NCBI GenBank assembly: GCA_048268245.1
Contig: JBLWVX010000003.1
Location: 64,001 to 128,000 of the forward strand
Direction of reading: 5' to 3'
DNA length: 64,000 bases
Source: Arcobacteraceae bacterium
GTDB lineage: Bacteria > Campylobacterota > Campylobacteria > Campylobacterales > Arcobacteraceae
A program made the position numbers and the translations under genes. A model generated the notes under the pieces. That model was given only the letters and a program-made list of their open reading frames with translations, was not told where the DNA came from and ran no database searches. Positions within the stretch are counted from its first letter, which is position 1. Every line of letters starts with the position of its first letter. Shown here one piece after another: positions 1 through 64,000 of this stretch.

Positions 1-70
1 CACCTATAATTATAAGGGTTGCAAAAAGAAAAATCCCTAACATAATTTGATCAATAAATGCTTTTTTCAT
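1..70 (-). CDS. Partial CDS (5' end only): N-terminal hydrophobic or pilin-like leader MKKAFIDQIMLGIFLFATLIIIG...
   Basis: Not in the ORF track. ATG at 70 on the minus strand, preceded by an AAGGA SD; the frame stays open to the window edge. Confidence 0.65.
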   Translation of the reverse strand, partial: MKKAFIDQIMLGIFLFATLIIIG

Positions 71-258
71 GACTATCCTTTCTTTATATATTATAGCATA
101 TAATTATTGATTTTCTAAATATTCTAATCTATTTGATTTGTTATAAATAACTTAAGTAAAGTCATAAAAACAGAATAAATAAGTATAAATAATTTTTAGT
201 AAAGATGATGAGTTTTTATTAAAATCTACTATTAATTTAATTAAGATATAATATCAAA

Positions 259-1692
259 ATGAAAAAGATATTGATAATTTTAGACGGTATTGTTGCTAAG
301 AAATTGATGCATAGAATTGTTGAAGCTAACACAAATGAAAATGCATATGATGTAATTTACATGAGTGATTTAATACTACCTGTTCAAAAGCCTTCAAACT
401 TTACTTTTTATAAATTTGATCCAACTTCAAAATCTAAATTATCTATGGTTTTAGATAAAAATATTCATACAGAAGTTTTAATTGCACTTAATTCAAAAGA
501 TGAGATGATAAGTGTAATAAAAAACATTAAAGAACATAAACAAAATCTTCAAATGAATGTTCTTGACTATTGGGGTTTAGAAGTAGATGATCCTTATGTA
601 AATATTTATAAAGGTATTGAAGTTTTAGCAAATGGAATGGTTGAAAGACTACCGAATATTCCCATTGTTGCCCAAAATATTGGTCTTAAGCAAGGTGAAA
701 TAATGGAGATTCGAATTCCATTTGGTAGTTCTTATGCTTATAGATATATAGGTTCAATTGAGCAAAAAAAATGGAAAATTTTTGCTTTATATAGAAACCA
801 ACAACTTCTTACTATTAAACCCTCACTTGTACTAAAACCAAATGATGTGATTTTAGTAGTTGGTAAACCTTATGTTTTAATGCAAGTATTCAATGCAATT
901 GGTAAAAACCAAGGGCAATTCCCTATGCCGTTTGGACATAATATTTATTTATATTTAGATTTATATTTACAAACAGAACAGAGTGTAAGAAAAGCTATTT
1001 TAGAAGCTAAATTTTTGAATCAAAGATTAAAAAATAGAAATTTAATAGTAAGAATCACAAGACCTACAACTGTTGGTATTATGAACTTCATCAAAGATGA
1101 ATTAAGACATTTTCCTTCAATTACATTAAGAATTGATTATGGGAATATGGGAATCTTTAAAATACTAAGAGAAGATTTTAGAAAATATGATATAGGTATG
1201 ATTATTTTAACTCAAGAGATGTTCAAAAATAAAGAAGCAATATCTAGTTTAATTGATTTTAAAGTACCTATTTTTAAACTAGGAAAAGAGAAGTTAAAAT
1301 CTGTAAAAAGTACAGTAGTAGTTTTAAATGATACTCCATCTTATGAGCAAATATCTCCTATGGTTTTTGATGTGGCAAGTCAAGTAAAAACAAAAACAAA
1401 AATTTTTGATTTAGACCCAGTTGGTGAAGAAGAAGATAAATCAAATCTTTTAGACCATTTTGAGAATCTTGCGAAAATTTTTAATGAAAAAGTTGAGATT
1501 ATTTCAAGTAGTGAGAACCCAATAAGAAAACTAAAAAAACAAAAAAATATGCTTCAAATTTTACCATTGAAAAAAGAGATGTTTAAAAAAAGGTTCTCTT
1601 TTAAGTATATTTATACAAATTCAGACTTTATATCGTTTGATATGAACCAATATAATCAACTTCTAATTCCAGTTGTTGAAGAGCAAAATTAA
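259..1692 (+). CDS. COG3400-family TrkA/RCK_C domain protein
   Basis: N-terminal Rossmann-like MKKILIILDG; RCK_C-like segment GEIMEIRIPFGSSYAYRYIGSI...LKPNDVILVVG. Confidence 0.75.
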   Translation: MKKILIILDGIVAKKLMHRIVEANTNENAYDVIYMSDLILPVQKPSNFTFYKFDPTSKSKLSMVLDKNIHTEVLIALNSKDEMISVIKNIKEHKQNLQMNVLDYWGLEVDDPYVNIYKGIEVLANGMVERLPNIPIVAQNIGLKQGEIMEIRIPFGSSYAYRYIGSIEQKKWKIFALYRNQQLLTIKPSLVLKPNDVILVVGKPYVLMQVFNAIGKNQGQFPMPFGHNIYLYLDLYLQTEQSVRKAILEAKFLNQRLKNRNLIVRITRPTTVGIMNFIKDELRHFPSITLRIDYGNMGIFKILREDFRKYDIGMIILTQEMFKNKEAISSLIDFKVPIFKLGKEKLKSVKSTVVVLNDTPSYEQISPMVFDVASQVKTKTKIFDLDPVGEEEDKSNLLDHFENLAKIFNEKVEIISSSENPIRKLKKQKNMLQILPLKKEMFKKRFSFKYIYTNSDFISFDMNQYNQLLIPVVEEQN

Positions 1693-1711
1693 ATTAAGGA
1701 TAAGTTTTATA

Positions 1712-2848
1712 ATGAATTTTGAAAAATACCCTTTTGAAAGGTTAAATGAACTATTAGCTGATGTAGTTCCAAATGAAGAATATGAATTATCAGCATTAAC
1801 TATAGGTGAGCCAAAGTTTGAAACACCTGGATTTATTCAAGAGACTTTAAAAGAAACAACATCTTCTTTAAAAAAATATCCTGCAAGTGCAGGTTTACCT
1901 GAGTTAAAACAAGCAATGGCAAATTTTGTAAAAGAGAGATTTGATGTTGATATTAAGCAAAGTGAAGTAATACCTACATTTGGTACAAGAGAAGCACTTT
2001 TTAATTTCCCACAATTTGCTCTTTTTGACAAAAAAAATCCAGTTATGGCGTTTACAAATCCTTTTTATCAGATTTATGAAGGAGCAGCAATTGCAAGTAG
2101 AGCTGAAGTTATTCATATAGATTTAACAAAAGAGAATAACTTTAAAGCCCAACTTAGTGATGAAGAGTTAAAAAGATGTGATTTAGTAATTTTAAATTTC
2201 CCAAATAATCCAACATCTGCTGAAATGACAAAAGAAGAGTTAGGGATATGGGTTAAAAAAGCTTTAGAGTTTGATTTTATTTTAATCAATGATGAGTGTT
2301 ATTCTGAAATATATTTTGATGAAAAAGATAAACCAGCTTCACTTTTAGAAGCAAGTATTGCAGTTGGAAATACAAGTTTTAAAAATGTACTTGTAATGAA
2401 CTCTATTTCAAAAAGAAGTTCAGCACCAGGTCTTAGATCAGGTTTTGTAGCAGGTGATGAAGAGATTTTAAAAGCTTATATGAAGTATAGAACTTATATA
2501 GGGTGTGCTTCTCCTATACCTTTACAAATAACTGCTGCAGTTGCTTGGAATAATAAAGAGCATGTTGATGAGTTTAGAGCAGTGTACAAAGAAAACTTTG
2601 AACTTGCAAAAGAGATTTTAGGAATAAACCCTCCAAAAGCAACTTTTTATATTTGGCTTGAAGTAAAAGATGAATTAGAGTTTACAAAAGAGCTTTACAG
2701 ACAAAAACATATAAAAGTTTTACCAGGAAGTTTCTTAGGAAGAAATGGTATTGGTAAAGGATATGTAAGAATTGCATTAGTTGAAAATGCGCAAAAAACT
2801 AAAGAGGTATTAACAAGATTAAAGGATTTTATTGATGGACAAAAATGA
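1712..2848 (+). CDS. dapC: Succinyldiaminopimelate transaminase (class I PLP aminotransferase)
   Basis: YPFERL N-terminus, NFPNNPT, DECYSEI, SISKRSSAPGLRSGF. Start moved to ATG 1712, after AAGGA at 1696-1700. Confidence 0.85.
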   Translation: MNFEKYPFERLNELLADVVPNEEYELSALTIGEPKFETPGFIQETLKETTSSLKKYPASAGLPELKQAMANFVKERFDVDIKQSEVIPTFGTREALFNFPQFALFDKKNPVMAFTNPFYQIYEGAAIASRAEVIHIDLTKENNFKAQLSDEELKRCDLVILNFPNNPTSAEMTKEELGIWVKKALEFDFILINDECYSEIYFDEKDKPASLLEASIAVGNTSFKNVLVMNSISKRSSAPGLRSGFVAGDEEILKAYMKYRTYIGCASPIPLQITAAVAWNNKEHVDEFRAVYKENFELAKEILGINPPKATFYIWLEVKDELEFTKELYRQKHIKVLPGSFLGRNGIGKGYVRIALVENAQKTKEVLTRLKDFIDGQK

Positions 2849-3416
2849 GTTAAATGAAGCAAGAACTAACCCTGAGTTTCTAAAATATTTGGAAGAAACT
2901 AGAGTTTCATCTATGGAAAATAAAAATATTTCAGCGATGTATGAAACACTTGATTCTATGCTTGTTCTTGGTTTAGATGAAGAAAAAATAAACTCTTTAT
3001 ATGAAGTTATTTTAAGAACTGCATTTGAAAATGTAGAAAAAATAGTAAATGAGAATAAAAAACTTGATTTAGTTGATAATAACTTACTATATGTAAGAGC
3101 TTTTTATGAACATGCAATTGAGAAATGGTCATACGATAACTTTGATGGAGCAAAAGAGTTAGTTTTTGTTTTAGCTAATATTATTGATGATGAAATTTTA
3201 GAGCAAGCATTAAATGTACTTTTAGTAGTTCTTGCTAAGAAAATCTCTTTAGATGACTTTTATGAAACAGAAGTAAATTTAGATACAAACAGTTCAAATG
3301 AAAAGTATGGATATTTTTTAGTTGACTTTAAATTTATTCCAAACAAGTTCTTAGAAGAGAATAAAGAGCTTTTACAAGAGCAATATAAAAAACTACAACC
3401 TTTACTGGATGCCTAG
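2835..3416 (+). CDS. Hypothetical helical protein, coupled between dapC and murC
   Basis: ORF overlaps the dapC stop and abuts murC; AAGGA precedes ATG 2835. Confidence 0.7.
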   Translation: MDKNELNEARTNPEFLKYLEETRVSSMENKNISAMYETLDSMLVLGLDEEKINSLYEVILRTAFENVEKIVNENKKLDLVDNNLLYVRAFYEHAIEKWSYDNFDGAKELVFVLANIIDDEILEQALNVLLVVLAKKISLDDFYETEVNLDTNSSNEKYGYFLVDFKFIPNKFLEENKELLQEQYKKLQPLLDA

Positions 3417-4721
3417 ATGAAAGTTCATTTTATTGGAATAGGTGGAATAGGACTTTCAGCCTTAGCTAGATTTTTAAAAAATGATGGTCATGAAGTATGT
3501 GGTTCGGATATGAAAAGTACTCCTATTACTAAAGAGTTAGAATGTGAGGGAATAAAAGTTTCATGTCCTCAGAATGCTTCAAATATTAGTGATGATTTAG
3601 ATTTAGTAATTTACTCAGCAGCAGTTACTGATGAAAATCCAGAGTTAATTGAGTCTAGACTTAAGCAAATTAGAACACTTTCAAGAAAAGAAGCCTTACC
3701 TATTATCTTAGGAGATAAAAAGAACTATTGTGTTGCAGGTGCCCATGGTAAATCAACTACGACAGCTATTTTGGCTTCTATTTTAGATAGTTCAGCATTA
3801 ATTGGTGCAATTTCAAAAGATTTTGGATCAAACTTTAGATATGTAAATGATTTAGTTACTTTTGAAGCAGATGAATCAGATGCTTCTTTTTTACTTTCAA
3901 ATCCTTACTGTTCAATTGTAACAAATGCAGAGCCTGAACATATGGAATACTATCAATATGATTATGATAAGTTTTTTCAAGCTTATGAAAAGTTTATAAA
4001 CTTAGGTGAGAGAAATGTACTAAATGGTGAAGATGAGTATATCAAAAAACTAAATATTAAAAATCCAAACTTTTTATATCCAAGTGCTGATATTAAAAAC
4101 TTATGTTTTTTACTAAAAGATGGAGAGCCTTTTACGAAATTTGATTTAAAAGACTTAGGTTCTTTTGAAGTTTGGGGTTTTGGTTATCATATTGCTTTAG
4201 ATGCTTCACTTGCTATTTTAGCAGCCCTAGAAGAGTTAGATGTAGAAACTATTAGAAAAAACCTTTTAAACTATAAAGGGATTAAAAAAAGATTTGATAT
4301 CGTTCAAAAACATGATAATATGGTAGTAATTGATGATTATGCCCATCATCCAACAGAAATCGAAGCTACTATGAAATCAGTTGAAGTTTATGACAATCTT
4401 ACAAATTTAGATAAAAGAATTGTGATTTGGCAACCTCATAAATACTCAAGAACACATGATAATTTAGAAGGTTTTAAAAGATGTTTTAGAAGATGTGATG
4501 AGTTAATAATACTTCCTATTTGGACAATTCCAGGTGAGGTTGTACTTGATATAGACTTTCAAAAAGAGTTTGCATCATACAATCCTACTTTTGTTGATAG
4601 ACTAAAAACAAGTGATGGAAAGATTGAACTTATTAAAGATGATAAGATTATTTCTGTTTTAGATGAAGGAATAATTTTAGGAGTTGGAGCAGGAGATATT
4701 ACTTATCAGTTAAGACATTGA
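3417..4721 (+). CDS. murC: UDP-N-acetylmuramate--L-alanine ligase
   Basis: HFIGIGGIGLS, GAHGKSTTT, EADESD, DDYAHHPTEI, QPHKYSR, GAGDI. Confidence 0.97.
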   Translation: MKVHFIGIGGIGLSALARFLKNDGHEVCGSDMKSTPITKELECEGIKVSCPQNASNISDDLDLVIYSAAVTDENPELIESRLKQIRTLSRKEALPIILGDKKNYCVAGAHGKSTTTAILASILDSSALIGAISKDFGSNFRYVNDLVTFEADESDASFLLSNPYCSIVTNAEPEHMEYYQYDYDKFFQAYEKFINLGERNVLNGEDEYIKKLNIKNPNFLYPSADIKNLCFLLKDGEPFTKFDLKDLGSFEVWGFGYHIALDASLAILAALEELDVETIRKNLLNYKGIKKRFDIVQKHDNMVVIDDYAHHPTEIEATMKSVEVYDNLTNLDKRIVIWQPHKYSRTHDNLEGFKRCFRRCDELIILPIWTIPGEVVLDIDFQKEFASYNPTFVDRLKTSDGKIELIKDDKIISVLDEGIILGVGAGDITYQLRH

Positions 4722-4800
4722 TTTGTTTTTTAACTAAAAATAAACATTTTTGTAATAGAATGATAACTAAAACCAACTATTTTAAAAAGGTGGAAATAAA

Positions 4801-5994
4801 ATGAAGGTTTTAGTTAGAAAATTTTTAAAAAATGAGTCTACCTCAGGTATTATATTAATGATAGTAACCTGTATTGCTTTGATTTTTAGTAATACATTTT
4901 TATCTGAATTTTATAATACCTTTTTACATACGCCAATTGTATTTAAAGTTGGTGATTTCTTAGATATATCAAAGCCCTTAATTCTTTGGGTAAATGATGG
5001 TTTAATGGCTATTTTCTTTTTACTTATTGGTTTAGAAATAAAAAGAGAGTTGATCTTAGGGCATTTATCCTCCTTTTCAAAAATAGCTCTTCCTGGTATT
5101 GCTGCAATTGGAGGGATGTTAGTTCCTGCACTATTTTTTGTTTTTTTTAATTATAATGATGATTTTGCTCTTAGGGGTTGGGCAATACCAACTGCTACAG
5201 ATATCGCTTTTGCATTGGGAATTGTAGCTCTTCTTGGAAATAGGGTACCAACTTCTCTTAAAATATTTTTGATGGCATTAGCTATATTTGATGATTTAGG
5301 TGCAATTTTAATTATTGCATTTTTCTATACTTCATCGCTATCTTTTGAATCATTGGCGTTAGCTTTATTTACTGTTGTTATTTTATATTTAATGAACAAA
5401 ATGCAAATTAAGCTTATCGGAGCATATTTAATTGTAGGTGTATTCTTATGGATATTTATTTTAAAATCAGGTGTTCATGCAACTTTAACAGGTATTATAT
5501 TAGCCTTTGCCATACCTTTAAATATGATAGATGAAGAAAAACATAAAAGAATCTCACCAGTAAAAACTTTACAACATCATATACATTTTTGGGTTGCTTT
5601 TTATGTTTTACCTATATTTGCTTTTGTAAATGCAGGAATTGATTTAAGGGATATGTCAATAGAGAAGATTTCAAATCCTGTTTCTTTAGGAATTATATTA
5701 GGTCTATTTTTAGGAAAGCAAATAGGGGTATTAACTTTTACTTATCTTGCAGTAAAACTAAAACTTGCAAAGCTTCCAAAATGTACAACTTGGATTCAAA
5801 TATATGGAATATCAGTATTAACTGGTATTGGGTTTACAATGAGTCTATTTATTGACTCACTAGCATATAGTGATTCTGATGCCTTTTTCTATACAGATAA
5901 ACTAGCTATTTTAATTGGTTCAGTTTTATCAGGAGTGTTAGGTTATTTAGTTTTAAGAATGACAAAAAGTAAAAAGCACTGTAGTGTAGACTAG
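4801..5994 (+). CDS. nhaA: Na+/H+ antiporter NhaA
   Basis: WVNDGLMAIFFLLIGLEIKRE, GWAIPTATDIAF, LAIFDDLGAI, GIGFTMSLFI. Confidence 0.97.
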   Translation: MKVLVRKFLKNESTSGIILMIVTCIALIFSNTFLSEFYNTFLHTPIVFKVGDFLDISKPLILWVNDGLMAIFFLLIGLEIKRELILGHLSSFSKIALPGIAAIGGMLVPALFFVFFNYNDDFALRGWAIPTATDIAFALGIVALLGNRVPTSLKIFLMALAIFDDLGAILIIAFFYTSSLSFESLALALFTVVILYLMNKMQIKLIGAYLIVGVFLWIFILKSGVHATLTGIILAFAIPLNMIDEEKHKRISPVKTLQHHIHFWVAFYVLPIFAFVNAGIDLRDMSIEKISNPVSLGIILGLFLGKQIGVLTFTYLAVKLKLAKLPKCTTWIQIYGISVLTGIGFTMSLFIDSLAYSDSDAFFYTDKLAILIGSVLSGVLGYLVLRMTKSKKHCSVD

Positions 5995-6776
5995 ATAATA
6001 GCAGAGTTTTTTACTTTACTTGGAGTATAACCTACATATTTTTTAAATATTTTTATCATATGAGACTGGTCAGTAAAACCACACTCATATGCTATATGAC
6101 TAAGTGGTAAGTTTTCTTTTTGAAGTTCTCTTATTTTTACTACTTTTTTTACTTGAATATATTGATTTACAGTTAGTCCTGTATGCTTTTTAAACTCTCT
6201 TAAAAAGTGATATTTAGATAGATTAACATGTGAAGCAATATCTTCAAGTTTTAAGTCTTGTCTGTATATATTTTCTTCTATATATTTAAAAGTCTCTTCT
6301 ATTTTGTTTTTATTTAAAGTAGAATTTTTAATCTCTTCTTGTTTTATGAGTGAGTGATATTGAAGTAGATTTTCTATCAAGTTTATAAGATTACTATCAA
6401 TTAAAATTTCATTTTCATTCTCTTTATCTAAGCTTTCATATAGCTCTTTAAATAGCATAATTGTCACTTCATCTTTTATAATATTTTCTAAATTAATGTT
6501 AAAATCTATTTCTTTTTGAAGTACAATTTTTGCTGTTTGTTCAAAAATATCTTTAGGAATTATTATGTTTAAATGTGACCAGGTACTTTTTTGAGTACTG
6601 TGGTATTCAAAAGGATTGATTATTTGAAGTGAGTTCTTCTTAGCATGTAAAGTGCCTTTTTCATTTACAAAAGTATGCACTCCCTCGTATACTAAACTTA
6701 TCGTATACTCTTCATGGAAGTGCTTATGCATAGTTATATCTTTAAAATGATTGTTTATATAAAAAATCTTGGACAT
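5991..6776 (-). CDS. AraC-family transcriptional regulator (cupin plus double HTH)
   Basis: KHFHEEY cupin motif; LSKYHFLREFKK; IAYECGFTDQSHM. Confidence 0.92.
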   Translation of the reverse strand: MSKIFYINNHFKDITMHKHFHEEYTISLVYEGVHTFVNEKGTLHAKKNSLQIINPFEYHSTQKSTWSHLNIIIPKDIFEQTAKIVLQKEIDFNINLENIIKDEVTIMLFKELYESLDKENENEILIDSNLINLIENLLQYHSLIKQEEIKNSTLNKNKIEETFKYIEENIYRQDLKLEDIASHVNLSKYHFLREFKKHTGLTVNQYIQVKKVVKIRELQKENLPLSHIAYECGFTDQSHMIKIFKKYVGYTPSKVKNSAII

Positions 6777-6778
6777 TT

Positions 6779-7348
6779 TTACCTTTGTAAAACTCTCTTT
6801 TTTGTATCATATACTAGTTCATAGTAATTGTTATTATTGTATTGAAATTCTTGTATTACTTCAAGTCCAAGCTTTCTTTTATGAGCTTCAAATGATCTTG
6901 GGTTTAATTTATTCACAAAAGTAACTAAGATTTCATACTTTTTTGACATATAATCAATAGCAAAATCAAATAGCTTTTCTAATACTCCTGAACCTCTTAC
7001 TTTTTTGTCTACACATACAGGACCATACTGATATGAGTTATCTACAGTAATCTTTTTGTCATTATATGTAAGGTTTGGTAAGTCTTCAATCATAAAAGCA
7101 AACATAGGCCATTTTGACCAGTACTGCCATGAAGCAGACATAACATATGCTAAAACTTCATCATTTTCATTTACTGCAATGAATATACCTTGCTCTTTAT
7201 TTATAATATCTTCTAGTTGTTCTTTAGTAAATGCAGTTGTTACAAAACCATCTTTCTTGTCATCTTCTTGTATTGAATCTATTTGATATTTATTATGTAG
7301 TTTTAAAATTGAATCAACATCTTTAATTTTGGCTACTTTTAAATGCAT
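6779..7348 (-). CDS. GNAT-family N-acetyltransferase
   Basis: GPVCVDKKVRGSG acetyl-CoA motif, N..S..AH..KLG; co-oriented with araC, 2 nt apart. Confidence 0.8.
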   Translation of the reverse strand: MHLKVAKIKDVDSILKLHNKYQIDSIQEDDKKDGFVTTAFTKEQLEDIINKEQGIFIAVNENDEVLAYVMSASWQYWSKWPMFAFMIEDLPNLTYNDKKITVDNSYQYGPVCVDKKVRGSGVLEKLFDFAIDYMSKKYEILVTFVNKLNPRSFEAHKRKLGLEVIQEFQYNNNNYYELVYDTKKRVLQR

Positions 7349-7396
7349 TTTAGGTCCTTAATTTTTTATGTATGATATTTAAATATAAAAAATTTA

Positions 7397-7414
7397 TATA
7401 GTAAAATATTGCTT
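7397..7414 (-). promoter_or_regulatory. Putative activator box (copy 1), AAGCAATATTTTACTATA, upstream of GNAT-araC
   Basis: 19 nt upstream of -10 TATCAT (7377-7372); similar boxes at 27545 and 63519. Confidence 0.6.
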
Positions 7415-7415
7415 A

Positions 7416-8192
7416 TTATAAAACAAAAACTTTTCCATTTTTAATTTCTATTTTTCCTGATAGCTCATATTCAAAAACTTTATCATTATATTTTGCTACA
7501 GCTTCATCATATAATGGTGAACTCTGACAAAATTCCAAGAAATCATCTTTTGATGGTACTATAGAGGAAGTATTTGTAAATTCATTTATAAACTTATCTA
7601 AGTCATATATGGGTTCAATCAAACCTTTTTGAACAAGCTCTTGTGTTCCTAAGCTTTCATTTATTCTATGGGGTAGGGTATATACTTTTTTGCCCATTTC
7701 AAGTGCGTAATCAACAGAAGTAAGACTACCAGAGTTTAAATCTGCTTGTGTGACAATTAGAACTTCTCCTAAGGCTACAACTATTTCATTTCTTAGTACA
7801 AAAGTATAATTTCGTGCTTTTTGTTTTTCTTCATATGCAGATAAAACTAAACCTTTTTGTTCAATACTTGCTATTAAGTTTTTATTCACAGTAGGATATC
7901 TTATATCCAAACCATTTGCAACAACTGCTATTGTTTTATAATCTTGAGAAGCTTTATGTGCTATCGCATCAACACCCATAGCAGCACCACTTACAATAGT
8001 TGCACCATGCAAAGAGAGTTTTGAAGAGAGTTTATGAGTAAACTCTTTTGTATATGAATTGGGTTTTCTTGTACCTACTATAGAAATCATAGGAGTTTGT
8101 AGAAGTTGGGTATTTCCAATAGAAAAAAGTTGATGAGGGTACTTTTTCATATTTTTTAATTGGGGGATTTTAAAATCAATAGTTTTAATCAT
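7416..8192 (-). CDS. dprA: DNA-processing protein DprA
   Basis: SIVGTRKP, VSGAAMGVDAIAH, F..RNEIVVAL, A...SGSL. Confidence 0.95.
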   Translation of the reverse strand: MIKTIDFKIPQLKNMKKYPHQLFSIGNTQLLQTPMISIVGTRKPNSYTKEFTHKLSSKLSLHGATIVSGAAMGVDAIAHKASQDYKTIAVVANGLDIRYPTVNKNLIASIEQKGLVLSAYEEKQKARNYTFVLRNEIVVALGEVLIVTQADLNSGSLTSVDYALEMGKKVYTLPHRINESLGTQELVQKGLIEPIYDLDKFINEFTNTSSIVPSKDDFLEFCQSSPLYDEAVAKYNDKVFEYELSGKIEIKNGKVFVL

Positions 8193-8232
8193 AACAACTC
8201 TTTATAATAAAGTAAGTTATTATATCAATATT

Positions 8233-9330
8233 TTATAAATAAGGCAATTCGTTTACAAAAATTATCTCTAAGCCTTTAAGAAGATGTTTAGATTCTTTTA
8301 AAACTTTAATAGTCATAGAATGAGGATGTCCAATAGCTATTGCATAACCTCTTTTTTTGGCTATTTTAATTGCTTTTTTTAGTTGGTTTTGAATATAAGC
8401 ATACTCTTTTTTATTATCTATAAAAGTGTTTCTTACTATATAAGGCATATTGTACTTTTCAGCCATTTTTTTAGCAACCGATTTAGCAGTTGTTCTACTA
8501 TCTACAAAGATGAAATTATATTTTTTTAAAGCTCTAAATAGTTTATCCATAGCTTCTTCATTTTGTGTAAATACTGAACCTGTATGATTATTTGTAAATA
8601 TAACATTAGGGTACCATTTTCTTAAGTTTTTAACTCTTTGTTCTATTTGCTCATATGTATGAGTGATTTTTAGAGTATTTTTTTCAGGACCCTTGAATTT
8701 ACTAGATGCTTGCATAGGAAAATGAATCATATGAAAAGGTAAATCTTGAGCAATTTTTGCTGAATTAGGATGACTTTTTGTAGGAGGTAAAAATGCCATA
8801 TTAACTTTATAACCTATATCTAAGATAGCTTTTTTTTGTCTAGATGAGCTTACATCATCAATCATAATAACTATTTTTGGTTTACTTACCCCATCATATT
8901 TATATAAAGATTTTTTCAAGAACTTAGACTTATCATCTTTCTTTACTTCTTCTTTTTGTTTTATTACTTCTTTTACTAAAGGTATCTGCTCTTCTTTTTT
9001 TTCTTCAAGTTTTTCTTTAATAATTTTTATTGGCTTATCAATATGGTCTTTATTAAATTCTTGAGTATATTCTTCAAAGGCATTTTTAGGATCTTCTTCT
9101 AATTTGAAAAATTCATCAAGCTTTTTTTCTTGAAACTGTTTAACGCTTTTTTCTTCTACTATATTTTTAGGAGTATCTTTTTTTTCATTTTGCATAATAA
9201 AATAGCTAAGAGCTGAAGCTATAAATGCAAATAAAAATACTAATAAAAATATATTTATTAGTTTTACTTTTGATATATTATTTTTTTTTGGTGATTTTTT
9301 TCTAGTTTTTTTAGTCATAGAAGAGAGCAA
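8233..9330 (-). CDS. Divergent polysaccharide deacetylase (YibQ-like) with N-terminal membrane anchor
   Basis: IMIDDV, HFPMQ, NNHTGS, FVDSRT, AIAIGHP; true start may be ATG 9318. Confidence 0.88.
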   Translation of the reverse strand: MLSSMTKKTRKKSPKKNNISKVKLINIFLLVFLFAFIASALSYFIMQNEKKDTPKNIVEEKSVKQFQEKKLDEFFKLEEDPKNAFEEYTQEFNKDHIDKPIKIIKEKLEEKKEEQIPLVKEVIKQKEEVKKDDKSKFLKKSLYKYDGVSKPKIVIMIDDVSSSRQKKAILDIGYKVNMAFLPPTKSHPNSAKIAQDLPFHMIHFPMQASSKFKGPEKNTLKITHTYEQIEQRVKNLRKWYPNVIFTNNHTGSVFTQNEEAMDKLFRALKKYNFIFVDSRTTAKSVAKKMAEKYNMPYIVRNTFIDNKKEYAYIQNQLKKAIKIAKKRGYAIAIGHPHSMTIKVLKESKHLLKGLEIIFVNELPYL

Positions 9331-9357
9331 TTTAAGGAAGTGAAACTCCCTTAAATT
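9329..9357 (-). terminator. Hairpin after ilvC
   Basis: Minus strand AATTTAAGGGAGT-TTC-ACTTCCTTAAATT; weak U-tract. Confidence 0.55.
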
Positions 9358-9363
9358 ATATTA

Positions 9364-10389
<1,026 letters not shown>

Positions 10390-10557
10390 TTAACCCTCAG
10401 TAAAAATTTTTGTAATTATATCAAAAAAAACTGAAAGTTTAGGAAAAGTAGAAAAAATTGACCATTTAGTCTAAATAATTACATCTTAATAACATTAATT
10501 CAATAGAAATTTAGATAAAATAAATATTAAAAATTAGAAAAATAAGGAAGCTATAAA

Positions 10558-12408
10558 TTGTATAGTTTAATATTTAAAAAAATATTACAAAATAGAAACG
10601 ATTTTACTAATGATGAGATTAATAAACTTGAAGACTTTATAAAAGAAGAGATTATCCTTACGGATAACGATAAATATTTATTAAATTCTAAATATAAAGT
10701 GGGTTTTATAAAATTACAAAATAAAAGAGCTAAATTAAAAGATTTATTCAATGAATATAAGGATATAAATTTAGATTTCGAGCATTTATCAGGTGCTTAT
10801 GATGGAGATTTTGTTTTAGCAAAAAGAGTATTTAATCCTAGAAGTAAAATAAAAGCAAAAGTATTAAGAGTTTTAGATGGTAAAGATGGAGAAGTACTTC
10901 TTTATGTAAAAGACAAAAAGTTTTATACAATAAAAGAGAATATAGAACTTGAAAATAAAGGTGCTACAAAATACGAAGAAGGAGATGTTTTATTAGTTGA
11001 TAACAAAACATTAGATTTAATAAAAAATATTGGAAATATAAAAGATCCTAAAGTAGATGAGTTTATATCTTTACACCTTTATAATGAAATAATAAGACTT
11101 GAAAAGCCTTTAGAAGTTAATGCTTTAATGGATGATGAAAAACAAAGAGTTGATTTAAGGGATTTACCATTTTGTACTATAGATCCAAATAGTGCAAAAG
11201 ACCATGATGATGCAATTTATTATGATGAAAAAGATGCAATTTTATATGTAGCGATTGCTGATGTTTCATATTTTGTAAAAGAAGGAAGTGAACTTGATAA
11301 ATTAGCTTTCAAAAAATCAACTTCTGTATATCTTCCGGGCAAAGTTTTGCCTATGCTACCAAATGAGTTAAGTGAAGATATGTGTTCATTAAAAGAAGGA
11401 GTTGATAGATACTCTTATGTTTTTAAAATGCATTTAGATTTAGAGAATAAAGATGTAAAAAAAGCAGAATTATTCGAAGCTATTATAAACTCTCACAAGA
11501 AGTTTTCATATGGAAGAATTGATAGGGTTTTAGAAGGACATCTTGATCAATATAATAATGTAGAAAAAGAAATTTTTGATTATTTACTTCCTTTATATGA
11601 GGTTACAAAAAGTTTTAGGACAAAAAGACTTGAAAAAGGTTATGATTTTAGAACAAGTGAATTTAGACTAAAACTTAAAAATGGTGAACTTTTTGGAATA
11701 GATGAAGAAGAATCAACAGCATCTCATCAATTAATAGAAGAGTGTATGCTTTTAGCAAATATTCAAGCTAGTAAAAAAGTTAATAGTATTGGAATATTTA
11801 GAATACATGAAGAACCACCTTTTAAAGCTATATCTCAATTAGTAGATGATGTAAATATTTTAGGTGTTAAAGTAAAGCTTAAAAGTGATGTTCATGACAC
11901 AATTACGCATATTCAAGAAAAAGCCTCTCATAGTGTCTTAAGTGAAGAGATTGATGAGCTTATTATTCATGCGCAAACTCAAGCAAAATATAGTTCTAGA
12001 AATTTAGGACACTTTGGTTTAGGTTTTAAGTCATACTCTCATTTTACTAGTCCTATTAGAAGATATTCAGATTTAGTTTTACATAGAATGCTAAAAACAA
12101 AAAATACACCTGAAAATATAGATGAGATTTGTGAGTATATTTCTACAAGAGAAAGAGAAGTTGATAAACTTGTTTGGGATTTTGAAGATAGAAAGTATGC
12201 TAGATGGGCAGCTAAAAATATTGGAACAGAAATAAAAGTAAAAATCATTGATATTGAAAGAAGTAAAGCTGTTTGTTATGATAAGGCTAAGGGAATGAAA
12301 GTTACTTTAGATAATTATAAAGGACAAAATTTATACACTAAATTAAGAGTTAAAATAAAAGAAGCCGATATTGTTACAAAACAAATAATTGCTTCAATTA
12401 AGTACTAA
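10558..12408 (+). CDS. rnr: Ribonuclease R (RNB domain)
   Basis: TIDPNSAKDHDDA, HFGLGF..YSHFTSPIRRYSDL; TTG start. Confidence 0.92.
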   Translation: MYSLIFKKILQNRNDFTNDEINKLEDFIKEEIILTDNDKYLLNSKYKVGFIKLQNKRAKLKDLFNEYKDINLDFEHLSGAYDGDFVLAKRVFNPRSKIKAKVLRVLDGKDGEVLLYVKDKKFYTIKENIELENKGATKYEEGDVLLVDNKTLDLIKNIGNIKDPKVDEFISLHLYNEIIRLEKPLEVNALMDDEKQRVDLRDLPFCTIDPNSAKDHDDAIYYDEKDAILYVAIADVSYFVKEGSELDKLAFKKSTSVYLPGKVLPMLPNELSEDMCSLKEGVDRYSYVFKMHLDLENKDVKKAELFEAIINSHKKFSYGRIDRVLEGHLDQYNNVEKEIFDYLLPLYEVTKSFRTKRLEKGYDFRTSEFRLKLKNGELFGIDEEESTASHQLIEECMLLANIQASKKVNSIGIFRIHEEPPFKAISQLVDDVNILGVKVKLKSDVHDTITHIQEKASHSVLSEEIDELIIHAQTQAKYSSRNLGHFGLGFKSYSHFTSPIRRYSDLVLHRMLKTKNTPENIDEICEYISTREREVDKLVWDFEDRKYARWAAKNIGTEIKVKIIDIERSKAVCYDKAKGMKVTLDNYKGQNLYTKLRVKIKEADIVTKQIIASIKY

Positions 12409-12409
12409 G

Positions 12410-12778
12410 TTATTCTTTAAGATTTGTAAATAATTTAGGTATTTTATCTTTTATAATATATTGGCCAATTAAATTGTGTCTTTTATTTATTAAAATTGGG
12501 GCTACAAGATTTACTATTGATTTTTCAATAGGGTCTTGAAGTACCACAGAAAAATATATATCAAAGTCTTCTCTTGATCTTATATGCATTTTCTCTAAGA
12601 TATCATCTTCAATATTGAAATCAAAAGCAGCATGTTGTAAGTACTTTATATTTACAATTGTAAAGTTAATCATATTCTCTTTATCAAGAATTAAAGTTGA
12701 GAAATATTCGTCTAGTTTTTCTAAGTTTACTTTTTTAATTTCATCAAATCCAAGTAAAGGAATAGTAATTTCGTACAT
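12410..12778 (-). CDS. fliW: Flagellar assembly factor / CsrA antagonist FliW
   Basis: PLLGFDEIK N-terminus, S.VNLVAPILIN; start moved to ATG 12778, after AAGG. Confidence 0.85.
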   Translation of the reverse strand: MYEITIPLLGFDEIKKVNLEKLDEYFSTLILDKENMINFTIVNIKYLQHAAFDFNIEDDILEKMHIRSREDFDIYFSVVLQDPIEKSIVNLVAPILINKRHNLIGQYIIKDKIPKLFTNLKE

Positions 12779-12840
12779 TTGAAGCCTTTTTTGTAGTGAC
12801 ACAATTTTATTGAAAGTATACTTAGGATATGATATATCTT

Positions 12841-13821
12841 ATGTATAGAAACGAATTTGATAATCATTTAAAACAGAATAAAAAATTTAATGCTTATATG
12901 TTTTTTGGTCAATCAACTTTTTTAGTTGAGTATTATGCTTCTAAAGTAGCGCAACTACATGGTAATAAAGAAGATGTAGAAAAACTATATTTTGATGATT
13001 ATGATTTCAAATATGCAAAAGATAAACTTTTGCAATCCTCTTTATTTTCTGACAATAATATACTTTTAATAAAATTAGATAAAAAAAGACCTAAAAAAGA
13101 AGTTATGGAGCTAATTGAAGCTTGTAATACAAATAGTAATAGTACAGTAATCTTCTCATGTTTAGGTGATAGTGAATTTAAAACAATGGGAAGCTATTTT
13201 AGTGATAAAACAAACTCTGTTAGCATTAGAATGTTCTCACCTGCAAATCATGAAGCTATAAAAATTTTAGAGAATGAAGCTAGAGCATTAGGCATAAATT
13301 ATGAAATACCTGCTTTAAATCATTTATTTTTCATGCATAAAAATGACTTGTCACTATGTATGAATGATTTAAAAAAACTTGCAGTATTAGATGTAAAAAT
13401 TACTTCAAACATAATAAATAGTCATTGTTTTGGAATAGGTGATGTATCTTTTGAAGACTTCTTAAATGATTTAATTCAAGGAAAAGATATAAGCGATGAT
13501 TTGCAACTTTTATTAGAAGAGGGTGTAAATGAAATATATCTTTTATCTCAAGTGACTTCTTATGTTCAACAATTATTTATGATAAGCTCATATGCTAGAA
13601 CAATGGGTGCTCCAAACCCAAAAGAGATATTAGGTTTTGTTCCTCCAAAAAATATTTGGGAAAAGAAGTCAAAACTAGCAATAAATATTAAGCCAGAAGT
13701 CTTTGCTGATATGATGGAATATTTACTTGATATTGAACTAGAGTTTAAAACTTCAAAAATCACTAATCAAAACTTGTATTTACAAGCAACTCTAAGAAAG
13801 TTTACAGTTTTATTTAGATAA
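12841..13821 (+). CDS. holA: DNA polymerase III subunit delta
   Basis: MYRNEFD N-terminus, QSSLF clamp-binding motif, position before rpsF. Confidence 0.85.
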   Translation: MYRNEFDNHLKQNKKFNAYMFFGQSTFLVEYYASKVAQLHGNKEDVEKLYFDDYDFKYAKDKLLQSSLFSDNNILLIKLDKKRPKKEVMELIEACNTNSNSTVIFSCLGDSEFKTMGSYFSDKTNSVSIRMFSPANHEAIKILENEARALGINYEIPALNHLFFMHKNDLSLCMNDLKKLAVLDVKITSNIINSHCFGIGDVSFEDFLNDLIQGKDISDDLQLLLEEGVNEIYLLSQVTSYVQQLFMISSYARTMGAPNPKEILGFVPPKNIWEKKSKLAINIKPEVFADMMEYLLDIELEFKTSKITNQNLYLQATLRKFTVLFR

Positions 13822-13845
13822 AATCACGGACTTTACAAAAATTCA

Positions 13846-13895
13846 TCCTTGCTGATATTAGGAAATGTAAAGATACCGGCACACACTATAAGGAG
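13846..13895 (+). promoter_or_regulatory. rpsF leader RNA (S6:S18-binding autoregulatory element-like)
   Basis: TCCTT (13846-50) pairs with the SD AAGGA (13890-94); inner stem GCTG/CGGC; -10 TAAAAT at 13819-24. Confidence 0.65.
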
Positions 13896-13903
13896 AAAAA
13901 TAG

Positions 13904-14257
13904 ATGTCAAAATTAAAACATTACGAAACAATGTTTATTGTTAAACCTACTTTAACTGAAGAAGAGACTCAAGCTCAAATTGAAACTGTAAAAGCAAATA
14001 TTGCTAAAAATGGTGGAGAAGTTATTGCTTGTGATGATATGGGAACTAAGCAATTAGCTTACGAAATTGAAGGAAACAAAAGAGGTTATTACTATGTAAT
14101 TTACTTCAAAGGTGAACCATCAAGCATTAAAGAACTTGAAAGAAATTACAAGTTCAATGAAAATATCATTAGATTTATTTTCATTAAATATGAAAACAAA
14201 AAAGAAATCGCTGCATGGACTAAAATGAGCGACGAGGCAGCTAAAAAAGCTAACTAA
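13904..14257 (+). CDS. rpsF: 30S ribosomal protein S6
   Basis: [19 protein letters not shown]....GYY. Confidence 0.97.
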
Positions 14258-14280
14258 TAAAATAAAGACAGGAACCACTT

Positions 14281-14817
14281 ATGTATAACAAAGTAATTAT
14301 GGTTGGAAATCTTACTAGAGATATTGAACTAAGATATTTACCTTCAGGTGCAGCAATTGCTAAATCTGCTGTTGCAACTTCATATAAATATAAAACATCT
14401 ACTGGTGAACAAAAAGATGAAGTTTGTTTTTTAGATTTTAATATCTTTGGTAGATCTGCTGAAGTTGCTAATCAGTACCTAAGAAAAGGTTCTAAAGTTT
14501 TATTAGAGGGAAGACTTGTATTTGAACAATGGACTGCTCAGGATGGAACTAACAGAAATAGACACTCTTTAAGAGTTGACACTATGAAAATGTTAGATTC
14601 AAAGAGTGATTCAATGAATAATGCATCTGGGGACAACCAAGGTTATAATCCACAAGGTGGATCGTATAATCAACCAGCTGCAAATCAATACAATAATATG
14701 AATTCTCAAAATAGTAATACGCAAAACAACTATGGTGGTATGAATAATCAAGCACAACAAATGCCTGAACAAAAAATACCTGAAATAGATATAGACGAAG
14801 ATGAAATACCGTTCTAG
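14281..14817 (+). CDS. ssb: Single-stranded DNA-binding protein
   Basis: [17 protein letters not shown]; acidic tail DEDEIPF. Confidence 0.98.
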
Positions 14818-14834
14818 AAAAAAAGGATTATAAA

Positions 14835-15092
14835 ATGGCTGAAAGAAGAAAATACGGAAAAAAATATTGTAAATACACTGAAATGAAAGTTGATTTCATT
14901 GATTACAAAAATACAGATTTATTAAAAATTTCAATGTCTGAAAGAGGTAAAATTATGCCTAGAAGACTTACTGGAAACTCTAAAAACTCTCAAGAAATGG
15001 TAGAGAAAGCAATCAAAAGAGCTAGACACATGGCTTTAGTTCCTTACATTGTTGATACTAAAAACGTTACTGATGCAGCATACGCTAAATAA
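14835..15092 (+). CDS. rpsR: 30S ribosomal protein S18
   Basis: IDYKN...[13 protein letters not shown]...[10 protein letters not shown]. Confidence 0.98.
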
Positions 15093-15111
15093 GTAAAAGT
15101 TTTATAAATCT

Positions 15112-15146
15112 AAAAAGGGAAGAGGTTTTACCTCTTCCCTTTTTTT
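15112..15146 (+). terminator. Intrinsic terminator of rpsF-ssb-rpsR
   Basis: AAAAAGGGAAGAGG-TTTTA-CCTCTTCCCTTTTT followed by a T run. Confidence 0.9.
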
Positions 15147-15153
15147 ATATATT

Positions 15154-15339
15154 ATGAAAAGTTTATTAAAAGAGGCATTACGTCTACGATTTGAGTACTA
15201 TAATCTTTATGAAAATAAAGAGGATAAATGGCATAAAAAATATAAAAATCATGAATTATATAAAGTTGTAGTTGAGAGTTTTAAATATGATTTTACTCAA
15301 ATAGCACAGAAAATGCCAGAGTTATTAAAAAAGAGTTAA
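15154..15339 (+). CDS. Small hypothetical protein (61 aa)
   Basis: Fills the gap between two terminators; protein-like composition; no SD. Confidence 0.5.
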   Translation: MKSLLKEALRLRFEYYNLYENKEDKWHKKYKNHELYKVVVESFKYDFTQIAQKMPELLKKS

Positions 15340-15341
15340 TA

Positions 15342-15362
15342 AAAGAGGAGTAATCCTCTTTT
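15342..15362. terminator. Bidirectional hairpin between the small ORF and betT
   Basis: AAAGAGGA-GTAA-TCCTCTTT. Confidence 0.7.
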
Positions 15363-15367
15363 ATTTT

Positions 15368-17347
15368 TTAGTTAATTAAATGCATAAAATGCATGTGTTT
15401 TTCGTATTGATCAACAATATCACTTCTAATACTATCTTTTTCCCAAGCCATAATATCATAGTCTTGGCCACCTTCAATTAAGTGAACAATTGCACAAAAG
15501 TATAACTCGTCTTCTTCTCTTTCTTCATCATTTTTATCTTCATTTACAAAAGCAGGTTTAATTCTTGATATATTTTTTACTTGATATAAAAAGTTTTTAT
15601 TTTCACCAAAGTTAGTCTCTTCACCAAGATTTACAACTAAAGTTACTTTGTCATGAGTATCACTCATTTTTACTTCAACATCAAATTCATTTTTTCTTAA
15701 TACATTTGCAACATCTTCCATTGCTGGTTTTACAACTTTTTCTAAGAACCTTCTAACATTCTTTTTTGTTGGATAGTTTACAATATTATTAAGTCTTTTA
15801 TCCCAGTCTTCTGCATTTGTTGTTGATGTTGCCATTGTAGTAGAGTATTGTAAACTCTCCTTTTTAGCAATATCAAGTCTTAGTGCTTTTATAAGACCAT
15901 AAGTTGCAACTAATAAAACAATACTAAAAGGTAAGGCACTTGCAATAGTCATGGTTTGCAAGGCTGCTAAACCACCTGCAAGTATTAGAATAGATGCAAT
16001 AACGCCTTCTCCTACTGCCCAATAAACTCTTTGCCAAATTGGTGTATTGTCATTACCATTTGAACAAAGCATATCAATTACCATAGAACCTGAATCCGAA
16101 GATGTAACAAAGAATACAATAACCATAATTGTAGCAATTACAGAAGTAAGTGATGCAAAAGGAAAGTTCTCTAAAAATGCAAATAGTGCAACTGTAACAT
16201 CATTTGATACTGTAGTTCCAAGTTGTGTAATTCCTTTTACTAAAATTAAATCAATAGCAGAGTTACCAAAGAATGTCATCCACATTAATGTAAATCCAGT
16301 TGGTACTAATAAAACACCAAGTGTAAACTCTCTAATTGTTCTACCCCTTGAAATTCTAGCAATAAATAGACCTACAAATGGTGACCATGAAATCCACCAA
16401 GCCCAATATAAAATAGTCCATCCACCAATCCAGTCAGTTTTTTCATAAGCAAATAGATTAAAAGTACTACTTAGAATATTTGAGGCATATGAACCTATAT
16501 TTTGAACATAGGCTTGAAGTAAGAATACAGTTGGTCCTACTATTAAAATAAATAGTAAAAGTCCTACTGCTAATAAAAGATTTATTTCTGATAATCTTTT
16601 GATACCTTTATCAAGCCCTGTAGTTACAGAAAGTGTTGCAAGTGCAGTAACACCAAGAATTAAAATTACTTGTGTTGTAGGACCTACTGGAACATCCCAT
16701 AAATAGTTTAATCCTGTATTTACCTGTAAAACACCATAACCAAGTGATGTTGCAACCCCAAATAAAGTACCAATTACTGCAAAAATATCAACAGCATGAC
16801 CAATTGGTCCATAAATCTTATCCCCAATAATTGGATAAAGTGCTGATCTTAAAGTAAGTGGAAGATTATGTCTATAGCTAAAGAAGGCTAAAATAATTGC
16901 AACAATTGCATATATAGCCCATGCATGTAATCCCCAGTGAAAGAATGTAATTCTCATAGCTTCTCTTGCAGCCTCTACTGTACTTCCATCTCCAACAGGA
17001 GGATTTAAAAAATGCATTACAGGTTCTGCAACACCAAAAAACATTAAACCAATACCCATACCAGCTGAGAAAAGCATAGCAAACCAAGATAGGTTAGTAT
17101 AATCAGAGGTTGAATGATCAGGTCCTAGTTTAATATCTCCATATTTTGAAAAAGCTAAAAAAGCAACAGTTATTAAAATAATAGCAACAGTAAGAACATA
17201 GAACCAACTACCATTCTCTACTATTACTGCCTGTAAGGCTTTAAAAAAACTATCTGCTACTTTTGGAAAAACAGAAGCAAAAAGTGCTAAACATATAATT
17301 AACCCTGAGGAGACATAAAAAACAGTTTTATTTAATTTTGAAGTCAT
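15368..17347 (-). CDS. betT: BCCT-family osmolyte transporter with BetT-type C-terminal domain
   Basis: SAGMGIGLMF, FHWGLHAW, YWAWWISWSPFVGLFIARISRGRT; start ATG 17347 after AAGGA. Confidence 0.9.
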   Translation of the reverse strand: MTSKLNKTVFYVSSGLIICLALFASVFPKVADSFFKALQAVIVENGSWFYVLTVAIILITVAFLAFSKYGDIKLGPDHSTSDYTNLSWFAMLFSAGMGIGLMFFGVAEPVMHFLNPPVGDGSTVEAAREAMRITFFHWGLHAWAIYAIVAIILAFFSYRHNLPLTLRSALYPIIGDKIYGPIGHAVDIFAVIGTLFGVATSLGYGVLQVNTGLNYLWDVPVGPTTQVILILGVTALATLSVTTGLDKGIKRLSEINLLLAVGLLLFILIVGPTVFLLQAYVQNIGSYASNILSSTFNLFAYEKTDWIGGWTILYWAWWISWSPFVGLFIARISRGRTIREFTLGVLLVPTGFTLMWMTFFGNSAIDLILVKGITQLGTTVSNDVTVALFAFLENFPFASLTSVIATIMVIVFFVTSSDSGSMVIDMLCSNGNDNTPIWQRVYWAVGEGVIASILILAGGLAALQTMTIASALPFSIVLLVATYGLIKALRLDIAKKESLQYSTTMATSTTNAEDWDKRLNNIVNYPTKKNVRRFLEKVVKPAMEDVANVLRKNEFDVEVKMSDTHDKVTLVVNLGEETNFGENKNFLYQVKNISRIKPAFVNEDKNDEEREEDELYFCAIVHLIEGGQDYDIMAWEKDSIRSDIVDQYEKHMHFMHLIN

Positions 17348-17435
17348 TAAAATCCTTTGTATAATGTATTTGTTATTCATTATACAAAAAAAAGATAATG
17401 TTAAGTTTATATAAGTATAGTTTACTAAGTTTTTT

Positions 17436-17465
17436 AATAAAGCCTAACTTAAGTTAGGCTTTATT
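17436..17465 (-). terminator. Perfect 30-bp palindrome; terminator after cysS
   Basis: AATAAAGCCTAACTT/AAGTTAGGCTTTATT. Confidence 0.75.
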
Positions 17466-18864
17466 GTTTTTCCCAAACAACACCATTTGGCGTGTCCATT
17501 AAATTTATGTTCATTGCTGATAATTCATCTCTAACTTTATCAGCACTTTCAAAATCTTTAGCTTTTTTAGCTTCAGCTCTTTTTAAAATAAGTTCTTCAA
17601 TTTTATTTTTTGTTTGCTCATCAATTCCAAATTGGAAGTATTCATAAGCATCGCTTCCACCAAAACCTAAAGCTTCTTCAATGAACTCTAAAGATGCTAC
17701 AAGCTCTTTTTTGAAAGCTTTATCTTTTGGATTTTCATTTAACTTTTCATTTGCATTATTGATAAACTCATCAATAACTGAAAGGGCTTTAGAAGTATTT
17801 AAGTCATCATTTAAAGCTTCAATAATTGCAGCTTTAAAATCTTTGTTTATAGCAGATTTTCCACCACCATAAACTCTTTTTTTAACTCTATAAAACTTGT
17901 CTAATCTTTTTTTAGAAGCTATTAAGTCTTCTTCATTAAAATTAAAGTTTGCTCTATAGTGAGCTGTTATAAGATAAAATCTTACAACTTCTCCTGAGTA
18001 TGCTTTTAGAATATCTTTTAAGAAAAATGAGTTTCCAAGTGATTTACTCATTTTTTCACCATTGATATTTACAAAACCATTGTGCATCCAATATTTTGCT
18101 AAATGCTGTTTTGAGTCACATCTAGTTTGAGCTGCTTCATTTTCATGATGAGGGAAAAGTAAGTCAGCTCCTCCTCCATGAATATCAATTTGATATTCAC
18201 TATCTTCATAAGCTAAATGTTTTTTAATCATAGCAGAACATTCAATATGCCATCCTGGACGACCAAGACCAAATGGTGCTTCAAAACTTACGTCATTTTC
18301 TTTTGCAAATTTCCATAAGGCAAAGTCTGATGAGTTCCTTTTTTCAGTGTTTGTTACTACTCTTGATTGAGAGTTCTCATCACTTGCCATTGATGAAATA
18401 GAACCATAAGTTTCATCTTTTGAAGTATCAAAATATATACCATCGCTAGTTTTATAAGCAACATCTTTAGATATTAGGTTATTAATCATATCTTTCATAA
18501 TTTCAAGATTTTGTGTTGCTTTTGGCTCTAATGTATTATTTAATACATTTAAAGTTTTCATATCATTTTTATAAGCATTGATATACGAAGTAGTAATATC
18601 TTCAAGTGTTCTTGATGTTATATACATCTTTTTTATAATTTTATCATCAATATCAGTAAAGTTTTTTGTCATTGTTACTTCATAGTTGTTTATTTTAAAC
18701 ATTCTATGAAGTAAGTCAAATGCAATGGCACTTCTTGCATGACCTAAGTGTGAGTCATCATAAACTGTTGGCCCACACACATATATTTTTACTTGATTTT
18801 TCTTGATAGCTTCAAATTGAACTTTTTTCTTCTTTACTGAATCAAATATATTTATAGTTTTCAT
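17461..18864 (-). CDS. cysS: Cysteine--tRNA ligase
   Basis: YVCGPTVY..HLGH, GRPGWHIECS, HGGGADLLFPHHENE, KMSKS. Confidence 0.98.
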   Translation of the reverse strand: MKTINIFDSVKKKKVQFEAIKKNQVKIYVCGPTVYDDSHLGHARSAIAFDLLHRMFKINNYEVTMTKNFTDIDDKIIKKMYITSRTLEDITTSYINAYKNDMKTLNVLNNTLEPKATQNLEIMKDMINNLISKDVAYKTSDGIYFDTSKDETYGSISSMASDENSQSRVVTNTEKRNSSDFALWKFAKENDVSFEAPFGLGRPGWHIECSAMIKKHLAYEDSEYQIDIHGGGADLLFPHHENEAAQTRCDSKQHLAKYWMHNGFVNINGEKMSKSLGNSFFLKDILKAYSGEVVRFYLITAHYRANFNFNEEDLIASKKRLDKFYRVKKRVYGGGKSAINKDFKAAIIEALNDDLNTSKALSVIDEFINNANEKLNENPKDKAFKKELVASLEFIEEALGFGGSDAYEYFQFGIDEQTKNKIEELILKRAEAKKAKDFESADKVRDELSAMNINLMDTPNGVVWEKQ

Positions 18865-18865
18865 G

Positions 18866-20038
18866 TTATTTAAATAGTGCTTCTAAAGATGAAGTATCAG
18901 TTGTTTTTTCTTCATTATGATTTGAATCCATAGATGAAGTAGGTGTTTTACCTTCTATTTCAACTAACTCAATATCATATTTTGTAAGCATTGAAGCTAA
19001 TCTAATATTTAAACCAGATTTTCCAATAGCTTTTGATTTTTGATCACTTGGGATAGTAACTGTTGCTTTACCTTTTTCATTCCCTTCAGGTGCTTTATCA
19101 ATTTTTACAGATGATATAATTGCAGGAGATAAGGCTCTTGATAAGAACATTTCAGGAACAGTTGAGTATTCAACACAGTCAATATTTTCACCATTTAATT
19201 GTTGAGAAACTGCACCAATTCTAACACCTTTAACCCCAACAACAGAACCAATTGGGTCTATTTGTGGATCAGTAGTTAAAAGTGCAATTTTAGCTCTAGA
19301 ACCAGGAATTCTAGCACTAGCTTCAATAGAGATTTTTTCATCTTTAAGTTCAGGAACTTCAAGTTTTAATAATGACTCTAAGAATTTAGGGCTTGTTCTT
19401 GAAATTTCAATAATTAAACCATTTGATTTATCAATATTTACTGATTTTACAACTGCTTTGATTGTATCACCTATTCTAAATGACTCACCTTTGATTCTAC
19501 TTTTTCTAGCTAGCATACCTTTAACTTCACCAATTTCAATAAATGTATTTTCAGATCTATCTACTCTTGTTACAGTTCCTGAAATAATTTTTCCTACTTT
19601 GCTTTTATATTTGCTAACTAAATTCTCTTCAATAAATCTTTGAATTCTATACTCAAAGTTGTTATGTAAAATTGTAGCTGCGTTTCTTCCCATGTTTTCA
19701 AACTCAAGATCATAATCTACTGTATCACCAACTTCTAAGTCTTGATCAATCTCTTTTGCTTCAGATAATTCAATAAAGTTTTCAGGGTTAAGTTTATTTC
19801 CCCATTCATCTTCACCTAAACCTAAAGTTCTATTATCACCATCAGGTACAACTTCAATTTTTTGTGAAAGTTCTAACTTTTTACTTTCTCTATCAATATT
19901 TGCATCAAAGACTAATGTTTCATCCACCATTTTTTGGGCGGTTTTGATTAATGCTTCTTTTAAAGCATTTTCAACATCTTCAATTTTTAAGCCTTTTTCA
20001 TAGGCAATTGAATCTAAAATATCTATTATTTTGTCCAT
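18866..20038 (-). CDS. nusA: Transcription termination/antitermination factor NusA
   Basis: ARIPGSRAK, DPIGSVVG..G.RI, AIGKSGLNIRLA; start ATG 20038. Confidence 0.96.
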   Translation of the reverse strand: MDKIIDILDSIAYEKGLKIEDVENALKEALIKTAQKMVDETLVFDANIDRESKKLELSQKIEVVPDGDNRTLGLGEDEWGNKLNPENFIELSEAKEIDQDLEVGDTVDYDLEFENMGRNAATILHNNFEYRIQRFIEENLVSKYKSKVGKIISGTVTRVDRSENTFIEIGEVKGMLARKSRIKGESFRIGDTIKAVVKSVNIDKSNGLIIEISRTSPKFLESLLKLEVPELKDEKISIEASARIPGSRAKIALLTTDPQIDPIGSVVGVKGVRIGAVSQQLNGENIDCVEYSTVPEMFLSRALSPAIISSVKIDKAPEGNEKGKATVTIPSDQKSKAIGKSGLNIRLASMLTKYDIELVEIEGKTPTSSMDSNHNEEKTTDTSSLEALFK

Positions 20039-20189
20039 TAATAACCTTTTTTGTGTTGACATTGAAATGATTTGTTTTGATTTCCAATGTAATGTAGGCA
20101 GATATTATATCTAAAACTTCTTTTATACAAATTAAAGCAATTTTAAGATAAAATGTATAGTTACATTAAAAAAGAAAAGGGCTTAATAG

Positions 20190-20432
20190 ATGGAATTATT
20201 ATTTGCTAGAAACGAGTTAAATGAAAAACCCAAAAAAGTACAATTAGATAAGATTAAAGAAGAATTACAAAAAGAGGGTGAAAAAATTTTCTATTTTGAT
20301 AGAGATAATTCTCACAAAGATATGATGGCATTAGTAGATGCTTTAGAAGATGAAGGCTTAAATGTATATTTTAGAGAAGTTAAATACGGTTTAGCTGATG
20401 AAGAATATATGTATGAGGTTCATGCACTTTAA
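20190..20432 (+). CDS. HP0268-family small nuclease
   Basis: IFYFDRDNSHKD, FREVKYGL...EYMYEVH; position upstream of miaB. Confidence 0.85.
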   Translation: MELLFARNELNEKPKKVQLDKIKEELQKEGEKIFYFDRDNSHKDMMALVDALEDEGLNVYFREVKYGLADEEYMYEVHAL

Positions 20433-20451
20433 TAGAAAGTAGTTTAGCAAA

Positions 20452-21762
20452 ATGAGTTCAAACAAAAAATTATTTATTCAAACTTTAGGGTGTCAGATGA
20501 ATGACACTGATAGTCAACACATTGCAGCTGAATTAGAAAAGCATAAAGATTATACTCAAACTGAGCAAATTGAAGATGCTGATTTAATTATAATTAATAC
20601 ATGTTCAGTAAGAGAAAAACCAGTTCAAAAACTTTTTTCTGAAATTGGTCAATTCAATAAAAAGAAAAAAGATGGAGCTAAGATTGGTGTTTGTGGATGT
20701 ACGGCAAGTCATTTAGGAAACGATATCATTAAAAGAGCTCCGTATGTTGATTTTGTAGTTGGTGCTAGAAATATCTCTAAAATTAAAGATGTTGTTGATG
20801 TAAAAGGTGCAGTTGAAATTGCAATTGACAATGATGAGTCAATGTATGAGTTTGCTGCTGCAAAAACAAATAAATACAGAGCAAGTGTAAATATTTCAGT
20901 TGGTTGTGATAAAAAATGTACTTACTGTATTGTTCCAAATACTAGAGGTGAAGAGATTTCTATTCCACCCGAAATGATTGTAAAACAAGTGCAAAATGCA
21001 GTTGATGAAGGTGCAGTTGAAGTAATGCTTTTAGGTCAAAATGTAAACTCTTATGGTAGAAGATTTTCAGATAAAAGACCTAAATACTCTTTTACTAAAC
21101 TTTTACAAGATGTTTCTAAAATTGAGGGATTAAAAAGAATTCGATTTACATCTCCTCATCCTTTACATATGGATGATGAGTTTATTGAAGAATTTGCAAA
21201 AAATGAAAAAATCTCAAGATGTATTCATATGCCATTACAAAGTGGTTCTACTTCAATTTTAAGAGCTATGAAAAGAGGATACACAAAAGAGTGGTTCTTA
21301 AATAGAGCAGCTAAAATGAGGGAATTAGTTTCAAACCTTAGAATTACAACGGATATTATTGTTGCATTCCCTGGTGAAACTAATGAAGATTTCCAAGATA
21401 CTTTAGATGTTGTAAGAAAAGTAGGATTTGATCAAATTTTTAACTTTAAATACTCACCTAGACCTGAAACAGCAGCATTAGATCTTAAAGATCAAGAAAT
21501 TCCAGATGAAATTGGAAGTGCAAGATTAACAGAGTTAATTGAACTTCATAAAAGACATCTTGAAGAAGAAATGCCAAAATTAGTTGGCTCTACTGTAAAT
21601 ATTTTAGTTGAATCTTTAAAACCTAATGGTGAGATTTCTGGATATACTGATAACTATCTTCAAGTATTTGCAAAAGGTAGTGATGAACTATTAGGTAAAT
21701 TTGTGGATGTTAAAGTAACAGATGTAACAAGAACAGCTTTAAAGGGTGAAGTTATAGCCTAA
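20452..21762 (+). CDS. miaB: tRNA 2-methylthio-N6-isopentenyladenosine synthase
   Basis: TLGCQMN, NTCSVRE, CDKKCTYC radical-SAM motif, C-terminal TRAM domain. Confidence 0.97.
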   Translation: MSSNKKLFIQTLGCQMNDTDSQHIAAELEKHKDYTQTEQIEDADLIIINTCSVREKPVQKLFSEIGQFNKKKKDGAKIGVCGCTASHLGNDIIKRAPYVDFVVGARNISKIKDVVDVKGAVEIAIDNDESMYEFAAAKTNKYRASVNISVGCDKKCTYCIVPNTRGEEISIPPEMIVKQVQNAVDEGAVEVMLLGQNVNSYGRRFSDKRPKYSFTKLLQDVSKIEGLKRIRFTSPHPLHMDDEFIEEFAKNEKISRCIHMPLQSGSTSILRAMKRGYTKEWFLNRAAKMRELVSNLRITTDIIVAFPGETNEDFQDTLDVVRKVGFDQIFNFKYSPRPETAALDLKDQEIPDEIGSARLTELIELHKRHLEEEMPKLVGSTVNILVESLKPNGEISGYTDNYLQVFAKGSDELLGKFVDVKVTDVTRTALKGEVIA

Positions 21763-22373
21763 TGAAGCTTTTCTTTAAACTAAAAATATTACCATACTTC
21801 TTATATTTTTTAGTTAGATTAATCTATGCTACAAACAAAAAAGTTTATCATCATCCAAAATTAGGTGATGAAGCTTTTGTTTTTGTTATGTGGCATGGAG
21901 ATCTACTTAGTCAACCTTTTAATTACAAAGCCCAAAGAGGTAATAGAGTAGTAAAAGGTATGATTAGTTTAAATAAAGATGGAGAAATACTATCTAAAGT
22001 TTTTGCACTTTTAGGAATAGAAGCATTAAGAGGTTCTTCTTCTAAAGGTGCAGCTAAAGTTTTAATTAGTACAATTAAGGAAATTAAATCAGGAAGTGAC
22101 GTAGCTATTACTCCTGATGGTCCAAGAGGGCCTAGATTTTCTGTAGCAAATGGTGTTGTAGCCATCGCTCAAAAAAGTGGTTCTAAGGTTGTTGTATTAA
22201 ACTCAAAACCAAGTAAATATTGGCAGTTTAATTCTTGGGATAAGTTTATTTTACCTAAGCCTTTTGGTAAAATAGATTTTTATATGTCAGAACCTTACGA
22301 TATTAGTAACTTACAAATGGATGAAGCAAAAGATTTTATAAAAGAAAAACTAATGGTTCATTCAATTAAATAG
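21762..22373 (+). CDS. lpxJ: DUF374 lysophospholipid acyltransferase family, LpxJ-like lipid A late acyltransferase
   Basis: WHG, S..KDGE, RGSSSKGA, TPDGPRGP, SWDKFILPKPF; same position as H. pylori HP0270. Confidence 0.75.
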   Translation: MKLFFKLKILPYFLYFLVRLIYATNKKVYHHPKLGDEAFVFVMWHGDLLSQPFNYKAQRGNRVVKGMISLNKDGEILSKVFALLGIEALRGSSSKGAAKVLISTIKEIKSGSDVAITPDGPRGPRFSVANGVVAIAQKSGSKVVVLNSKPSKYWQFNSWDKFILPKPFGKIDFYMSEPYDISNLQMDEAKDFIKEKLMVHSIK

Positions 22374-22389
22374 TTTAAATAGGAAATAT

Positions 22390-23952
22390 ATGTTTAGTAA
22401 AGAGTCTTTATATATTAATGCAATTAAATATGATACTCAATTAAAGCTAGATTATAAAAAACTAGATGATGAGCAGATAATAGAAGCGAATAATTCAGTT
22501 TTTTTAGTTAAAGATGAGATTTTATCCCATGAAATTGCACACAAAATTAATGCATCTCAAAAGCAAACACCTTTAAGCTATATTTCTACTTTACTTATTA
22601 GTGATACTACAAAGTTAATTCCTAAATCAAGTAAAAGGCCAATTGATTGTGAAATAGTACATTTTAATAATGAATATGATATTGCTGTTTTAAAATCTAC
22701 TCTTTTTGAAACAGAACACTATTTTGAAAAAACAGGTATTGATTATATTTATTCTGCTTTTCACATTTTAAATCTTCATATTGAGCAAAAAGTATGTAAA
22801 AATCAGCTTTTGATTTTTTTATTTAATAATAAGGCATTTATTTTAATTCTTGATGATAAATCAAAGATTGTATATAGTAAGACAGTTGAACTTCCAACTT
22901 TTGAAAGTGTTAAAAAAACACACTTTTACGATGATGATGTAGTGGGACAAAAACTTTTTGATGAAATTTATTATTTAGAACTAAGTGAAATAATTCACAA
23001 TAATTTAAATGAGTTTTATGAGAGTGAGTCTCAAACATTTATTGATAAGATTACTATTTTATATACTTTAAAACAACTAAGCCAAGAGCAAATTGATAAT
23101 TTAAGTAATGAACTATTACTTACAATAGATTATCAACCAATAAATATTGATGAAGAAATTTTTGAATTATCAAAAGATAAACATCACAAACAAAGCTTTA
23201 TAAGCCCAAGAAGGAAAGAGAAAAAGAATAATTACTTTAGTATATTAATAGTATTATTTTTTGCACTGGCCTTTTATGGAGTTTATATTTTATTTGATGA
23301 AGTATCCCACAATAAGACTCAAGAAACTAAAACCCAAAAGAATATAAGAAGTGAAGTTAAACTTCCTGATCATGTTAATAAAAACGATAGAATAACAAAA
23401 AGGATAAAAGCTATTTTTGACTCAATTCCTTATGATGTAGTATTGAGTGAAATGGTTGTAGATGGTGATGCTTTACTTTTAAAAGCTAAATTTTTAAAAG
23501 ACGATACTTTTATAAAGTCGCTTCAACCTGAACTTGGTTCACTTTATGAAACAATAGAAGTTGAACTAGATTCTAAAGATAAAAAGCATTTTGTAGATGG
23601 TACTGTTATGGCTAAAGATTTACTTGATTTAGAGGACATTAACTATAGAAAATATAATAATAAATATATTGTTGATGAATTTTTCCCTATTTCAAGAGTG
23701 ACAGAACAATTAAAAATCTTAATGCCTGAAAATGCTATAGTAAAATTTCAATCAAGTCAAAATAAAAAAGTCACAGTTTTTAACTATTTAATTAATATTG
23801 AGATTTCTACACCTAAAGAATTTTTTGATTTGATTGACATGATAAATAATGAACTGTATTCAATTACTATCTCATATCCTATAAGTATGATAAAGAATGA
23901 TGAAGGTAAGTTAGATATTGAGTTTAATGTACAATTTAATCAACCTCAATAG
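22390..23952 (+). CDS. Single-TM protein with PilM-like, PilN-like and PilO-like segments (putative fusion)
   Basis: TM at about aa 282-302; PilN-like IFDSIPYDVVLSEMVVDGDALLLKA; position directly after miaB-lpxJ. Confidence 0.6.
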   Translation: MFSKESLYINAIKYDTQLKLDYKKLDDEQIIEANNSVFLVKDEILSHEIAHKINASQKQTPLSYISTLLISDTTKLIPKSSKRPIDCEIVHFNNEYDIAVLKSTLFETEHYFEKTGIDYIYSAFHILNLHIEQKVCKNQLLIFLFNNKAFILILDDKSKIVYSKTVELPTFESVKKTHFYDDDVVGQKLFDEIYYLELSEIIHNNLNEFYESESQTFIDKITILYTLKQLSQEQIDNLSNELLLTIDYQPINIDEEIFELSKDKHHKQSFISPRRKEKKNNYFSILIVLFFALAFYGVYILFDEVSHNKTQETKTQKNIRSEVKLPDHVNKNDRITKRIKAIFDSIPYDVVLSEMVVDGDALLLKAKFLKDDTFIKSLQPELGSLYETIEVELDSKDKKHFVDGTVMAKDLLDLEDINYRKYNNKYIVDEFFPISRVTEQLKILMPENAIVKFQSSQNKKVTVFNYLINIEISTPKEFFDLIDMINNELYSITISYPISMIKNDEGKLDIEFNVQFNQPQ

Positions 23953-23963
23953 ATTTAATAAAA

Positions 23964-23994
23964 GAATTAAAGGTTAATTCCAAACCTTTAATTC
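23964..23994. terminator. Hairpin between convergent genes, overlapping the mqnE 3' end
   Basis: GAATTAAAGGTT-N7-AACCTTTAATTC. Confidence 0.6.
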
Positions 23995-25038
23995 ATTATA
24001 AATAGAGTCTCTCTCAACTGGTGTAAATCCAGAATTTTGAATAAGTTCTACAAACTCTTTTAAAGCAACTCCACCTGCACTTGAAGCGCCTGCCGCACTT
24101 TGAATTGATTCTTTTTCAATTGTTCCATCAACATCATTAGCACCAAATTCTTGAGCTATTAAAGCTAATTTTACAGTTGATGTTGCCCAGTATGCTTTAA
24201 TATTTGAAATATTATCTAGCATAATTCTTGCAATTGCGTAAGTCTTTAAAATTTCTTGACCTGTTAATGGCTCTTCAACTTTTAAGTAATTGTTTTCTGT
24301 TTGATATACAAGAGGAATAAAAGCATTAAAACCACTTGTTTCATCTTGTAAATCTCTTAGTCTTATCATGTGATCAATTCTATGTTCTCTTTTTTCTACA
24401 TGACCAAATAACATAGTAGCATTACTTTGCATTCCTGCTTTATGCCAAAGTCTATGAATTTGTAACCATTCATCAGATTTAACTTTTCCACCACAAATTC
24501 TTTTTCTTACCTTTTCATCAAAGATTTCAGCACCACCACCTGGCATTGAATCAATTCCATGATCTTTCATCATAGAAATTAAATCTTCATAAGATACATT
24601 ATACTCTTTACTCAAAAAGTGTACTTCTGCAGCTGTCAAAGCTTTTACATGAATCGCTGGATAGTTTTCTTTTATCTTTTTAAATACATCCATGTACCAC
24701 TGTAATCCAGTATCTGGATTATGAGCAGATACAATATGAACTTCTTTTATATCATTTTTTGAAGAGTTTTTAACAATATCTAAAATCTCTTTATGACTCA
24801 TAGTCCATTGATTTGGGTTTTTTCTACTTGCACTATAAGCACAGAATTGACAAACATCTTTACAAACATTTGTTGGGTTTATGTGTCTATTAATATTAAA
24901 ATATGTTTTTTTGCCGTGCTTTTCTTCTCTAATTTTATTTGCATAATGAGCCAAAGTAAATAAGTCTAAATCAAAAAGTTCTACACCATCTTCATAGCTT
25001 AGTCTTTGCCCACTTTCTAGTTTCTCAATAATACTCAT
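23974..25038 (-). CDS. mqnE: Aminofutalosine synthase (radical SAM, menaquinone futalosine pathway)
   Basis: NRHINPTNVCKDVCQFCAY, MPGGGAEIF, NATMLFGHVE, IKAYW, GANDVDGTI.KESI. Confidence 0.9.
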   Translation of the reverse strand: MSIIEKLESGQRLSYEDGVELFDLDLFTLAHYANKIREEKHGKKTYFNINRHINPTNVCKDVCQFCAYSASRKNPNQWTMSHKEILDIVKNSSKNDIKEVHIVSAHNPDTGLQWYMDVFKKIKENYPAIHVKALTAAEVHFLSKEYNVSYEDLISMMKDHGIDSMPGGGAEIFDEKVRKRICGGKVKSDEWLQIHRLWHKAGMQSNATMLFGHVEKREHRIDHMIRLRDLQDETSGFNAFIPLVYQTENNYLKVEEPLTGQEILKTYAIARIMLDNISNIKAYWATSTVKLALIAQEFGANDVDGTIEKESIQSAAGASSAGGVALKEFVELIQNSGFTPVERDSIYNELKVWN

Positions 25039-25045
25039 AATTTTC

Positions 25046-25366
25046 CTATTTACAGTCTAAATCTTTACTGAACTCTTCATTTCTTCCAATATGAATAAAA
25101 CCAATACAAGTTTTACTTAGATTACTATCAAAGAATCTTACTTTATATACTGTACTTTTATATCTAGTCTTAGTATCTTCTACCCTTAATTTATTAATCA
25201 CTTCCATACTATTTACATTTTTGTGTCCTAAAGTAGCAAGTATTTCAACCATTTTTTTCTCTTTTAAGTCTTTTAATACTAAAAATATAGCAAATGCAAT
25301 TGCTACTATAATTGTTATAATAATAACAGTTTTTTTAGGTAATCTTCTTATTTCGGTTTCACTCAT
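25046..25366 (-). CDS. Small membrane-anchored hypothetical protein
   Basis: N-terminal TM, two C-terminal Cys, AGGA SD. Confidence 0.7.
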   Translation of the reverse strand: MSETEIRRLPKKTVIIITIIVAIAFAIFLVLKDLKEKKMVEILATLGHKNVNSMEVINKLRVEDTKTRYKSTVYKVRFFDSNLSKTCIGFIHIGRNEEFSKDLDCK

Positions 25367-25374
25367 ATTTTTTC

Positions 25375-26031
25375 CTAATCTTCTATTTTCATTTCTCTTA
25401 GTGGTTTAAACTGTTTCTCTTTTTTGTCTAAATAATCAATCTCTCCATTTTGTACATCATAATGCCATCCATGAATTTCTAAACTACCATCTTCAACCTT
25501 TTGTTTTACATCAGGGTAAGTTAAAAGATTTTTTAATTGCTGTTTAATAGAATTTCTCTCAGTGATTCTATACATTTCTTCTTCTGTAGTAAACTTTTTA
25601 TCTGCTAATGTTTTTTCTTTTGCAGCCATTCCAAGTTTTAACCATGTTTTTACATGAACTAAAGAAGTAGTATCTGGAATTTGATCATATTCATATAAGC
25701 TTTTACATGCACCACAGTGAGTGTGTCCACATACAATAATGTGTTTTACACCAAGAACAGCAACAGCATATTCAATAGCTGCTGCACTACCATGGAAATC
25801 TTCATCATGTTTAAATGGAGGAATAAAGTTTCCAACATTTCTTAAAATAAACATGTCCCCTGGTTTTGTATTTAACATTATATCAGGTGTTAATCTACTA
25901 TCTGAACATCCAACAAATAGTACTTCTGGCTTTTGACCATTTAAAACTAATTCATTTAGTTCTTCTTGCCATTTTGGAACCTTGCATTCTTGAAAACTTT
26001 TGTGACCTTTGATTAATTGTTTTAAAATCAT
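25375..26031 (-). CDS. can: Beta-class carbonic anhydrase
   Basis: GCSDSR, RNVGN, CGHTHCG zinc ligands. Confidence 0.95.
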   Translation of the reverse strand: MILKQLIKGHKSFQECKVPKWQEELNELVLNGQKPEVLFVGCSDSRLTPDIMLNTKPGDMFILRNVGNFIPPFKHDEDFHGSAAAIEYAVAVLGVKHIIVCGHTHCGACKSLYEYDQIPDTTSLVHVKTWLKLGMAAKEKTLADKKFTTEEEMYRITERNSIKQQLKNLLTYPDVKQKVEDGSLEIHGWHYDVQNGEIDYLDKKEKQFKPLREMKIED

Positions 26032-26270
26032 TTTATTTTACTCTTATCCATTATTATTTTTTTATCATTTACAGTTAATGCTGTAATTTTATTTATATTG
26101 TCTTTCTCTTCATCATCTTCGAGTTTATATTCAATAATATAATCCATTTTATGACAAGATACCAAAACTGTATACCTAGATAATTGAATCTTCTCACATT
26201 TTTTGATATTTTCAATTTCATTTGAAAAAGTAAATGTAAAAAGTGTAATTAACAAAGTAACTATTTTCAT
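26028..26270 (-). CDS. Small secreted hypothetical protein
   Basis: Signal-peptide-like N-terminus; ATGA overlaps with both neighbours. Confidence 0.65.
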   Translation of the reverse strand: MKIVTLLITLFTFTFSNEIENIKKCEKIQLSRYTVLVSCHKMDYIIEYKLEDDEEKDNINKITALTVNDKKIIMDKSKIK

Positions 26271-27373
26271 ATAAGTTCCTTTATTAAATTACATACATTT
26301 CTTAAATCCTCTTCTGATACATCTATTTTTGCAATAAGTCTAATTATGGCTATTTTTACAGTTGGTTGCCTAATGGCTCCAACTATATAACCTTTTTCTT
26401 GAAGTTGTTTTTGAATTTCTTTAACTTTTTTATTATCTGCAATTTCAATTGGAATAATTAGACTTTCAGAAGATATATTTAGAATTTCCTTAACGATTTT
26501 TAAATTTCTATTTATGTTTTCTTTTAGTTTGTGTTTATTATTTACTATAAAATTTAATGATTCTAAACCCATTGCAATATCAAAAAGTGATGGTGCAGTA
26601 GAGTAAATAATAGGTTTAGCTCTATTTTGTAAAAATTCTATAGTTTCATTGGAAGCTAATATGTAGGCCCCGTATGAACCATATGCTTTCCCTAATGTAC
26701 CCATTTTTATATGCTTTTTATTAGGTTTAATTTTATAATAATCAAAAATTCCTAGTAAATTATCTCCTAAAACACCAGAACTATGAGCTTCATCTACAAT
26801 TAACAAAGTATCATAACTCTTTGAGAGGTGAAAAATCTCTTCTTTAGCTACATCTCCACCCATTGAATAAACACCTTCAATAGCAACTATTTTTCTACCT
26901 TTTCTTTTACAAGATTTAAGTTTTTCTTCTAAGTCTTTCTCATCATTATGACTAAAAACAATAACTTGTTCATCTTTTAAAAATTTAGTAGCTAAAATAC
27001 CACTTGCATGATAATCTTCATCAATAAATAGGGTGTCATTTTTTCTACATAGAGCTTCAATCATAGAAATATTAGCTAAAAAACCAGAACCTACACATAC
27101 AGCAGCTTCAAATTTATTTACTTCACAAAGTTTTTCTTCAAACTCTTTATGAATAGAATTGTATCCATTTACAAGCATTGAAGCTTTAGGTGAGTAGTAC
27201 TTTTGTTTAAGTACTCTTTCATATGCATTTTGAAAAATATTTACATTGGAAGCAAGACCTAAATAGTCGTTTGAAGCTAAATCAATTAAGCTTTCATCGA
27301 ATATATCTCTAGTTCTAAATCGATTTGATTTTTTAATTGAAAGTAGTTCTTTTGAATACAAAAAATTCTCCAT
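26267..27373 (-). CDS. bioF: 8-amino-7-oxononanoate synthase
   Basis: SNDYLGL, SGFLAN, EGVYSMGGD, DEAH, GTLGKAYG. Confidence 0.9.
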   Translation of the reverse strand: MENFLYSKELLSIKKSNRFRTRDIFDESLIDLASNDYLGLASNVNIFQNAYERVLKQKYYSPKASMLVNGYNSIHKEFEEKLCEVNKFEAAVCVGSGFLANISMIEALCRKNDTLFIDEDYHASGILATKFLKDEQVIVFSHNDEKDLEEKLKSCKRKGRKIVAIEGVYSMGGDVAKEEIFHLSKSYDTLLIVDEAHSSGVLGDNLLGIFDYYKIKPNKKHIKMGTLGKAYGSYGAYILASNETIEFLQNRAKPIIYSTAPSLFDIAMGLESLNFIVNNKHKLKENINRNLKIVKEILNISSESLIIPIEIADNKKVKEIQKQLQEKGYIVGAIRQPTVKIAIIRLIAKIDVSEEDLRNVCNLIKELI

Positions 27374-27477
27374 AAGTGTTTGTGTATATTAACTAAAAAA
27401 CTATAAAAAATAGTTGAATAATTTTAGAATCATTTTGATGCTAGTTTAATGCTATTTTCAGTTGGTATACTTTCAAT

Positions 27478-27540
27478 ACTAATTTTATATACGTCATTTA
27501 AAAAGATGAATGTACCGCTCATTACATTCATCTTTCTAAT
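27478..27540 (+). ncRNA. Candidate small RNA with its own extended -10 and a terminal 13-bp hairpin
   Basis: TG-G-TATACT at 27463-71; hairpin AAAGATGAATGTA-CCGCTCAT-TACATTCATCTTT at 27502-35, between divergent genes. Confidence 0.5.
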
Positions 27541-27544
27541 AAAA

Positions 27545-27562
27545 AAGCAATATTTTACAAGA
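27545..27562 (+). promoter_or_regulatory. Putative activator box (copy 2), AAGCAATATTTTACAAGA, upstream of araC-MFS
   Basis: 19 nt upstream of -10 TATTAT (27582-87). Confidence 0.65.
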
Positions 27563-27594
27563 CTTTTAACAAACAATTATGTATTATCTTTACT

Positions 27595-28407
27595 ATGAAT
27601 AACAAAATATTAAAAATCAAAGACTTAGACTATTTAGAGTTAAAATATTCAAAAAGTTTTCATGAATGTTCTCAAAAACATTACCATAATTTAATATGCT
27701 TCTTAGGACTAAAAAAAGGTGAAGCAAAAATAGTAATAAATGATAAAACAATTATTTTAGATGAGAATACTCTAGTAGTAATAAATCCAAATGAGGTTCA
27801 TTACTCACAAAATGCCAATTTTAATAAAGACTATTATGTTATTTATATTGACAGAACATGGTATAAAAACTTACAAAACTTAACATATAAAACCAATGAT
27901 ATTTTTCTTTTACCAAATGAAATTAGAAATAAAGAATATATAAATGATTTCTTTAAACTATTTGACTTTTTAAATACATCTAATGAAAGTATAAAGAAAG
28001 AACTAATGTTATTAGAGTTTTTAAAAAAGATATTTAATGAATTTATTAAGAAACATGAGTTTCTGAAGTTAGATAATACAACTCAAATTGCAAAAGATTT
28101 TAAAGAATATATTGAAAATAACATTTCTTCAAAACTAACTTTATCAAAAATTGCAAGTGAATTAGGATATAGCCCATATCACATAATTAGAGTTTGTAAT
28201 CAAGACTTTGGTTTATCGGCTAATGCATATATTGTAAATAAGAGAGTTCATAGAGCAAAGAAGCTTATATCTGATGGCTTTGAGATAAGTCATGCTGCTG
28301 TAGAAGTTGGTTTTTATGATCAAAGTCATTTAACAAATGTATTTAAAAAAGTATTTGCGATAACTCCAAAAGCATATCAAAAGGAAATAGAAAAAAATGA
28401 AAATTAA
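27595..28407 (+). CDS. AraC-family transcriptional regulator
   Basis: KHYH cupin motif, INPNEVHY, VGFYDQSHLTNVFKK. Confidence 0.92.
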   Translation: MNNKILKIKDLDYLELKYSKSFHECSQKHYHNLICFLGLKKGEAKIVINDKTIILDENTLVVINPNEVHYSQNANFNKDYYVIYIDRTWYKNLQNLTYKTNDIFLLPNEIRNKEYINDFFKLFDFLNTSNESIKKELMLLEFLKKIFNEFIKKHEFLKLDNTTQIAKDFKEYIENNISSKLTLSKIASELGYSPYHIIRVCNQDFGLSANAYIVNKRVHRAKKLISDGFEISHAAVEVGFYDQSHLTNVFKKVFAITPKAYQKEIEKNEN

Positions 28408-29572
28408 TTTACTTGACAAAAATAACAATTTTAATATCTTACTTGCAGGAATTATCGGACTTTTTATAGGTGTTGGTGTTGCAAGGTTTTCATATACCTC
28501 TTTACTTCCTGCAATGCTTGAGGATGAAGCTTTATCTTTAACCTTTTCTGGAATATTAGCTTCAATAAACTATGTGGGCTATTTAAGTGGGGCTATTTTT
28601 GCGATATTTATAAAAGATATTGATACAAAAGTAAAGTATTTTAGAATAGGAATAGTTTTATGTATTTTAACTACTTTAATTTTGGGTATTACTACAAATG
28701 AAATTTTATGGTTTATTTCAAGAATTCTTGCAGGTTTTGCTGCTGCTATGGCATTAATTGTTGGTGCTGCAATTGTAATGGTAAAACTTGATTTTGAAGA
28801 TAAAACAAAAGCTATGGGAATATATTTTTCAGGAATAGGTATAGCATTAGCAAGTTCTGATATTATAAGTAGATATGTTTTATCTTATTCATCTTGGGAA
28901 AATTCATGGATTGTACTTACTCTTAGTGCTGCTCTTGTTTGCTTTTATCCTTTATATATTCTATCTTTTGATAAAAAAATAGCAAGCAATAATGAAAAAC
29001 ATCCCTTTAACAAAGCAATTTTTTCTCCTTTTGTTGTTATTTTGATTGCTGCTTATTTTACTGAAGGAGTTGGTTTTGTAGTTCAAGGAACTTTTCTTCC
29101 AACTATTTTAAAATCAATTGAGGGACTTGAAGATATTGCTGCTTTATCTTGGCTTTTAGTAGGTCTTGCTGGGATTCCTTCTTCAATTATTTGGATGAGA
29201 TTAGCTTACAAGTATGGAAGTGTAAATATAATTATTCTTGCTATGAGTTTACAGGTTGTTGGTATTTTAATTCCAACACTTACAACAAATATGTATTTAA
29301 ACCTTTTTTGTGGGGTTTTATATGGAGGAACATTTGTAGGTTTAGTTGCTTTATTTATGAATCTTGGTGGACAACTTGCAAAGAAAAATCCTGTTATGTT
29401 AATGGGTGCTTTAACTACATCATATGGAATAGGGCAAGTTACAGCTCCTTTATATGCGGTTAGTTTAACACAGCTTACAGGTAACTATAATTATGCACTT
29501 TATTTAACAGCTGCTATAGTTTCTTTTGGAGTTTTGATTTTATTGTTTTCTAAAAAAGTAATAAATAAATAG
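28397..29572 (+). CDS. YbfB/YjiJ-family MFS transporter
   Basis: GVARFSYTSLLPAM, ASINYVGYLSG, TTSYGIGQ; about 12 TMs. Confidence 0.9.
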   Translation: MKINLLDKNNNFNILLAGIIGLFIGVGVARFSYTSLLPAMLEDEALSLTFSGILASINYVGYLSGAIFAIFIKDIDTKVKYFRIGIVLCILTTLILGITTNEILWFISRILAGFAAAMALIVGAAIVMVKLDFEDKTKAMGIYFSGIGIALASSDIISRYVLSYSSWENSWIVLTLSAALVCFYPLYILSFDKKIASNNEKHPFNKAIFSPFVVILIAAYFTEGVGFVVQGTFLPTILKSIEGLEDIAALSWLLVGLAGIPSSIIWMRLAYKYGSVNIIILAMSLQVVGILIPTLTTNMYLNLFCGVLYGGTFVGLVALFMNLGGQLAKKNPVMLMGALTTSYGIGQVTAPLYAVSLTQLTGNYNYALYLTAAIVSFGVLILLFSKKVINK

Positions 29573-29601
29573 CTTTAAAAGTTGTGAAAGATACGAATAG
29601 T

Positions 29602-29636
29602 AAAGAGTTTAAAGGTAAATAGCCTATAAACTCTTT
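29602..29636. terminator. Bidirectional hairpin between the MFS and Kef antiporter genes
   Basis: AAAGAGTTTA...TAAACTCTTT with inner AGG/CCT. Confidence 0.6.
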
Positions 29637-31219
29637 TTTACAAGAAGGGATGCTATTTTATTATGAGCATGTACAAAGTTATCAATGTCTAAATCTTCAA
29701 ACTCTCTTTTTTCATTAAAGTTATTGATTTTTAAAACAATATTTGAGTTTGGTTTATACTTTAATATTGCATCACAAATCAATCTTTTTTTTGCAACATT
29801 ATCTAAAGTTATTATAATACTTGAAGCTTCATCCGCTTTAAGGGATTCTAATACTTGTACTTTCTCTAAGTGACCAAAGTATGCCATATGACCACTTTTT
29901 CTTGCATTTAAAACATGTCTTAAGTTATCTGTGATTATTACAAAAGGAATGCCTTTTTCATTTAATTTACTTGCAACTCTTCTTCCAAGTGCAGAATATC
30001 CACAAACTATAATATGATTCTTTTTATCAATAGGTGTAATTTTATCTGATTCAAAATACTCTTGTGCAAAAAATGATGCAATTTTATATATGTTATTTAC
30101 AATAAATGGAGTTATTATCATAGATAAAACTGTAACTAAAATCAAAAATTTACTTAATGTTTCATCTAAAATACCATTTGCAGAAGCAAGGGCAAAAACA
30201 GCAAATGAAAACTCACCTATTTGACATAAAGCAAGGGCTGCTTTTACTGAGTCATTTTTATTTGCTTTTCTTCTAATCAAAAAGTAAATTACTATAGCTT
30301 TTAATAAAAGAATAGCTATAAAAACTAGAACAATATAAACAATATTTTGCATCAAATATATAAGGTCAATTTTAGTTCCTACTGTAAAGAAGAAAGTCCC
30401 TAATAATAGATCTTTATAGGAAGCAATATCTGATTCAACTTTTATATGATATTTAGTCTCAGCTATAATCATACCTGCAATAAATGCACCAAGGGAATAT
30501 GTAAACCCTAATTCATGAGCCAAAATAGAAGCTCCAAAAACTATAGATAAAACTGAACCTATAAATAGCTCTTCAAGTCTTGCTTTTGTTGAAAATTGCA
30601 GTAGCCAATTTACAATCTTTTTACCAATTGTAAACATAAAAATAATAATAGCAATAGCTGCTAAGGTTGTTTTCAAAATAATATCTTGTAATTCTAAAGT
30701 ATCATTTGATAAAAAGCTTATAAGTAAAAGTATTGGAATTACTGCTAAGTCTTGGAAAATCAATATAGCAGTTGTTTTTTCTCCATATGGAGTATAAATA
30801 TCTTTTGATTGTTTTAAGTATGTTAAAACAATTGCAGTTGAAGATAAAGAAAATGCAAGGGATACTATAATAGCTGATACTGTATCAATAGAAAATACTA
30901 ACTTGGCTATTGCGAATATTAAAACGGCACTAATTGCTACTTGAAAAAAACCATTTACAAATAAAAGCTCTTTTATTTTTTTTAGTTTATTTACAGACAT
31001 TTCAAGTCCAATAGTAAACATTAAAAATACTATACCAAACTCTGCTATTAGGTTTAGTGCGTCTAAATTATGGTTTTTGCTTAGGTTAAAAATAGAGGTA
31101 ATTATTATACCTGTGATTATATATCCAATAATATGAGAAATTTCATATTTCTTTAAAATAATATTCAATATTGATGATATTGCTAGTGATAAAAATAGTA
31201 TAAATAGTATTGATTCCAT
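29624..31219 (-). CDS. CPA2/Kef-type cation:proton antiporter with TrkA_N domain
   Basis: AEFGIVFLMFTIGLE, LSSTAIV, FQDLAVIP, QIGEFSF, HIIVCGYSALG. Confidence 0.92.
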   Translation of the reverse strand: MESILFILFLSLAISSILNIILKKYEISHIIGYIITGIIITSIFNLSKNHNLDALNLIAEFGIVFLMFTIGLEMSVNKLKKIKELLFVNGFFQVAISAVLIFAIAKLVFSIDTVSAIIVSLAFSLSSTAIVLTYLKQSKDIYTPYGEKTTAILIFQDLAVIPILLLISFLSNDTLELQDIILKTTLAAIAIIIFMFTIGKKIVNWLLQFSTKARLEELFIGSVLSIVFGASILAHELGFTYSLGAFIAGMIIAETKYHIKVESDIASYKDLLLGTFFFTVGTKIDLIYLMQNIVYIVLVFIAILLLKAIVIYFLIRRKANKNDSVKAALALCQIGEFSFAVFALASANGILDETLSKFLILVTVLSMIITPFIVNNIYKIASFFAQEYFESDKITPIDKKNHIIVCGYSALGRRVASKLNEKGIPFVIITDNLRHVLNARKSGHMAYFGHLEKVQVLESLKADEASSIIITLDNVAKKRLICDAILKYKPNSNIVLKINNFNEKREFEDLDIDNFVHAHNKIASLLVKKSL

Positions 31220-31274
31220 GTATATATTTTATCCTAAAGTATATTTTTTAACAAGATAAAACTGTTTATTTATT

Positions 31275-31607
31275 TTACAAAGTAATATTTTCTAGATGTT
31301 CTATTTGCTCATCACAAACTATTATTGCATCTATACAAAATATAGGATTTATTTTTTTTGTTTGTATATAGTAATCTATACTTCTTTTTAATTTTGAGAG
31401 TTTATTTTTGTGTATATTATTTATAGCAGTTTCATAATCAGGGGCTGATTTTACTTCACAGAAGTGATAAACATTATCTTTTTTACAAATAATATCTATC
31501 TCTCCTAGTTTTTTTGCATAGAAGTTTTGCTCAACTATTTTAAAACCTCTATCTTCAAGGAAACTAAGTGCTTTTTTTTCAGCAAAATCTCCTTTTTGTT
31601 TACTCAT
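31275..31607 (-). CDS. yraN: YraN-family (UPF0102) predicted endonuclease
   Basis: G..AE..A..FL..RG, GEIDII, FCEVK. Confidence 0.9.
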   Translation of the reverse strand: MSKQKGDFAEKKALSFLEDRGFKIVEQNFYAKKLGEIDIICKKDNVYHFCEVKSAPDYETAINNIHKNKLSKLKRSIDYYIQTKKINPIFCIDAIIVCDEQIEHLENITL

Positions 31608-31613
31608 AAAAAA

Positions 31614-31814
31614 TCATCCACCACCAACAAATTGAAGTAATTCAATTTTGTCATCTTCTTTTGGCTTGAAATTACTCCAATTGTCTTTTTTTACAATTTC
31701 CATATTTACAGCAGCAGCCATAACTTTGTCTTCAATTTTTAATGATGTAATAATATCTTGTAAGCTTGAATTTCCATCAAAATTTTTTGTTTCACCATTT
31801 ACTATTAAATTCAT
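31614..31814 (-). CDS. thiS: Sulfur carrier protein ThiS
   Basis: MNLIVNGE ... D.IELLQFVGGG C-terminus; start ATG 31814. Confidence 0.93.
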   Translation of the reverse strand: MNLIVNGETKNFDGNSSLQDIITSLKIEDKVMAAAVNMEIVKKDNWSNFKPKEDDKIELLQFVGGG

Positions 31815-31815
31815 A

Positions 31816-32481
31816 TTAAACCTTTTCTTTCTCATATTCAATCATATATCCAACACCTCTAACATTTGTTATAAAATCTTCTTTTAAAGATTTTTTGACT
31901 CTATTAACTTCTGCTCTAATTGTAGCATTATCAATTTCATCACTCCAAACAAACTCTCTAAACGTGTCATATTTTACAACTGAGTTTTTAAACTTTGTTA
32001 GGAGTTGAATGATTTGTATTTGTCTTTTTGTCAAACTTTGAACTTCGTTATTATACAAAAGAGTTAGAGTATTTGGATTAAAACTATATGAATCTGACAA
32101 TTTTTTATCTTTTTGGGGTAGTATCTTAGCTTGACTAATTTTGTCAATTCTAAGTGATAACTCTTTTAAATGAAAAGGTTTTTTTAAATAGTCATAGCAT
32201 CCAAGTTCAAATGCCCTTGAAATATCTTCAATATCAATAAGTGCAGAAATATAAATAGTTGGAACAACTCTACTTCTTTTATGCAAAAACTCTAGAACTT
32301 CAAAGCCATTAATATCAGGGACATTAATATCTAATATCAATAAATCAAACTCTTCCATATCTAATATTCTAAGACAGTTATTCCCATCTCTAGCACTTCT
32401 TACTTCATACTTCTTTGATTGTAAAAATTGTGTTATTGCTCTATTTAGCATAACATCATCTTCTAGTAATAAAATTTTCAT
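31816..32481 (-). CDS. OmpR-family response regulator
   Basis: LLEDD, LDINVP, DYLKKPF, winged-helix NVRGVGY. Confidence 0.95.
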   Translation of the reverse strand: MKILLLEDDVMLNRAITQFLQSKKYEVRSARDGNNCLRILDMEEFDLLILDINVPDINGFEVLEFLHKRSRVVPTIYISALIDIEDISRAFELGCYDYLKKPFHLKELSLRIDKISQAKILPQKDKKLSDSYSFNPNTLTLLYNNEVQSLTKRQIQIIQLLTKFKNSVVKYDTFREFVWSDEIDNATIRAEVNRVKKSLKEDFITNVRGVGYMIEYEKEKV

Positions 32482-34385
32482 ATTATTTCTCTTTCATTAA
32501 AAAGATATTTAAATGAAGTAAAATACTCATTTGAATCTATTTTAATATCTATATTTTCTTCGTCACAAATTCTTTTGACTAAACTTAGTCCTAAACCAAA
32601 ACCTTTTTTGGTTGAAGTTTCTCTATAATACTCTTTAAATATCTTTTCAGGATATTGAATATATTGTGAACAACTTGAAATTGTTAAAGCATAGGTTTTA
32701 TTCTCTTTTTTTAATGTTATATAAATATTAGAGTTTTCTTCTGTGTATTTTATAGCATTAGTTAGATTATTATCTATTATTCTTTGAAGTTTAGTTTCAT
32801 TAAATTCAAAAATTAATGACTCTTTTTGGCTAAAGAATTTAATTGTTGAACCTATTTGTTTAGCTGACTGCCAAAAAAAGTCTATTCTTGATCTTATAAA
32901 ATCTACAAAATCAATTTTTTTCTTTGGGTATAGTATTTGGTCTTTTTTTACTAAGTAACTTAAATCATCATAAATATTAAAAACATTTTTTAGAGCTACT
33001 TCAATTGTAGATAAATAGGAGTTTTTACCATACTCCATTTCAAAAAGTTCAATATTACTCATTATTACGGATAATGGAGTATTTGTTTCATGTACTGCAT
33101 GTCTTAAAAAAATCTTTTGAGATGCTAATAGCATTTGAGAATTAAATTTTTCTGTTTCTAGTTTATTTGATTGTTCATTATAATCTTTAGAAGATTCTTC
33201 TATTAAATGGGTTAGAGTTTTTATATTTCTTGTATAGAAATCATCTAAACTTTTTTGTTCAACCTCTGAAATAAACTCTTTTTTTGTATTTTTAATATTT
33301 TCACTTAATGATACTACTGTAAAAGTCTGATTTAGAAGTTCAGCTTCTCCATCTTTATAAAAAAACTCTCCATTTCCAAAAAAACCACTTGTTGTAGCTA
33401 TTTCTGAATAGTCTTTACTTTCATTAAAAATAAGATTTGGCATATATCTTCTTCTTGCTAAACAAGAGTAAATAAAAAAGGTCTCACTATTTGTAAACTT
33501 CTTTTTATCTGTAATTATTTGTTTTTTTAAAATTATTTCAGCATTTCCAAAACCAAATTTAATTTTATCTTTATTTTTTAGATTTCCTGTATATTGAAAA
33601 CTTCCATCTTTATGTATTTTCATTAAGGCTCTTGCTAGGAAACTTTTATTTCTTTTTACAAGTAAAGGAAATGTGGTAGCACTTTCAGGTAAACTATCAA
33701 GAATATCATCACCTAAGTACCTTTTATAAAAATCAGTAATTTTTAAATTGTTTATTTCATATACTTTATTATTGATTGATTTTGTGATTTCATGTTCAAT
33801 CCCAATACTAGACCAATTGAATCTAAAATCATTTTTTACTTCAAGAACATCTGAATTTATAGATACTCCCACTGCGCTATTTTGATATAGTTTGTCATCT
33901 AGTGATACATAGGTATTTTTATAGTTACCATTATCTGCAGCCATTGCACCACAGATAGGTATATTTTTAGAAATACTATTTATACCTTTTAAAAACTCTT
34001 CAGCATTAATATTTAAAGAATTTGTAAAAAGTATTAAAAGTTTGCTATTTTCATCTACTAAATCTTTTGCTAAACTTACACCTTTTTTATATGAATCTTC
34101 AATTTCACTAAAACTACTTTTTAATGAACTCTTTTCAAATATACTAATAGATACTACAATTGATTCTGTTAAAACTTCTTTTTCTAGAATTTCACCATCT
34201 GAACTACTTCCTATACAAGTAGCTTTTGGTAGGTTAGTTTTTAAGTATTTAATTACTTCTTCAAATTGTTTTTTGTTTTGTCCACAAAAAACTTGTACTA
34301 AAATATTGCTGTGATTTTTAAATTGCTCAAAGTCAATATTTTCTTTGGAAAAGTTCTTATCTATTTTATAGTTGTAGGTTTTCAT
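32478..34385 (-). CDS. Cytoplasmic FIST-domain sensor histidine kinase
   Basis: FIST motifs GSSSDGEI, GAMAADN, YSCLARR, GFFGNGE; H-box HETNTPL, N-box NNLTNAIKY, G2 GFGLGL; no TM. Confidence 0.88.
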   Translation of the reverse strand: MKTYNYKIDKNFSKENIDFEQFKNHSNILVQVFCGQNKKQFEEVIKYLKTNLPKATCIGSSSDGEILEKEVLTESIVVSISIFEKSSLKSSFSEIEDSYKKGVSLAKDLVDENSKLLILFTNSLNINAEEFLKGINSISKNIPICGAMAADNGNYKNTYVSLDDKLYQNSAVGVSINSDVLEVKNDFRFNWSSIGIEHEITKSINNKVYEINNLKITDFYKRYLGDDILDSLPESATTFPLLVKRNKSFLARALMKIHKDGSFQYTGNLKNKDKIKFGFGNAEIILKKQIITDKKKFTNSETFFIYSCLARRRYMPNLIFNESKDYSEIATTSGFFGNGEFFYKDGEAELLNQTFTVVSLSENIKNTKKEFISEVEQKSLDDFYTRNIKTLTHLIEESSKDYNEQSNKLETEKFNSQMLLASQKIFLRHAVHETNTPLSVIMSNIELFEMEYGKNSYLSTIEVALKNVFNIYDDLSYLVKKDQILYPKKKIDFVDFIRSRIDFFWQSAKQIGSTIKFFSQKESLIFEFNETKLQRIIDNNLTNAIKYTEENSNIYITLKKENKTYALTISSCSQYIQYPEKIFKEYYRETSTKKGFGLGLSLVKRICDEENIDIKIDSNEYFTSFKYLFNEREII

Positions 34386-34489
34386 GCAAAATTATAACAA
34401 ATTAAAATTTTACAAGATTTGAAAAGTGAGAAAAAAAGTATCAATGAATAAAATTTGTAACTTATTGACATAATAAAGTATAATATAAT

Positions 34490-35497
34490 CTACTTTATTA
34501 TGTTTAGTGTTTTAAATCTATCACCCATTCCTGTTGGTTCAAGTAATATTTTAACTTTTTGAGTTTCTCTTAAATAGGTGTTTTCATCAACATTTGCTTT
34601 TAGAATTTCTAGTAAATCTAAAATACCAAAGTCAACAAGTGATTTCAATTGAGTATTAAACTTTATACTTTTTACATTTTCTTGTAAAAATAGGTCTTTT
34701 AAATAGTTGAAATGTACATCATAAGTAATGTCACTTTTTTTAAATAATTTTTTTAGTTGAATTTCTTCATCAAAGATAGGATGAACATTATGATTTTCAT
34801 ATACTCTTGTTGAAAAATCATTTCTTGGGTATCTATCTCCATAATCAAATGTTAAAAATTCAAAAGAGTTTATGTTTTTACAAATAGTTTGAACAAACTC
34901 TTTATAGTCTAGACAAACTTCACCTTTTTCAATACTGTATTTTTTACAATGTTCAATTAACTCAATATCTTGGCAGTCTTCAAATTGAATTTTATGGTCA
35001 TTTACATAGGCATTTTGTAAAATACCATCTTTATTTGTATAAACTAAATCACATCCAAAGGCATCAAAAATTTCGTTTGCTACAATAAAAGCATTAGCTA
35101 GTTTTACTTCACTAATATCATTGTAGTGCTTAATTTTGATTATTTCTCCAAAGGATTCTTTTAGGTAGTTTTTTTGTTGTTTTTGTAGATTTTCAAATCT
35201 CTCAACAATAGCAAAGTTTAGTGTGTCTAAAAGCTTTGGTTTTAAAGTATAAATAAACTGAATTATGTCAGCTAGTAAGTAACCATGATGGGCACCAACT
35301 TCAACTAAAGTTGTATTTTTAGGAAGAATGTCTTTTTCAATAGAATCAATTAACTTTTTAGCAATTGTTCCTCCAAAAAAAGAACTTGTTGAAACAGAAG
35401 TATAAAAATCACCTTCTTTTCCTATTTCTTTATAGTTTGCATAGTATCCATTGTTTCCATATAACCAGTCGTTAAAATATTTATTAAATCTTATCAT
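34490..35497 (-). CDS. MidA/NDUFAF7-family SAM-dependent methyltransferase
   Basis: GYY...IGKEGDFYTS, EVGAHHG, ANEIFDAF, DYG, DITYDV, GMGDRFK. Confidence 0.88.
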   Translation of the reverse strand: MIRFNKYFNDWLYGNNGYYANYKEIGKEGDFYTSVSTSSFFGGTIAKKLIDSIEKDILPKNTTLVEVGAHHGYLLADIIQFIYTLKPKLLDTLNFAIVERFENLQKQQKNYLKESFGEIIKIKHYNDISEVKLANAFIVANEIFDAFGCDLVYTNKDGILQNAYVNDHKIQFEDCQDIELIEHCKKYSIEKGEVCLDYKEFVQTICKNINSFEFLTFDYGDRYPRNDFSTRVYENHNVHPIFDEEIQLKKLFKKSDITYDVHFNYLKDLFLQENVKSIKFNTQLKSLVDFGILDLLEILKANVDENTYLRETQKVKILLEPTGMGDRFKTLNIIK

Positions 35498-35552
35498 GAA
35501 AGAATTGTATCTAAAAGTTTATTTGAAGAAGAAATGGAAGATAAAATGATTA

Positions 35553-35579
35553 TAAATAGAAGAAAAAATCTTCTATTTA
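35553..35579 (-). terminator. Hairpin after the OmpA-family gene
   Basis: TAAATAGAAGA-N5-TCTTCTATTTA. Confidence 0.65.
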
Positions 35580-36301
35580 CAAGTATCAATTACTGCATTT
35601 GCATTTGCATATAAGTATACTTCTACTCTTCTATTTAAACCCATATTTGTTTCATTTGTATTCGGTGCAACTGGTTTATCGTAAGAGCAACCTTTTGAGA
35701 AAATTTGATTTTTAATTCCAGAGTTATAAATACTATTTCCTACATTTGAAGCTCTTTTCTCTGAAAGTGTTTTGTTATACTCATAGCTTCCTCTACTATC
35801 TGTATGTCCTACTACTTGAACTATAGTATTTGGATATTTTTGTAAAACACCATTTACTTTTGTAATTTTATTAGTTGCACTTGGTGTTGGAATTGATGAG
35901 TTTGTAGCAAACATCATATCATCTCTAAACATGATTTTTACATACTTATCTGTATATGATACAATTAAGTCTTGATTTGGATCAAGGGCTGCATTTGGGT
36001 CATTATTAACTGTGGTATTTAAACTATCAGCTACTTCTTTTGCTTGTTGGTCCATTCTATATCCAATATATCCACCAAGAGCAGCCCCTGCAAGTGCACC
36101 AACAGTTTTATTTCTACTTTTACTTCCTCCACCAATATTATTTCCTAAAGCAATACCAGCTATTGCTCCTATTGTTGTACCAATTATAGCTCTTTGATTA
36201 TTGTCAATTGTTTGATTTCCTGTTGAACCTGATGTACATCCAGTAAGAACAGCAACTGCTGCAATAGATGATACAAAAGTTTTTAAGTTAAAATATCTCA
36301 T
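35573..36301 (-). CDS. OmpA-family lipoprotein with glycine zipper (YiaD-like)
   Basis: Lipobox LTGC, Gly-zipper, GHTDSRGS..YN..LSEKRA, NRRVE. Confidence 0.92.
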   Translation of the reverse strand: MRYFNLKTFVSSIAAVAVLTGCTSGSTGNQTIDNNQRAIIGTTIGAIAGIALGNNIGGGSKSRNKTVGALAGAALGGYIGYRMDQQAKEVADSLNTTVNNDPNAALDPNQDLIVSYTDKYVKIMFRDDMMFATNSSIPTPSATNKITKVNGVLQKYPNTIVQVVGHTDSRGSYEYNKTLSEKRASNVGNSIYNSGIKNQIFSKGCSYDKPVAPNTNETNMGLNRRVEVYLYANANAVIDTCK

Positions 36302-36427
36302 TTTGAAACCTTTAATTTTTAGTCTATATTATTTTAACATAAGTAGTGTGAAATAATTGTGTTAAAAATCGTAATTAATATGTAATATATTTGTGCTATA
36401 ATATTTTTAAGAAAAAAAGGAGAAACT

Positions 36428-37870
36428 GTGGAAAAAAGAACAAAAATTTTGGCAACATTAGGGCCATCAAGCCATAGTATAGAAGTGATAGAAGGTTTAA
36501 TAAAAGCAGGTGCAAACATGTTTAGATTAAACTTTTCTCATGGAAGTCATGAGTATCACAAACAAACACTTGATAATATCAGAAAAGCAATGAAAAACTT
36601 AAATAAAACAGTTGGTGTTTTACAAGATATCTCTGGACCAAAAGTTAGAATTGGAGATTTAAAAGAGCCTTTTGAATTACATAGAGGTGATGTAATCACT
36701 TTTTTAAAAGATGAGATAGTAGGATATAAACAAGCTGATAAGAAATATGTTGTATCTATTAATTATCCAGATATTTTAAGTAAAGTAAAAATAGATGAAT
36801 ATATCTATTTATATGATGGAACAATTAGAGCAAAAGTTATTCAAACTGGTGATGAGGTTCAAGCAAAGATTGAAAACCATGGTATTTTATCATCAAGAAA
36901 AGGTGTAAACTTTCCTAATACAGTTATTGATATTGATGTAATTACAAAAAAAGATGAAAAAGATATTGCATGGGGTGTTGAGAATCAAGTTGATTACTTT
37001 GCAATTTCATTTGTTCAAAATGCTAAAGATATGAAAAAAGCAAGAAAGCTTCTACAAGGCTATAAAGGTAAATTAATAGCGAAAATTGAGAAGTTTGATG
37101 CAGTTGAAAATATTGATGAGATTATTGAAGAATCAGATGGTCTTATGGTTGCAAGGGGAGATTTAGGTATTGAAGTTCCTTATTATGATGTACCAACTAT
37201 TCAAAAAATGCTTATTAAAAAAGCAAATAATGTTGGTATGCCTGTAATTACAGCAACACAAATGCTTTTATCTATGACACATAACGAAAGAGCAACAAGA
37301 GCAGAGATCTCAGATGTAGCAAATGCAGTTCTAGATGGAACTGATGTTGTTATGTTAAGTGAAGAGAGTGCTGTTGGAGAAGACCCTATTAATGTTGTAG
37401 ATACAATGAGTAATATTATTGCAAAAACAGAAGATATTTATAACTTTAATAAACAATCAAAATTTGATTATTTAGATCATTTTGATGTAATTCAAGCAAC
37501 TGTTACAAAACTTGCAGATGATTTGGGAGCAAAGGGTATTTTAGCACTTACAAGTTCTGGTAAATCAGCAGTGAAAATGTCAAGATATAGACCAAGAACA
37601 CCTATTTATGCATTTACTCATAAAAAGAAAATATTATCAGCCTTAACAGCTATTTGGGGTGTAAAACCTATTGGAACTATTAAAGAAGCACAAGCATCAA
37701 AAATGTTCCAAAAGATGCTTAAAGAACTTGATGCAAAAGGTTTCTTAGATAAAAGTGAGACTTACGTAGCAACAGTTGGTTATCCTGTTGGAATGCCAGG
37801 AAGTACAAATACTATTAAGATTTTAACTCCATCAGAAATCGAGTATTATTTAAACTTTAAAAGCAAATAA
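36428..37870 (+). CDS. pyk: Pyruvate kinase
   Basis: RTKILATLGP, RLNFSHG, AKIEK, MVARGDLGIE, ATQML; GTG start. Confidence 0.98.
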   Translation: MEKRTKILATLGPSSHSIEVIEGLIKAGANMFRLNFSHGSHEYHKQTLDNIRKAMKNLNKTVGVLQDISGPKVRIGDLKEPFELHRGDVITFLKDEIVGYKQADKKYVVSINYPDILSKVKIDEYIYLYDGTIRAKVIQTGDEVQAKIENHGILSSRKGVNFPNTVIDIDVITKKDEKDIAWGVENQVDYFAISFVQNAKDMKKARKLLQGYKGKLIAKIEKFDAVENIDEIIEESDGLMVARGDLGIEVPYYDVPTIQKMLIKKANNVGMPVITATQMLLSMTHNERATRAEISDVANAVLDGTDVVMLSEESAVGEDPINVVDTMSNIIAKTEDIYNFNKQSKFDYLDHFDVIQATVTKLADDLGAKGILALTSSGKSAVKMSRYRPRTPIYAFTHKKKILSALTAIWGVKPIGTIKEAQASKMFQKMLKELDAKGFLDKSETYVATVGYPVGMPGSTNTIKILTPSEIEYYLNFKSK

Positions 37871-37875
37871 TAAGT

Positions 37876-37894
37876 AGAAGAGATTAACTCTTTT
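37876..37894. terminator. Short hairpin between pyk and the convergent kinase gene
   Basis: AGAAGAG-ATTAA-CTCTTTT. Confidence 0.55.
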
Positions 37895-39848
37895 ACTTAT
37901 TTAAAATAATTTGTAATAAAGCAGCTTTATAATTTTGCCCATGACATTCAATTTGAGTGTTTTTAGCAGTAATTTTACCTTTCATATGACTTACAATAAT
38001 AGTTCTTGTCATATATAATCCTATCCCTGTACCTTGCGATTGAAATTTTGTTGTAAAATATGGCTCAAAGACTTTATTAATAATTTCATCTTTTATACCA
38101 CCTGCATTATCGTAAACTTCAATATATCTCTCATTGTCTTTTTCAAAAGCTTTTATTTTTATACATTTGATTTCTAATTCTTTTTCTAGTAATGCATCTT
38201 TTGAATTATTTAAAATATTTAAGATAGCTTGTGTTAGTTCATTTTCTAAGGTATAAAGTTCAATATTTTCATCAATTTCAAGTTTTATTTGAATCCCTTT
38301 ATTTTTTAAACTTGCAGACATTAAGTTTATAACTTTTTCAATTGTACTTTTTAGATTGATGCTTGTTTTAATTTTGTCTTTTTTAAAGAAGTTTCTAAAA
38401 TCTTCAATAGTATTTGATAAGTGCTGTGTATTTGATACAATTAAATCAAGGTTTTTATAAAGCTTTTCTTTATTCATAAGATTTAGTTCATCTTCAAATT
38501 TAGTACCGGAAGCTATTGTACTTATAGTTGATAAAGGTTGTCTCCATTGGTGGGCAATATTTCCTATCATTTCACCCATTGAAGCTAGTCTTGATTGTTG
38601 ATTAAGCATTTCATCGGCTTTTCTCATTTTTAAAACTTGTTCTTTTACCTGTGATTCTAAAGATTCATTTAGCTTTTTTAGTTGATGGTTGTTTTCTTTT
38701 AGTTCATTTTCGTATTTTTTAAATTGTAAATCTATTCTTCTAGATATTAATAAAAGCAAGATAATTAATAATAAACTTATAATAGAAGAAATTAAAATAA
38801 TTTTATACTTTGCATCTTTTACTTCTTCTTCAAGTTTTAGTTTTTTCTTTTGTATTTCTTCTTGAATTTTAGTTGTGTATTGACCTGTTCCAATAACCCA
38901 ATTTAACTTTGGTACTTTTTTTACAAAAGATATCTTTTTAGATAGTTTTTCTGAAATATTATGACTAGTAGGTGTATATCCTAAGAATGAACCACCTTCA
39001 ATAGAGGCTTTTTTTAAGATATTTTTGATTACATTTTGCTCTATTTTTGAAAGTGTTTCTATTTTTTTACCAATAAAAGATTTATTTATATGAGATAAAG
39101 TAGTTCCTTCTTGATTAATTACAAATAAATATTCATCTTTTTCATAACTTATTGTATCAATAATTCTTAATATTTGATGCTGTATCTTTTTATCAATATC
39201 TTCAATATACTTTGCAGTTCCTATATAAATACCCAAAGGTTCAAAAAGTTTTACATATCCAAGTTTTTTCTCAATTCTATTGGTTTTTGGTTTTTGCCAA
39301 TGCCAAGTTGTAAAACCTTCTTTTTTTGTTGAGACTATATTATTAAACTCTTGTATAAAATATTTACCTTCTTTATCTTGTAGATTGGAAAGAGTTTTTC
39401 CTACATGTGATGGGGTTTGAGGTTGCATAATAACTTTATCATTTAAATCTATTATAAAAAAGTAGCCACTAGCATTTGAGTAAAACCTTTGAGGGTTTAA
39501 ACTTTTTATAATTAGACTAAGGATTTCTTCTTTTGGTTTTGATTCATTTTGTAAATATATTTGTTTGATTGTTTTATATCCAATATTAACGATATTCTTG
39601 ATATTGTTTTTTTCTTCAATAGTATTTAAATTAGTTTGAGTTTCAATAAGTTTAATAATCCTATTTACTCTATTTTTTATTGTTTTTTTAATTTCTTCTA
39701 CATAGTTTGTTTGAATATTTTCTATTTCTTCTTTAAACTCTTTATTTCCATAAGAAATAAATTCATAAGTTAGAATAGTTGAAGTTAAAATTACTGCCAT
39801 AATAGGAAGGATTATGATCCAATATGTGATATTGTTAAGTCGTCTCAT
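37893..39848 (-). CDS. Two-TM sensor histidine kinase with tandem Cache domains
   Basis: GYFFII...D.EGKYF..W.KP...KLGYV Cache motif; NIAHQWRQPL, NILNNSKDA, DNAGGI, GTGIGL. Confidence 0.92.
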   Translation of the reverse strand: MRRLNNITYWIIILPIMAVILTSTILTYEFISYGNKEFKEEIENIQTNYVEEIKKTIKNRVNRIIKLIETQTNLNTIEEKNNIKNIVNIGYKTIKQIYLQNESKPKEEILSLIIKSLNPQRFYSNASGYFFIIDLNDKVIMQPQTPSHVGKTLSNLQDKEGKYFIQEFNNIVSTKKEGFTTWHWQKPKTNRIEKKLGYVKLFEPLGIYIGTAKYIEDIDKKIQHQILRIIDTISYEKDEYLFVINQEGTTLSHINKSFIGKKIETLSKIEQNVIKNILKKASIEGGSFLGYTPTSHNISEKLSKKISFVKKVPKLNWVIGTGQYTTKIQEEIQKKKLKLEEEVKDAKYKIILISSIISLLLIILLLLISRRIDLQFKKYENELKENNHQLKKLNESLESQVKEQVLKMRKADEMLNQQSRLASMGEMIGNIAHQWRQPLSTISTIASGTKFEDELNLMNKEKLYKNLDLIVSNTQHLSNTIEDFRNFFKKDKIKTSINLKSTIEKVINLMSASLKNKGIQIKLEIDENIELYTLENELTQAILNILNNSKDALLEKELEIKCIKIKAFEKDNERYIEVYDNAGGIKDEIINKVFEPYFTTKFQSQGTGIGLYMTRTIIVSHMKGKITAKNTQIECHGQNYKAALLQIILNK

Positions 39849-39864
39849 ACCCTTCCTTTTCTTT

Positions 39865-41058
39865 TTAATAAACTTTTGAGTATAACTCCAATAAAATTAT
39901 TTGTTTGTCAATTTTATATATTTTTGCATCTAAAAGTTTAATATCTCTAGAGTTTTTAAGTGTGTCATAATCACTCTGAGTCTTAATTTGTGCCTCATTT
40001 TCTTCTTTAATAATTTTTAGAATAGAGTTATAAAGGCTTAAATCTTCACTAGTAATTTTTAATCTGTCTTCTAGCATATTAAGTTTATCTAGTTTTGTTT
40101 TAAAAAAACTTTTTTCATCATCAATCTTATTTTTTAGGTTTAGCTTTGATTTTAAGTATTCGATTCTTTTACTTTCTATATCATTTAAGGCTCTAGTGTC
40201 TAATGGCATAGTAACAGATAAACCATATGTTTGTTTATTCGTTTGTCCATTTGATTTTGGCTCACCATCTGTAAAATGAGTTTTTGAATAGTTATAATAT
40301 ACATTTACACTAGGTAAATATCTAGCCATTGTCATATGTGAATAATTTTTATCTTTTTTTATCGCAGCTTTTGCTTTTTCAAGTTCTATATTCTTTTCTA
40401 AATAATCATCTTTAGATATAAGTTCAAATTTAGGAAGTTTGAAATCTGAATATTTCCCTGAAGCTATATTTTCAAAGTTATTGATAAGTTCTTGTTTTTG
40501 ATATTTTAAATCAATTAAAGTGTGTTTTGAACTATTTAAAGTAAGTAGGGCGTTATCTAAAAATGAACTATCTAAGAAGCCATTTAAAACTTGTTCTTTT
40601 TTTCTTTCAACATCTATTTTTGCATTTGCTAAAGATAGTTTTGTTTTCTCAATAGTTAAATCAAGTTTTTTAATTTGAAAAAGAAGATTATATGCATCTT
40701 TTATTAGATTTTTTCTTTGTTGTTGAATTTGAAGGTTTGCATAATCATGAGTTGAATCAGCATATTTTATAGCTTGATAAATCCCACCACTTTGAAAGAT
40801 TGGTTGATTTATAGAAATTAGTGAAGTTTCACCTTTATATTCATCTCCAAGGTTCTTTTTAAACTGCAAAGTTATTGGATTTATCCAATCTTTTTTTAAT
40901 TTAGAACTATCTTCTTTAGCTTGTTGTGTTTCTAAATCAAAAGTTTTTTTTCTACTATCTGATAAAATACTTTGGTCTAAATTGTTGTTTGCAAATAGAT
41001 TTACACCAATTAAACTACATAAAAGTAGTTTAATTTTATTTGATTTTAGAAAGTGCAT
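39865..41058 (-). CDS. TolC-family outer membrane protein
   Basis: Signal peptide, INQPIFQSGGI, YLPSV...YGLSVTMPL, coiled coils. Confidence 0.8.
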   Translation of the reverse strand: MHFLKSNKIKLLLCSLIGVNLFANNNLDQSILSDSRKKTFDLETQQAKEDSSKLKKDWINPITLQFKKNLGDEYKGETSLISINQPIFQSGGIYQAIKYADSTHDYANLQIQQQRKNLIKDAYNLLFQIKKLDLTIEKTKLSLANAKIDVERKKEQVLNGFLDSSFLDNALLTLNSSKHTLIDLKYQKQELINNFENIASGKYSDFKLPKFELISKDDYLEKNIELEKAKAAIKKDKNYSHMTMARYLPSVNVYYNYSKTHFTDGEPKSNGQTNKQTYGLSVTMPLDTRALNDIESKRIEYLKSKLNLKNKIDDEKSFFKTKLDKLNMLEDRLKITSEDLSLYNSILKIIKEENEAQIKTQSDYDTLKNSRDIKLLDAKIYKIDKQIILLELYSKVY

Positions 41059-42220
41059 TTTCTAGCCTTTTGAAGCCTTCATTTATTTCTTCTTTTGAAA
41101 TCGTTAAAACAGGTAACATTCTAAGTGTATTTTTTCCAGCTCTTAAAATTAATAAACCTTCATTAAATGATTCTTTGATTATTGCTGCTAATGTATCTGC
41201 ATCTTTTACTCTAAGTCCTCTCATTAATCCAAGTCCCACGCTATCACTAAATACATCTTTATTTGCTTCATAAACTTTGTTTAACTTGTCTTGGAAATAT
41301 ATTATTGTTTCATCTAGTTTTCCAGAATCTTTGTAAGTATCTAAAATCTCTAAAACTTTCAGTGATGCAGCTGTACTTAAATAGTTTCCTCCAAAAGTAG
41401 AACCATGATCACCATATGTAAATAAGTCTTTATGTGTTGTAATAACTGCTCCAATTGGAACACCACCACCTAGGCCTTTTGCCATAGTAATAATATCTGG
41501 TTCAATTTCATAAAGGTTAGTAGCTAAAAATTCACCAGTTCTGTATGCACCTGTTTGTACTTCATCAATTATAAGTAAAATATCTTTTTGTTTTAAGTAT
41601 TTTGCTAGTTTTTGAATCTCTTCTTTATCAAAAGGTTGAACTCCACCTTCACCTTGAACAAGTTCAATCATAACAGCAACTGTTTGCTCATCAATTGAGT
41701 TATAAATGTCTTCAATTTTATTATCATATGAAAAACCATCTGGATAAGGTGAAAAGTTAGGTGAATGCATAGAGCTTTGACCTGTAGCTTTTACCGTAGT
41801 AATTGTTCTACCATGGAAAGAGTGCTCTAAAGTAATAACCTTATATCTTTTGTTTTCAAATTTAGTTTCACCATACTTTCTAGCAAGTTTAATAGCTCCC
41901 TCGTTCGCTTCAGCACCACTATTTGCGAAAAATGTTGCAACATCCATACCTGAAAGTTTTGCAATTTTTTCACCTAATTTTGCTTGTGGTTCAATAGCAT
42001 AAAGGTTTGATATATGTGTAATATTACTTACTTGATTATAAATAGCATCTGCTACTTCTTTATTACCATGTCCAACAGAAACTACTCCAATACCTGATGT
42101 GAAATCTATATAATCTTTATTGTTTTCATCAAATAAAGTTGCATTTATACCTTTTTTGAAGTTTACATAGTTTCTTGCATAAGTTTGAAGTACATAATCT
42201 TTATCTAATTGTTCTAACAT
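41036..42220 (-). CDS. argD: Acetylornithine aminotransferase
   Basis: NSGAEANEGAIKLARK, SFHGRT, DEVQTG, AKGLGGGVPIGA, HGSTFGGN. Confidence 0.93.
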   Translation of the reverse strand: MLEQLDKDYVLQTYARNYVNFKKGINATLFDENNKDYIDFTSGIGVVSVGHGNKEVADAIYNQVSNITHISNLYAIEPQAKLGEKIAKLSGMDVATFFANSGAEANEGAIKLARKYGETKFENKRYKVITLEHSFHGRTITTVKATGQSSMHSPNFSPYPDGFSYDNKIEDIYNSIDEQTVAVMIELVQGEGGVQPFDKEEIQKLAKYLKQKDILLIIDEVQTGAYRTGEFLATNLYEIEPDIITMAKGLGGGVPIGAVITTHKDLFTYGDHGSTFGGNYLSTAASLKVLEILDTYKDSGKLDETIIYFQDKLNKVYEANKDVFSDSVGLGLMRGLRVKDADTLAAIIKESFNEGLLILRAGKNTLRMLPVLTISKEEINEGFKRLENALSKIK

Positions 42221-42360
42221 TTCTTTTCCTAAATACTTTATAAATTAAAAAAGATTATATCTAAAAAATTTAAACCATATATTAACAACTGTTTTTTGAG
42301 AAGTTGTTTTTTCTTTAAACTCATTTTGGGTAAAATAAAAACTAAAATTAAAGGGAAAAA

Positions 42361-43239
42361 ATGCAGCATTTGATTAGAACTTCAGATTTTTCTAAAGAAG
42401 AGATAATTAGTTTATTTGACGACGCAAGAGAGTTTTTAAAGTTTGAATATAATGAGGTTTTAAAAGGGAAGATTATAGTTACTCTATTTTTTGAGAACTC
42501 AACTAGAACAAGAAGTTCTTTTGAAATAGCAGCTAAAAGACTTGGTGCTGAGGTAGTATCACTTGATGTTGGAACTTCATCAACTTCAAAAGGCGAGACT
42601 ATTTTTGATACAGTTGCAAATATAAATGCAATGAAACCTGATGCATTAATCATCAGACATTCAGAGTGTGGATTACCTGACAAACTTAAAGACTTTGTTG
42701 AATGTCCTATCTTAAATGCAGGTGATGGAAAACACGCTCACCCAACACAAGCACTACTTGATATGTTTACAATATATGAACATTTTGAAGGTCAAACTGA
42801 TGGTAAGAAAATAGCTATTGTTGGTGATGTAAGAACTTCAAGAGTTGCTGGTTCAAACAAAAGATTATTACCTAAATTTGGAATTGATGTATCTTTTGTA
42901 TCTCCTGAGTGTTTTAGATATGAAGGTGATGATTTTAAAACTTATACAAGTTTAAATGATGTGATTGATGATGTTGATATTATTATGAGTTTGAGAACTC
43001 AACTTGAAAGACATAATCAAGTATATTTTGAGTCATTAAATGAATATGCAAAAGACTTTTGTATTACAAGTGAAGTAATGGGAGATAGAGATATTTTATT
43101 ATTACACCCTGGTCCTGTAAATAGAAACGTTGATATCTCAGATGAAATGCTAAAAGACCCTAGAAATAAAGTATTAGAACAAGTTACAAATGGTGTTGCT
43201 ATTAGAATGGCTGCACTTAAAAAACTAGTTTTACAATAA
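42361..43239 (+). CDS. pyrB: Aspartate carbamoyltransferase catalytic subunit
   Basis: FFENSTRT, NAGDGKHAHPTQ, RTQLER, HPGP. Confidence 0.97.
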   Translation: MQHLIRTSDFSKEEIISLFDDAREFLKFEYNEVLKGKIIVTLFFENSTRTRSSFEIAAKRLGAEVVSLDVGTSSTSKGETIFDTVANINAMKPDALIIRHSECGLPDKLKDFVECPILNAGDGKHAHPTQALLDMFTIYEHFEGQTDGKKIAIVGDVRTSRVAGSNKRLLPKFGIDVSFVSPECFRYEGDDFKTYTSLNDVIDDVDIIMSLRTQLERHNQVYFESLNEYAKDFCITSEVMGDRDILLLHPGPVNRNVDISDEMLKDPRNKVLEQVTNGVAIRMAALKKLVLQ

Positions 43240-43248
43240 AAATACAAA

Positions 43249-44214
43249 TTGAACAAACAATTTATAGAAGAACAACTAAATAAGTATGGCTCGTCAAACG
43301 AGCCATTTTTTTTCATAATATCTTATGATTTCACAAAATTTTATGTGGAAAAACTATCAAACCTACCTGAAAATATAAAGTTTGAAATTAACCAAAAAAC
43401 AAGCTCTAAAAATAAACACAAAACTACGGTTGATAAATCTCCTATTTCTTTTAGAGAATACAAAAAAAAGTTTGACTTTTTGCAAGAACAAATAAAAGAA
43501 GGAAATACTTACCTTTTAAATCTAACAGCAAAAACTCAAATAAAAACTAAATATTCTCTTGATGAAGTATATGAAAAAGTTAATGCAAAATTTAAATTAA
43601 GATATAAAAAAGATGATGATAATTTTGTATGTTTTTCACCTGAAAGATTTGTAGAAATTAAAAAAAACAAAATTTATACCTATCCTATGAAAGGTACTAT
43701 TGATGCTAAAATAATAAATGCTTCTGCAAAAATCTTAGGCGATGTAAAAGAAATGGCTGAACATACAATGGTTGTTGATTTGCTTAGAAATGATTTGGGA
43801 ATAGTCTCTTCAAAAGTGAGAGTTGATAAGTTTAGATATATTGATAAAATAAATGCAGGTGAGAAAAAACTACTTCAAGTTAGTTCAAAAATTTCAGGAC
43901 ACTTAGAACATAATTGGAATGAAAAAATTGGAACAATTTTAACAAAAATGCTCCCAGCAGGTTCTATTACTGGTACTCCAAAGAAAAAAACTGTTGAATT
44001 ATTAGAACAAATAGAAGAATATAATCGTGATTTTTATACTGGAATATTTGGTGTTTATGATGGGGTGTCTTTGGATTCAGCTGTAATGATTAGATTTATT
44101 GAAGAAGATGAAAATAAAAACCATTTTTATAAAAGTGGAGGGGGAATCACTTGTGATTCTGAGGTTAATGCAGAGTATCAAGAGCTCTTAGATAAAATTT
44201 ACTTACCTTTTTAA
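43249..44214 (+). CDS. pabB: Aminodeoxychorismate synthase component I
   Basis: SPERF, PMKGT, KEMAEHTMVVDLLRND, PAGSITGTPK, SGGGIT; TTG start. Confidence 0.92.
   Translation: MNKQFIEEQLNKYGSSNEPFFFIISYDFTKFYVEKLSNLPENIKFEINQKTSSKNKHKTTVDKSPISFREYKKKFDFLQEQIKEGNTYLLNLTAKTQIKTKYSLDEVYEKVNAKFKLRYKKDDDNFVCFSPERFVEIKKNKIYTYPMKGTIDAKIINASAKILGDVKEMAEHTMVVDLLRNDLGIVSSKVRVDKFRYIDKINAGEKKLLQVSSKISGHLEHNWNEKIGTILTKMLPAGSITGTPKKKTVELLEQIEEYNRDFYTGIFGVYDGVSLDSAVMIRFIEEDENKNHFYKSGGGITCDSEVNAEYQELLDKIYLPF
43286..43313 (+). terminator. Intrinsic terminator-like hairpin inside the 5' end of pabB
   Basis: ATGGCTCGT-CAA-ACGAGCCAT, with a T8 run at 43306-13; 46 nt after the pyrB stop. Confidence 0.75.
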
Positions 44215-44283
44215 ACTTGTAACTTTAATGTAATCAAATAACTTTATTATTCTACGAAATATTTTAAGTAGGATAGTTTAAAA

Positions 44284-45309
44284 ATGAAAAAAGCAAATAC
44301 AGTTTTTATTATAGAGTATCAAAAGGGAAGTGATAAAGGATTTGATGGTTTTAGACCAGATACAAAACCAATTTTAAGAGCCATTGAAGAAGAAACATCT
44401 TTCAAAACTGAAATTGTATTTTTTAAACCTAACAAAAAGTATCAATTATTAGAGTATTTAAAAGAGAATGCACATGCTGTTATTTCAAGAATCAACCCAG
44501 GTAATTTAAAACAAGTTGATGAGTATTTTCAGTTCTTAAAAGCATTAGGAGATAGTGGAGTTGAAATTCATACTCATCCTGATGTTATGATAAACCTTGA
44601 TTTTAAAGATATTCTAGCAAAATTAAAGGGTACTGTCTTAGGTGATGATGAGTCTTATTTTTATCACAATTTTTCAGATTTTGCTTCAAAATTTCCAATA
44701 GATTTAAAAAAACATGGAATTAGAGTTTTAAAAACAAATTATGGTTCAACAGGAGAGGGTGTTTATCTTGTAAGACAACAAGATGATGGCTCTATTATTT
44801 CAACGGAAGCTGTAAATAATGAGAAGTTCTTCTTTGATGACATTCATGAGTTTATTTCAAAATTTGAGAAAAACTTTGAAGACGATAGTGAATATGCTGA
44901 ATATTTTCAAGGAAAAGTTGGTTTTGTTGGGTGTAGGTATTTAGAGAGAATTAATGAAGGCGAAATTAGAGTTTTATTAGTAAATAATAAACCAATTTCA
45001 GTAGTTCATAAAAAACCACAAGAAGGACAGTTCTCAGCTACACTTTTTTCAGGTGCAAAATATAAGTATGAATCACCAGATGAACCTAAATGGAAAGATG
45101 TTATTGATTTAACTACAGAAGGCTTAAAAGTTTTAAAGCCATATTTAAGAGGTCAAAACTATCCATTACTTTGGACTATGGATTATATTTTAGATTATAA
45201 TGAGGATGGGTCTGATAAGTATGTATTATCAGAGATTAATTGTTCATGTGTTGGAATTACAAGTGAACTTCAATATGCAAAAGATGTAGCCCAAGTTTTT
45301 GTAAGATAA
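44284..45309 (+). CDS. Cj0069-family ATP-grasp protein
   Basis: GSDKG.DG.R.DT.PI, SRINPG, RVLK...GSTGEG, EGEIR, YVLSEINCSCVG. Confidence 0.8.
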   Translation: MKKANTVFIIEYQKGSDKGFDGFRPDTKPILRAIEEETSFKTEIVFFKPNKKYQLLEYLKENAHAVISRINPGNLKQVDEYFQFLKALGDSGVEIHTHPDVMINLDFKDILAKLKGTVLGDDESYFYHNFSDFASKFPIDLKKHGIRVLKTNYGSTGEGVYLVRQQDDGSIISTEAVNNEKFFFDDIHEFISKFEKNFEDDSEYAEYFQGKVGFVGCRYLERINEGEIRVLLVNNKPISVVHKKPQEGQFSATLFSGAKYKYESPDEPKWKDVIDLTTEGLKVLKPYLRGQNYPLLWTMDYILDYNEDGSDKYVLSEINCSCVGITSELQYAKDVAQVFVR

Positions 45310-45330
45310 AAGAAGCCATTAGGCTTCTTT
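45309..45330. terminator. Bidirectional hairpin between convergent genes
   Basis: AAAGAAGCC-ATTA-GGCTTCTTT. Confidence 0.7.
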
Positions 45331-46095
45331 GCTCCAAAGTTTTAAAAAGTTGATTATGTCATCTTTAACATAGATATTTGTTGTAATATCATGTTTTGTT
45401 TGAGGTAAAATTATAACTTTTGCATTTTTATATTTTCTAAGAGCTTTTGTACAATGACCATCAACTTCATGCTCTTTAGTAGCACTTGCGTCATTTGAAA
45501 AGTACTCATCATGTGTTCCAATGATATTTAAAAATGGTTCATATTTATTAGCACCTATTTCAAAGTTTTTTGAATAGTATGAGTTTTCACAAGAATAAGC
45601 TGTTACAATTCTTCCTTTAAACTCTTTACCTTTAAAAGAAGCAGCAGCCAACCCACCTTCTGAATTGCCCATTAGAAAGATATTGTTTACATCTATAAAA
45701 CTTATGTTTTGAAGTTTTTGAAGATTATAGTGTATCTCTGCTTGTCTAAATTTATGTACTTTTTCATAGTTTTTTAATTTTGTTGGTGTTTCATATGTTG
45801 GTCTATTTTTTACTTTAAAAGAGTTAGGGCAAAAGAAAATAAAGTTTGTATTTTCAACTATCCATTTTCTATAAATTACTCCTTTATTTAAACCAGCAGA
45901 GCCATGTAAAAATAAAACAGTTGGTATTTTATTAGAAGCTTTAAAGTTGGGGTATAATTTTTTAAACTTTTGAAGTGTACCAAAATAGTGTTCTTTTAAG
46001 CCTCCAAAACCTTTTGGTATTCCTATATATGCATATTTATAAGTATTATCAAAGTCTTTATATTTATCAATAATTTTTTGGTATTTTTTTTGCAT
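45319..46095 (-). CDS. Alpha/beta hydrolase (dienelactone hydrolase-like)
   Basis: LFLHGSAG, nucleophile elbow GNSEGG, G..D, C-terminal H. Confidence 0.8.
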   Translation of the reverse strand: MQKKYQKIIDKYKDFDNTYKYAYIGIPKGFGGLKEHYFGTLQKFKKLYPNFKASNKIPTVLFLHGSAGLNKGVIYRKWIVENTNFIFFCPNSFKVKNRPTYETPTKLKNYEKVHKFRQAEIHYNLQKLQNISFIDVNNIFLMGNSEGGLAAASFKGKEFKGRIVTAYSCENSYYSKNFEIGANKYEPFLNIIGTHDEYFSNDASATKEHEVDGHCTKALRKYKNAKVIILPQTKHDITTNIYVKDDIINFLKLWSKEA

Positions 46096-46142
46096 GAGAA
46101 GCCTTAAAATAAAGTTTTGATATTATATCTTTTAAATTTAAA

Positions 46143-46724
46143 TTGACTATAAAAGAAGAAAAAGTGTATTTTGAAACTATAAAATGTGATGACTATGAAG
46201 TTTTTAATTTAGAATATCATCAAAAACGAATTGCAAAAACAGTAGGTTTGAACATAAACTTAAGTGAGTATGTGTATCCTATTTCAAATAAACTATTAAG
46301 ATGTAAACTTATATATGATGAGACAGGAATTCAAGAGGTAAATTATTTCGAGTATAAAAAAAGAGATATAAAAACCTTTAAATTAGTTTATGATGAAAAT
46401 ATAGAGTATTCAAAAAAGTATTTAGATAGAGGAAATCTAGATGAACTTTATGCTAAAAAAGAAGATTGTGATGATATCATTATCATAAAAGATGGGCTTT
46501 TATTAGACACCTCAATAGCAAATATTGCAATTTTTTATGAAAATAGATGGCTAACACCTACTAAACCTTTACTTGAGGGTACAACAAGAGCTAGACTTAT
46601 TAAACATGGGCAGATAATAGAAAAAGATATCAGTGTTCAGATGTTAAAAAAGTGTGAAAAGTTTGCTTTAATGAATGCAATGATAGGATTTGATGAGATA
46701 GAGAACTACTCATTTTTTTCATAA
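46143..46724 (+). CDS. pabC: 4-amino-4-deoxychorismate lyase-like (aminotransferase class IV)
   Basis: FETIK, YH..R, DTSIANI, TP..PLLEGTTRA; start uncertain (TTG 46143 or GTG 46164). Confidence 0.78.
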   Translation: MTIKEEKVYFETIKCDDYEVFNLEYHQKRIAKTVGLNINLSEYVYPISNKLLRCKLIYDETGIQEVNYFEYKKRDIKTFKLVYDENIEYSKKYLDRGNLDELYAKKEDCDDIIIIKDGLLLDTSIANIAIFYENRWLTPTKPLLEGTTRARLIKHGQIIEKDISVQMLKKCEKFALMNAMIGFDEIENYSFFS

Positions 46725-47347
46725 ACTCTATGAAGTAGCTTTTCCCATTTATTTTCTTTCCCCCAGTTGATTTTTACTTTTTTTGTAAAACCATCTTTTG
46801 TAAATTTATAAGAATCAATTTCATTAAAAGCAAATTTTGGAATAAGCTTTTTTCTTTTATTAAAAGGAATAACTTTAAAACTTAGATTATCCAAAACTAA
46901 AGGACTTTTCTTCTTATCTTCTACATAAAGTAAAACCATATGATAGTCTCGTTCACCTTTTACTTTTACAACTGCAAAATATAGATTTTTCTTTTTAATA
47001 CCAAGTTCTAGTAGTGTGAAATATTTACTTATAACATAATCTTCACAATCCCCATGACCTTGTATTAGAAACTCTTTAGGTGTTGCCCAATAATCAATTG
47101 ATGAATTTGCTTTAATATCATGTTGTGGTAGAATTTTATTAAAGAAAGCATTTATATGTGAAAGTTTTCTAATTAAAGTATAATCCACAACTTTTTCTTT
47201 TAAAGCTTTATACTTTTTTAGTCTATTTACTATTAATGATTGTTTTTTTGATTGTTGAATATATTTAATATCATTTTTATTTAGCTTAAACTCATAGGCA
47301 AAAGTAATATTGTAAAGTATTAAAATAAGCAAAAATATTCGTTTCAT
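46706..47347 (-). CDS. lapG: LapG-like periplasmic transglutaminase-like cysteine protease
   Basis: Signal peptide; DYWATPKEFL, GDCEDY, HMVL, VLDNL (Cys-His-Asp triad). Confidence 0.85.
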   Translation of the reverse strand: MKRIFLLILILYNITFAYEFKLNKNDIKYIQQSKKQSLIVNRLKKYKALKEKVVDYTLIRKLSHINAFFNKILPQHDIKANSSIDYWATPKEFLIQGHGDCEDYVISKYFTLLELGIKKKNLYFAVVKVKGERDYHMVLLYVEDKKKSPLVLDNLSFKVIPFNKRKKLIPKFAFNEIDSYKFTKDGFTKKVKINWGKENKWEKLLHRVYEKNE

Positions 47348-47374
47348 AGGTTATAATACCACTAAATTTTTGAA

Positions 47375-47827
47375 ATGGATATTAATAATATGATAAATAA
47401 TATAATAGAAGATCTAAATTATAAAAACTTAGTAAAAAAGCAAGTGTTTGAAACAATAGAGTTTCTTTTAGAAAAAGATCAAGAGTTTTCAATAACAGCA
47501 AATATTGAACCAATAGAGTTTACTCCTGCTTTACCAAATGCTATTAAAGAGCAACTTCAAAAGTTTTCACTTTTTATATTGAGTAACTATACTTATACAA
47601 CTATTGAAATGACTGAAGATTACTTAAGTTTTGAAGCAGGTTTTGGAAGTGAAAATTTTGGAGCTGTAGTAAAAGTACCTTTACATAGTGTATTTCAAAT
47701 TGTAGTTGATGAATCGATTTTATATATAAACTCTGTAGCAACAGTAGATAAGTTTAATAAAGACCCAAAAGAAAAATCAATGAATATTTTCAAAAACAAT
47801 CCAAATAATAAAAAGTTTGATAAGTAG
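47375..47827 (+). CDS. Hypothetical protein, SspB-like
   Basis: IEMTEDYLSFEAGFG...VKVPLHSVFQI resembles the SspB core. Confidence 0.6.
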   Translation: MDINNMINNIIEDLNYKNLVKKQVFETIEFLLEKDQEFSITANIEPIEFTPALPNAIKEQLQKFSLFILSNYTYTTIEMTEDYLSFEAGFGSENFGAVVKVPLHSVFQIVVDESILYINSVATVDKFNKDPKEKSMNIFKNNPNNKKFDK

Positions 47828-47836
47828 GTATAGGTA

Positions 47837-48520
47837 TTGAAGTATGAAAAAGAGATAAAAACTGCATTTAAAGTATCAATACCTGTTATGATGGGATATG
47901 CAGTTTTAGGTTTTGCTTTTGGTTTACTTTTAGTTTCATTTGATTACCCTTGGTATTTAGCACCTATAATGTCACTTTTTATTTATGCAGGAGCATTACA
48001 GTTTGTTGCAATAAACTTTTTTAATGCTAAAGCAGGTTTTGTTGATATTGCAATAGCTACATGGTTTATAAATATTAGACAATCTTTTTATGGCTTATCT
48101 TTACTGAAAAGGTTTAAAAAAACTGGAAAACTAAAACCATATTTGATCTTTGGTCTAACTGATGAAACTTATGCACTTTTAACAACAATAAAAGATGATG
48201 AACAATTAAAAAAAAGATGGTACTACTTCTTTTTAACAGCATTTAATCAATCCTATTGGTTTATAGGATGTACATTAGGAGCTATAATAGGCTCTAATAT
48301 TAAATTTAATACAGCAGGTTTAGAGTTTTCCTTAACTGCACTTTTTGTAGTTTTATGTATAGAGCAGTATAAAAATTTACAAAATACTATGCCTTTTATA
48401 GTTGGAGCTATAGCTTCATTATTTTCACTTGTTTTTGTACCGAGTGATAAAATGCTAATTGTCTCAATTATAGTAGCACTTATATTAATGTTTACGTTTA
48501 GAAGAAAGATAGAACAATGA
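47837..48520 (+). CDS. azlC: AzlC-family branched-chain amino acid exporter, large subunit
   Basis: PVMMGY..LG, YAGALQF, NIR..FYG, LTDETYA, F.LTALF; TTG start. Confidence 0.92.
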   Translation: MKYEKEIKTAFKVSIPVMMGYAVLGFAFGLLLVSFDYPWYLAPIMSLFIYAGALQFVAINFFNAKAGFVDIAIATWFINIRQSFYGLSLLKRFKKTGKLKPYLIFGLTDETYALLTTIKDDEQLKKRWYYFFLTAFNQSYWFIGCTLGAIIGSNIKFNTAGLEFSLTALFVVLCIEQYKNLQNTMPFIVGAIASLFSLVFVPSDKMLIVSIIVALILMFTFRRKIEQ

Positions 48521-48837
48521 GTGGTATTGAAATATATATAGCAATTGCTATTATGGCAGTAGTTAATTTTTTTACTAGGGTGTTTCCTTTTTTATTTTTT
48601 AGAAAAAATGAACTTCCTTCATATGTAGTTTTTATTGAGAGATTTTTTCCTGCAGTTATTATGACTATATTGATAGTCTATTCTATAAAAGATATAGATT
48701 TTTCACTTGCTCCATATGGTATAAAAGAGATTGGAGGGATTTTATTTACAGCTATTTTACATATTGTATTTAAAAACTATCTAGTTTCTATTTTTTCAGG
48801 AACAATATTTTATATGGTTTTAGTACAGTACTTATAG
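48517..48837 (+). CDS. azlD: AzlD-family small subunit
   Basis: TRVFPF, P.VIM.IL.VY, N.LVSI..GT; ATGA overlap with azlC. Confidence 0.9.
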   Translation: MSGIEIYIAIAIMAVVNFFTRVFPFLFFRKNELPSYVVFIERFFPAVIMTILIVYSIKDIDFSLAPYGIKEIGGILFTAILHIVFKNYLVSIFSGTIFYMVLVQYL

Positions 48838-48896
48838 TACTAGGGCTTTTTTGTAGTTTATGTGGAGTTTTGAATAAATAAGTAAGTATTTGGTAT

Positions 48897-48932
48897 AAAA
48901 TAAATAAAAGGCTTAAGCCTTTTATTTATTTT
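48897..48932 (-). terminator. Perfect 36-bp palindrome; terminator after fabH
   Basis: AAAATAAATAAAAGGCTT/AAGCCTTTTATTTATTTT. Confidence 0.75.
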
Positions 48933-49924
48933 TTTGGTGCAAATGGGAAATAAGCACTTCCCCAAGTAAGTCCTGCTCCAAAGGCATCAAATAGGATATT
49001 ATCACCTTTTTTGATTTTTCCTTGCTCATAAGCATAGTTCATAGCCATTGGAATTGATGCTGCTGATGTATTACCATATTTGTCTACAGTAATTACTGTC
49101 TGTTCATTATTTAATCCTAAAGCTTTTCCAACTGCACTTATAATTCTGTAGTTTGCTTGATGAGGAATAAAATGATCAATGTCATCATTTTTAATATTGT
49201 GTTTTTTCATCATTACTTCAACATCTGCTGTTAAAGTTTTAACTGCTAGTTTGAAAGTTTCATTTCCTTTCATTCTAATACACGCCATTTTTTGCTCAAC
49301 TACTTCTTGTGAACATGGATGTTTACTTCCTCCACCTGGAGTTTTGATTAAATCATCATAGTTTCCATCACTTGAACAATTAACATCAACGATTGCTTCA
49401 CTTTTGTCATCTGTTGCTGATATAACTGCAGCTCCTGCTCCATCTCCAAAGATAAAACAAGTACCTCTATCAGTGTAATCTAAAATTGATGTATATGTTT
49501 CTGCACCTATTATTAGTACATTTTTCTTCATTCCTGATTCAATAAATGCTTTTGCTATAGATACTGCATATACAAATCCAGTACACGCTGCACTAATATC
49601 AAAAGCTTGAACAGGAGGTAAATCTAATTTTGATGCGATTAAACAAGCCGTAGAAGGCATACATAAATAATCTGGAGTTACAGTAGCACAAACAACCATA
49701 TCGATGTCTTCTTTTGCAATTCCTGCTCTTTCAATAGCAACTTCCGCTGCTTTTGCTCCTAAATCAGATGAAGCTTCATTTTCTTCAGAAATTCTTCTCT
49801 CTTTAATACCAGTTCTTTTTGTAATCCACTCATCACTAGTATCAATAATTTTTTCAAAATCTGCATTTGTCATAATCTTTGGAGGAATATATGCTCCAAT
49901 AGATCTAAAAGCTGCATATGCCAT
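48926..49924 (-). CDS. fabH: 3-oxoacyl-ACP synthase III
   Basis: DTSDEWITKRTGI, AACTGF, FGDGAGA, PHQAN, YGNTSAAS. Confidence 0.98.
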   Translation of the reverse strand: MAYAAFRSIGAYIPPKIMTNADFEKIIDTSDEWITKRTGIKERRISEENEASSDLGAKAAEVAIERAGIAKEDIDMVVCATVTPDYLCMPSTACLIASKLDLPPVQAFDISAACTGFVYAVSIAKAFIESGMKKNVLIIGAETYTSILDYTDRGTCFIFGDGAGAAVISATDDKSEAIVDVNCSSDGNYDDLIKTPGGGSKHPCSQEVVEQKMACIRMKGNETFKLAVKTLTADVEVMMKKHNIKNDDIDHFIPHQANYRIISAVGKALGLNNEQTVITVDKYGNTSAASIPMAMNYAYEQGKIKKGDNILFDAFGAGLTWGSAYFPFAPKK

Positions 49925-49964
49925 TTACATATCCTTAAATAAAAGTATAACTATTATATCTAAA

Positions 49965-50957
49965 TTAATTGCTATACTGTGATAATCTCTCTTCAATATG
50001 ACTATTTAAGTTTGAGCTAGCTGCATTGATAGCTTGGAATATTGCATTTTGAATTGCTTTTGGATTTGATTTTCCATGAGCAATAATTACAGGTGCTTTT
50101 ACACCAAGTAAAGGTGCACCACCATATTCCGCATAGTCAACTCTAACTTTTAAGTTTTTAAATACTTTTCTCATTAGAACTGCACCAGCTATTGAAATTA
50201 GAGATCTTTTTAAATTCTTTTTGATGATTTGTCCGATTGTATCTGCAACACCTTCGGCTGTTTTAAGTAAGATATTTCCTACAAAACCATCACAAACAAC
50301 AACATCAACTGTTCCTTTGAAGATATCACTACCTTCTACATTACCTGCGAAATTTGGAACTTTTGATATAAGTTTATAAGCTTCTTTAGTAACTTCATTA
50401 CCTTTGCTTTCTTCTTCGCCATTAGATAGTAAACCAACAATTGGTTCATCAAGTTGTAATACATCTTGTGCATAAACTTGTCCCATAACAGCAAATTCGA
50501 ATAAGTTTTTTGCATCACTATCAACATTAGCTCCAACATCTAATACTAAAGTATTTTGGTTTTCACTAGTTGGCATAAGTGTTGCTATAGCAGGTCTTGA
50601 TACACCTTTTATTCTTCCGATTCTAAGTGTTGCTAAAGACATTGAGGCACCTGAGTGTCCAGCAGAAACAACAGCATCAGCTTTTTGGTCTCTTACTAAT
50701 TCAATAGCTTTATAAATTGTAGAATCTTTTCTTTTAAGTGCATCTGTAGCAGAGTCGTGCATACTAATTACATCATCTGTATCTAATATCTCAACTCTTG
50801 ATTGAAATTGTTTTGGTAATAAAGCTTCAATTTCATCTTTCTTACCAACTGCAACTGCAGTGAAGTTATTATTTTGTTTTAAAGCTGCAACAAGGCCTTG
50901 AATAATAGGTTCAGGACCGAAGTCCCCACCCATTGCATCTATTGCGATCTTCAACAT
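49965..50957 (-). CDS. plsX: Phosphate acyltransferase
   Basis: [33 protein letters not shown]. Confidence 0.98.
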
Positions 50958-51109
50958 TAGCTTTTGTATTCACCAGTGTTTGGGTTAACCGAATGAGGCA
51001 TTTTCCAAGATCCATCACTATCTTTAACTGGTTTTTTTAAAGTTATTTTGTAGTGAGTTCTTCTTTTCGCTGCTCTAGTATGAGATACTCTTCTCTTTGG
51101 TACTGCCAT
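50957..51109 (-). CDS. rpmF: 50S ribosomal protein L32
   Basis: [19 protein letters not shown]; start ATG 51109 after AAGGAG. Confidence 0.96.
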
Positions 51110-51119
51110 TTTTTTCTCC

Positions 51120-51500
51120 TTAAAATTCTTTTTGAAATTCACTATCATCATGTGAACAGTTTTCACATAGATAGTAATCACTTTTAATTGATTCTAATTC
51201 ACTTTGAATTATCTCATCAAAGTCAATTGTATTATTGTCTATTTCAATTACTAAATCTTCCGATTCAGAATCTTCTTTATAAATACCATCACTTAATAAA
51301 AACTTTGCATCTTCATTTAAAGTAATAGTATCTGTGATACCACATCTGCAACAATCGATTTGTGTATTACCTTTTAATACTGCATCGATTTTTACTAACG
51401 ATTGCGATATTTTACAAAAAGTACCTTCAATTTCTACTGAATTGAGTGAAGCACTGAATTCACTAGGGTTTTGAGGTACTTTCTTAAATTCTATTTTCAT
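51120..51500 (-). CDS. YceD/DUF177-family protein
   Basis: C.RC motif, C..C at the C-terminus, position before rpmF. Confidence 0.8.
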
Positions 51501-51526
51501 GTTAAATTATAAAATTTACTTATTGA

Positions 51527-51940
51527 TTAACAAATTTCTCTGTCAGAGAAGAAGAATTTAATTTCATTTGCTGCATTTTCTAATGAATCTGAACCGTGAA
51601 CTGCATTAGCATCAATTGATTCTGCAAAATCTGCTCTGATTGTTCCAGCTGCTGCTTCTTTAGGATTTGTAGCACCCATTAAGTCTCTGTTTTTAGCCAT
51701 TGCGTCTTCACCTTCTAAAACAGTTACTACAACTGGTCCAGAAATCATGAATTCAACTAATTCACCAAAGAATGGTCTTTCAGCGTGTACTGCGTAGAAT
51801 GCTTCTGCATCAGCTTTGCTTAATTGAACTTTTTTAGTTGCTGCAATTCTTAATCCATTTGATTCAAATCTGTCTAAGATTTTACCTACAACATTTTTAG
51901 CTACCGCGTCAGGTTTGATGATTGATAGTGTTTGTTCCAT
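51527..51940 (-). CDS. ndk: Nucleoside diphosphate kinase
   Basis: [27 protein letters not shown]. Confidence 0.98.
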
Positions 51941-51995
51941 ATTTATATATCCCTCAATATTTTTTTAAGTCGCGGATTATACCTAAAAAAATAAA

Positions 51996-52030
51996 AAAAG
52001 GCAAGTAGTTGAAAAAACTACTTACCTTTT
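51996..52030 (-). terminator. Intrinsic terminator after fdxA
   Basis: Minus strand AAAAGGTAAGTAGTT-N5-AACTACTTGCCTTTT followed by a T run. Confidence 0.8.
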
Positions 52031-52061
52031 ATAGTGTTTGGATACAGTTAAAAACTAAAAA

Positions 52062-52337
52062 TTAGTCTTCTACTACAGGAGTTCCAGCTTCACCTCTGTC
52101 TTCTTTTTCAACAGAACCTGAACCAGCTTCATCCCATACAATACATCCTTCAGTTGGACATGCATCAGCACATGCTGGCTCATCATTGTGACCTACACAC
52201 TCAACACATTTGTCAGCGTATACATAATATACATCTTCACCAGTTGGGTTATCATCGTTATCAACAATTGCTTCTACTGGACACTCATCTAAACATGCGT
52301 CACAGCTAATACAAATATCAGTAATTTTTACTGCCAT
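52062..52337 (-). CDS. fdxA: 2[4Fe-4S] ferredoxin
   Basis: CISCDAC...CP and CVEC......PACADACP; divergent from ahpC as in C. jejuni. Confidence 0.9.
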   Translation of the reverse strand: MAVKITDICISCDACLDECPVEAIVDNDDNPTGEDVYYVYADKCVECVGHNDEPACADACPTEGCIVWDEAGSGSVEKEDRGEAGTPVVED

Positions 52338-52470
52338 AGTAAATCTCCTATATAATAAATTTAGTAAAACTTTATCACAGTAAATATAAAATTAACTTTA
52401 AAAAATAAAAATTATCAAATGATACTAAAAATGTAGCATTTATGGTAACACTGGCCATTTATTAAATTAA

Positions 52471-52539
52471 AATGATAATGATTATTGAGATAAATAAAAC
52501 ATTATAAATATACTCGCATATTAAGGATAAAAATTATCT
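52471..52539. promoter_or_regulatory. Fur/PerR-type boxes between fdxA and ahpC
   Basis: TGATAAT-G-ATTATTG at 52473-87; GGATAAA-A-ATTATCT at 52525-39. Confidence 0.7.
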
Positions 52540-52647
52540 TAGGATAAATTTTTACAAATTTTAAAATTTAAGGAAAGTTGTAGCTTAATTTGAAAGTTTT
52601 TGGTGTATAATTACATCACAAATAAAAAATTAATAAAGGAATTAAAT

Positions 52648-53244
52648 ATGTTAGTAACTAAAAAAGCTCCAGATTTTACAGCTACAGCTGTACTTGCAGA
52701 CGGACAAATTGTTGAAGATTTTAACCTATATGAGAACATTGGTGAGAATGGTGCGGTATTATTTTTCTACCCATTAGACTTTACTTTTGTATGTCCTTCT
52801 GAGATTATTGCATTCTCTAAAAGAATTGAAGAGTTCTCTTCAAGAGGTATCAATGTAATTGGTGTTTCTGTTGACTCACAATTCTCTCACTTTGCTTGGA
52901 GAGAAACTGCAGTTGAAAATGGTGGAATTGGAAGAATCAAGTACCCATTAGTTGCAGACTTATCTAAACAAATTTCTAGAGATTACGATGTATTATTCGG
53001 AGATTCAGTTGCTTTAAGAGGTTCTTTCTTAATTGATAAAGATGGAACTGTAAGACACGCTGTAATTAATGACTTACCATTAGGAAGAAACATTGATGAA
53101 ATGATTAGAATGGTTGACACAATGTTATTTACTAACGAGCATGGTGAAGTTTGTCCTGCAGGATGGAACAAAGGTGATGAAGGTATGAAAGCTTCAACAG
53201 AAGGTGTAGCTGAATATTTAGGTAAGCACGAGGGTGACTTATAA
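52648..53244 (+). CDS. ahpC: Peroxiredoxin AhpC
   Basis: FYPLDFTFVCPSE, GEVCPAGW; start ATG 52648 after AAGGA. Confidence 0.97.
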   Translation: MLVTKKAPDFTATAVLADGQIVEDFNLYENIGENGAVLFFYPLDFTFVCPSEIIAFSKRIEEFSSRGINVIGVSVDSQFSHFAWRETAVENGGIGRIKYPLVADLSKQISRDYDVLFGDSVALRGSFLIDKDGTVRHAVINDLPLGRNIDEMIRMVDTMLFTNEHGEVCPAGWNKGDEGMKASTEGVAEYLGKHEGDL

Positions 53245-53265
53245 TATATAATTAAATGTATTTTA

Positions 53266-53291
53266 AATAAAGGTGTTTTTGCACCTTTATT
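53266..53291 (+). terminator. Terminator after ahpC
   Basis: AATAAAGGTG-TTTTTG-CACCTTTATT. Confidence 0.75.
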
Positions 53292-53312
53292 GTCTAAGAG
53301 AAATCAATTTAA

Positions 53313-53341
53313 TTGACTTTTTTTCAAATTAACACTACAAT
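53313..53341 (+). promoter_or_regulatory. Sigma70-type promoter of rho
   Basis: TTGACT-N17-TACAAT. Confidence 0.7.
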
Positions 53342-53357
53342 TACACTATTACTTTTT

Positions 53358-53387
53358 AAACTACAAAAAAACTACAAAAAAACTACA
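53358..53387 (+). repeat. Tandem 11-nt repeat (CTACAAAAAAA, about 3 copies) in the rho leader
   Basis: CTAC at 53361, 53372 and 53383. Confidence 0.85.
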
Positions 53388-53422
53388 TACTTAATATGTA
53401 AAATCAAAGGTTAAGATTACTC

Positions 53423-54745
53423 ATGGAAGAGTCTAAAACTCAAAGTAAAACAAAAAACACTAGGAAAACTAGAACTCATATACCTGTTGAAGGGTATAAA
53501 ATTGAACAATTAAGAGAACTTCCTTTAGAAGATCTTTTAAATATCGCAAAAGAACTAGATGTAGAAAATCCCCAAGAATTAAAAAGACAAGATTTAATGT
53601 TCTCGATTTTAAAAAATCAAATTGATGCAGGTGGATTTATTTTATTCACAGGTATTTTAGAGATTAAAGAGGGTGGATTTGGATTCCTAAGAGCAATTGA
53701 TGGAAACTTCTCTGATACATCAAATGATTCTTATGTAAGTGCTACACAAATTAGAAAATTTGCATTAAGAACTGGAGATATTGTAACTGGACAAGTTAGA
53801 CCTCCAAATAAAGAAAGTGAAAAATATAATGCTTTATTAAAAATTGAAGCAATTAATTATTTACCTATAAAAGCATCAAAAAACAGGCCATTATTTGACA
53901 ACTTAACACCTTTATATTCAACTGAGAAATTTAAATTTGAGTATGAATCAACTAGAATGACAGGAAGAATGCTTGATTTATTTGCTCCAATGGGTAAAGG
54001 TCAAAGAGGTCTTATCGTTGCACCTCCAAAAACTGGTAAAACTGAGTTATTAAAAGAGTTAGCTCATGGTATTACAAAAAATCATCCAGAAGTATCTTTA
54101 ATGGTTCTTTTAATTGATGAAAGACCTGAAGAAGTTACAGATATGCAAAGAAGTGTAAAAGGTGAAGTTTATAGTTCAACTTTTGATTTACCTGCACATA
54201 ATCATGTAAGAGTTGCTGAAATTGTTATTGAAAAAGCAAAAAGACTTGTAGAGATGAAAAAAGATGTAGTTATTTTACTTGATTCTATTACAAGATTAGC
54301 TAGAGCTTATAATACAGTAACACCAAGTTCTGGAAAGGTACTTTCAGGTGGGGTTGATGCAAATGCTTTACATAAACCAAAAAGATTCTTTGGTGCTGCT
54401 AGAAATATTGAAGAGGGTGGTTCTTTAACAATTATTTCAACTGCATTAATTGAAACTGGTTCAAAAATGGACGAAGTTATTTTTGAAGAGTTCAAAGGAA
54501 CAGGTAATAGTGAAGTTGTATTAAGTAGAGATGCAGCTAACAAAAGAGTATATCCAGCTCTTGATATTACTAAATCAGGAACTAGAAAAGAAGAATTACT
54601 TCTTACTCCTGAAATTTTACAAAAAACATGGATTTTAAGAAATGCTATTGCTTCTATGGATGAAGTTGAAGCACTTAAGTTCTTATATTCAAAAATGAAA
54701 AAGACAAAAGACAATGAAGAGTTTTTTGCAGGAATGAATGAATAG
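53423..54745 (+). CDS. rho: Transcription termination factor Rho
   Basis: [46 protein letters not shown]. Confidence 0.99.
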
Positions 54746-54910
54746 AAGAGATAATCTCTTTTATTCAAAACAATAAACTATACAAAACTAGTCAAAAATA
54801 AACTACACAAAATTACAATTAATTTCAAAAAAATTCTATTTTTATTCTATATTTAACACATATTTTATTCAAATTTCTATACTATTCCATCACTTAATGA
54901 AGGATTTATC

Positions 54911-55867
54911 ATGATAACTATAGAGAATTTAAATAAATACTATGGTGATACAAAAGTTTTAAATGATATTTCTATAGATATTAAAAAAGGTGAGATGTTT
55001 GCTATTGTAGGACACAGTGGCGCTGGAAAATCTACACTACTTAGATGTATTAATGGACTTGAAGATTATAGTGATGGTTCATTAAAAGTTAATAACAAAG
55101 AAATAAAATCTTTAAATAAACAGCAGTTAAGAGAATTTAGAAAAAATATTGGAATGATATTCCAACATTTTTCACTAGTACAAAGAAAAACTGTTTTTGA
55201 AAATGTAGCACTACCAATGCAACTTTGGGGATACAGTAAAGAAGAGATTTTAAAAAAAGTAAAAGAGTTATTAGCTTTAGTTGGTTTGGAGCAAAAAGTT
55301 GATGCGTATCCAAATCAATTAAGTGGAGGTCAAAAGCAAAGAGTAGCAATTGCTAGAGCTTTGACATTAGACCCTGATGTATTATTAAGTGATGAAGCAA
55401 CTTCAGCACTTGATCCAAATACAACTACATCAATTTTAAATCTATTAAAAGAGATAAATGAAAAACTAAATATTACTATAGTTCTAGTAACTCACGAAAT
55501 GGAAGTTGTAAAACAAATAGCTCAAAAAGCTTTACTTTTAGAACATGGAAATATTATAGGTTTTGATGACACAGAAGAGTTATTTTTAAAACCTGATGAA
55601 AAAATGAAAGACTTTTTAGGAGAAACTGAGGTCGTTCCTAATGATGGTGTAAATATAAAATTATATTTCCCAAAAGATAATGCATATCAGTCATTTATAA
55701 CAAAAATGGCAAGAGAGTTAGATATGGACTTTAATATCGTATGGGGAAAACTTGAAGAGATTAATTCTCATATTGTTGGAAATATGGTTATTAATATAAA
55801 AGATGAAGATAGACTTGTAGTTACAAACTACATTAAAGAGCATGACATTGTATGGGAGGTTTTATAA
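54911..55867 (+). CDS. metN: Methionine ABC transporter ATPase
   Basis: [28 protein letters not shown]-terminal NIL domain. Confidence 0.93.
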
Positions 55868-56505
55868 TGGTTGATATTTTATTACCTGCACTTGGTGAAA
55901 CTGTATATATGTCGTTTGTATCTACTTTTTTAGCTGTTGTTATTGGATTTTTTTTAGCAATTGTTCTAATTTTCACTTCAAAAGGTGGTTTAAGAGAGAA
56001 TTTAAAGGTTTATACAGTTTTAGATGTTGTTATAAATACTTTAAGATCATTTCCTTTTATTATTTTGATGATTGTTCTATTTCCTTTGACAAAGTTTTTA
56101 ATTGGAAAAAGTATTGGAACAACAGCTGCAATTATTCCTCTTACAATTGGTGCTGCTCCATTTATTGCAAGATTAATAGAGAGTGCTTTTAAAGAAGTGG
56201 ATAAGGGAGTGATTGAAGCTGCAAAATCTTTTGGAGCAAGTGATACTCAAATTATATTTAAAGTGATGCTAGTAGAAGCATTACCAAGTATTATTTCAGC
56301 AATCACTTTAACACTTATTACAGTTATTGGATTTTCTGCTATGGCAGGGGCTGTAGGTGGTGGAGGTTTAGGAGATGTAGCTATTAAATATGGTTATTAT
56401 AGATTCCAAACTGATACTATGATTTATACGGTTATTATTCTTATTGCACTTGTTCAAGTAGTTCAAAGTGCTGGGGATTATTTATACAAAATTACAAAAA
56501 AATAA
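55867..56505 (+). CDS. metI: Methionine ABC transporter permease
   Basis: ET.YM, RSFPFIIL, SAMAGAVGGGGLG; start ATG 55867 after GGAGG. Confidence 0.94.
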   Translation: MVDILLPALGETVYMSFVSTFLAVVIGFFLAIVLIFTSKGGLRENLKVYTVLDVVINTLRSFPFIILMIVLFPLTKFLIGKSIGTTAAIIPLTIGAAPFIARLIESAFKEVDKGVIEAAKSFGASDTQIIFKVMLVEALPSIISAITLTLITVIGFSAMAGAVGGGGLGDVAIKYGYYRFQTDTMIYTVIILIALVQVVQSAGDYLYKITKK

Positions 56506-56525
56506 AAAAATAGAAAGGAAAATAT

Positions 56526-57332
56526 ATGTTAAAAAATTTATTAAAAGTACTACTTACTGTAGCAGTTGCTTTAGGATTAGTAGCTTGTACTGATTCAAAA
56601 GAAGAGAAAAAAGTTGAGTCAAAAGTTATAAAAGTTGGAGCTACTCCTGTTCCTCATTCTGAGATTTTAGAAATAGCACAACCTTTATTAAAAGCTAAAG
56701 GTTATGATTTACAAATTGTTGAGTTTACTGATTATGTAACTCCAAATATTGCTGTTGATGAGGGTGAGTTAGATGCTAACTTCTTCCAACATGAGCCATA
56801 TTTAATTGAGTTTAATAAAAGTAAAAATACAAAATTAGTTAAAACTGTAAATGTTCACTTAGAGCCAATGGGACTTTATTCAAATAAGTTAAAAAACTTA
56901 GATGAATTACAAGATGGTGCAACAATTGCTGTTCCAAATGACCCAACAAATGAGAGTAGAGCTTTAGATATTTTAGAGAAAAAAGGTTTATTAACATTTA
57001 ATGATGTTCAATTTAAAACAGCTTTAGATATCAAAGATAATCCAAGAAACTTAAAAATCAAAGAGTTAGATGCTCCTCAATTACCAAGAGTTTTAGATGA
57101 AGTTGATGGTGCTATTATTAATACAAACTATGCTTTAGCAGCTAATTTAAATCCTTTAAAAGATGCTTTAATTATTGAGCCAAAAGATTCTCCATATGCT
57201 AATATTTTAGTTGTAAAAGCTGGTAATGAAAATAGTGAAGCTATTAAAGCTTTAAATGAAGTATTAAACTCAACAGAGATTAAAAACTTTATTGCTGAAA
57301 AATATGAAGGTTCTATTGTAGAAGCTTTTTAA
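56526..57332 (+). CDS. metQ: Methionine-binding lipoprotein MetQ/NlpA
   Basis: Lipobox LVAC, VGATPVPH, DANFFQH.PYL, PNDPTNE.RAL. Confidence 0.94.
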   Translation: MLKNLLKVLLTVAVALGLVACTDSKEEKKVESKVIKVGATPVPHSEILEIAQPLLKAKGYDLQIVEFTDYVTPNIAVDEGELDANFFQHEPYLIEFNKSKNTKLVKTVNVHLEPMGLYSNKLKNLDELQDGATIAVPNDPTNESRALDILEKKGLLTFNDVQFKTALDIKDNPRNLKIKELDAPQLPRVLDEVDGAIINTNYALAANLNPLKDALIIEPKDSPYANILVVKAGNENSEAIKALNEVLNSTEIKNFIAEKYEGSIVEAF

Positions 57333-57343
57333 TAAAATCTTTA

Positions 57344-57377
57344 TATTGAATAGGAAAGTTTTCTTTTCTATTCAATA
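57344..57377. terminator. Bidirectional terminator between metQ and the glycosylase gene
   Basis: TATTGAATAGGAAAG-TTTT-CTTTTCTATTCAATA. Confidence 0.75.
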
Positions 57378-57382
57378 CTTTT

Positions 57383-58048
57383 TTAAGTTTTATTCTTAAA
57401 TACTTTTTCATATTGCTCAACTCTAAAATCAAAGGTAGTATAGTTTTGATTTTCAAGTTTTCTTTTTTTATATAAAGCATTTGAACCTATATATCTGTTT
57501 GCAGCATTTGATGGAGATGTTAGGCTTATAGTTTTTATAACTCTATTATCAAAAGAAAAACTATGAACTTTTGGTATTTCTTTTGAGATTAAATTATACT
57601 TGATATTTTCTTTTTTTAATAGCTGTCTTAAAAAATATTCAGGACCATTTTTACTATTTCCACCTGTGAATATTAGAGTTTCTATATTTTTATATTGTTT
57701 TAAATAAGCTAGAATATCTCGAAGTTTAACTTCACTCATTCCTAAATCACTTGCATCAACTTTTTCTCTTTTACAAGATTGTACAATATCACAAATCCCA
57801 ATTTGTTTTTTTATCAAAAACTCTTTTCTTTGATTTACTGCTTCTTTTGTATTATTATAAAGTAAATTTAAATCAAATATTTTATCAAGGCACTTCCATA
57901 AAAGACCATCTTGTGAACCATAACAAAAGTCAACATCATTGATTTTAAAATCTTTTTTGCAAAATCTAGGAGGTGGTAGTGTGCCTATTATTACTTTTTT
58001 TGTATCATTATTTAAAAATGGTTCATAAGGGTGAAAGTGAAAAAACAA
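57383..58048 (-). CDS. Uracil-DNA glycosylase superfamily protein
   Basis: HPYEPF...IIGTLPP, F.YGS..G.LW, L.SPS.AA; TTG start. Confidence 0.8.
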   Translation of the reverse strand: MFFHFHPYEPFLNNDTKKVIIGTLPPPRFCKKDFKINDVDFCYGSQDGLLWKCLDKIFDLNLLYNNTKEAVNQRKEFLIKKQIGICDIVQSCKREKVDASDLGMSEVKLRDILAYLKQYKNIETLIFTGGNSKNGPEYFLRQLLKKENIKYNLISKEIPKVHSFSFDNRVIKTISLTSPSNAANRYIGSNALYKKRKLENQNYTTFDFRVEQYEKVFKNKT

Positions 58049-58185
58049 AAGTAGCCTTTTAATTAAATATTATTTTACAAAGATTTATTAGTTTTAACAT
58101 TTTTATTATAAAAATACCCTAATTGTTTTCATCTACTTTTTTGACCTTTTTAGATATAATCCCTTAAATTTATAAAAGGCAAAAG

Positions 58186-58983
58186 TTGAAAGTAGGTGTA
58201 TTTGATTCTGGACTTGGTGGTCTTACAGTTGTAAATGCTATCAAAGATGTTTTTAAAGGTGCTGATATTTTTTATATTGCTGATACAGCCCATGCTCCTT
58301 ATGGAGTAAAAAGCCATGAACAAATTCTTCAAAGATGTATAGAGCTTACAAACTATTTTATAAAAGAGTATAAAATAGAGGTTTTAATTGTAGCTTGTAA
58401 TACGGCAACTTCTGCTGCTATAAAGCATTTAAGAGAAAACTTTCCTTTTTTAATCGTGATAGGAACAGAACCTGGAATCAAACCAGCTATAGAAAATACA
58501 AAAAGTTTAAGTGTTGGTGTTTTAGCAACTCCTGCAACTTTGAAGGGTGATAAGTATCAAACTTTAGTTGATAATCTTTCACGCAATAAAGAAGTAAAAC
58601 TTTTTGAACAAGAGTGCCCTGGTTTAGTAGAGCAGATTGAAAAAGGAAGAGTTTTACATAATGACACAAATGAGATGTTAGAAAAATGGCTTCTTCCTAT
58701 GAAAGACAATGGGGTTGATACTATTGTTTTAGGTTGTACACATTATCCTTTGGTATCCCAAGCTATAAAAGGCATTATGGGTGAGGGTGTAAATCTAATT
58801 CAAACAGGAGAAGCTATTGCAAATAGACTAATTAGTTTAAGTTCACAAAAGGGACATACTAACTTAGGAGATTTAAAAATATCTATTTGTTACACAGGTG
58901 AATTAAATAAAAATATGGTGAATATGATTTTTAAAGAGTATGAAAAACAAGATGAAATAATGGTAAGGAAATGTGAAGTATGA
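58186..58983 (+). CDS. murI: Glutamate racemase
   Basis: GVFDSGLGGLTV, ACNTA, LGCTHYP; TTG start. Confidence 0.97.
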   Translation: MKVGVFDSGLGGLTVVNAIKDVFKGADIFYIADTAHAPYGVKSHEQILQRCIELTNYFIKEYKIEVLIVACNTATSAAIKHLRENFPFLIVIGTEPGIKPAIENTKSLSVGVLATPATLKGDKYQTLVDNLSRNKEVKLFEQECPGLVEQIEKGRVLHNDTNEMLEKWLLPMKDNGVDTIVLGCTHYPLVSQAIKGIMGEGVNLIQTGEAIANRLISLSSQKGHTNLGDLKISICYTGELNKNMVNMIFKEYEKQDEIMVRKCEV

Positions 58984-61289
58984 GTGAATCAGTAGAAAAA
59001 AGAGTTTTGGCTTTAAAGTATAGACCACATAGATTTGAAGATTTAGTAGGACAAAGCACAGTTTCACAAACACTATCTTTGGCATTGGATTCAAATAGAT
59101 TATCTCATGCTTACTTATTTAGTGGTCTAAGAGGAAGTGGTAAAACAAGTACTGCTAGAATTATGGCAAAAGCTTTATTATGTAGCCAAGGTCCTACTTC
59201 AAAACCATGTGAAGTTTGTGATAATTGTAAAAGTGCAAACTCTTCAAGACACTTAGATATTATAGAAATGGATGCAGCTTCAAATAGAGGTATTGATGAT
59301 ATTAAAGATCTAATTGAACATACTAAATATAAGCCAAGTAGTGCTAGATTTAAAGTGTTTATTATCGATGAAGTTCATATGCTTACTACACAAGCTTTTA
59401 ATGCCTTACTTAAGACTTTAGAAGAACCTCCTGGTTTTGTAAAGTTTATTTTAGCAACAACGGATCCTTTAAAACTTCCTGCTACTATTCTTTCAAGAAC
59501 TCAGCACTTTAGATTTAATAAAATCTCAAACTCTGATGTAATTCATCATTTATCTCATATTTTAAATGAAGAGGGAATTGATTATGAAAGTGAAGCTTTA
59601 GAAATTTTAGCTAGAAGTGGACAAGGAAGTTTAAGAGATACTTTAACTATGCTTGACCAAGCTATTATTTTCTCAAAAGGAAGAGTGTCAACTACAGCTG
59701 TTGTTGATATGCTAGGACTTATAGACCCAGAGGTTATGGATACAATTTTCCAAGTAGTTTTAAATAAAGGTGATATTACAGCTATTGTAAAAGAGCTTGA
59801 GAACTATGAAGTATCACAGGTTTGTGATGAAATGACAATTTATTTAAAGCATAGAATGTTAGAAAAAGATTCAAGATTTGATTTACTTTTATATGATAGA
59901 TTTTTTAGAATACTAAGTGATGCAAAACATCTTTTAGCTATGAACTCTGATGGTGGTTTTGTACTTATTTTAACACTAATGAAAATGATTGAGGCTGTTG
60001 ATATTAGAACAATTGATGAAATTATTGATCAAGTTCAAAAAGTAAAAGAAAAAGAAGACCCACAAGTTAATCAAGTAGCAAAACAAACAGCTCAAACACC
60101 TCAAGTGTCTACACCAAAAGTTGAAGAAGCTCCTAAAACAGTAGTTCAAGAAATAATTGAAACTCCTCAAGTGAAAATTGAAGAAGTAAATCATACTCAA
60201 GATATACAAGAAGTTCCAGTTTTAAAACCACAAAGTGTAGAAGATGTAGTTCAAAAAGTTGAGGAAACTATTCAATCACAAATAGAACAAAACCAAACAC
60301 CAAATGATAATCCATTTGAAAATGAACCTGAAACGAAAATAGAAGAGCCCACAGCACAAGACATAGCTTATGCTAATAGTGTTGGTGATATTGTTGATTT
60401 AGGTGTTACTGATGCAATTGAAACTGTAACTTATCCTACACCATTTGATGATTTACCAACAACTGCACCTACAGTAAATACACAAGAGCAAAAGCAAAGT
60501 GAAAAGTTAACTGCTGATATTCAAGAGCCACAAATAAACCAAAATATACAAACTACTATGTCTCAGAATAATGAGTCTTTAGTAAATAATATAGATTCAA
60601 ATCCTTTTGAGCAAACAATAGTTCAAAATGCACAAGAAAATCAACCTACACCTCAAAATGTAGAGCCAACTAGTTCTGATGAAATTCATGTAGAAGCAGT
60701 TGAACAACAAGTAGCAGTAAATCCAAATATGGAAGTAGAAGCTGTTCCTTTTGAAGAAGAAGTACAAAAAGAGCCAGCTGTAAATGATTTATATAGTAAA
60801 TTAACTCAAAAGGTTTATGAAAGAGATTATACTTTAGGTGAATGTTTTGAGAAGAACTTTATTTTTAATGGTCATGAAAATAATAAGCTATATATAATAT
60901 CAAGAGCCCAAGGTGATGATAGAAAGTTTTTATATAAACACTTTGGACTGATAAGAACATTTGCTCAAGATGTTTTTGGAAATGAAATTGAGCTAGATTT
61001 TACAAAGGAGCCAGCCCGCAAGGTCTTAGAAGAAACTAAACCTAGTAAGGAAGAACCAGAAGTAAAAGAAGAGTCTAATTCATTATTACAAAATAATTCA
61101 AATGATACAGGTTCTATGCTTGAGGATGTTGAAGTTGGCTCTGGTTGTGTTGCAGATATGCAAAAAGTTGCATCTCCTAAACCATCACAGAAAGAGTTAC
61201 AGTTAAACGATATACTAAATTCTCCTATGCTAAATAGAGCAAAAGAGCTTTTAGATGTAAAGAAAATAACAGTTAAATCAAGAAGTTAA
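58980..61289 (+). CDS. dnaX: DNA polymerase III subunit gamma/tau with long low-complexity linker
   Basis: LKYRP..F, G.RGSGKTS, C..C..C zinc motif, IIDEVHML, ILSRTQ. Confidence 0.96.
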   Translation: MSESVEKRVLALKYRPHRFEDLVGQSTVSQTLSLALDSNRLSHAYLFSGLRGSGKTSTARIMAKALLCSQGPTSKPCEVCDNCKSANSSRHLDIIEMDAASNRGIDDIKDLIEHTKYKPSSARFKVFIIDEVHMLTTQAFNALLKTLEEPPGFVKFILATTDPLKLPATILSRTQHFRFNKISNSDVIHHLSHILNEEGIDYESEALEILARSGQGSLRDTLTMLDQAIIFSKGRVSTTAVVDMLGLIDPEVMDTIFQVVLNKGDITAIVKELENYEVSQVCDEMTIYLKHRMLEKDSRFDLLLYDRFFRILSDAKHLLAMNSDGGFVLILTLMKMIEAVDIRTIDEIIDQVQKVKEKEDPQVNQVAKQTAQTPQVSTPKVEEAPKTVVQEIIETPQVKIEEVNHTQDIQEVPVLKPQSVEDVVQKVEETIQSQIEQNQTPNDNPFENEPETKIEEPTAQDIAYANSVGDIVDLGVTDAIETVTYPTPFDDLPTTAPTVNTQEQKQSEKLTADIQEPQINQNIQTTMSQNNESLVNNIDSNPFEQTIVQNAQENQPTPQNVEPTSSDEIHVEAVEQQVAVNPNMEVEAVPFEEEVQKEPAVNDLYSKLTQKVYERDYTLGECFEKNFIFNGHENNKLYIISRAQGDDRKFLYKHFGLIRTFAQDVFGNEIELDFTKEPARKVLEETKPSKEEPEVKEESNSLLQNNSNDTGSMLEDVEVGSGCVADMQKVASPKPSQKELQLNDILNSPMLNRAKELLDVKKITVKSRS

Positions 61290-61298
61290 AGGAGAGAT

Positions 61299-62138
61299 AT
61301 GAAAAAGGCATTAAAAGTTTTAAGTTTAACAAGTTTATGTACTACATTACTTTTTGCAAATATTAATGATAAAGAAGTTATAGAATTTGAAAAAAACAGA
61401 CTTGGATTAAACCCTAATGTAGAAGTTTTAAATGTAGAAGTTAGTTTAAAAAAACAAATGCCTTTAGAAGATTGGTATGGATATATTTTAAATGTTCAAG
61501 CACAAATACCAACTTCTAAAGATACTTCAAAAATAGTAGATGTTAAAGATATTGTTTTTACAAATGGAGAATATGTATCATTAGATTTATTAGATTTAAA
61601 AACAGGTAAATCTTTAAAAAGTTTAGTTACTCCAACTTTAACAAAAGAGTATTATAGAGAAGATAGATTAATCGCAGGTAATCATAATGCAAAAGACAAA
61701 ATAGTGATTTTCTCTGATCCTTTATGTCCTTTTTGTATGGACTATGTACCAGATGTAATAAACTACGTAAATAAAAATAGTGATAACATAGCTTTATACT
61801 ATTATCATTTCCCATTACTTAGAATACATCCAGCAGCAGGACCATTGTCTCAAATTATGGAAGTAGCAAAACATAAAAACATAAAAGATTTAGAACTAAA
61901 AGTTTATGAGATTGATTGGGATAAGTACTTTGACTCAAAATCAAATAATACAAATAAAATATTAGAAGCTTTTAATAAAGAACTTAAAACAAATATCACG
62001 TTAGAAGAACTAAAAAAAGCAAATATCCAAAAAGATATAAGCATGGGTGAAGATGTGATGGTTCAAGGAACACCAACTATTTTTGTAAATGGTAAAAAAG
62101 ATAGCACAAGAGAAAAATATAAAACATTAGGGAAGTAA
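61299..62138 (+). CDS. Periplasmic DsbA/DsbG-type thiol-disulfide oxidoreductase
   Basis: Signal peptide, FSDPLCPFC, GTPT cis-Pro loop. Confidence 0.85.
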   Translation: MKKALKVLSLTSLCTTLLFANINDKEVIEFEKNRLGLNPNVEVLNVEVSLKKQMPLEDWYGYILNVQAQIPTSKDTSKIVDVKDIVFTNGEYVSLDLLDLKTGKSLKSLVTPTLTKEYYREDRLIAGNHNAKDKIVIFSDPLCPFCMDYVPDVINYVNKNSDNIALYYYHFPLLRIHPAAGPLSQIMEVAKHKNIKDLELKVYEIDWDKYFDSKSNNTNKILEAFNKELKTNITLEELKKANIQKDISMGEDVMVQGTPTIFVNGKKDSTREKYKTLGK

Positions 62139-62140
62139 AT

Positions 62141-63082
62141 ATGGAAAAACTAGTAATCGCAACAAGACAGAGTAAATTAGCATTATGGCAAAGTGAATAT
62201 ATCAAAGCAGAATTAAACAAACACTACCCAGAGATGCAAATTGAGTTAAAAACATTTTCAACAAAAGCAGACAAGATTTTAGATGTACCATTAGCTAAGA
62301 TTGGTGGAAAAGGTTTATTTACAAAAGAGTTAGAAATAGCTTTATTAAATAAAGAAGCAGATATTGCAGTTCACAGTCTAAAAGATGTTCCAGTTGAGTT
62401 TGAAGATGGATTTGTATTAGCTGCACTTACAAAAAGGTTTGATCCAAGAGATGCTTTTTTAAGCCAAAATTATGAAAGTATTGAAGCTTTACCAAAGGGT
62501 GCAGTTATTGGAACAACAAGTCTTAGAAGAAGAATGGAAATCAAAATGATAAGACCTGATATTGAACTAAAAGATTTAAGAGGAAATATCAATACAAGAA
62601 TTGCAAAGTTAAAAGCTGGTGAGTATGATGCAATTATCTTAGCTGCAACTGGTGTACAAAAACTTCAAATTGAAGATGAGGTAAACTATTTTACACCAAT
62701 TTCTACAGATTTAATGATTCCATCAATGGGACAAGCAACTTTAGGTATTGAAACTCTTGATAACAAAGAATTAATAGAGTTATTGTCTGTTTTAAATGAT
62801 GAAAATGCTTATATTGAATCAACAATTGAGAGAGATTTTGTAAGAGTATTAGAGGGTGGTTGTCAAGTTCCAATTGGTTCAAAAGCAACAATTTTAGAAG
62901 ATGGTAAAAAAGTTAAATTTCAAGCAATTGTTGGAATGCCAGATGCCAGTGAGAGAATAGAAGAAGAAGTAATTGAACCAATAGAAAACTATAAAGAAAT
63001 TGGTAAAAAAGTTGCACAAAGCTTTATTGAAAAGGGAGCAAAAGAGCTTCTTAAAAAAGCAGAAGAAATAGCATTTAAATAA
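62141..63082 (+). CDS. hemC: Hydroxymethylbilane synthase
   Basis: ATRQSKLALWQ, GGKGLFTKE, AVHSLKD, RGNINTR, GGCQVPIG. Confidence 0.98.
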   Translation: MEKLVIATRQSKLALWQSEYIKAELNKHYPEMQIELKTFSTKADKILDVPLAKIGGKGLFTKELEIALLNKEADIAVHSLKDVPVEFEDGFVLAALTKRFDPRDAFLSQNYESIEALPKGAVIGTTSLRRRMEIKMIRPDIELKDLRGNINTRIAKLKAGEYDAIILAATGVQKLQIEDEVNYFTPISTDLMIPSMGQATLGIETLDNKELIELLSVLNDENAYIESTIERDFVRVLEGGCQVPIGSKATILEDGKKVKFQAIVGMPDASERIEEEVIEPIENYKEIGKKVAQSFIEKGAKELLKKAEEIAFK

Positions 63083-63110
63083 AAACCCAATTTAACAAGA
63101 AAAGGAAAAC

Positions 63111-63458
63111 ATGGAAAATTTACCAAACTGCCCAAAATGTGGGAGCGAATATACTTACGAAGATATGGATTTATATATATGTCCAGAGTGTGCCTATGAA
63201 TGGTCAAAAGATGCTTCTTTAGAAGAAGATGAAGACAAGCTGATTGTAAAAGATGCTAATGGAGCTATTTTAGAAGATGGGGATGATGTTACTGTTATCA
63301 AAGACTTAAAAGTAAAAGGTAGTTCATCTGGTATTAAAGTTGGTACTAAAGTAAAAGGTATCAGACTAGTTGAGGGTAATGATGGTCATAATATTGACTG
63401 TAAGGTTCCAGGTGTTGGGGCTATTAAACTTAAACAAGAGTTTGTTAAAAAAGCTTAA
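63111..63458 (+). CDS. yjdM: Zinc-ribbon protein YjdM (PhnA family)
   Basis: CPKC.SEYTY...[26 protein letters not shown]. Confidence 0.92.
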
Positions 63459-63471
63459 AAAACTGCGTTAT

Positions 63472-63498
63472 TTGACAAAAGAGTTTCTCTTTTGTCAA
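63472..63498 (+). terminator. Hairpin after yjdM
   Basis: TTGACAAAAGAG-TTT-CTCTTTTGTCAA, perfect 12-bp stem. Confidence 0.6.
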
Positions 63499-63518
63499 GA
63501 CTTCAAAAATTTTCAAAA

Positions 63519-63536
63519 AAGCAATATTTTCCAAGA
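63519..63536 (+). promoter_or_regulatory. Putative activator box (copy 3), AAGCAATATTTTCCAAGA, upstream of the hydrolase gene
   Basis: 20 nt upstream of -10 TATCAT (63557-62); 21/22 identical to 27541-62 when the A run is included. Confidence 0.65.
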
Positions 63537-63591
63537 AAATTAAATAATAATTTTAGTATCATATTTACATTAATATATTAAGGAGTGATAT

Positions 63592-64000
63592 ATGAGAATA
63601 AATGTAGAAGATACACTATTTTGTTTAGTAGATGTACAAGAAAAGCTATTTCCTCACGTAACAAATAATGAAGAGATTGAAAAAAAACTAATTACATTAA
63701 TTAAAGGTTTAAAAGTTCTAGAGGTTCCTTTTATAGTAAATGAACAGTATAAAAAAGGAATAGGAGAGACAATTCCTTCTTTAAAAGAATTAGTAGTTGA
63801 TTATCCACATTTTGAAAAAACAACATTTTCTTGTTGTAAAAATGAACCAACAATGGAAGCTATTAAGAATAGTGGAAAGAAGAATGTAATTGTTGCTGGA
63901 ATTGAGACACATGTATGTGTATTGCAAACTTGTATTGATTTATTAGAAGCTGGACTTCAACCAATACTTGTTACTGATTGTGTAACTTCAAGAAAGCAAA
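63592..64000 (+). CDS. Isochorismatase-family (cysteine hydrolase) protein, partial
   Basis: Not in the ORF track. AAGGAG SD; translation MRINVEDTLFCLVDVQEKLF...EQYKKGIG...EKTTFSC...GIETHVCVLQT; runs off the window. Confidence 0.9.
   Translation, partial: MRINVEDTLFCLVDVQEKLFPHVTNNEEIEKKLITLIKGLKVLEVPFIVNEQYKKGIGETIPSLKELVVDYPHFEKTTFSCCKNEPTMEAIKNSGKKNVIVAGIETHVCVLQTCIDLLEAGLQPILVTDCVTSRKQ

Follow-up and report, generated by a model that had tools for sequence, protein, structure and literature searches.

The closest described counterparts of the gene analyzed here belong to the flagellar motor cage of Campylobacterota. In Campylobacter jejuni, the proteins encoded by CJJ81176_0481-0479 have been named FcpM, FcpN, and FcpO, and deletion of fcpMNO leads to loss of the peripheral cage, with stators seen in only ~10% of motors (PMC11870540). 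The C. jejuni cage also requires PflD, which is predicted to form a three-helix membrane bundle with FcpN and FcpO (PMC11870540). In Helicobacter pylori, PilN and PilO are part of the motor cage (PMC10823254), and the cytoplasmic tail of PilO, the FcpO equivalent, binds CheV1 in two-hybrid experiments (bioRxiv 10.1101/2023.04.27.537399); the same preprint confirms the numbering HP0271/0272/0273 given for the H. pylori genes in the original prediction for this locus.

A fused form of these proteins has also been described. The legends of Fig. 6b and Extended Data Fig. 10 of PMC11870540 (bioRxiv 2025.02.19.638559) refer to a "fusion of genes fcpMNO" in Arcobacter. For a total of 27 Arcobacter genomes, the supplement of that work (Supplementary Tables 4 and 5) gives FcpMNO fusions that measure 519-542 aa, and PflD is scored "-" throughout. 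Supplementary Table 4 gives fusions of 520-528 aa for 15 Arcobacter species, in which FlgY, PflA, and PflB are present, PflD is "-" and the type IV pilus (T4P) set is "No"; Supplementary Table 5 covers 14 Arcobacter genomes (519-542 aa), two of them common to Table 4. For the aflagellate A. acticola, Table 5 lists no fusion, and aflagellate species of Nitratifractor and Sulfurovum, which belong to other orders, are reported in the same work to be without the genes (PMC11870540). The fusion work is cited as Feng et al. 2026 in a 2026 review (PMC13023049); a literature search for DUF8342 or for a PilM/PilO fusion in Arcobacter yielded nothing beyond the study and this citing review. The only Arcobacter motor studied by tomography is that of A. 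butzleri, in which the proximal ring has 16-fold symmetry and stators are not resolved, and the portions of that report available to us do not mention a cage (PMC5758724).

The fusion in Arcobacter is thus already known, and the expectation that the architecture would prove distinct and unreported was not borne out: the central claim of the original prediction is correct but published. In its text, legends, and tables, PMC11870540 flags the fusion and does not describe the anatomy of the joins or the function of the fused form. What the analysis adds is the anatomy of the joins, an M domain devoid of conserved glycines, and, as the one point that reaches past published work, the retention of the gene under selection in relatives without flagellar-marker matches. 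The sequence analyzed, hereafter the window, is a stretch of 64,000 nucleotides from an Arcobacteraceae genome (GCA_048268245.1, contig JBLWVX010000003.1, positions 64,001 to 128,000). We put at roughly three in four the probability that its 520-aa open reading frame (ORF) is the single-chain version, found in Arcobacteraceae, of the proteins FcpM/FcpN/FcpO from the flagellar cage, distant homologs of PilM/PilN/PilO, with the proposed role in a motor ring included in that estimate.

Locus, sequence relatives, and distribution

The features of the locus are collected in Table 1. A 520-aa ORF had been expected directly after HP0268-miaB-lpxJ, and both the ORF call and the PF18618, TIGR01574, and PF04028 matches bear this out; the name lpxJ for the DUF374 gene follows PMC10823254. 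The four sequence strings quoted in the original prediction are all present in the protein, at aa 342-366, 439-451, 477-497, and 508-514. A gap of 16 nt separates lpxJ from the ATG, and mqnE is the convergent gene 3' of the ORF. An HP0268-family gene also lies 5' of miaB in three further loci, the order HP0268-miaB-lpxJ-ORF is constant across all family loci examined, and the window and its relatives share the placement immediately after miaB (and lpxJ) that fcpMNO also has. As had been claimed, no type IV pilus genes adjoin the ORF: there are none among the ~60 larger ORFs of the window, of which fliW (12413-12802) is the sole flagellum-related gene. FliG is present in this genome.

Table 1. 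Features of the fused gene and its neighborhood, in window coordinates
Feature	Position	Strand	Basis or remark
HP0268-family gene, opens the conserved block	20190..20432	+	PF18618, E 8.2e-35
miaB (tRNA methylthiotransferase)	20452..21762	+	TIGR01574, 534 bits (cut-off 355)
DUF374 gene at the lpxJ position	21762..22373	+	PF04028, E 6e-24
Ribosome-binding site AGGA, 5 nt 5' of the ATG	22381..22384	+	Read off the sequence
Whole fused FcpM-FcpN-FcpO ORF	22390..23952	+	520 aa, ATG start, stop codon included
FcpM/PilM-like actin-fold domain, shortened, presumably cytoplasmic, aa 1-268	22390..23193	+	
SFISPRRK, aa 269-276	23194..23217	+	Conserved motif S-F-I-x-P-R-x-K
Sole transmembrane helix, aa 282-305	23233..23304	+	Hydropathy and model
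Short linker, aa 306-327	23305..23370	+	Low confidence, pLDDT <50 at aa 306-319
FcpN/PilN-like alpha-beta-beta-alpha-beta-beta core, presumably periplasmic, aa 328-411	23371..23622	+	
Linker in place of the FcpO cytoplasmic tail, membrane helix, and part of the stalk, aa 412-433	23623..23688	+	
FcpO/PilO-like alpha-beta-beta-alpha-beta-beta core, presumably periplasmic, aa 434-520	23689..23949	+	
Inverted repeat, 12-bp stem, terminator-like, between the ORF and convergent mqnE	23964..23994	.	Pattern scan only

Public databases label the protein hypothetical or DUF8342, so that a name would be useful for annotation; its database homologs carry precomputed PF27038 and PF27037 assignments, with DUF8342_N as the ESM Atlas name. 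Pfam and NCBIfam scans of the 520-aa protein gave nothing usable. Among 52 homologs scanned with Pfam, PilM_2 (PF11104) and PilO (PF04350) matched none and PilN (PF05137) one, at a noise-level E of 0.056; this lack of a significant match to the three models counts against the motor-cage explanation. The single match of PilM_2 in this genome, at 20 bits, falls in a different gene, and a search of PDB sequences with two homolog profiles, a narrower one (A1) and a broader one built from 52 sequences (A2), returned no relative. Sequence databases nonetheless hold many homologs, 416 of 7,999 scored candidates falling at E <= 0.001. The 120 matches listed are of 509-546 aa and 54-98% identity, cover the whole query in 119 cases, and include named homologs from Arcobacter, Aliarcobacter, and Poseidonibacter; representatives clustered at 50% identity comprise more full-length relatives, with identity as low as ~22%.

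The connection to FcpM, FcpN, and FcpO emerged from the rest of the phylum. Searched over 401 Campylobacterota genomes, a 20-homolog profile found a match in each of the 23 other members of the same family, in 21 of them as one uninterrupted frame spanning the profile. In other families the profile was matched only piecewise, by frames of ~335-367 aa (positions 1-160 and 200-290), ~175-198 aa (positions 260-400), and ~172-204 aa (positions 400-515). Weak matches at profile positions ~220-400 are unreliable without synteny, since two in long frames that had been taken as candidate PilMN fusions (G144 and G383) proved to be SecD and an AAA ATPase, false matches due to the membrane and lysine-rich segment, and were rejected. 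At five loci from other families, miaB and lpxJ are followed by three ORFs (333-336, 174-191, and 172-189 aa) or, in family f8, by two. Profile A2 matched all 13 syntenic ORFs of five other-family genomes, colinearly and at 16-98 bits, with E-values that refer to this 13-sequence set only. The FcpM-like ORFs aligned with profile positions 6-184 and 198-266, the FcpN-like ORFs with 260-420 (beginning at FcpN residue 2 or 3 and ending at ~404-420), and the FcpO-like ORFs with 396-528. No similarity between the N and O cores was detected by hhalign (probability 0.2).

These profile matches at the same locus, together with the fold described below, show the predicted order M-N-O with a single anchor, and the survey of fused versus split forms likewise agrees with what had been proposed, with one frame in Arcobacteraceae and separate or part-fused ORFs in other families. 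The identification draws mainly on the sequence link to FcpN and FcpO; the modeled structure is consistent with PilN/PilO without proving it.

Within the family, the gene was found in 183 of 184 genomes. Profile A1 recovered it in 177, and A2 in all six of the misses that were retested (G495 was left out), which marks the apparent absences under A1 as a limit of sensitivity. Nearly all of the 150 matches shown consist of a single frame, 520-566 aa long, that spans the profile from end to end; the exceptions are two pieces at contig ends (G551), a match to positions 144-520 with two internal stops (G474), and matches to positions 1-346 (G441) and 1-206 (G525). A long ORF might also arise as an artefact, either because sequencing or assembly errors have merged three genes or because a pseudogene is decaying. 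Conservation refutes both versions, to which we assign a negligible probability: the frame is open at this length in nearly all of those 150 matches, the 120 listed database clusters with full-length homologs derive from several sources, the junction regions are conserved, and dN/dS stays far below 1.

Anatomy of the joins and predicted fold

The single transmembrane segment placed at aa ~282-302 by the original prediction is supported by hydropathy, with one region only (window starts 280-288) exceeding a 19-residue Kyte-Doolittle mean of 1.6 and a best value of 1.25 elsewhere; in the model, the helix spans aa 282-305. The 21 residues preceding it contain eight K/R. Upstream of the helix lies the motif S-F-I-x-P-R-x-K, whose S and K are each conserved in 44 of 52 sequences and whose F and R are each conserved in 37; the motif forms the extreme N-terminus of separate FcpN proteins (aa 3-10 in the FcpN of G222). 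The layout of motif (269-276), helix (282-305), and core (328-411) is that of PilN. The membrane anchor and coiled-coil stalk typical of PilO are absent, the chain having one hydrophobic helix and a 22-residue linker ahead of the O core. Separate FcpO proteins align only from residue 37-63 or later (128 in one), past their own hydrophobic helix, so the join kept the FcpN anchor and dropped the FcpO anchor and cytoplasmic tail. Keeping the one and dropping the other is the sole arrangement that leaves both cores in the periplasm.

Other segments have been trimmed as well. Opposite aa 306-327, separate FcpN proteins have a longer helical stretch and the alignments are gapped; the stalks that connect membrane and cores are shortened in the fused protein. 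About 60 FcpM residues (~198-261) have no counterpart in the fused chain and, judging from their position after the second beta-sheet unit, may correspond to the IIB subdomain.

A full-length AlphaFold2 model built from 52 sequences reached a pLDDT of 88.2. In it, aa 1-268 adopt an FtsA/PilM-type actin-like fold with two beta-beta-beta-alpha units, and two alpha-beta-beta-alpha-beta-beta units follow at 328-411 and 434-519. Among homologs, no glycine of aa 1-268 is conserved at >=80%, and no D-x-G motif occurs in the two beta-hairpins of this region, the sites at which actin-fold proteins bind phosphate. This pattern suggests that ATP binding by the PilM-like domain is unlikely, and that the M domain may serve as a scaffold rather than as an ATPase or nucleotide binder.

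The periplasmic part, modeled alone (aa 322-520, 17 sequences), gave a pLDDT of 91 and a pTM of 0.85; the latter places the two cores confidently relative to each other and indirectly supports a compact N:O pair within one chain. In fold searches over 48,161 chains, the top rank for the last domain went to PilO, and GspL periplasmic domains were best for the first periplasmic domain, in both cases with modest Z-scores that lie below the level clear of chance and are tied with unrelated small folds. Foldseek returned no match to the periplasmic model at E <= 0.001 (the top rows were PCNA, TM ~0.1). As to the fold assignments of the original prediction, aa 1-268 show the PilM actin-like fold, and the PilN/PilO cores were matched only at modest Z and by nothing significant in Foldseek.

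GspL is itself a natural fusion of PilM-like and PilN-like parts, and the fold matches include both GspL cytoplasmic domains (1w97, 4pht_Y, 5tkw) and GspL/GspM periplasmic domains (2w7v, 5hl8, 8a9w, 1uv7, 7ze0). The protein might be the GspL/GspM-like platform on which a secretin-dependent type II secretion or type IV filament machine, with its genes at another site in the genome, is assembled. Secretins and T2SSE ATPases do occur here, with four matches to the former and four to the latter over the cut-off, and both kinds are found in seven of seven aflagellate-candidate relatives checked; FapA (PF03961) was not found in this genome. However, type II secretion clusters normally encode their own GspL and GspM, the gene never adjoins such genes in the loci read, where its fixed neighbors are miaB and lpxJ, and its sequence relatives are FcpM, FcpN, and FcpO. 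No gsp cluster (GspE, GspM, secretin) surrounds the ORF within the window, the closest secretin and T2SSE ATPase lying outside it at contig positions 52162-58105, ~28 kb upstream. The T4P set scored "No" across the 15 Arcobacter species of Supplementary Table 4 (PMC11870540) points in the same direction. Nothing positive supports a link to these machines, and we regard such a role as very improbable.

Retention in genomes without flagellar-marker matches

The most serious challenge to a motor-cage role comes from genomes in which flagellar markers were not matched. FliG_C matched in 160 of the 184 family genomes, and 12 of the 24 negatives were checked for FHIPEP and Flagellin_N. FlhA and flagellin were both present in three of these 12, so that FliG alone is a poor marker of flagellar loss; the FliG of these three genomes is probably just unassembled. 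G401, assembled as one contig, shows no FliG or FlhA match and flagellin-like matches only, and its copy of the gene is intact at 523 aa. Eight of the 12 had no FliG_C, FHIPEP, or Flagellin_N match: G447, G448, G449, and G287, all of genus g9, together with G493, G495, G456, and G453. Seven of these eight marker-less genomes, themselves 92-100% complete, carry the gene. In five (G447, G448, G449, G493, and G453) it follows miaB-lpxJ as an ORF of 486-529 aa; in G287 it is spread over the ends of two contigs, and in G456 a contig end truncates it.

Selection on the gene was assessed by pairwise Nei-Gojobori estimates, with genus g9 as the marker-less lineage tested. Among the G447, G448, and G449 copies, dN/dS was 0.14-0.17 (dS 0.86 for the closest pair); of nine flagellated pairs, eight fell at 0.12-0.25 and one at 0.44. 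The gene is under purifying selection in genus g9, with dN/dS ~0.14.

If the marker-less genomes are truly without flagella, the gene is kept there for another reason. Its main role, or a further one, could then be flagellum-independent, such as that of a scaffold that spans the membrane in some other envelope process, with the cage role not fully carried over. The seven marker-less genomes that keep the gene after miaB-lpxJ favor this reading, as do a dN/dS in g9 no higher than in flagellated pairs and the intact copy in the one-contig genome without FliG or FlhA matches. Three missing marker families in draft genomes are, however, not proof that flagella are absent, and the g9 copies are very divergent, at ~20-22% identity to the 520-aa protein. 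No alternative partner emerged from the analysis, and aflagellate species of Nitratifractor and Sulfurovum are reported to lack the genes, with none listed for A. acticola either (PMC11870540). On balance, we consider a flagellum-independent role doubtful, though clearly less so than a secretion platform. Retention in marker-less relatives sits uneasily with a purely flagellar role and weakens the link to the motor; it also bears on the published conclusion of strict co-occurrence between these genes and flagella. A stronger version seems to us similarly improbable: the one-chain FcpMNO would act in the membrane as a scaffold that needs neither PflD nor other partners, has no tie to the flagellum, is maintained by purifying selection where flagellar genes have been lost, and has, or has regained, a second cellular role.

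Proposed arrangement and comparison with known systems

Under the preferred reading, that of a single-chain cage protein, the product would be a bitopic inner-membrane unit with a cytoplasmic M domain and periplasmic N and O cores. The N-terminal motif and helix kept from FcpN would connect the PilM-like scaffold to the periplasmic N:O pair; the N and O cores, joined by the 22-residue linker and held near the membrane, may pack together like a PilN:PilO heterodimer whose halves are covalently linked. Many copies could ring the edge of the motor at the inner membrane and stabilize or regulate the stators, or act on stator retention or surface behavior. Such a ring would play the role of the separate C. 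jejuni and H. pylori proteins but would do so in the absence of PflD and of the FcpO tail, which contacts CheV1 in H. pylori. Loss of that tail and of the second helix of the PflD-FcpN-FcpO bundle agrees with two features reported for Arcobacter, namely the lack of PflD and a chemosensory class other than F3.

In this lineage, a connection with the flagellar motor is a proposal by analogy: homology would place the fused protein at the motor. Against it stand the need of the C. jejuni cage for PflD, which is listed as absent in Arcobacter (PMC11870540), and the A. butzleri tomography described above. As a natural single-chain PilM-PilN-PilO unit, the protein would be a handy object for structural study of how cage units assemble, and it shows what can be dispensed with: PflD, the long stalks, and, in FcpO, both the membrane helix and the cytoplasmic tail.

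The PilM-PilN-PilO proteins of type IV pili (2ych, 5eou, 2rjz, 5uvr, 3jc8) share with the 520-aa protein, as modeled, the FtsA-like actin fold and probably the ferredoxin-like periplasmic cores. They differ from it in that the fused protein has no Pfam-level similarity to them, neither a conserved M-domain glycine nor glycine-rich nucleotide loops, no long coiled coils, and no pilus genes nearby. GspL has the layout of the first two thirds of the chain, with an actin-like cytoplasmic domain, one membrane helix, and a ferredoxin-like periplasmic domain, and GspM corresponds to the last domain; here, in contrast, the gene context is different and the third module is fused as well.

The separate FcpM/N/O proteins of C. 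jejuni, equivalent to H. pylori PilM/N/O, are homologous modules in the same order and at the same locus, and the FcpN N-terminal motif is kept in the fused protein. The fused form departs from them in being one chain rather than three with one membrane helix rather than two, in lacking the FcpO tail and the ~60 FcpM residues, in its shorter stalks, and in the reported absence of PflD. Intermediate arrangements also exist. Nitratiruptor has an FcpMN fusion and a separate FcpO at the same locus (338-344 and 167-174 aa; PMC11870540), and family f8 shows the same pattern of partial fusion, with MN ORFs of 335 and 402 aa adjoining a separate O of 171-181 aa; unlike in the 520-aa protein, O in f8 retains a membrane helix of its own, and the M part is trimmed more heavily. 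Closest of all are the published Arcobacter FcpMNO fusions, which occupy the same locus after miaB in the same family and measure 519-542 aa as compared with 520 aa here (PMC11870540); in what that source gives of them, they show no difference in kind from the protein described here.

The fused gene in Arcobacteraceae relatives

An intact fused FcpM-FcpN-FcpO gene follows miaB-lpxJ in six relatives (G447, G448, G449, G493, G453 and G401; loci L042, L043, L044, L045, L046 and L047, respectively). A marker search of Arcobacteraceae genomes returned no match to the flagellar families FliG_C and FHIPEP (FlhA-type) in any of the six; Flagellin_N was also without a match in these genomes, with the exception of G401. 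The dN/dS of the fused gene is ~0.14 in the small-genome genus g9, which does not exceed the level in flagellated relatives.

Irregular copies of the gene are present in other family members. In the flagellated G494 the homolog is divergent, and a single in-frame TAA falls within the match; two full-length FHIPEP matches were observed on separate contigs of the same genome. The match in G474, a genome rated 81% complete, is limited to positions 144-520 of the homolog profile and contains two internal stop codons; this copy may be broken.

Surroundings of the fused gene

The fused gene and the convergent mqnE are separated by 21 nt. An inverted repeat in this gap, whose stem measures 12 bp, may serve as a two-way terminator. 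Two small ORFs with no family assignment share the stretch that carries mqnE, bioF and a beta-carbonic anhydrase gene. Elsewhere in the window, fliW (PF02623) adjoins a divergent 330-aa ORF without a Pfam family, and histidine kinases represent two sensory systems. Outside the window, 6-12 kb ahead of its start, a secretin is found near a T2SSE-type ATPase, and the fused gene is located ~28 kb downstream of this pair; contig C24 holds a second secretin-ATPase pair.

Coordinates of features in the window, its genome (G000) and relatives
Feature	Location	Strand
fliW and divergent ORF	window 12413-13818	- (fliW)
Inverted repeat	window 23964-23994	
106-aa ORF	window 25046-25366	-
80-aa ORF	window 26028-26270	-
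Response regulator, FIST-domain histidine kinase	window 31819-34385	-
Double-Cache histidine kinase	window 37896-39848	-
Secretin, T2SSE-type ATPase	G000 C3:52162-58105	
Divergent homolog	G494 C13:2925-4397	-
FHIPEP matches	G494 C5:17872-19878; C87:614-2626	
Partial match	G474 C1:1441494-1442660	-
FcpM-FcpN, 402 aa	L014:2612-3820	-
FcpM-FcpN, 335 aa	L015:2502-3509	+

Partial fusion in another family

Within f8, another Campylobacterota family, FcpM-FcpN fusions occur beside a separate FcpO. The membrane helix of the 335-aa fusion begins at residue 189, and its PilM-like part is therefore shortened to ~175 residues.
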